From Magallana gigas (taxonomy: Eukaryota): a stretch of DNA of 64,000 bases. Under the pieces are notes generated by a model. It was not told the DNA's origin and made no database searches. It saw only the letters and a program-made list of their open reading frames with translations. How positions within the stretch are numbered: the first letter of the stretch is position 1; each line of letters starts with the position of its first letter. The stretch spans positions 6,572,001-6,636,000 of the forward strand of contig NC_088858.1 in the NCBI RefSeq assembly GCF_963853765.1, read 5' to 3'. A program made the position numbers and the translations under genes. Below, in pieces: positions 1 to 64,000 of this stretch.

Positions 1-26432: not shown

Positions 26433-29321
26433 TGGTCTTTAATGTCCTCTCTGGCTTTGCAGGAGTGATCATTGCTGATGGGTTCTGTATTTTTCTGACA
26501 GTTTTACTCCCTTTATACCCTTATGCTACCTTCATACTACCATCTTTGCACTCACTGCAGTTTTGTTTTAACTGCATAGTCAAATCATTTTCAATTATGC
26601 AAAAAATTGAGTGTTGTCCATATTATCTCTTTCTTCCATAAAGAATGAAAAAATCTATTTTAAAGAACAATAACGTTTCATACAAATTCAAAACTACATT
26701 CTTAAATACATGTAATACATGTAGAAGGTTTTCTTTGGTGGCCCCCTGTCTGATCAATAATTGATATATGCCCACATTTTGTGCAAAATGTTCAATCATG
26801 TGAAAAAAGCTTTTAAACTAAATTAACACAAAGAACAAATATAATGCCTATGACATTTTAAGATATTGATTTGTATAACATTATTGTTATTTCTTTTACA
26901 AACGTCACAGTAAAAACCTAGCTAATATATGCTTACCATAAATACATGTATAGCCTATATGTTTAAATTCAGAGTTATTCCCCTTTAGATGCCTCCATCA
27001 TCATCTACAAATTTCCTCTTTGACTACCATTTAGAGCAATCTGATTAAAACAGATCCTTGATCTGCTCGTTGTTTCTCTATTGTCGCTACTGATGTATTG
27101 ACAATAGATTCAGATACATGTATTACCAAATTTTATCAGTTAGATATATTTACAATATCAGTTAGAAATACAAACAATATGTTATAGAGTTTGTGACAAG
27201 TAGGACTGTAGAAATATCATTGGGTCATGGTACACATTGTGACATCAATGTGGATGAAAGTAAATCATATTCCAAATATATGTACCGGTATGTTATCACC
27301 ATTTTAAAAATGTTCAATATTTGACCATAAAATGCATTTTTAAAAATTTGTATAAAAGTAAAAAATGTAAAATCCCAACCTATATGTTTCAAACTCATGA
27401 CTTAAGATCAGTTACAAGTATATATACTTAATCCTATTGCACTAGCTACACTTTTGGACACCTGCAAATTCGGTAAAGGAAACATTAAGACACAAAGCCA
27501 ACAACAAATGATGAGGAATAAGTCTTTAGATTAAGCTCTTTTTTATTTTCTTTGACTTTTGACAGCAAAGAAATTCAGTTGGTTTAAAGGTTCAATTCAG
27601 TTATGTTTTGCAATAAAATTGTCTAATGTTCACTAAAACCAAAGGTTAATTGCCCTGAAACAGGATCTGTATATGAAGCATGAGAAGCAGAGCTCTGTGG
27701 CCCCCTAATCTCTTTACTGGTACCCAAATCCTCTGAACCAAGAAACCGCAGAGTGCAAAAACTGCATTAAATTTAAAGTCTCGTGTTCATTTATGTTATG
27801 TAAGATTTAACAGTTAAAAATATGTGCATGAAACAATTAATTATATTCATTTGTCATTTAATGTGGCATCTCAAATAACCATTTGAGGCACAGACTACAC
27901 AAGGGAAAACATTCATGTGTTATTTTCAGCTGAAATTAAACACCTGCAGCTTTAGATCCTTGTAAAATATCACATTATGCTTGTATTTCCATAATGCAAT
28001 TTAGCCGATATCTTTTTTTAATTTAAAACACAAGCAATTACTCTACATTGATAAAGAAATTAATTTCACAACAATAACAAATTCTTGTCAGATTTGTGAC
28101 AATTATATCACAGACACTACAACAACAGTTTTATTTTTTGTTTGCTTAGACTCGAGCAGTGCTTTTTCTTTTAAAGAAGATAAGCATGCATTTGTTTTAT
28201 ATTGATTACAAAACTCCCTGTAAACTTGTCAAAGATGGCTTTATTTCTCCAGATAGATTCATTTTTTTCTATTTGTGAATAGTTCAATTTTAGTACACCA
28301 TTTATAGTACTTTTTTTCCTAATTGAAAAAAAAGAAACAACAGAATAACAACTGCAGCATTGCCAATATTTACTGTAATATCTATCAAATTTACAAAAAA
28401 TCTATGTTGATTCCAACAAAGGAAGAATAACAGAACTGGTTTTCCCCCAGATTTGAAAGCCATATTAAGATTGCATTGTACACTTTTTGTTTGATGAGAG
28501 ACGGATGGTTGAATGAGGCCTTACTGTATTTTTAAAATAAAACTTCTTTTGATGAATGCTGATATGAATTGTCAAACACTCTAAAGAAAAGACAAACCTT
28601 TGGTAAATTTTGTGCGCAAAATTAATGAAAACAGTTATTAAAACTTGTATAAAAATTTGTTTAAAATAATTTATGATCTATGGATTTAGACTGCAAGGCT
28701 GCGATGCACAATATTAAAATAATATTCTGGTTGGCAATTTAATGTGTAATGCTAAACTTAAGTAACTGGTAGTTTAAATTTATTGGCAAGTCCTTCAAAA
28801 CAGCCAGTGAAGACATGATTTTAGTGTGACTAGGTGGTCACCAAATTCAGCATAAGATCTGCCTTAAACTTTGATAAACTAACATTACGTAAAGAAAAAA
28901 TCCAAATTGTTCAGCATTAAAATTTTAGTTTGTTCCTATATCTTTACACAGAGATCTTGTTTATAAGGAGGTAAATATAGCCTAAATATGGCCACAACTA
29001 TCCAGCCCTCTTAATCAGACTGCAAATATCTAACAGGGAAATTGAAGCAAACCAATATAGTCGCAAATTTTAGGATTCATTGAATTTAATAATTCAAAAG
29101 ATGTTACCTTTAATTATCACAAAGCACCATGGGCAACATCTGCCAATATATATTTAACATTAATTACATTTACCGTAATATTCCTAAAAATTAATTATTT
29201 TTTTCGACCTACATTTTTATGTAAAATCAATGTTTTACCATAAGAATTATTGATATTGTGGCAGTGGTGTACTGTGGTATTAAACCTTGAATCAACAAAA
29301 CTAAATAGCTTCATCAAATAA

Positions 29322-29327
29322 TTTATT
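29322..29327 (-). terminator. Candidate EFL1 polyadenylation signal
   Basis: AATAAA on the minus strand about 47 nt after the stop codon. Confidence 0.4.
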
Positions 29328-29373
29328 CAAATAGACATAACAGACATTATAGATTTTTCTAAACACAACAACG

Positions 29374-42867
<13,494 letters not shown>

Positions 42868-45800
42868 GTTGACGTATCACTTGCTTGTTTTAAGATGTTT
42901 ATCACACAACTTCTTTGAATCTAAATGACATGATCAAGAACGTGATATTTTGGTGATTTTTATTCCATGCTGAAATACCCATTCATAGTCATTCATTTAC
43001 TTATCCATTATACTGAATTGTGTATGTAAGTAAAACACTTGAATGCTTTAGATTGTGAGTTTTAAAGTAAAAGAAAAATCCGACATGAAAGACTCTCTTT
43101 ATTCCGGGATGGTATATCCCCCGATGTGTCTTCTTTAATAAAAAAAAAAATAAAGAATAATGCGGATCTAGACAATTTTCTCAGGGGGGTCCAAGAGGAA
43201 GGAAAAGGGGGGGGGGGTGTTTTGATGCCTAATTATGGTAATTTTATGTTAATCTAATAATGTAGAATGTTCCGCCCCCTCCCCTCTAATTTAAGGACAG
43301 ATAAATCTATGTGTAAGAGAGAGGTTCTGTGTATGCCAGTTTTATACCGATAGCTATAATTTATATCATAAGTTATGGGTTTCACCATGGGTTAAACATT
43401 TCTACCGTATAATAAATGGATATATGATACGGTCTATAATTAATCTGTCAGTTTCTATTAAAATTCATTTTAGCACGCTTTCATGCTTGTATTATATTCA
43501 GCGTTAATTGAGATTTAAAAGCAAATTGATGTATGCATTAGGAAAAAAAAAATTTTTTGGCAAAAGTGTAGCTCAAAATATGATTCTAAATGTGATCCAA
43601 AATTTTTCAATGATGCCATTCCTTTAAATGGTTATCTAAATTATGCTGGAACCTTAAATTTTGTCTTCAATTTGATCTTTAATCTCTAATGACTTCTGAA
43701 TACTTCGTTTGCAGGCACGTATCACCAATTTCTAATTGGAGTGGGCGGAATGTTTCCTGCGAGAAAAAACGGGTCACCCCCCCTTCCCAATCCCCAAAGA
43801 TACGTACCTGGTTTGTAACTTACTACATTCATTGATACTTGGATACATAACCAAGTAGTCAACAGTATTTGGCTAATAAAATCTAAGTTTATATTAAACA
43901 ACAACTATCAGATCAGTTTTTTAAAACAGGGAATCAAAATGCAACAATTCCTTTGATGTGTGATATATAAACCTAGTATTTGCTTTTTCCGACTTTAAAT
44001 TTGAGACGTCAATTTGACGTGCACTGCAGCAAAAGCATAATCGATTATAAATTAATAAACTATAAAGTGTCAAATACCGAAGCACTAAAACAATATCTGA
44101 CTATTGCATTTTTAATAAGAAGAGTACTCATCTTGTTTTTTAAGTTTTTTAAGTTTTTAAAGTACACGTGATTTATTAAGTGTCGTTTATATATTTTACA
44201 ATGTACCATACACAAATTTAGACAGTCGTAGAAGTTGTCGTATAATATATTCTGTCGCCAATACGTTTCATAAATACACGTATACGTGAATACCATGTAT
44301 GTTATACCAAGAATCGAACACCAATCCAGCCAACTAGATAATGGACTTGGTCATATGACAAATTACGAGCGCAACTTATGTCAATTAGAATTTTATATTT
44401 CCTGCGTATTTGTCACAGGCACTTGGGGCATGGATATCCCCTCGAACAACAACAGCTTTATCCGTTTGAAAAAAAAAATACGTTTTAATATGCATAATAC
44501 CTTATCGATGATTTAATTAATCGTCTTTTTAAGCTTGTTTTAAAAATAGCGGTTTTCGACTGACGTTTAAAAATGTCAGCCGAAAGTGCGATTTTTAAAA
44601 GTTAACTAAATTACAAAAGAATATTTTTGCTTTTTATACGTGTATGATCCGGTAAAGCATCAAATCAAATTTAACTCAACATGAAATTTAGTTTCCGATT
44701 CAATCCATTAGACAATTGTATTATATGATATTCCATTGTTTTGCGTACCGTTTTAAACGACTCCTTTTTTGTTTCATTGAATAGCAAGCTTTAGTTTGTT
44801 GTAATATTCTGTGCACCATTGATGTACTAAAGCGCACCGATCCGCTGATACAGATTATATCCTATAATTTGAGGCACCGTCCGATATTCATATAATTTTT
44901 CTAAGATCAGAGGTAATACATTGATACCTGTCTACTCATTTCAAGCTAAAGTGCAAACATTCAAACGTTTAAATGATGAAATGAAATCGAAAAAAACCAG
45001 AAAAAATAATGATATATTCATGATTAAATATCATATCATATACATGTAAACGGGGGAAAATTGTTTATCACATTAAATCCGCGTGGTTTCTTCGCGTGAA
45101 AATCATGTTCGAACGTTAGCCCCAATGTATGTTTCGATGGTTTTTTTTATTAAGGATAAATACATGAATTAATGATAATTCATTTATCTAAATATTTCAA
45201 CCATAAGCGCATCATATTTTACTAAACGCGAATTTAAAAAATAATAGCGACCTTTTTTCTTTCTTTCAATGTCATTGTTATTTGAGATTATGTATTCATG
45301 GAATGTCATTATTATAGATTTAAAGATTTTAAAATCTAAAATTACTTTCGACTAATCGAAGTCCTTGCCGTTTTTGTGGACTTTACGGCCAATCTGTGCA
45401 GTCAAGTGTTTGACGATGCTCCCACACATTAAACAGCGCTCTCATTCACACATGGGTCCCATTGATTGACCCTCGAAAGCAAACAGCAGTAACCGGGCTC
45501 AAACCAGAGGTATAAACAGTGATAATCCTAAATAAATAATTATATGGCCTGTCTGTCTATAACACTGTCAGTGCACCTGTAACACCACACCCCCCAATAG
45601 AAATAGCACGGAAAACAGAAGCCAATTCTTTCAGAAACTAAAGAGAACTAAACCTAATTGAGATGTGACAATGTGCATGTCCATCATGTGATGATATTAT
45701 TAATTTATTATAATACAATATATCACAATCAGTTATCAAAATAATGATATACACATACATGTTATTTTGCCTGCATCTTTAATCTTATTTCCGCTGTTTT

Positions 45801-46323
45801 AAAAAACTCGCTGTTCGGCCTTGAGCAGACATTGTTTAGTAAAAATACCTTCTGATTTTAAACACAGTCAAGTACCTGAAGTTAAAACATTACCTTTTGT
45901 TGGTAACTGTGACAAAAAATTCTGATAATTTTCTACCTATATAAAAAAAAAATATTCTAAATGCCAAAATCGGATGATTCAGAAGTCCTGAAATTTGCAT
46001 CAGCGAAGTGATATGTCGAATTGGGGGTGTTTTTTGTTAGCGCAACTTATACCCCGGGTCCTCTTTTCTCTCTGGTGCCCCCACACGTTTGTTTAAATTA
46101 CCTTCATCTATCAATATGAGTGGGGAAACTATAGAAAGAACGTAGTGTGCGAAAGACACTGAATCATGCAGCGACTGAAAAAAAACCTAATATACTAGTC
46201 TACTGTTTGGGGAATAACTTTAATGCACATTCAGAGCTATTATTCTTGAATTCTTATAGACATGGTCTTGGGCGTAAGAATACAGCACGTTAAATACACA
46301 GGAATAACGTACAAGAGCAGTCA

Positions 46324-46331
46324 TGACGTCA
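46324..46331. promoter_or_regulatory. Perfect CRE palindrome TGACGTCA about 2.2 kb upstream of the peptide gene
   Basis: Motif match only. A TATA-like TATAAATA also lies about 140 nt upstream of the peptide ATG. Confidence 0.25.
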
Positions 46332-48527
46332 CCAACACTTCAGAATCATGGGCGGTTTACTCAGAGAATTGCCATAAAGTAACCATTAAGATCTTTAATT
46401 TTCTATGTACTGTATAATATGCTTTGAAATCCCCAAGAGAGCGTTAATGTAATTCAAAGAATAGTCTAGAATCAATTTCTTGCAAAATTCTTGATCCATT
46501 AATGAATTTAATCAGACGTTTTGGGATAGCAATGTTTTAATTACCAGATAGTTGTTAAGGATAGACCATGAAACAGACAGTTATTTAAATATAGACAACA
46601 AAATGCTCTAAGGAATTTTCCCTTGTGAATCTAGAATTCAACATATTTGATATTTATGTTAGTTTATACGACAATTGACAATATATATACCAGAAACATA
46701 AATGATGCAATCTGTATTAATTTACATACATGTATATATATACACCCTGTTATTATCCTATCACATACTGCAGAAATTCTGTTATTATTACACAGCTATT
46801 GACAAAACCAAATCATAAGGTATGCATTTCTTAGATTGTTCAAAACAGCCTTCAAACGTAAATTTAGTTTTGCGTGAATTATTTCGTGATGGCTACAGAG
46901 GCTTTCCAAGAAGTTCTAGTAACTTCCAGGTACGAAAGAATTGGCCGTTCATTTCATGCAAATTACCGATCACATCAAAAATGGGATTCTTTATTATCGT
47001 TGACCTATAAGACCTATGCGACTTATGAGTTGACTAAAATGTTTATACCCACATGTACTAAAAAAAAAATCCACTGATGTGGGTTTGCTGCATTTTTTTT
47101 TCTACCTTCAACCATGCATGAACCACTGAAGAAAGTATTTATTGTTTATATTTAAATGAACAAAGAAGAAAAGAAGCCAATCCGATATTTCAATCTTCAT
47201 TTTAAAAGTTTGGTGTTTTTTTTACATATGTAGCTAAAAAATATGTTTCATTTATTCTAATCCCGATTAAATAGGGATGGGAGATTCCAGCGATATAGGT
47301 TTATGGGTCAGTTCCGGTGGTTTATGACTCGATAAATGTAAGATTTGTTCTTTAACAATCAATATTGACATACTTTTATGTTGATTAATTACTTTGGGAA
47401 AAAAAGAAGAATTCGATCTACATACAGTTAAAAAATGAGGCATCTTTCAATACAGTGTGCTACCCCCCCCCCCCCCCCCCACCAGATATCTTGTAAAGTA
47501 CTAAATATTCTTCAACTGACAGAAGATCACCCCAGTAATTCATCTCAATCAGCAGACTACAGGAGTATTCGACGTTTAGCATTGCATCAAGCCAAGTGGG
47601 AAAAATTGTACCCGCCTATTTCCGATAAGCGGATTATAAATGTCTCGGAGTCCCCAACTCAAAGTCAGCATTTCTGAAATCTCACTGCCAGGCAAGGGTA
47701 AGAGCTTACCATTAATGACTATCATTATTGTTACTCGTATGGATTTATTTATTTTTTTGGATAATTTTATTTGATTTTAAAAACAATTATTTTGAAATTT
47801 ATAAAGAAATCCAAATAATCGATACCGAATTTTGTGAATTTTAGCAACCACATTCGAACTTATAATTATTTTCATACATTTCCTTAGAGTAATAACAGTT
47901 AGATTAAGAACGAATAAGGTTTTAATTTTTTTGGGGGGGGTGTTAAATAGTGAAGTTTTGCCCTTTATTGATTTCATTACTTAAAAAAATGTTAATCTTC
48001 CAGAATTCTCCTTTACATGCATGGTATAGTTCATTAAGATACCAATTACGAAGCTTCTTTTGGTGGGTGGATATTGTCATTGAGTTTTAATAATTATATA
48101 TAACAGCCGCAATTACATGAATGGATACCCCCTATCGATTGCTATCACGTAAGGAATTGCGAAATCTAGCGAAATCAGCGTCACCGGAACGCGAGCCCGC
48201 GATTTTCATTTACACAAGGATTAAGTATCGAATGGCATAAAGTGTTAAATTTTTGTTATCTGTTTATCAAATACGACCCTCCCTTCTAAGTTATCTGGGG
48301 AATTTCAAGGATGATGGAGGGACTGTGTACCCCCTGACCGTCTGTGTTAGAAAATAGAACACCACTAAATACAGTTACCCAGATATAAATAGATATTACT
48401 ACAGACATATGATATGATAAACGTCTAAAGTCAAGAATTCATTGAACCATGCCATTTTCGATCATTTACAAATATTAAGAAGGAAACCTCTGTTTCTCAT
48501 TTTTTTGGGCATTTGTTCTTTAATTAG

Positions 48528-48812
48528 ATGAAGTTATCAATGGTCCAGACGATGGCAGCCCTGTCTCTTGTTCTGCTTCTGGTGTCAACCACGTGGGCCT
48601 ACCCTTCACAGATCCTAGGAAACAGACTCAAACGTTCAAGTTTCTCACTGGACGCCTTCCAAATCACAAAGTGTTCCATGAGCGAAGCGGTGAACACTAT
48701 TTGCTACGTCTGCGGAAGGACTTACGACAGTATGGAAATTTACAGTCAGTGTTGTGCCGGAAATGACGCAAACTTAGTAGCTTTCTGCGAAGGAGTGTTC
48801 AACACAAGATAG
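48528..48812 (+). CDS. Secreted cysteine-rich prepropeptide (neuropeptide/hormone-like; CHH/ITP-like core, family unassigned), 94 aa
   Basis: A hydrophobic signal peptide (MKLSMVQTMAALSLVLLLVSTTWA) is followed by a short propeptide ending RLKR and a 58-aa mature region with 6 Cys (C-x9-C-x2-C-x12-CC-x10-C). The ATG directly follows a strong acceptor (tttgttctttaattag), implying an upstream UTR exon. AATAAA lies at 49056-49061. Confidence 0.85.
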   Translation: MKLSMVQTMAALSLVLLLVSTTWAYPSQILGNRLKRSSFSLDAFQITKCSMSEAVNTICYVCGRTYDSMEIYSQCCAGNDANLVAFCEGVFNTR

Positions 48813-51800
48813 TGAACAGCAAGACAGTTTATTCTTCAAAATCTCGAAAGATCTCATCTTCCAAATTGAAAACACTTCAAATGAATCTCTAGGACCAATT
48901 TACGTGCATCCTGAGTAATGAGGTTGTTCCCCAGTTTTACTTGCGATTGTGTGCTGCGTTTTATGAACTTATTTTTGAATTATTATTGAGGATTTGTATC
49001 TTTATTAAAGATACTTGCAATCTTGCATATATATTTTTTATATATTTTGTTACACAATAAACATTTTTTGCAAATCTCTAGTTAAAGTTGTTATATTTTG
49101 TATTTTGAATACCATCTTGAACACTATAACAAATATTTTGTTTCTTTTGTTAATATCTTGAACACTATAACATAAATGTATCTTCATATAGATACTGCAA
49201 CAAACTAATTCAGAAATATTTCATCAAAACATACAACTTCAATATTTGATTGGGAAAACCTACGATATTTCATTCAAGGCGATATCACGGACAAGATATC
49301 GTACGATATAAGTCGTTAATCTTTATAGGGTAATAAAATATTCAGAAATGCACAAGATTTAATCAAAACATTTTATTTCAAATCATATAAGGTAGGTATA
49401 TCAAAATGGTATCTAGTTGAAATAATGCTGATTAATCGTTTGAAATCAATTTGGTCATAAGCTCTCTCCTGAAACGTTGCCGCATTGGTTTCGGCTTCAT
49501 AGTGATCTTGTATAAATTATAAATAGTGTCCAAGAGAGTTTATATATCCGTTACGCCTTTAGTTCCACTGTTATCTATGCTATCTATGGTTCCATATGTC
49601 TCAATCCTGTCTACCATGGAACAGATGCTGCAAACAATAGTGGTAAACCAGAGACTTTTGGACGATAACGATTTTCGACCACAGAGTCGCTGCCCAGTGG
49701 TTTTCCAGCTGTCTCTTCAACCACTTAGAATTCTGTTCATCTATTTTAGGACCAATTGAAGTCTTCTCGAGTCTCCTAAACATCTTGCTATGGTTCATTC
49801 TTAGCATTAGTAATGATATTTAAGTAAAAGAGGGATTTATTTTATTTCTTTAAATAAACTTACTGTCGGCAATCAAAACGGAATCAAATGCTTCCCCACG
49901 AACAAGTAAATACTACTTATATTATTACACGAACTACAAATTTTAGTATAAAATCAAAGATCCAAAAATATATCTAATGTAGACCAGAAAAAGATCATGT
50001 GAAAGATAATAAGGAAATGAGTCGTTCTCAGTGTCAGATACACATCTATAATTGTTCTAAGGAAGTCCCAGGAAGAAGCTAAGACCAAACAGTGAGGACG
50101 TCATCAAAGTATAAGTATTGTCTAACCGTGAGTTTCATGTTTCAAGTTTCAAGTTTTATGCGTTGCAAAATGTGTCTTATCGAATGACCAACAGAAGGTA
50201 TTAATGAAACTGTAAAGTACGGACATGTTTGCTGAAACACCCTATATTAAATGAAGGGGAACTTGTAAGTAACAGTAATTTTTTTCCCAACCCCATAGAA
50301 TGAAAACTCGAGATAACATGCTGACGTGACCGTTAAAAGTGTTTTTTGGCGTTTTGCAATCTTGATAAATCATTACCTCAGACACACGTAGTTTTTGCAA
50401 AGAGTTACTTTCAATGTATATACTAAGTGTTCTGATTTTAGATGTCATTGTAAAAATATATTATAAAGAATTGTGTTCGTCAATATTTTTTTGGGCAAAG
50501 CGTGAAAGATATTGACGTAATAACCGGTTTGTCGCTTTCTGCAATTAAAAAAAAAACATTTTTTCTAAGGTTTGAAACAATTCTACTCATCTTGCTTTTA
50601 AAATATCATTGTCATATTTAGATATTTTAGGAAACTTGACGAATCAACGTGTGTTTTCTTATAAAGTGGACTTTTGATTCATGACTCATGAACACGAGCT
50701 GAAGGTCATCTTATTTCCATACACCGAATTTGAACTCGTTTGTAAACGTCTTTCTCAGACAAAATAAATCCATTACTATCCCCATGTTTACAATACCCCA
50801 CAATAAAACATTCTATTTTTGTTTTACAGATAGAGCTGTATTCATCGCAAAGTCATTATGCAACATCATGACCATCCTGCTATCATGCCTATTTATATGA
50901 GGTTTCTTAAAGAGAATGATACGGGGTGCACATAATTATATTGGTTTATATTGTTTAACTTTATGCATAATTATGATTCTGCAATTTTCAACATTTTATC
51001 AAAATTATATAGAAAAAGAACCTCATTAAAAAAATCCAACAAATTCTTTTAGGTCAATATAATACTTGTATAGAGTAAAACAATGGCTGTATTCATGGCT
51101 TGGACGTTTGGCAATATAACCTTGTGTTCTGCAGACCTACTGCATTTGTGTTATTTTCTAGTACCCTATTAAACGTGGGGTATAAATATAGCTATTACAA
51201 GGTCTAATCATATACGACTAAAATAGTCCAGCTCGATAAGCCGTGTCCTGATAGTGATGATGTTGTTGAGGGGTATTGCGAAGATGTGTCCTGAATGTGG
51301 GTGGTGGCCACCTCGACACATGTGTCTCTTTACGGTGACTTATTACATACTGTTATAGCATATTGATACGATGTTACCACGCTTAACACCTTTCATTAAT
51401 TTGATGAATTAAAGTTACCAACGCAAGTATATTCAAGTAGGAGAACCCAGAAACGCAGTACGAAATATACTAATATTGACTCGTTATACCTCGGTCAGCT
51501 TTTCACTTATCACAAACGCGTAGGCTCAACTCACAAAATCATTGTATTTTGTTTGAAAAAAATTCATGTATCACCTATTTCCGTTTTGTATTTCACGGTT
51601 TGTGCATTTTAACAACGCCAAAAACAAGCAAAATAAATTTTGAAAAATAAAATTCTATTTTTACTATCTCCATGGTCATAAAACTAAAATATAAAACCTT
51701 CAAATAATGTTTATTTGTTTATTGCCATAACAATCCAAAAAAGTTAACCAGATGTCTCTCACGTGATTGTCATGCATGGCCAGGCTTCAGCCAAAGTAAC

Positions 51801-51953
51801 CTTGAAGTGACGTAAAATCAATGCATATGCCGACTCTTGGACTATCAGTTCGATTGCTTTGAGTTCAAGGTGACCCAAGAGAGTGCATCGTTCTAGTAAT
51901 ACAAAATCTGAATGCTAGTACCTCTTTATCTCAATGTGAAAAATAAGATTGTA

Positions 51954-52551
51954 CAGGGTGTCCCAGAATATCCGATACCATTTACTCTTTGAATAACTTT
52001 CGATTAAATTTATCTTACTGAAAATCAAATGCATTTTTATAAATGTATATGATGTAAATTTTTACTGAACATATTTCACAAACATTCGATGGTTTTTGAC
52101 AAATTGGGCATTGTTTTTAAGAACACAACAAATTTAAAGAGAGAGCTCCATATTACGTCATTCTTGATCAATGACGACATCAAATCGATGAGTAAAATTC
52201 CTCACAACAGCCAATGTACGGATCCAATTTTCCCTAATATTTTCACTATCTAAAGAATCTGTTTCTGGTTGCGTTGTTTTCCACATGATATTAGAATAAC
52301 TGTATCTTGAATTTGCGTTTTTAGAATACAGTTTTAAAACAGAAGATGAATGCTCTCTTGTCCGATTCGTATTGAATAACATAATGTAATATTGTGACAT
52401 CACAATTCATAGAAAAGCACGTTTTTCTCCAAAACATTTTGTGGAGACAAATTAAACGATTTATAACTTTATTTGAGTCACAATTTACAAGTTTTGGCCA
52501 AATATTATTTATCCAAATTACAAATGGCATCAGATACTCTGGGACACCCTG
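51954..52551. mobile_element. Tc1/mariner-type MITE (598 bp)
   Basis: About 30-bp TIRs CAGGGTGTCCCAGAATATCCGATACCATTT / AAATGGCATCAGATACTCTGGGACACCCTG. The left flank is TA and the right flank is TC (a presumed mutated TA). No ORF is present. Confidence 0.8.
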
Positions 52552-53183
52552 TCTCTATAATAAAATCAAAACGGAGATTCTACCTAAACCGATGTATGAT
52601 AATTAACGAAGGAAAAACGGTCGTTATTCGCTGTAGCGCCACTACATACTAGACGATCATTCAAACCCCGTGAGTCTGCTAAATTTACAACCAGGTCTGA
52701 CAGAATGGCTCTTCTAGATTAAAACCCTTAAGGGATGGGTTTGGTTGTTTTTCTTTCTTTTACATGTTTTAATCTGCGTGATTCTAAAATCACGTATCTA
52801 AACTTTGTATTCTTTTTTCTTTTGCACCCATACTAAAAGACATCGTAAATTAAGGCAAAGTGTCAATATTGTTTCTAATATGATTCAGCAGATGAAAGCA
52901 ATTTGGTACTTTGAAAGACGATGGTGAGAAAAAAAACCCGTGACTTATTAATATTCCCGCAACAGTTTTACACATATCAATCACTTGTTCGAAAGAACAC
53001 AGAGGAACGTGACAAAATTATTCACCTGGTGAGGTGGTCAGGTGACACTAGTATTGAAACCCACAATTTAACTTCGAGAATTTTAGTGTGTTTCTGGTTG
53101 TATAGGTATCGACCATTCTGTAAGAAAAAAAACCGCAAGTTTGCAGTAAATGCGAACTATTTGCCTTGGTTACGAAAAGCTAG

Positions 53184-53261
53184 TGCGCATGCGCTTAGGT
53201 TGCATTGTGACTTCAAATGGCATTTTTTTTCCATTTACAATCCAAACTTTCGTCGGTAAGT
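53184..53261 (+). promoter_or_regulatory. Orphan promoter/first-exon signature
   Basis: An NRF1-type TGCGCATGCGC (53184-53194) is followed about 60 nt later by a consensus donor CG|GTAAGT (GT at 53256). Confidence 0.3.
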
Positions 53262-54259
53262 CTTTTAGTCTCCTTTCACAATCAACGTATTACTAAGTGA
53301 ACATCAAAAATTGACCGATTCTGTTCGGCACTCGAAGCCAATAATCAGATGAACTTTAAATATACCATAATAATTATAAATTACAAATAAATTCTCAAGG
53401 GGAACCAAGGGTATTTCACAATATCGCAACCGAGCCAAATGAATGTTGATAGTCTTACACAAATACAAAATATGTTACAGAACTGGAACCTCGTTAAATC
53501 TCGCATGCGAATAAAAATTCGTCTACATTATTATATGGATGGATTTGATGGTCACATCGTCGAAAACCTACAACAAGGTCTGCTTAATGACCATGGGTCA
53601 ACTTAATGAAATTATCTCGTTCTCATGAATAATTCATGCCCTATTCCAATTGGCTTTTTCGCATTTTCGTGAAAAAAAACCCTCATAAATCGCGTTAATG
53701 CTTACGCATGCATCTATTGTTTCAACAGCATGTTTTCATTAAATGATCTTTTTTATATCTCAAAAAGCTAGTTTTGTTTGTTTGTTTGGATTTTTTTTTG
53801 GTCTCATTGGTGGACTGAAAATTAATAAATACACGAATTCGAGAAAAGTTTAATAACTTTGCCCAGGAACAGTATGCGATGGCTAAAAATGTTTACGAAT
53901 ATGAAAGTGATGAAACAGTTACACTCACGATTTTCAAAAACGCAATAAAATGGATTACATGTATATTTACATGCACAATTACAATTATTATTCATGCAAT
54001 TCGGTTCTAAAATAACATTTTTGTAACATTGATTTCATTATATAAAAAATAATATTATATTCACTTTCGTACAGGTAATAGTCACAGGTGACACATTTAC
54101 TTCATCAGGGTGATATGAACAGAATTAAAAATCATTAAACTGTATCCAGTAGGGGACATTAGTTTAAAACATTGAGTGGAAATGTTTGAGAATTAAAACA
54201 AATATTCTACGACATCAAATTTGAAACAGTTACAAATATGACATATTTTTTCCAATATT

Positions 54260-57200
54260 CTACATAAATATAGAGGTCTTTGAACTTTTGTCTTTGTAAC
54301 CTTTTACAAAAACCGGGGCTTGAAACCAAACATACGAGGACAGAATGTCCTCTATCACGTGTTCATTCACGTGTGTACACATTGACGGTCCCGTTAAGTC
54401 GGCGGTAATGTCCTCCTCGCCTCTCGCGCCACTTTGATTGCCGACGTCACTGGAAGGAGAGTTCGGTTTGCTTTTCTCGTCAATCACTGTCACGTCACTG
54501 GAGGATAGTCTAGAAGAACTGGACAGGGTGGAAATTGCACTCGCTGATTGGGATATCTCAAACGATTCTAATAAGCTTCTCGTTGAATTCTGCTCTGATT
54601 CTTCGTCCCCGGACAACGAGAGACGTGTAGAAAATTCGTCAATAGCCGACGATTCAAGCGGTTCGATTCCCGATATCTCCGCTCTTCCATCAGAACAAAC
54701 AATGCTGTGGTCAGCGGGTTGTGGCTGCTTGCAGCTCAGATTGAACACGTGACGCCGACCGCGTACCGGGAGCTTAAAGGTAGGTTTAGGGAGGAACCAG
54801 GCGATGCCGCTGTTTTTAGGCGCATTCACCATCACAATCATGTTTGTAGGCGACATCGACTTAGCGCCGCCCAATACATCCTGGGTTATGATTTGTCGAA
54901 AGAGAGTTTTCACAGAGTTTTTGACACTGAGACTATCAAATTCAGGATGAAGAGCTGGCATAGTGAGCAAATACGATTCCTTGGGACTAATCGGAGTAGT
55001 TCCGAACAGTATCAAAATACTGCGGATCTCTGGGCAGATATCAAACGCTTGTGAGATCATGTCAAATATTTGGTCGAGATTGCCAACAGCTTTAATGGCG
55101 TACTTAAGTTCCCTTCTGCTGTTCCGTTTGTCTGGTCGTGCCTTAACACCATTCTGTTGCTGCAAAGAGAGAGAAAAAAACCCATTTTTCATTTAATATA
55201 ATTGCATCTTTGTTTCTACAATAACTCTACAAGATCATATTACAAGACAAACAAAAACTACGGAATATTCGCATCTCATAGGATTTCATGTTTGATTAAT
55301 TCTTATCTATTGAAGTGCATTCTTCTCTCATCAATTAGATTACAAATTACGACCAGCCTTCAGACTTCACGGTGACGTGTCCTGTAACGGAAGAAGTCTT
55401 CCAATCCTATGGTCCAGCTTTGCCGTTACTACGTAACTCCGAATATGTATTTCAACATACACGTGTTGAAAAAAGATACCCACGCTTGGACCTATCCAAA
55501 CATTGAGGAAATAGCAGTTAATTGTTTCCGGGTATTATCCAAGGTCTAGTTATTTCCTTTTAAGAAGCTTTCAAAATACATGTATACAATACCTTGTATG
55601 CCATCGCAAATTAATTATGACGTGTATCGCATTTCTCGTATTATTTCCTTAAAATGATTATTAAAACCCCACACATCATTATAGTGGTATTTCTTTCCGG
55701 AAATCTTGAGCATTTTTTTTTATTTTGAAATTTCAAGCAAATCAAGACAGATAAATATAGAACATTATTGATTAAGTAATGAGAATGGGATCCCAAAAAC
55801 AATGTTTAAAACCACTTATTCCTCGTTTTAAACCAATGTTTTCTTTAATGTCAAAGATTAATTTAAAAAAAAAACAAACCCGTTTTTTTTTAAATATATG
55901 TGACATAATTCTGTAGGGTACGTCGTCTTACAAACTTGAACACTGTGACGATGTCAAAACACATCAATTTACCGGTACGTGTTTGTGTTAGTGCCGAAGT
56001 GAATTGTGCCTCTTTGGTAACATTTCAGTATTTTAAGTGGGGGTGGGGGTTGCAGTTACTTTACCTTTATTTGGGGTTCATGACCAATGGGTAGGAGTGG
56101 TCTTCAAGCCAGGTCAAGGTGCTAATTTTCACTGTGACACGGATGTTTGTGACCTCACTTAATTTTTGACAGTCACCAGCATTCAAATGCCTGATGCTTG
56201 TCATCAAACATTTGTAAGCAACTTTACCATCTTTTGTCAAATTGAGAGAACCTTGAACATGGGATCCTTTTGCTTTTGCATACCTGAACCTGGTAGTAAT
56301 CCATATGGTGCGTATACAACTAAATGCACCATGTTCATTCACATTTGGATGTATTGACATAGAAGTTCCAATTTGTATAGCATATGAATTCATAAGTGGA
56401 TTTTTTATTGATAGCAACATGTTCAAAATATGTGCATTTTGTTAAACATTAGCTATAACTGATGATATAAAATAATTTGAGTTTTAATATAAGCATATCA
56501 TTACAAATATAATTTTTCAAGTGTTGTAAATTTTAACCCTTTACAGGATCAAGAATTTTAGATCATACATAATATTTACTCATAATTATTATCAATCATT
56601 ATTGTATTAAAGTAAGTGGATGAACCAAAACTCCATGACTTGTGGATGTCTCTGGATATGTAGAATACTTGGCTTCTGTCTCATACTATAAATGATCCAT
56701 CTTTAAACTGGGCTCAAATGTAATTGCTTATAACTCAAGAAAGTTTTTATGTATTAAAGGAATGAATTCAATATTTATTTGTTTTATACGGTATAAAATG
56801 GTTTGGGGCAGTTTACGCTTTTTTATAAACCATTTTATATTGTATAAAACAAATAGATATTGAATTCATTGCTTATAATTTAATTTTTTTACTCTTCATT
56901 GTAGGTATAAACGGTCATTTGACCTTTAAAATGACGTAAAATTGTACCAAATTCTATCGTAACGTCAGGCGTATTGATACGTTTTTGACGTTAGTCTTTC
57001 TATGACGTAGGCAACATTCTTTATTTGATATACGATATAAAATAATTTTTAAGCCAATCAGAAAGCGCGTTACAACCAGAATTAAATTATTTTATTTTTA
57101 AGGCATAAGACCAGGGATGTATATACGTCCCTGATATGACACATCCATATTTTGACATTGATACATGTACTTTTACTTTACATGTACTTTTATTTGACCT

Positions 57201-58095
57201 CAATATTGTTTTAAATATTAAGCAATCCAAAGGGAATGTTATTGTAACCTATTTTTTTCTTCTATAAGTGTATCGTCATTTCCATCGACATCTTGAACCA
57301 ATCTGAAGTTCAACTGAACCAGAAGTACATGTATTTGTGATGTTCAGCAAAGGTCAATCATGGGTTGAAACCATAGATCAAGATCAATACATTGTTCATA
57401 ACTACTTAAATGTTAAAGTGGAAAACAGTTACCTGATTGCAAGACAAATGAATGTGTTTATTTCATATATAGCAAAAAACCATTATACTGGATGAACATT
57501 TAGAGCCTTGGTTCAGTGTTCTGAATATTATTTACTTAACTGGCATGTGGTGAAAAAAAAGTACTGTATGAACATGATGTACATATTTCTCCAATGTACT
57601 GATGTTCGTACACATTGGTACATGGGTATATGACTCTTCATTCTACAGAAGTACCATAAAATATGTTTAGTTCTGGTGAAATGGTATGATTGATTCTTAC
57701 TCAGAAATGCCCTTATTTGACAGGCACTACTGTATATCTTTTGTATCATACTAAGTCCGAAATATCAGACGTTTTCCAGGCCTTTTCAAAAAATTCCTTT
57801 GTCAAGTAAAAATATAAAAATAGCTCAAAACTCAGAAAAATGTCATATAACTCAGACTATGCTACAAATGAATAAATCAACAGATAAATTATCAGTACAT
57901 TACCGTTTCTGTATCTGTGGTTACGGAGATGTGTCTCTTAAGCTGATCTAAGACCATAGGAAGTTGTTGTCGCTGATACAGTAAATACTTAATGATTTCA
58001 ACGACCAATTTTGCTCGTACTTTTGATTCTAGACCCTCATCAAACTCAAAATCATAAGTTGTCAAATTATTTTTGAAACTCCCTCTGTTTGCCAT
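54260..58095 (-). CDS. MAD2L1BP: MAD2L1-binding protein / p31comet (HORMA-fold spindle-checkpoint silencer), 363 aa
   Basis: Exons 58095-57904 and 55159-54260 join in phase 0. The p31comet motifs are EIIKYLLYQRQQLP, ILILFGTTPISPKESY, WFLPKPTFKLPVRG and YVWFQAPVFVKGYKD. Confidence 0.88.
56757..57095. mobile_element. Interspersed repeat with a 44-bp-arm terminal hairpin, in the MAD2L1BP intron
   Basis: 56761-56804 and 56827-56870 are reverse complements with 3 mismatches. They are followed by a CpG-containing body ending '...gaaagcgcgttacaaccagaattaaattatttt'. Confidence 0.65.
57112..57133. mobile_element. TIR-only micro-element, 22-bp near-palindrome with 7-bp TSD
   Basis: CAGGGATGTATATACGTCCCTG differs by one base from 11647-11668. 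The flanks are ATAAGAC and ATATGAC (6/7 identical). Confidence 0.6.
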
Positions 58096-59767
58096 GATTT
58101 AAAATACAGTCCTAACCCGAAATTAATACGGATTTGTATGCCGATCCCGATCCATGCGAAATCCACATACACATCAAAGTACTGAAAGTACTATGCTAAG
58201 GGCACATTTATGTGCATCGCCAGAGACCTATTTATGTCTCTGGTATCGCACGCATATTTTTGGAGAATACTAGTATTTAGACCATTGACTAGCCTAAGAC
58301 GTAAATATGAACACATTATACAATAGTGTATCTGTTCTGAGCAACTGCTATGATCCTTGCGTGAGTCTCCAAATATCAAACATCAAGTTGGAATCGATCC
58401 ACTGAGCACAAGGAAGGTGATGTGAAACACAACCCCCACTTAATTGAAAAAGAATCAATAATTTTGGATGCACTCTGATACGTGTATCCTCACTAAATAA
58501 TACCTCTTTTTATAGAAAATCAAATGGTCAATTTGCTCCTTGTTGTTTAATTGACATTATAACGGCTGCCTTTAATAACATTTTAATAAGATTGAAATGT
58601 ATCAAAATCAACGGATTTTTTTTCCATGAAAAGAGGCTCACCAGAGTACATGGATCACGTCAATTATTTCAATCTTTTGATACATTAGAAATTGATATTT
58701 GAGGCTGCACGTACATGAAAATATGTAAAGTATATAGGCATTGTATTTTGGACCTGTATGTTTGCGATAAAGAGATAATAGAAATTACCATTTTTTTGTT
58801 TTCCTTGCTTCTAAGACTATAATGTAATGATTTTGATTATATGTTACAAAGTTATGAACCATATTGTGTGCCAATAAGAAAAACTTTATTTTGCAATCGT
58901 TGTTAACTTTACCATGTTCATCCATATAATAAGATATATTCAAATGAGTCATCCGTAAAATTACTGTAAATAAGGCTAAACAAAAAACATCCTTTTCCAT
59001 CAAAAAGTCAGTTGAAATCAACTTTTCAATAACTAGTTACTGGTGAAATTTCCCGATTTGCAGCGGCATTTAAATAACGGCAGATTTAAACCAAGATTCA
59101 CGTGTTTTAGGTGAATATTGGCCTAATCTGCGTCACCTACAAGGAAACAAACGACAACTGATGTGCAAACAAACTCTCTACAACATACATAGAGGCATCT
59201 ATAGCCAGCCATTTACTGTAACAATTTTTAGAATTTATAGAATAAGCGTAAAAAATCTGAAAAAAATCTTCGCCGAATACATAATATGTACAACACACTT
59301 GCATTCGACCAGTTAAAGCGATTACATTTATAAAATGTCGGTCTTAATTGATTGACCTAAGTTTTTATTGCACCAAGCTACATTGTACCCAAACATATCT
59401 TACAGTATATAGACCAATATATCATCTTAAATGTCCCTATACACAGTATTGTAACGGTGTTTGTGTGTACAAAATGACGTCACTGTTACGTTAATGACGT
59501 ACAAAAACGTTTGCCAAAACTTGCCTGTTGGATTTTCGATTTTTATCCCTGCACTTCAGTGACCAAAGTCTTCAATCAGGGGTAAATAGGTGTTAATTGA
59601 ATGGTCTTGGTTTAAATCGGATTAGCTTGACATAAAGTGTACTAACTGTTGGGTGGATAAAATCGGTTTATTTCATATTAAAGCAAGGGGGCTGTTTTGT
59701 TCTCTAAAGCTCTTTTACTAAAATGTCGTGGGGAATTAAAACAACTTGACATGGATATCACTTGGAG
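58096..59767. promoter_or_regulatory. Divergent promoter region MAD2L1BP / orphan gene A, with a probable 5' UTR exon of gene A
   Basis: A perfect CRE TGACGTCA lies at 59475-59482. A donor GAG|GTATGT at 59768 could splice to the acceptor tgtttttcag immediately before ATG 60271. Confidence 0.4.
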
Positions 59768-60270
59768 GTATGTTTTCATCTTCTAACTTTTCTAGTTGTA
59801 TTTTTCAGTTTCAAGAACAAGATAACAATTCAAAATTTGTCGAAGCAAGGGAGTAAGGATTGTTAAAATTTTATCTTCGACTATTGGTATATGCTACAAA
59901 AAACTTGTTTCTTTGATTGTGAAAGTTTTTATTTATTTTGTCCATTGTTGTCTATGAGTGATTTTTTCTCTTGGAGTCCTAATTAATTTTAATCCGATAT
60001 TATGTGTACAGGCCCTGGAGTCAGATGGAAAGTAAAAGATATACTGGACATTCAGTTTAAGCTCTTAATTAAGTTTTAATTCCAATTAAATTAGACGGAT
60101 ATTCAAAATTAATCCTTTTAACTATTACGCTTCTTTAAATCAGATGCCCTTTAGTTATAACTGTTGCTATTGAGACTTTATGTTTGATTTCCCCGACGAA
60201 CTATTTTCTTTCCTGACATCTTTTTGCGAAGCATCGAAATTGATTTCACGAGCAAATGAATGTTTTTCAG

Positions 60271-61437
60271 ATGCCTTTCCGGAAGCAGCTAAAGTCCAGT
60301 CAACCTCAAGCGTTTGGGAAAAACGCGCTACTACAGAAGCAGTATGAGCGACTGTACAACAGGTTAGAGAGGGAACGGAAGTCCACACAGAGAAGAATAC
60401 AAGTGACAGAGGAGAAGTGTGTTCATTCTATTTACAGTTTACTTCAAGAGGCAGAGACATATGAGCAGGATAAAAGGCGTAAACAGGAAGAGGAGGAAGA
60501 AAAACGGATCAAGAAAGAAGGAAAGACTCCTGTCTTCTTTTACGAAATTGAGAACGAATATGAACCGAAACAACCGGAAACCAAAACAGTCCGTGGTCGA
60601 CCAATGACGGCCTCCGTAAGTACCCGGATAAAAAGTGCAGATCGCAGAGATTTGTCCACGCGCCCCTCCTCGGCGGGACCGGCGCTGTCCGTTGACCGAA
60701 GGGGATCGGTGTCCACAGCGAGTGTCGTTATAAGGGGGTCAAGTGCTGATAGATCTAACAGAAGGTCATCAAATGCAAGCTCGTGTGATTCTATTAAAAA
60801 GGACAGCAGTTTAAATTCAAGACCGTGTTCTGCTAAAACAGACGTAAATCAAGGAAATAACTTTAAGCTTTGGCAACTCAGTCCTCAGAGGGACAATGAA
60901 AGGAAACTATCAATCAAGAACAGAGAAAGTTCTGCGAAGTCTGTGGAAGAAAATCAAGATCCAGTTGTATTGAATTCTTTTGCACGACCGAAAACAGCCG
61001 ATAGGTTCCGACGTCGAACACCTGACGACGAGCTCTCGGAGTATTGGAACCGTAGAGTAGCGAGGATAATCCGAAAGTGGGATCTTAAAGACAATGAACA
61101 GTACACCAAAGACATAAGAGTCATCAGAGACATTGGGCCTCCTCCCTACAAAAGACTAGACTCAAAAACAGGGGAGGCAGAGTTAAAAACAAAAAGTTTC
61201 ATTCAAAAATATTCCGGACAGTATCGCTCACTGTTGAGACCAGAAACAGCTCCAATTTTAGAGACTAGAGCAAAGAGGAACGAAAAGATAAGTAGACAAG
61301 AGATGGCTAGTATCAATGCTGACACGGCCAAATACAAGAAGAACACCAGAATGCTTCTATTGAAAAGTAGGGAAATCAAAATGTATGTAGAAAATCTGCC
61401 CGGCGTAGACAAGACACAAATCATTTTGGATACATAA
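60271..61437 (+). CDS. Uncharacterised protein A (N-terminal coiled coil, disordered Ser/Arg-rich middle with 5 RPx[S/T]A motifs, C-terminal helix), about 388 aa
   Basis: A 1.18-kb open frame in AT-rich DNA. The ATG at 60271 follows an acceptor-like tgtttttcag; the alternative ATG at 60256 has an in-frame stop just upstream, at 60241. It shares two motifs with the neighbouring gene. AATAAA lies at 61612-61617. Confidence 0.8.
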   Translation: MPFRKQLKSSQPQAFGKNALLQKQYERLYNRLERERKSTQRRIQVTEEKCVHSIYSLLQEAETYEQDKRRKQEEEEEKRIKKEGKTPVFFYEIENEYEPKQPETKTVRGRPMTASVSTRIKSADRRDLSTRPSSAGPALSVDRRGSVSTASVVIRGSSADRSNRRSSNASSCDSIKKDSSLNSRPCSAKTDVNQGNNFKLWQLSPQRDNERKLSIKNRESSAKSVEENQDPVVLNSFARPKTADRFRRRTPDDELSEYWNRRVARIIRKWDLKDNEQYTKDIRVIRDIGPPPYKRLDSKTGEAELKTKSFIQKYSGQYRSLLRPETAPILETRAKRNEKISRQEMASINADTAKYKKNTRMLLLKSREIKMYVENLPGVDKTQIILDT

Positions 61438-61650
61438 TCCATTTTGTAATATTTTTTTATTTCAGGTATCAATTAATTTAACTCATAAATGACACTAAAT
61501 ATTGATAATTCATTATTTGCAACACATAAATATCAACATACTATAAGTTATGTACAAGCATATTGAATTGACCAAAACATATTCTGTATTTAAAGAAGAT
61601 ACTGACAATGAAATAAAACATAATACATATTCAATGTTCGATGTTTTTAT

Positions 61651-62964
61651 TTACACTGGAGGACGGCCAGTAGTCACGTGACTCATCTCTGCTCTTATAA
61701 CGGTGCTTCTGCGCAGCAATCTCTTAATGGAAGTTTCCTTCCGGCGCAAGTCCGCGTGAATTGCAGCAAGCTCCGATTTGCGGATCTTGACTTTTTCTCG
61801 CTCCATTTGTTTTGTCAGATGACGTTTGTTCGGGTGAGTGTTGGCAATTCCGGGGATGAATACCCATCTGTACTTGGAAACAGTATTTTGAAGAAAGTCC
61901 CGGGTGCGTAGTGATGCCATATTTGGTGCCATTTGCATGCTTGATTGGGGACGAGGACTTAATTGTCTTTCTTTACCTTCTTTTAATGTTGACGCGGAGA
62001 AGATTTCGTTTATTCGTTTCTGGAAATATTCCGCCTCTTCTTCAGCTGCAGACTTTCCTTTAGCCTCGTTTGTCTGTCCCTCAAGCCATCTATTTGTGAT
62101 GTACCTGTCTTTATCAGATCTATTACCACCAGCTGGGCCCTCTTTGCTTTGATCTTTGAAATTTCGCGCACTTCCAGAAATTTTGATTCGTTTTCCTTCA
62201 GGAACTGTTTTTTGAGCATCTGATCGCGAGGGTAAATCTCCAAGTGCAAATGTCACACTCCGTGTCAGGGCTATCGGTTTTCTCATATTACTGTTGGGAT
62301 TTACAGACATTTTTACTCTTTCGGTTTCTTGGTGTCCGCCCTTTCGGAAACTAATCGTTGGAATCTGTGTTGGATGAAGCGACATATCTTTTATGGAATT
62401 CTTGGATGCTTTTTCGTTTTCTATGGTTTCCGCAGCTTTAAGCAGAGAGAAGTGGTCAATCATACTGTTAACAGTCGTAACTTTAATCTGACTATTGGCG
62501 AAATCCAAGTCCTTTTGATATGATCGACATTTTTTTCGGTAGACACTATCTGCCATTTGATTGCGTTTTCTTGTTAGGTCCTCTGTCAGTCGACTAATTG
62601 GTCGCTGTGTTACTTGATCTGATGACGTAGGGATCCTAAATTTAATTATAAAAACACGATAATAATCAAAATCAATAACACAACATTATCAATTTACAAT
62701 ATGGTGTGATTAATTATTTTCCATAAAAAATATACATAGATATATGATAAAATATACTAATATCGATTAATATAATTATGTTTGAAGATTTTGAAATTTT
62801 TACATGAAAATAATTTAAAGAAATATATCGGAACGTTACCTGTTGACTGGTTTGTTGACGGCTTTCTCCGCCCTATCCATACAGCTGTTACAAATACACC
62901 ACTGTTCACTGCTGGCCAGGTCTTCAGCCACCGCCCCCTCACTCGTACAGTTATGGGCGTCCAT
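61651..62964 (-). CDS. Uncharacterised basic protein B, paralogue of protein A, about 369 aa
   Basis: The ORF track's 301-aa frame extends upstream without stops to an acceptor (exon 62635-61651). It joins in phase 2 to exon 62964-62840 (MDAHNCTSEG...KPVNR|IPTSSDQ...RNQMADSV), whose donor is CAG|gtaacg. A minus-strand AATAAA lies at 61456-61461. Confidence 0.78.
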
Positions 62965-63883
62965 GTCCAGACCCGGATTTTTTCCTATAACAACTTCTCT
63001 CTGTATGGCAAAGTCATGTACGTCCAAATTCCCGAACAATTACTTCTGAACAGACCAATAAGTTATAGAAGAATAATTTAAAAAATGCGCTATCATTTCT
63101 TTGAATGTGTCACACCATTCAATACACAGAACAAGCATTGAAGCCTCACAATGCCGTTTGTTCCATTTCGGTCGGTTTGTCATTCGATATCTAGATTTTT
63201 GAAAGTTTAATAGAGTAAGAAAGTTAAAACGGGAGGGGCGCCAAAAATGGTTAAAGAGAAACAAAGAACGTTGCAGTGCAGTGGACACATTGTCACTGAA
63301 TAACAACACAGGTGTGTGCAGTACAGTAGACTTCAAAGTGACGGCGGTTGTCCGTAGCTAAGTCAGTGGTGTTGGATAAGGGTGCTCTAAAGTTAGAACA
63401 ATTGAATTTAAAAAATAACATTCTCAAGATTAAAATCTACAATTAAATATTTTTTTGAAAAAGACACTTTTCCGGATAACTGATCTAATGAAAAAAAACC
63501 ACCACCATAAATCATTCGTATTATATAAACAGGAGATGACTTTTTACACGTGAACATTTTTTTTTCTCGTAACTCGTCTGAGTAAATTTCTCACGATTGT
63601 AACTTTTAAATAGAAAGGTCGTTTTTATGATACTGTTTTGAGAATAAAACGCATAAACGAATAGATCCCCATGAAATAAGATTTCAGAAAGAAGAGGGTG
63701 TGGGGATAAGATAGCGCAAATGCCCATTCGGTTACGTCACGAAATACAATTTTGAATTTATTTTTTCCCAATTAAATCCATTTAAATATATTATAACACA
63801 AGTTTGCAAAAGCATAATTTCTAACTTTATTCAGTTTTAAAAATATTTAACAAACGATAAAAAAAAATATTGCATTAGATTTT

Positions 63884-63953
63884 GGTGGTTTCGAACCCAT
63901 AACATAAAAACCCTAGAGGTTAGTTAATATCAGGTGCCCTAACCACTGAGCAC
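63884..63953 (-). repeat. tRNA-derived (SINE-like) segment, not an intact tRNA
   Basis: The minus strand has an A-box-like GCTCAGTGGTTAGGGCA and a B-box GGTTCGAAACC. The spacer is too long and irregular, and there is no acceptor stem. Confidence 0.45.
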
Positions 63954-64000
63954 TTTCAGACACAATAAGGTGTGCTGCTTAAATACTATGCGTAACTTTA

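Follow-up and report, generated by a model that had tools for sequence, protein, structure and literature searches.

Peptide hormones of the crustacean hyperglycaemic hormone (CHH) and ion transport peptide (ITP) type regulate moulting, reproduction and metabolism in arthropods, as well as their water and ion balance. To our knowledge, they were thought to be restricted to ecdysozoans until a four-cysteine spiralian relative came to light in 2023. This relative, the family of 'CHH DREPs' described in molluscs and annelids by Koch et al. (PMC10501145), has its four cysteines arranged as CxxC-x11-C-x11/12-C, with a phase-2 intron where the mature peptide begins. The view of the CHH superfamily as ecdysozoan, given as the classical one in the first-pass annotation of the locus studied here, has therefore been overtaken (PMC10501145). 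The centipede scoloptoxin-03 peptides, also called HAND toxins, are the other closely related system. They have the framework C-x9-C-x2-C-x12-CC-x8-C with cysteines paired 1-5, 2-4 and 3-6, and the experimental disulfides of k-SLPTX3-Ssm1a are C9-C36, C19-C35 and C22-C45, while those of Ssm6a and SSD609 are C5-C32, C15-C31 and C18-C41 (PMC7232367). This pairing is the same as that of CHH, and the passages of PMC7560641 and PMC13311285 that refer to Undheim et al. 2015 regard the toxins as derivatives of CHH/ITP hormones.

The window analysed here is a stretch of 64,000 nucleotides from the oyster Magallana gigas (contig NC_088858.1), in which an open reading frame (ORF) of 94 aa with a stop codon occupies positions 48528-48812 (+). 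A secreted precursor with a signal peptide, a 12-aa propeptide, an RLKR site and a 58-aa mature peptide had been proposed for this ORF, and we found that its translation matches that layout exactly; the cysteine spacing proposed for the mature peptide, C-x9-C-x2-C-x12-CC-x10-C, was likewise recovered with a regular expression. By direct reading, a hydrophobic core (AALSLVLLLVSTT) lies near the N-terminus together with a small-residue -3/-1 site (T-W-A|YP), at which signal peptidase would cut after Ala24, and the [YF]P pair behind this predicted cleavage site recurs in most members of the family described below. The RLKR at the end of the propeptide is a furin-type R-x-K-R site. Its K-R, directly before S-S-F, is invariant between oyster species, and KR, RR or KSKR is found at the same place in other members. 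The mature peptide has a computed pI of 4.3 and a computed monoisotopic mass of 6355.72 Da with three disulfides, or 6199.62 Da if the C-terminal Arg is removed. The features of the locus are collected in Table 1.

Table 1 Features of the six-cysteine peptide gene in the window (positions are those of the window).
Feature	Position	Strand	Basis
Putative core promoter block (CCCGCCTATTTCCGATAAG..GATTATAAAT), TATAAA at 47635-47640	47611..47641	+	Interspecies conservation
Short non-coding exon 1, start approximate	47665..47697	+	Conserved donor, RefSeq model
5'-UTR intron, ~830 nt, GT...AG	47698..48527	+	Pyrimidine tract, sister-taxon RefSeq join
Conserved non-coding intronic block, ~80% identical to other oyster species	48133..48224	+	blastn
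Signal peptide, residues 1-24 (MKLSMVQTMAALSLVLLLVSTTWA)	48528..48599	+	Predicted by direct sequence reading
12-aa propeptide YPSQILGNRLKR, last four residues RLKR = convertase site	48600..48635	+	Sequence
58-aa mature peptide, six Cys at 13, 23, 26, 39, 40, 51	48636..48809	+	Sequence, regular expression
Stop codon TAG	48810..48812	+	Sequence
3' UTR, polyadenylation signal AATAAA at 49056-49061	48813..49083	+	Sequence, contig ends

The locus is best explained as a two-exon gene with the whole coding sequence (CDS) in exon 2. About 0.9 kb upstream of the ORF, the block at 47611-47641 is unchanged in two contigs from another oyster species, and it probably acts as the promoter. The splice donor AGG|GTAAGAG after 47697 and the AGCATTTCTG block are also conserved between the two oyster species, and the ATG is preceded by a pyrimidine tract and 'ttaattag', with the acceptor AG at 48526-48527 immediately 5' of it. 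The start of exon 1 was set ~30 nt past the TATA box. In the RefSeq model of Crassostrea angulata (XP_052700559.1), the first 13 residues map to 47640-47678 and are then joined directly to the ORF. The ATG at 47640 with which this model starts is missing in the other oyster species, is out of frame here and overlaps the TATA box, and we therefore read exon 1 as short and non-coding. Under either reading of exon 1, the CDS is one uninterrupted exon and the sole intron lies in the 5' UTR. No splice joint was seen in the RNA contigs, which run collinear for 130-196 nt into the putative intron. We judged these contigs uninformative on splicing, since an assembler would trim a first exon of 30 nt as a tip, and unspliced or internally initiated transcripts may occur at the locus. 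For the conserved intronic block at 48133-48224 no match was obtained in Rfam; a low-depth RNA contig spanning 48032-48178 overlaps it.

RNA runs labelled 'oyster metagenome' contain this stretch of DNA. To follow transcription, four RNA runs were compared with positions 44000-49900 of the window. Three independent studies supplied contigs that span 48332-49074, 48399-49061 and 48373-48957 with k-mer depths of 35, 30 and 77, respectively, so that the transcript asked for as a check in the first-pass annotation is indeed present over the ORF. The 4.5 kb flanks in the same comparison had a depth of ~0 and served as a silent-stretch control, and the transcribed stretch around the ORF is discrete, at ~0.7 kb. 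Transcript contigs stop at 49061-49083. In the few raw reads with poly(A), the first mate falls on the minus strand, which is what most stranded libraries would give for plus-strand RNA. The locus is a real, transcribed gene, far beyond a chance ORF.

The gene is single copy in the 564-Mb oyster assembly; a profile search of this genome for paralogues gave noise only, and one candidate (C9:32588908) was rejected as full of stops. The orthologue in a second oyster species is 90 aa long, with an overall identity of 68%. The differences are very unevenly distributed: the 39-residue core NTICYVCGRTYDSMEIYSQCCAGNDANL[V/M]AFCEGVFNTR contains 1.5 non-synonymous versus 17.5 synonymous differences between the two species, corresponding to a pN of 0.016 against a pS of 0.79 (saturated), while the pN of the signal peptide and propeptide is 0.36. 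A constrained core behind a divergent leader is the pattern of a bioactive peptide, such as a hormone, with a disposable leader, and we are highly confident that the locus encodes a secreted, processed peptide under strong constraint.

These results bear on one rival reading, namely that the product is a convergent, lineage-specific helical peptide (for defence or antimicrobial activity, as a waterborne pheromone or as an endogenous ion-channel modulator) and that its likeness to CHH and the HAND toxins is structural convergence. The k-mer depth of 30-77 in the metatranscriptomes, which carry an oyster label or coded organism names, is fairly high for a peptide of rare neurons and would suit this reading. 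Defence peptides and toxins usually evolve fast, though, and the near-total conservation of the core between oyster species is the opposite of such evolution; the single-copy state of the gene also speaks against it. Channel toxins, moreover, are typically basic, whereas the oyster peptide is acidic. Given the extreme conservation, the single copy and the acidity, we disfavour convergence and consider it unlikely.

To find relatives of the peptide, we built a profile from the two oyster sequences and searched 1.84 billion representative proteins exhaustively with HMMER, which gave 16 matches at E<=0.001. Among these are ten small precursors (90-162 aa) with the same motif, comprising the orthologue of the second oyster and nine further relatives, with Pinctada fucata, Mytilus galloprovincialis, Mizuhopecten yessoensis and Dreissena polymorpha as named sources. 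At least four annotated copies lie on one very large contig of Dreissena polymorpha. Word-based homologue searches added nothing to the exhaustive search, and besides Perkinsus olseni no named member outside bivalves was found with this two-sequence profile, the reach of which is limited. Across the family, C1-x9-C2, C2-x2-C3, C3-x12-C4, the adjacent C4C5 and a Tyr after C2 are invariant; G-R after C3 and an aromatic residue before C6 are nearly so, and the spacing between C5 and C6 ranges from 9 to 13. A dibasic site lies 8-16 residues ahead of C1 in most members, and the precursor layout is common to the family. The C-terminus of the two scallop-type sequences is G-R-R or G-K-R, so that these two peptides may be amidated.

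All named members are annotated as "uncharacterized" or "hypothetical", including the cluster mates A0A8W8ICI8 in UniProt (Magallana gigas, "uncharacterized protein") and XP_052700559.1 (Crassostrea angulata, "uncharacterized protein LOC128177756"). The assignment to a named mollusc peptide family that would have spoken against the first-pass reading was not found. A full-text literature search of ~8.4 million papers, incomplete in its coverage, with an 18-residue oyster string and six decapeptides of the family returned no paper. Family strings were absent from the supplements of the oyster visceral-ganglion neuropeptidome, in which the aligned tables are split into blocks of 10 residues, and the parts of the scallop neuropeptidome main text covered with the terms 'cysteine', 'novel' and the scallop LOC number gave no match to the family. 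The most complete name list of oyster visceral-ganglion neuropeptides has no matching entry, which counts against a hormone and is in line with the convergence reading. The family is thus previously unnamed: the gene is annotated but uncharacterised, and neither a Pfam model nor a name was found for it.

At the level of sequence, the link with CHH, ITP and moult-inhibiting hormone (MIH) is weaker than in structure. A Pfam scan assigned the oyster protein to no family, with no Crust_neurohorm match even at E<=10, and six-frame genome searches with the Pfam Eclosion and Crust_neurohorm models did not recover the locus. Crust_neurohorm (PF01147) was touched by one of 11 family members at E 0.062, as the best family listed and below threshold, and the oyster peptide does not reach the gathering score of this model. 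None of the sequence searches was significant against a bona fide CHH, ITP or MIH. This counts against placement in the CHH superfamily and is in line with convergence, and the CDS also has no phase-2 intron, the feature from which Koch et al. argue for CHH ancestry; its absence likewise counts against this placement. On the other side, a regular expression found six conserved cysteines with the C-x2-C-x12-C core in every family member. When the family profile was searched with HMMER against all PDB sequences, k-Ssm1a (2M35) came first at E 0.066-0.092, with five aligned cysteines in register.

The fold was predicted with AlphaFold2 on a 13-sequence alignment of the mature region. The helical fold expected in the first-pass annotation was obtained: the model has four helices with a mean pLDDT of 76.8, and four of the five models agree. 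In the PDB, Foldseek gave k-Ssm1a (2M35) as the sole match (TM 0.66/0.72, rmsd 1.5 A, 26% identity). We also aligned the model exhaustively to 48,161 PDB chains with VIA, in which 2M35 ranked first (score 6.5, 51 of 52 residues aligned) and Ssm6a (2MZ4) second (6.1, 46 of 46 residues), with moult-inhibiting hormone (1J0T, 3.9) in third place and Ta1a (6URP, 3.5) in fifth. Against the Swiss-Prot part of the AlphaFold database (AFDB), Foldseek returned 21 rows, of which ranks 1-8 are scoloptoxin-03 and the other 13 are ITP-like, CHH, GIH, MIH, MOIH or latrodectin entries. The suggested structural comparison with CHH and MIH was therefore borne out, with scoloptoxin-03, CHH-type and latrodectin proteins filling the Swiss-Prot list. 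Neighbours among the AFDB clusters and in the ESM Atlas consisted of the Pinctada family member, arthropod CHH-type clusters and unnamed arthropod proteins of ~100 aa; clusters of 102-aa arthropod "hypothetical protein" entries are among the nearest matches. Because individual fold scores are modest for a 58-residue helical protein, we weighted the structural link by the exclusivity of these match lists. The predicted fold is helical, as in MIH/CHH and scoloptoxin-03. Of the relationship to CHH/ITP that had been proposed, the type I precursor layout, the helical fold and a specific structural link hold, but membership by sequence in Pfam Crust_neurohorm does not.

The adjacent CC and the short C1-C2 loop had been called atypical. 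Compared with the toxins they are not, since together they form the exact framework of scoloptoxin-03, the source of the best sequence and fold matches. If the analogy holds, the disulfides of the oyster peptide would be C13-C40, C23-C39 and C26-C51, i.e., 1-5, 2-4 and 3-6. The nearest structural relatives are ion-channel toxins rather than hormones, which counts against a hormone, and the activity of these best matches on Kv or Nav channels is a further point in favour of a convergent channel modulator. Five identically spaced cysteines on the same fold are nevertheless hard to reach by convergence.

Another explanation would make the peptide no more than the oyster representative of the spiralian CHH DREPs already published, which we regard as very improbable. 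The oyster peptide has six cysteines and an intronless CDS, whereas the CHH DREPs have four and a phase-2 intron, and both kinds of gene coexist in the same animals: Mizuhopecten has the CHH DREP OWF53087.1 and a separate member of the present family (XP_021354924.1), and Dreissena has KAH3886336.1 and KAH3851853.1, respectively. In the oyster itself, chromosome piece C5 carries two CHH-DREP-like exons, whereas the six-cysteine gene lies on C6. Alignment of the family with an oyster DREP exon by hhalign covered the C-x-x-C-G block only (18 columns, probability 3.8%), and motif strings of the family are absent from the supplements of Koch et al. 2023 (PMC10501145). Identity with CHH DREP is thus refuted by cysteine count, intron and coexisting separate genes, with deeper paralogy possible; the two are separate families in the same superfamily neighbourhood.

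The insect eclosion hormone (EH) has the spacing C-x2-C-x12-C...C-x10-C, which is common to the oyster peptide. A divergent EH would account for this spacing, and an EH cluster was also returned from the ESM Atlas at a score of 0.79, but the guidance given with the tool places this score within noise. In EH (C-x3-C-x2-C-x12-C-x3-C-x10-C), C1-C2 and C4-C5 are spaced differently, Pfam Eclosion (PF04736) has no match at the locus in either the six-frame genome search or the protein scan, and no EH occurs among the 21 Swiss-Prot fold matches. In addition, the published oyster EH (Cragi-EH) is a different precursor with two ligands (PMC8398477). The eclosion-hormone relationship raised in the first-pass annotation is therefore not upheld, and we consider it highly unlikely. 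Identity with clionin was rejected as well.

One family member is annotated from Perkinsus olseni, a parasite of bivalves, in three assemblies. In clams and abalone, this parasite is a notifiable pathogen. On the best contig (91.6 kb) there are three tandem intronless paralogues of 105-107 aa, each with a signal-like N-terminus, eight cysteines, a C-Y-[YF]-C-G core and the adjacent CC; the full G-R-x-Y-D-S motif is found in two of the three. The same locus recurs on a second contig, a haplotig with 94-97% identity, and further copies come from other strains. The DNA of the Perkinsus contig has 51% G+C in every 1-kb bin versus 34-35% in oyster DNA, which by composition argues against bivalve contamination. 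AlphaFold of one copy gave a pLDDT of 83, with only one of five models confident, and the same PDB neighbours as the oyster peptide. The Perkinsus sequences group together in a small tree as a single clade (95/94), whose placement among bivalves the tree does not resolve. Gene transfer from host to parasite with mimicry would be an attractive reading. Tentatively, C-x9-C-x2-C-x12-CC could be an old protostome signalling framework that was kept as a hormone in bivalves, and captured by Perkinsus olseni and expanded there in tandem as secreted eight-cysteine mimics that manipulate the host. If so, the framework is not an invention of centipede venom, and its capture would show how important the peptide is to the host. 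If confirmed as genes of the parasite, these copies would represent a rare protozoan parasite with a peptide-hormone gene of host type.

Taken together, we favour true kinship with the CHH/HAND superfamily and a role in signalling (probability about 0.7). With the same probability, the family forms a new branch, with six cysteines, among the CHH/ITP-like ('HAND-fold') helical peptides, distinct from the CHH DREPs, and its product is probably a hormone. Once the signal peptide is removed, a furin/PC-type convertase would cleave after RLKR and free the acidic 58-aa peptide, the C-terminal Arg of which may be trimmed. The peptide is predicted to fold into a compact four-helix bundle, which by analogy with scoloptoxin-03 would be held by three disulfides. 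Most likely it would serve as an endocrine or neuroendocrine signal and act through a receptor at the cell surface. We infer the receptor class from ITP, whose receptors have been reported as a guanylyl cyclase or a GPCR (PMC13311285): a membrane guanylyl cyclase, by analogy with ITP and eclosion hormone, or a GPCR would be the candidate.

The locus adds a second, fully six-cysteine CHH-like family that occurs across bivalves. It makes testable which spiralian family corresponds to arthropod ITP/CHH, whether the cysteine framework of the "HAND toxins" predates arthropods, and whether a guanylyl cyclase or a GPCR serves as the receptor in aquaculture molluscs.

Compared with CHH, ITP and MIH, the oyster peptide likewise has six cysteines, the C-x2-C-x12-C core, the layout of signal, propeptide, dibasic site and mature peptide, and a helical fold. 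It differs from CHH in the C4-C5 segment, which is C-x3-C in CHH and an adjacent CC here, and in the C1-C2 loop, with 15-16 residues in CHH against 9. At 58 aa it is also shorter and, as in the HAND toxins, without the extra terminal helix. Its CDS is intronless, whereas a phase-2 coding intron is the ancestral CHH structure according to Koch et al. 2023 (PMC10501145). The CHH DREPs are mollusc peptides that were placed in the CHH superfamily by fold and have the same PDB neighbours as the oyster peptide; both share a C-x-x-C-G motif, and both are acidic and conserved. The CHH DREPs are widespread in molluscs and annelids, whereas the present family is so far limited to bivalves and Perkinsus olseni. 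Eclosion hormone (PF04736, including Cragi-EH) resembles the oyster peptide as a six-cysteine helical hormone. With scoloptoxin-03 (2M35, k-SLPTX3-Ssm1a; 2MZ4/2MUN, mu-SLPTX-Ssm6a; SSD609), the C-x9-C-x2-C-x12-CC spacing is identical through five cysteines, and both groups consist of small secreted precursors with six cysteines and a compact all-helical fold. The loop between C5 and C6 has 8 residues in the toxins against 10 in the oyster peptide, and pairwise identity in structural alignments is 17-26%. The oyster peptide is acidic and extremely conserved, whereas scoloptoxin-03 peptides are venom components for which activity on Kv or Nav channels has been reported (PMC7232367); unlike them, it comes from a non-venomous bivalve and has a propeptide cleaved at a dibasic site.

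In the RefSeq gene model from C. angulata (XP_052700559.1), translation begins at an upstream ATG, which overlaps the TATA box. Since this ATG does not share the reading frame in the genome of the window and is missing from another oyster species, the 20-residue N-terminal extension of the model is probably an annotation artefact. Within the 5'-UTR intron of the oyster peptide gene, a non-coding block retains ~80% identity between oyster species and returned no match against Rfam. A low-depth RNA contig (window 48032-48178), carrying a 32-nt unmatched extension, covers this block.

Coordinates of the features in the oyster and Perkinsus olseni assemblies.
Feature	Location	Remark
Upstream start region of XP_052700559.1	window 47640-47697	
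Non-coding block	window 48133-48224	92 bp, inside 5'-UTR intron
P. olseni homologue array	L026:2221-2538, 5163-5480, 10001-10324	contig JABANP010000188.1
Further P. olseni sequences with homologues	L029; L027; L028	L029 is a haplotig
CHH-DREP-type exons (two, tandem)	G000:C5:8542351-8542500; C5:8553262-8553396	oyster assembly, L023 and L024

On another oyster chromosome piece (C5), the peptides encoded by both tandem exons are four-cysteine and of the CHH-DREP type, containing ...ETCEACGEMFGSSVTYKC... and ...EICEACGEMYGSATAHFC...; these exons represent, in the oyster, the spiralian CHH-like family that was described in 2023.

Among the structures in AFDB and the ESM Atlas, the closest unnamed look-alikes of the AlphaFold model of the mature peptide were arthropod proteins of ~100-116 aa that belong to no Pfam family, among them A0A1A9ZV68 (with 30% identity over 44 residues), A0A1I8MVE2 and A0A6J1TEY6, as well as Atlas clusters with 113 and 75 members. 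These proteins are possible relatives of the scoloptoxin-03 centipede toxins that are endogenous to arthropods.

Three intronless, eight-cysteine homologues of the oyster peptide lie in a tandem array in the bivalve parasite Perkinsus olseni. Homologues were found in several assemblies and strains of this parasite, and the surrounding DNA has a G+C content of 51%, compared with 35% in oysters. Gene transfer from host to parasite, or hormone mimicry, is possible.

In the zebra mussel Dreissena polymorpha, the family has at least four annotated members that are nearly identical (proteins P0010, P0022, P0023 and P0024), all located on one chromosome-sized contig, with locus tags from DPMN_094340 to DPMN_094357. 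This arrangement suggests local tandem expansion, unlike in the oyster, which has a single copy.

What the first reader, a model, noticed from the sequence alone, without database searches (positions are those of the whole stretch)
60271..62964. Two tail-to-tail orphan genes are hidden paralogues sharing gapless N- and C-terminal motifs
Seen in sequence by manual alignment. N-motif: A IQVTEEKCVHSIYSLLQEAETYEQDK (60397-60474) vs B IKVTTVNSMIDHFSLLKAAETIENEK (62487-62410), 11/26 identical with no gaps. An upstream Asn and Tyr also fall in register, 25 and 18 residues before the Ile. C-motif: A KISRQEMASINADTAKYKKNTRMLLLKSREIK vs B KIRKSELAAIHADLRRKETSIKRLLRRSTVIR, 11/32 identical with no gaps, and each lies 13-18 residues from the C-terminus. 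The sequence between the motifs is unalignable and low-complexity. Inference: an ancient inverted duplication produced a two-member family with two conserved helical modules joined by a disordered linker. They may work as a heterodimer. I cannot assign either module to a named domain.
Basis: partly seen in the sequence, partly recalled or inferred. Interest (0 to 1): 0.72.

Follow-up and report, generated by a model that had tools for sequence, protein, structure and literature searches.

The report
Ancient duplicate gene pair in oysters

Summary
Gene A (60271-61437, +, 388 aa) and gene B (62964-62840 plus 62635-61651, -, 369 aa) contain the quoted motifs at the quoted coordinates. The similarity is far beyond chance by BLASTP, shuffles, HMM against shuffles and hhalign.

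- The similarity is not limited to two motifs. Four collinear helical blocks are shared, and AlphaFold gives both proteins the same helix layout around a disordered linker.
- The genes are not strict orphans. The family has no Pfam match but occurs in Saccostrea, Pinctada and three scallop genera.
- The duplication was probably not inverted. In Pinctada, Pecten, Argopecten and an unnamed assembly the A-type and B-type genes sit next to each other on the same strand. Trees separate A-type from B-type and reject an oyster-only duplication (AU p about 1.5e-5). The tail-to-tail layout is therefore most simply a later inversion of B in true oysters.

Both genes are transcribed and spliced, and both are under purifying selection (dN/dS 0.10 and 0.21). 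A-type proteins keep 3-5 RPx[S/T]A motifs that oyster B has lost. The heterodimer idea remains untested because the complex prediction gave no verdict.

The parts
59552..59767 (+). Gene A non-coding 5' exon (a minimum extent). It contains two short upstream ORFs, with ATGs at 59723 and 59751.
   Evidence: RNA contigs X1 and X3 carry 214 and 175 letters before 60269 whose end matches 59736-59765 exactly. The exon is followed by AG|GTATGT.
59768..60270 (+). Gene A 5'UTR intron (GT..AG). The acceptor sits immediately before the start codon.
   Evidence: The ATG at 60256 listed by the ORF listing is therefore intronic, and orthologues start at MPFRKQ.
60271..61437 (+). Gene A coding sequence: 388 aa plus stop, in a single coding exon.
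   Evidence: ORF. Orthologues are 65-99% identical. dN/dS is 0.096 between the two Saccostrea species. RNA contigs cover it.
60397..60474 (+). N-motif of A, within the long N-terminal helix (residues 14-82).
61285..61380 (+). C-motif of A, within the C-terminal helix (residues 342-374).
61438..61650 (.). The 213-nt gap between the two stop codons, probably the overlapping antisense 3'UTRs of A and B.
   Evidence: AATAAA lies on the + strand at 61612, and AATAAA on the - strand at 61461-61456. RNA contigs run through the gap, and strand-specific reads of B reach the 61496-61609 bin. The overlap itself is inferred.
61651..62635 (-). Gene B coding exon 2: 327 codons plus one base of the split Arg codon, including the stop.
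   Evidence: ORF, splice junction, orthologues.
61693..61788 (-). C-motif of B.
   Evidence: helix 286-322 of the exon-2 product.
62410..62487 (-). N-motif of B.
   Evidence: helix 13-82 of the exon-2 product.
62636..62839 (-). Gene B intron: 204 nt, GT..AG on the minus strand, phase 2.
   Evidence: The joint 62634/62839 (with cut +1) is seen in RNA contigs X1 and X3 and in 4 raw poly(A) reads of X21. Sequence.
62840..62964 (-). Gene B coding part of exon 1: 41 codons plus 2 nt, with the ATG at 62964. It encodes the conserved SEQWCIC-N-CM...AEK-VN-PV-R segment.
   Evidence: The transcript extends upstream to at least 63022 (X3 contig).

Best explanation
A and B are two expressed protein-coding genes. 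They are the A-type and B-type members of a small family with no Pfam match, found so far only in pteriomorph bivalves (true oysters, pearl oysters, scallops and some unnamed assemblies).

Shown or strongly supported:
- One ancestral gene had a 5'UTR intron just before its ATG and a single large coding exon. It was duplicated head to tail before oysters and scallops diverged.
- In the true-oyster lineage B was flipped in place. The result is the present tail-to-tail pair, with stop codons 213 nt apart here and probably overlapping 3'UTRs.
- On the oyster and pearl-oyster branch B also lost its ancestral Met-Pro start, which is now Ile-Pro. It now begins in the upstream exon, which adds 42 residues carrying a W-C-x-C-x2-C motif.
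- Both proteins are about 42-45 kDa and basic (pI about 10). They share one architecture: a roughly 70-residue N-terminal helix, a 100-150 residue disordered Ser/Arg-rich linker, then three C-terminal helices.

Inferred mechanism, at roughly 25% confidence:
- The helical blocks form an assembly or binding surface of the coiled-coil or helix-bundle scaffold kind.
- The linker carries short docking or phosphorylation motifs. A-type proteins conserve 3-5 RPx[S/T]A sites, which have Arg at position -3, a pattern typical of basophilic kinases.
- Oyster B has lost these sites and evolves about twice as fast as A, which suggests the two copies have divided or changed roles.
For: Paralogy: BLASTP E = 6e-8, hhalign 90% probability, shuffle tests, and the A-only HMM scoring B at 39.5 bits against 10.7 bits or less for 2000 shuffles. 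A joint alignment has 25 invariant collinear columns.

Real genes:
- Spliced RNA contigs cover both genes, and strand-specific poly(A) reads cover B.
- dN/dS is 0.096 for A and 0.21 for B. It is lowest in the helical blocks (0.03-0.09) and highest in the linkers (0.22-0.40).

Family range: Saccostrea (two species), Pecten, Ylistrum, Argopecten and Pinctada. A profile search of this genome finds only these two loci.

Age and orientation:
- A-type and B-type genes are adjacent on the same strand in L008 (Pecten), L010 (Argopecten), L009 (Pinctada) and L006 (unnamed). They are convergent in both Saccostrea species and in this window.
- The A|B split has support 79/92, rising to 97/99 when two long-branch rows are left out. 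Pinctada gene 2 plus oyster B has 99/98. The AU test rejects oyster A plus oyster B as one clade at p = 1.6e-5 and 1.4e-5.
- The p31comet neighbour is shared with S. echinata and Pinctada.

Shared gene structure: an acceptor-like CAG lies 0-22 nt before the ATG in most members examined and was confirmed by RNA for A and B here.

Architecture: AlphaFold gives A helices at 14-82, 251-272, 302-318 and 342-374, and B helices at 13-82, 196-216, 239-259 and 286-322. The linkers have pLDDT below 50.

RPx[S/T]A motifs: 3-5 at homologous positions in every A-type protein, matched by 0 of 2000 shuffles. Oyster and Pinctada B have none.
Against: - The function is not shown by anything here. There was no Pfam, PDB, fold or literature match.
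- The support for a single B-type clade depends on leaving out two long-branch sequences of unknown origin. The B-type group was defined partly from the alignment (the KY[RK]W-F motif) and from synteny.
- The organisms behind L005 and L006 and several Logan proteins are unknown.
- In species other than this one, the 5'UTR intron is read from sequence only.
- The Pinctada upstream exon match is weak (E = 0.89).
- The 3'UTR overlap is inferred from poly(A) signals and from unstranded contigs that bridge the two genes.
- The kinase-site reading of RPx[S/T]A rests on general knowledge of basophilic kinase consensus sequences, not on a test.
Confidence: 0.8

Rival explanations
1. One reading: an ancient inverted duplication created the convergent pair directly, and the two products work as a heterodimer through their two shared helical modules.
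For: The pair is convergent in three oyster genomes. Both proteins share long conserved helices. Both appear in the same RNA assemblies.
Against: Four other lineages have the two genes on the same strand, including Pinctada, whose gene 2 is sister to oyster B. A convergent ancestor would need several independent flips. There are four shared blocks, not two. There is no evidence either way on binding (one search gave no verdict).
Confidence: 0.1
2. The similarity is a by-product of composition (basic, helical, Ser/Arg-rich) and the genes are unrelated.
For: Both proteins have pI about 10 and low-complexity linkers. The overall identity is only about 20%.
Against: Composition-preserving shuffles never approach the observed scores. 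BLASTP uses compositional adjustment. The conserved blocks are collinear, the intron position is shared, and the A-type and B-type genes are adjacent in every genome examined that has both.
Confidence: 0.01
3. Functional rival 1: the family encodes cilium- or sperm-flagellum-associated microtubule-binding proteins. These are basic, largely disordered filament-decorating proteins like the vertebrate ciliary microtubule inner proteins.
For: The nearest named language-model neighbours are testis and cilium proteins: CIMIP4/TEX33 at 0.79 and 0.78, and C10orf120 at 0.76. The proteins are basic with long single helices and short repeated motifs.
Against: Those scores are in the range that shuffled sequences reach a third of the time. 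No TEX33 Pfam hit appeared in any of 17 members. A profile search of all PDB chains, which include doublet-microtubule structures, found nothing. Fold hits to axonemal entries have E above 1. No tissue information could be obtained.
Confidence: 0.2
4. Functional rival 2: nuclear Ser/Arg-rich proteins that act on RNA or chromatin.
For: The linker is Ser/Arg-rich with RRGS and RRSS motifs. KRRK and RRR basic clusters could act as nuclear localisation signals. pI is about 10.
Against: There is no RRM, zinc finger or other nucleic-acid-binding domain. True RS-dipeptide repeats are absent. This is inference from composition only.
Confidence: 0.12

Closest known systems
NCBI 'uncharacterized protein' pairs: LOC134264533 / LOC134264534 (Saccostrea cucullata) and LOC133201299 / LOC133201232 (S. 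echinata)
   Same: They are orthologues of A (71% identity) and B (43-44%). They have the same convergent tail-to-tail layout, 440-490 nt apart, and in S. echinata the same p31comet neighbour.
   Different: Saccostrea B is longer (418-420 aa) because of a roughly 40-residue insert in the linker. None of them has a name or a known function.
Scallop pair LOC117323416 / LOC117323418 (Pecten maximus) and its Argopecten and Ylistrum counterparts
   Same: An A-type and a B-type gene sit next to each other. They share the same four conserved blocks, the first RPLTA motif and an acceptor-like site just upstream of the ATG.
   Different: The two genes are on the same strand, about 3.9 kb apart. Scallop B starts at the ancestral Met-Pro, has no upstream coding exon, and keeps one RPx[S/T]A motif.
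CIMIP4 / TEX33 (Pfam PF15400) and other vertebrate testis-specific disordered proteins (C10orf120 / DUF5520)
   Same: They are basic, largely disordered proteins of similar size, and the nearest named neighbours by protein-language-model features.
   Different: No sequence match by Pfam HMM or by PDB profile search. The scores of 0.76-0.79 are below the level at which such hits are informative. This is a resemblance in kind, not membership.
   Same: They contain long helices with heptad-like hydrophobic spacing. Sub-threshold Pfam hits occur on the helices: Med21 at E = 0.1 and HAUS1 at E = 0.012 at best.
   Different: Every hit is far below its gathering score. No CCDC190-type family was listed at E up to 10 for A or B, or up to 1 for 17 family members.

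Membership tests
Unnamed pteriomorph-bivalve A/B family (defined here) | Four collinear conserved blocks: the N-helix (N..Y.LL.EAE..E.EK), EY[WF]..[RK][VI], F.Q....KY[RK], and the C-helix (K[IV]...EL..I.AD....S..I) | tested here: met
   Both A and B carry all four blocks in order. The profile finds both types. The A-only HMM finds B.
Unnamed pteriomorph-bivalve A/B family (defined here) | Gene structure: an intron ending 0-22 nt before the ancestral start codon, followed by one large coding exon | tested here: met
   RNA-confirmed for A (acceptor at 60269-70) and for B (acceptor at 62637-6). Acceptor-like CAG seen in most of the other members examined, from sequence only.
Unnamed pteriomorph-bivalve A/B family (defined here) | A-type and B-type genes adjacent, downstream of p31comet | tested here: met
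   Adjacent in every genome examined that has both. p31comet was seen in this window, in S. echinata and in Pinctada.
TEX33 / CIMIP4 (PF15400) | Match to the Pfam HMM at or near its gathering score | tested here: not met
   Not listed for A or B at E up to 10, nor for any of 17 members at E up to 1.
   The full Pfam-A scans listed only Med21, PEARLI-4, WxLIP_HBD, HAUS1 and other sub-threshold chance hits.
Heterodimeric coiled-coil pair | Predicted or measured A-B interface | tested here: inconclusive
   Complex prediction scored 0.00 with partner pLDDT 39, and the tool's verdict was 'no answer'.
Doublet-microtubule inner proteins with solved structures | Sequence or fold match to a chain in axonemal cryo-EM entries | tested here: not met
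   The profile search of PDB gave one unrelated hit at E = 1.5. Foldseek hits to 8g2z and 8glv have E of 2.8-3.7 and TM of 0.10 or less.

The most novel reading that the evidence does not exclude
A-type and B-type proteins are obligate partners that assemble through their matching helical blocks into a bivalve-specific scaffold, for example on cilia or sperm microtubules. In true oysters, the inversion that made their 3'UTRs overlap antisense couples or balances their expression post-transcriptionally.
Probability: 0.08. Interest if true: 0.55.

Novelty: new member of a known kind. Interest (0 to 1): 0.3.

Why it matters
The finding links two sets of "uncharacterized LOC" genes in oysters, pearl oysters and scallops into one family with two ancient subtypes. 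It defines the family's conserved blocks and a repeated RPx[S/T]A motif. It corrects both gene models: A starts at 60271 after a 5'UTR intron, and B has two coding exons. It also gives a small, clean example of an in-place gene inversion that produced convergent, probably overlapping transcripts. This is useful for bivalve genome annotation and as a starting point for functional work. Nothing here points to an unusual mechanism.

Tried and rejected
- Complex prediction on full-length A plus the 301-aa part of B scored 0.00 with pLDDT about 40. The tool's verdict was "no answer", so this counts neither for nor against binding.
- Pfam scans of A, B and 17 family members gave only sub-threshold coiled-coil noise.
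- The profile search of all PDB sequences found nothing.
- Foldseek and shape searches found nothing usable: the A model against AFDB clusters and the ESM Atlas, and the B model against PDB. TM scores were 0.3 or less.
- Protein-atlas feature searches gave only weak leads for A (0.76-0.80) and nothing for a B orthologue.
- The third word-based homologue search, run with the wide profile, added only scallop B-type proteins.
- The literature search for the six LOC identifiers returned 0 papers. A general search on oyster sperm proteomes returned nothing that could be linked without gene identifiers.
- The scan's earlier findings near this place were unrelated.
- A single-sequence search of this genome with A did not pick up B. 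The profile search did, and found no third member.
- Tissue of expression could not be determined, because run and sample names are coded and the raw-read run X20 had no reads here.
- The 331-aa neighbour beyond the window end was tested as a possible third member and rejected (hhalign probability 0.1%).
Full report
**What is at the locus.** The window is AT-rich (GC 0.27-0.36 in the flanks), and GC rises to 0.41-0.48 across two long open reading frames. These are 60256..61437 on the + strand (393 aa) and 61651..62556 on the - strand (301 aa from its first ATG, inside a 344-aa open frame). The genome is 564 Mb in 29 contigs, and the closest named relatives are Saccostrea oysters.

**Corrected gene models.** RNA contigs from two runs, and raw poly(A) reads from a third, were laid on 59900-63300.
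- Gene A has a non-coding first exon covering at least 59552-59767. Its end matches 59736-59765 exactly and is followed by AG|GTATGT.
- A's intron runs from 59768 to 60270, and its second exon begins exactly at the ATG at 60271. The ATG at 60256 is therefore intronic. A is 388 aa and starts MPFRKQ, as its orthologues do.
- Gene B has a 204-nt GT..AG intron at 62636-62839. It is seen in both RNA contigs and in four raw reads whose first mate lies on the + strand, as expected for a minus-strand RNA in a typical stranded library.
- B's coding sequence is 62964-62840 plus 62635-61651, giving 369 aa.

**The observation.** The four peptides translate exactly as quoted. The identities (11/26 and 11/32), the distances to the C-termini (18 and 13 residues) and the in-register Asn and Tyr are all correct.
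- BLASTP with compositional adjustment aligns 258 residues at E = 6e-8, with the N-motif as a second HSP at E = 0.011.
- The three best ungapped diagonals score 60, 58 and 53. In 1000 shuffles of B the top score averaged 37.9 (SD 5.0) and reached 60 once. The second-best score never reached 58.
- An HMM built only from 13 A-type proteins scores window B at 39.5 bits, with separate N-terminal (12.8 bits) and C-terminal (31.6 bits) matches. The best of 2000 shuffles reaches 10.7 bits.
- An HMM built only from oyster B proteins scores A at 22.1 bits, against a best shuffle of 9.5 bits.
- hhalign of the two oyster alignments gives 90% probability and E = 1.4e-6.

The paralogy is real.

**More than two modules.** The joint alignment has 25 invariant columns in the same order in both genes. 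The second of these is the highest-scoring diagonal of all. AlphaFold2 with family alignments predicts the same layout for both proteins.
- A has helices at 14-82, 251-272, 302-318 and 342-374.
- B (exon-2 product) has helices at 13-82, 196-216, 239-259 and 286-322.
- pLDDT is about 90 in the terminal helices and below 50 in the linkers.

**Real, constrained genes.** Between the two Saccostrea species, dN/dS is 0.096 for A: 0.026 in the N-helix, 0.22 in the linker and 0.04 in the C-terminal blocks. For B it is 0.21: 0.08, 0.40 and 0.087 in the same three regions. B evolves about twice as fast as A.

**Family and its range.** Word-based searches found only oyster orthologues. An exhaustive HMMER search of 1.84 billion representatives with the joint oyster profile found 16 proteins at E up to 1e-3. 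These include Pecten maximus LOC117323416, a Pinctada imbricata protein and several unnamed ones. A later search added the scallop B-type proteins from Pecten LOC117323418, Ylistrum and Argopecten. All named members are pteriomorph bivalves, from the orders Pterioida and Pectinida plus the oysters. No Pfam family reaches significance in any of 17 members. No PDB chain matches the profile. A profile search of this genome finds only these two loci. The family is therefore taxon-restricted and unnamed, but these are not single-species orphans.

**Origin of the tail-to-tail layout.** The convergent pair is conserved in S. cucullata and S. echinata, with the genes 440-490 nt apart. In every non-oyster locus fetched that has two family genes, the A-type gene is followed by a B-type gene on the same strand.
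- Pecten: L008 10001-11248 and 15170-16417.
- Argopecten: L010 4824-6062 and 10001-11230.
- Pinctada: L009 about 9624-10839 and 16538-17605.
- Unnamed assembly: L006 2073-3119 and 6001-6951.

B-type proteins share KY[RK]W-F. In maximum-likelihood trees the A-type | B-type split has support 79/92. This rises to 97/99 when two long-branch sequences of unknown origin are left out. Pinctada gene 2 is sister to oyster B (99/98). An AU test rejects a tree that unites oyster A with oyster B (p = 1.6e-5 and 1.4e-5). p31comet lies upstream of the pair in this window, in S. echinata and in Pinctada.

The most parsimonious history is a head-to-tail tandem duplication before oysters and scallops diverged, followed by one in-place inversion of B in the true-oyster lineage. 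"Inverted duplication" does not.

**Shared gene structure and B's new start.** Most of the family genes examined have an acceptor-like pyrimidine tract plus CAG 0-22 nt before the ATG. RNA confirms this intron for A and B here. In oyster B the codon aligned with the ancestral Met is Ile (Ile-Pro instead of Met-Pro). The acceptor lies one base upstream of that codon, and the upstream exon supplies 42 coding residues, SEQWCIC-N-CM..AEK-VN-PV-R, which are conserved in Saccostrea. The Pinctada B-type open frame also lacks a suitably placed Met. A GERWCACDKCFE-encoding stretch lies 540 nt upstream on the same strand. The match is weak (E = 0.89), but it suggests the new start predates the inversion. 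Scallop B still starts at Met-Pro.

**A repeated linear motif.** Window A has five RPx[S/T]A motifs, at residues 110, 131, 184, 239 and 323. Every A-type protein keeps 3-5 of them at homologous positions, and 0 of 2000 shuffles matched this. Scallop, L006 and P0028 B-type proteins keep only the first. Oyster and Pinctada B have none. Oyster B instead has an RS[V/A]TF segment whose Arg, Ser, Thr and Phe are invariant; in this window it fits the RVxF pattern. Arg at position -3 of a Ser or Thr is the basophilic-kinase pattern. That reading comes from general knowledge and was not tested.

**How it probably works.** The following are shown:
- two constrained, transcribed paralogues;
- one shared helix-linker-helices architecture;
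- basic charge (pI about 10);
- no signal peptide-like or membrane segment seen in the translated sequences;
- different retention of the linker motifs in the two copies.

The following is inferred, at roughly 25% confidence. The helices form an assembly surface of the coiled-coil or helix-bundle kind, and the linker carries regulated docking or phosphorylation sites. After duplication B shed these sites and gained a Cys-containing N-terminal extension, so the two copies now differ in role.

Two more specific guesses rest on weak evidence. The first is a cilium or sperm microtubule association, supported only by language-model neighbours at 0.76-0.79. The second is a nuclear Ser/Arg-rich role, supported only by composition. 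The heterodimer proposal could not be evaluated.

**3' ends.** The stop codons are 213 nt apart. The only canonical poly(A) signals are AATAAA at 61612 on the + strand and AATAAA at 61461-61456 on the - strand. RNA contigs run through the gap, and B-strand reads reach the 61496-61609 bin. The two 3'UTRs therefore probably overlap almost completely. This is inferred, and the gap sequence is not conserved with Saccostrea.

**Verdict.** This is an uncharacterised, bivalve-restricted two-member family with a tidy evolutionary history. It is useful for annotation, but nothing indicates a new kind of system.

Noticed in passing
window 61438-61650: The convergent genes have stop codons 213 nt apart. 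The poly(A) signals (AATAAA at 61612 on +, and at 61461-61456 on -) are placed so that each 3'UTR would run to about the other gene's stop codon. RNA contigs bridge the gap. This is a likely natural antisense overlap.
   Followed up: partly
window 59723-59767 and 60271-60290: Gene A's 5' exon carries two short upstream ORFs. One starts at ATG 59723 and has 8 codons. The other starts at ATG 59751, crosses the splice junction and overlaps the main start codon out of frame.
   Followed up: no
window 57916-58108 and 54740-55046 (-): Exons of a p31comet (MAD2L1BP)-like gene lie upstream of gene A. The same neighbour is present in Saccostrea echinata and Pinctada imbricata, so synteny is conserved.
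   Followed up: partly
L014 2559-3554 (-), about 2.5-3.5 kb beyond the window's end: Another single-exon, basic ORF of 331 aa with no Pfam match is conserved in both Saccostrea loci. It is not a member of the A/B family (hhalign probability 0.1%).
   Followed up: partly
L009 9624-10839 (+), Pinctada imbricata GCA_033119305.1: The A-type gene is split over three reading frames in this assembly, and the annotated protein is a 217-aa fragment. This could be assembly frameshifts or a decaying copy. A Logan protein (P0018, 399 aa) looks like the intact version from a related source.
   Followed up: no
L009 15967-16002 (+): A GERWCACDKCFE-encoding stretch lies 540 nt upstream of the Pinctada B-type ORF. 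It resembles oyster B exon 1 (SEQWCIC-N-CM). The match is weak (E = 0.89) but is in the expected place and on the expected strand.
   Followed up: partly
window 62248-62262 (-), B residues 167-171: RSVTF fits the PP1-docking RVxF pattern. Its Arg, Ser, Thr and Phe are invariant across the oyster B orthologues (RS[V/A]TF), although Ala replaces Val in most of them.
   Followed up: no
L008 18602-21248 (-) and L010 13545-21230 (-): In scallops the gene downstream of the pair carries an EMARD_N domain. No counterpart was found within 10 kb downstream in this oyster genome, so downstream synteny differs between oysters and scallops.
   Followed up: partly
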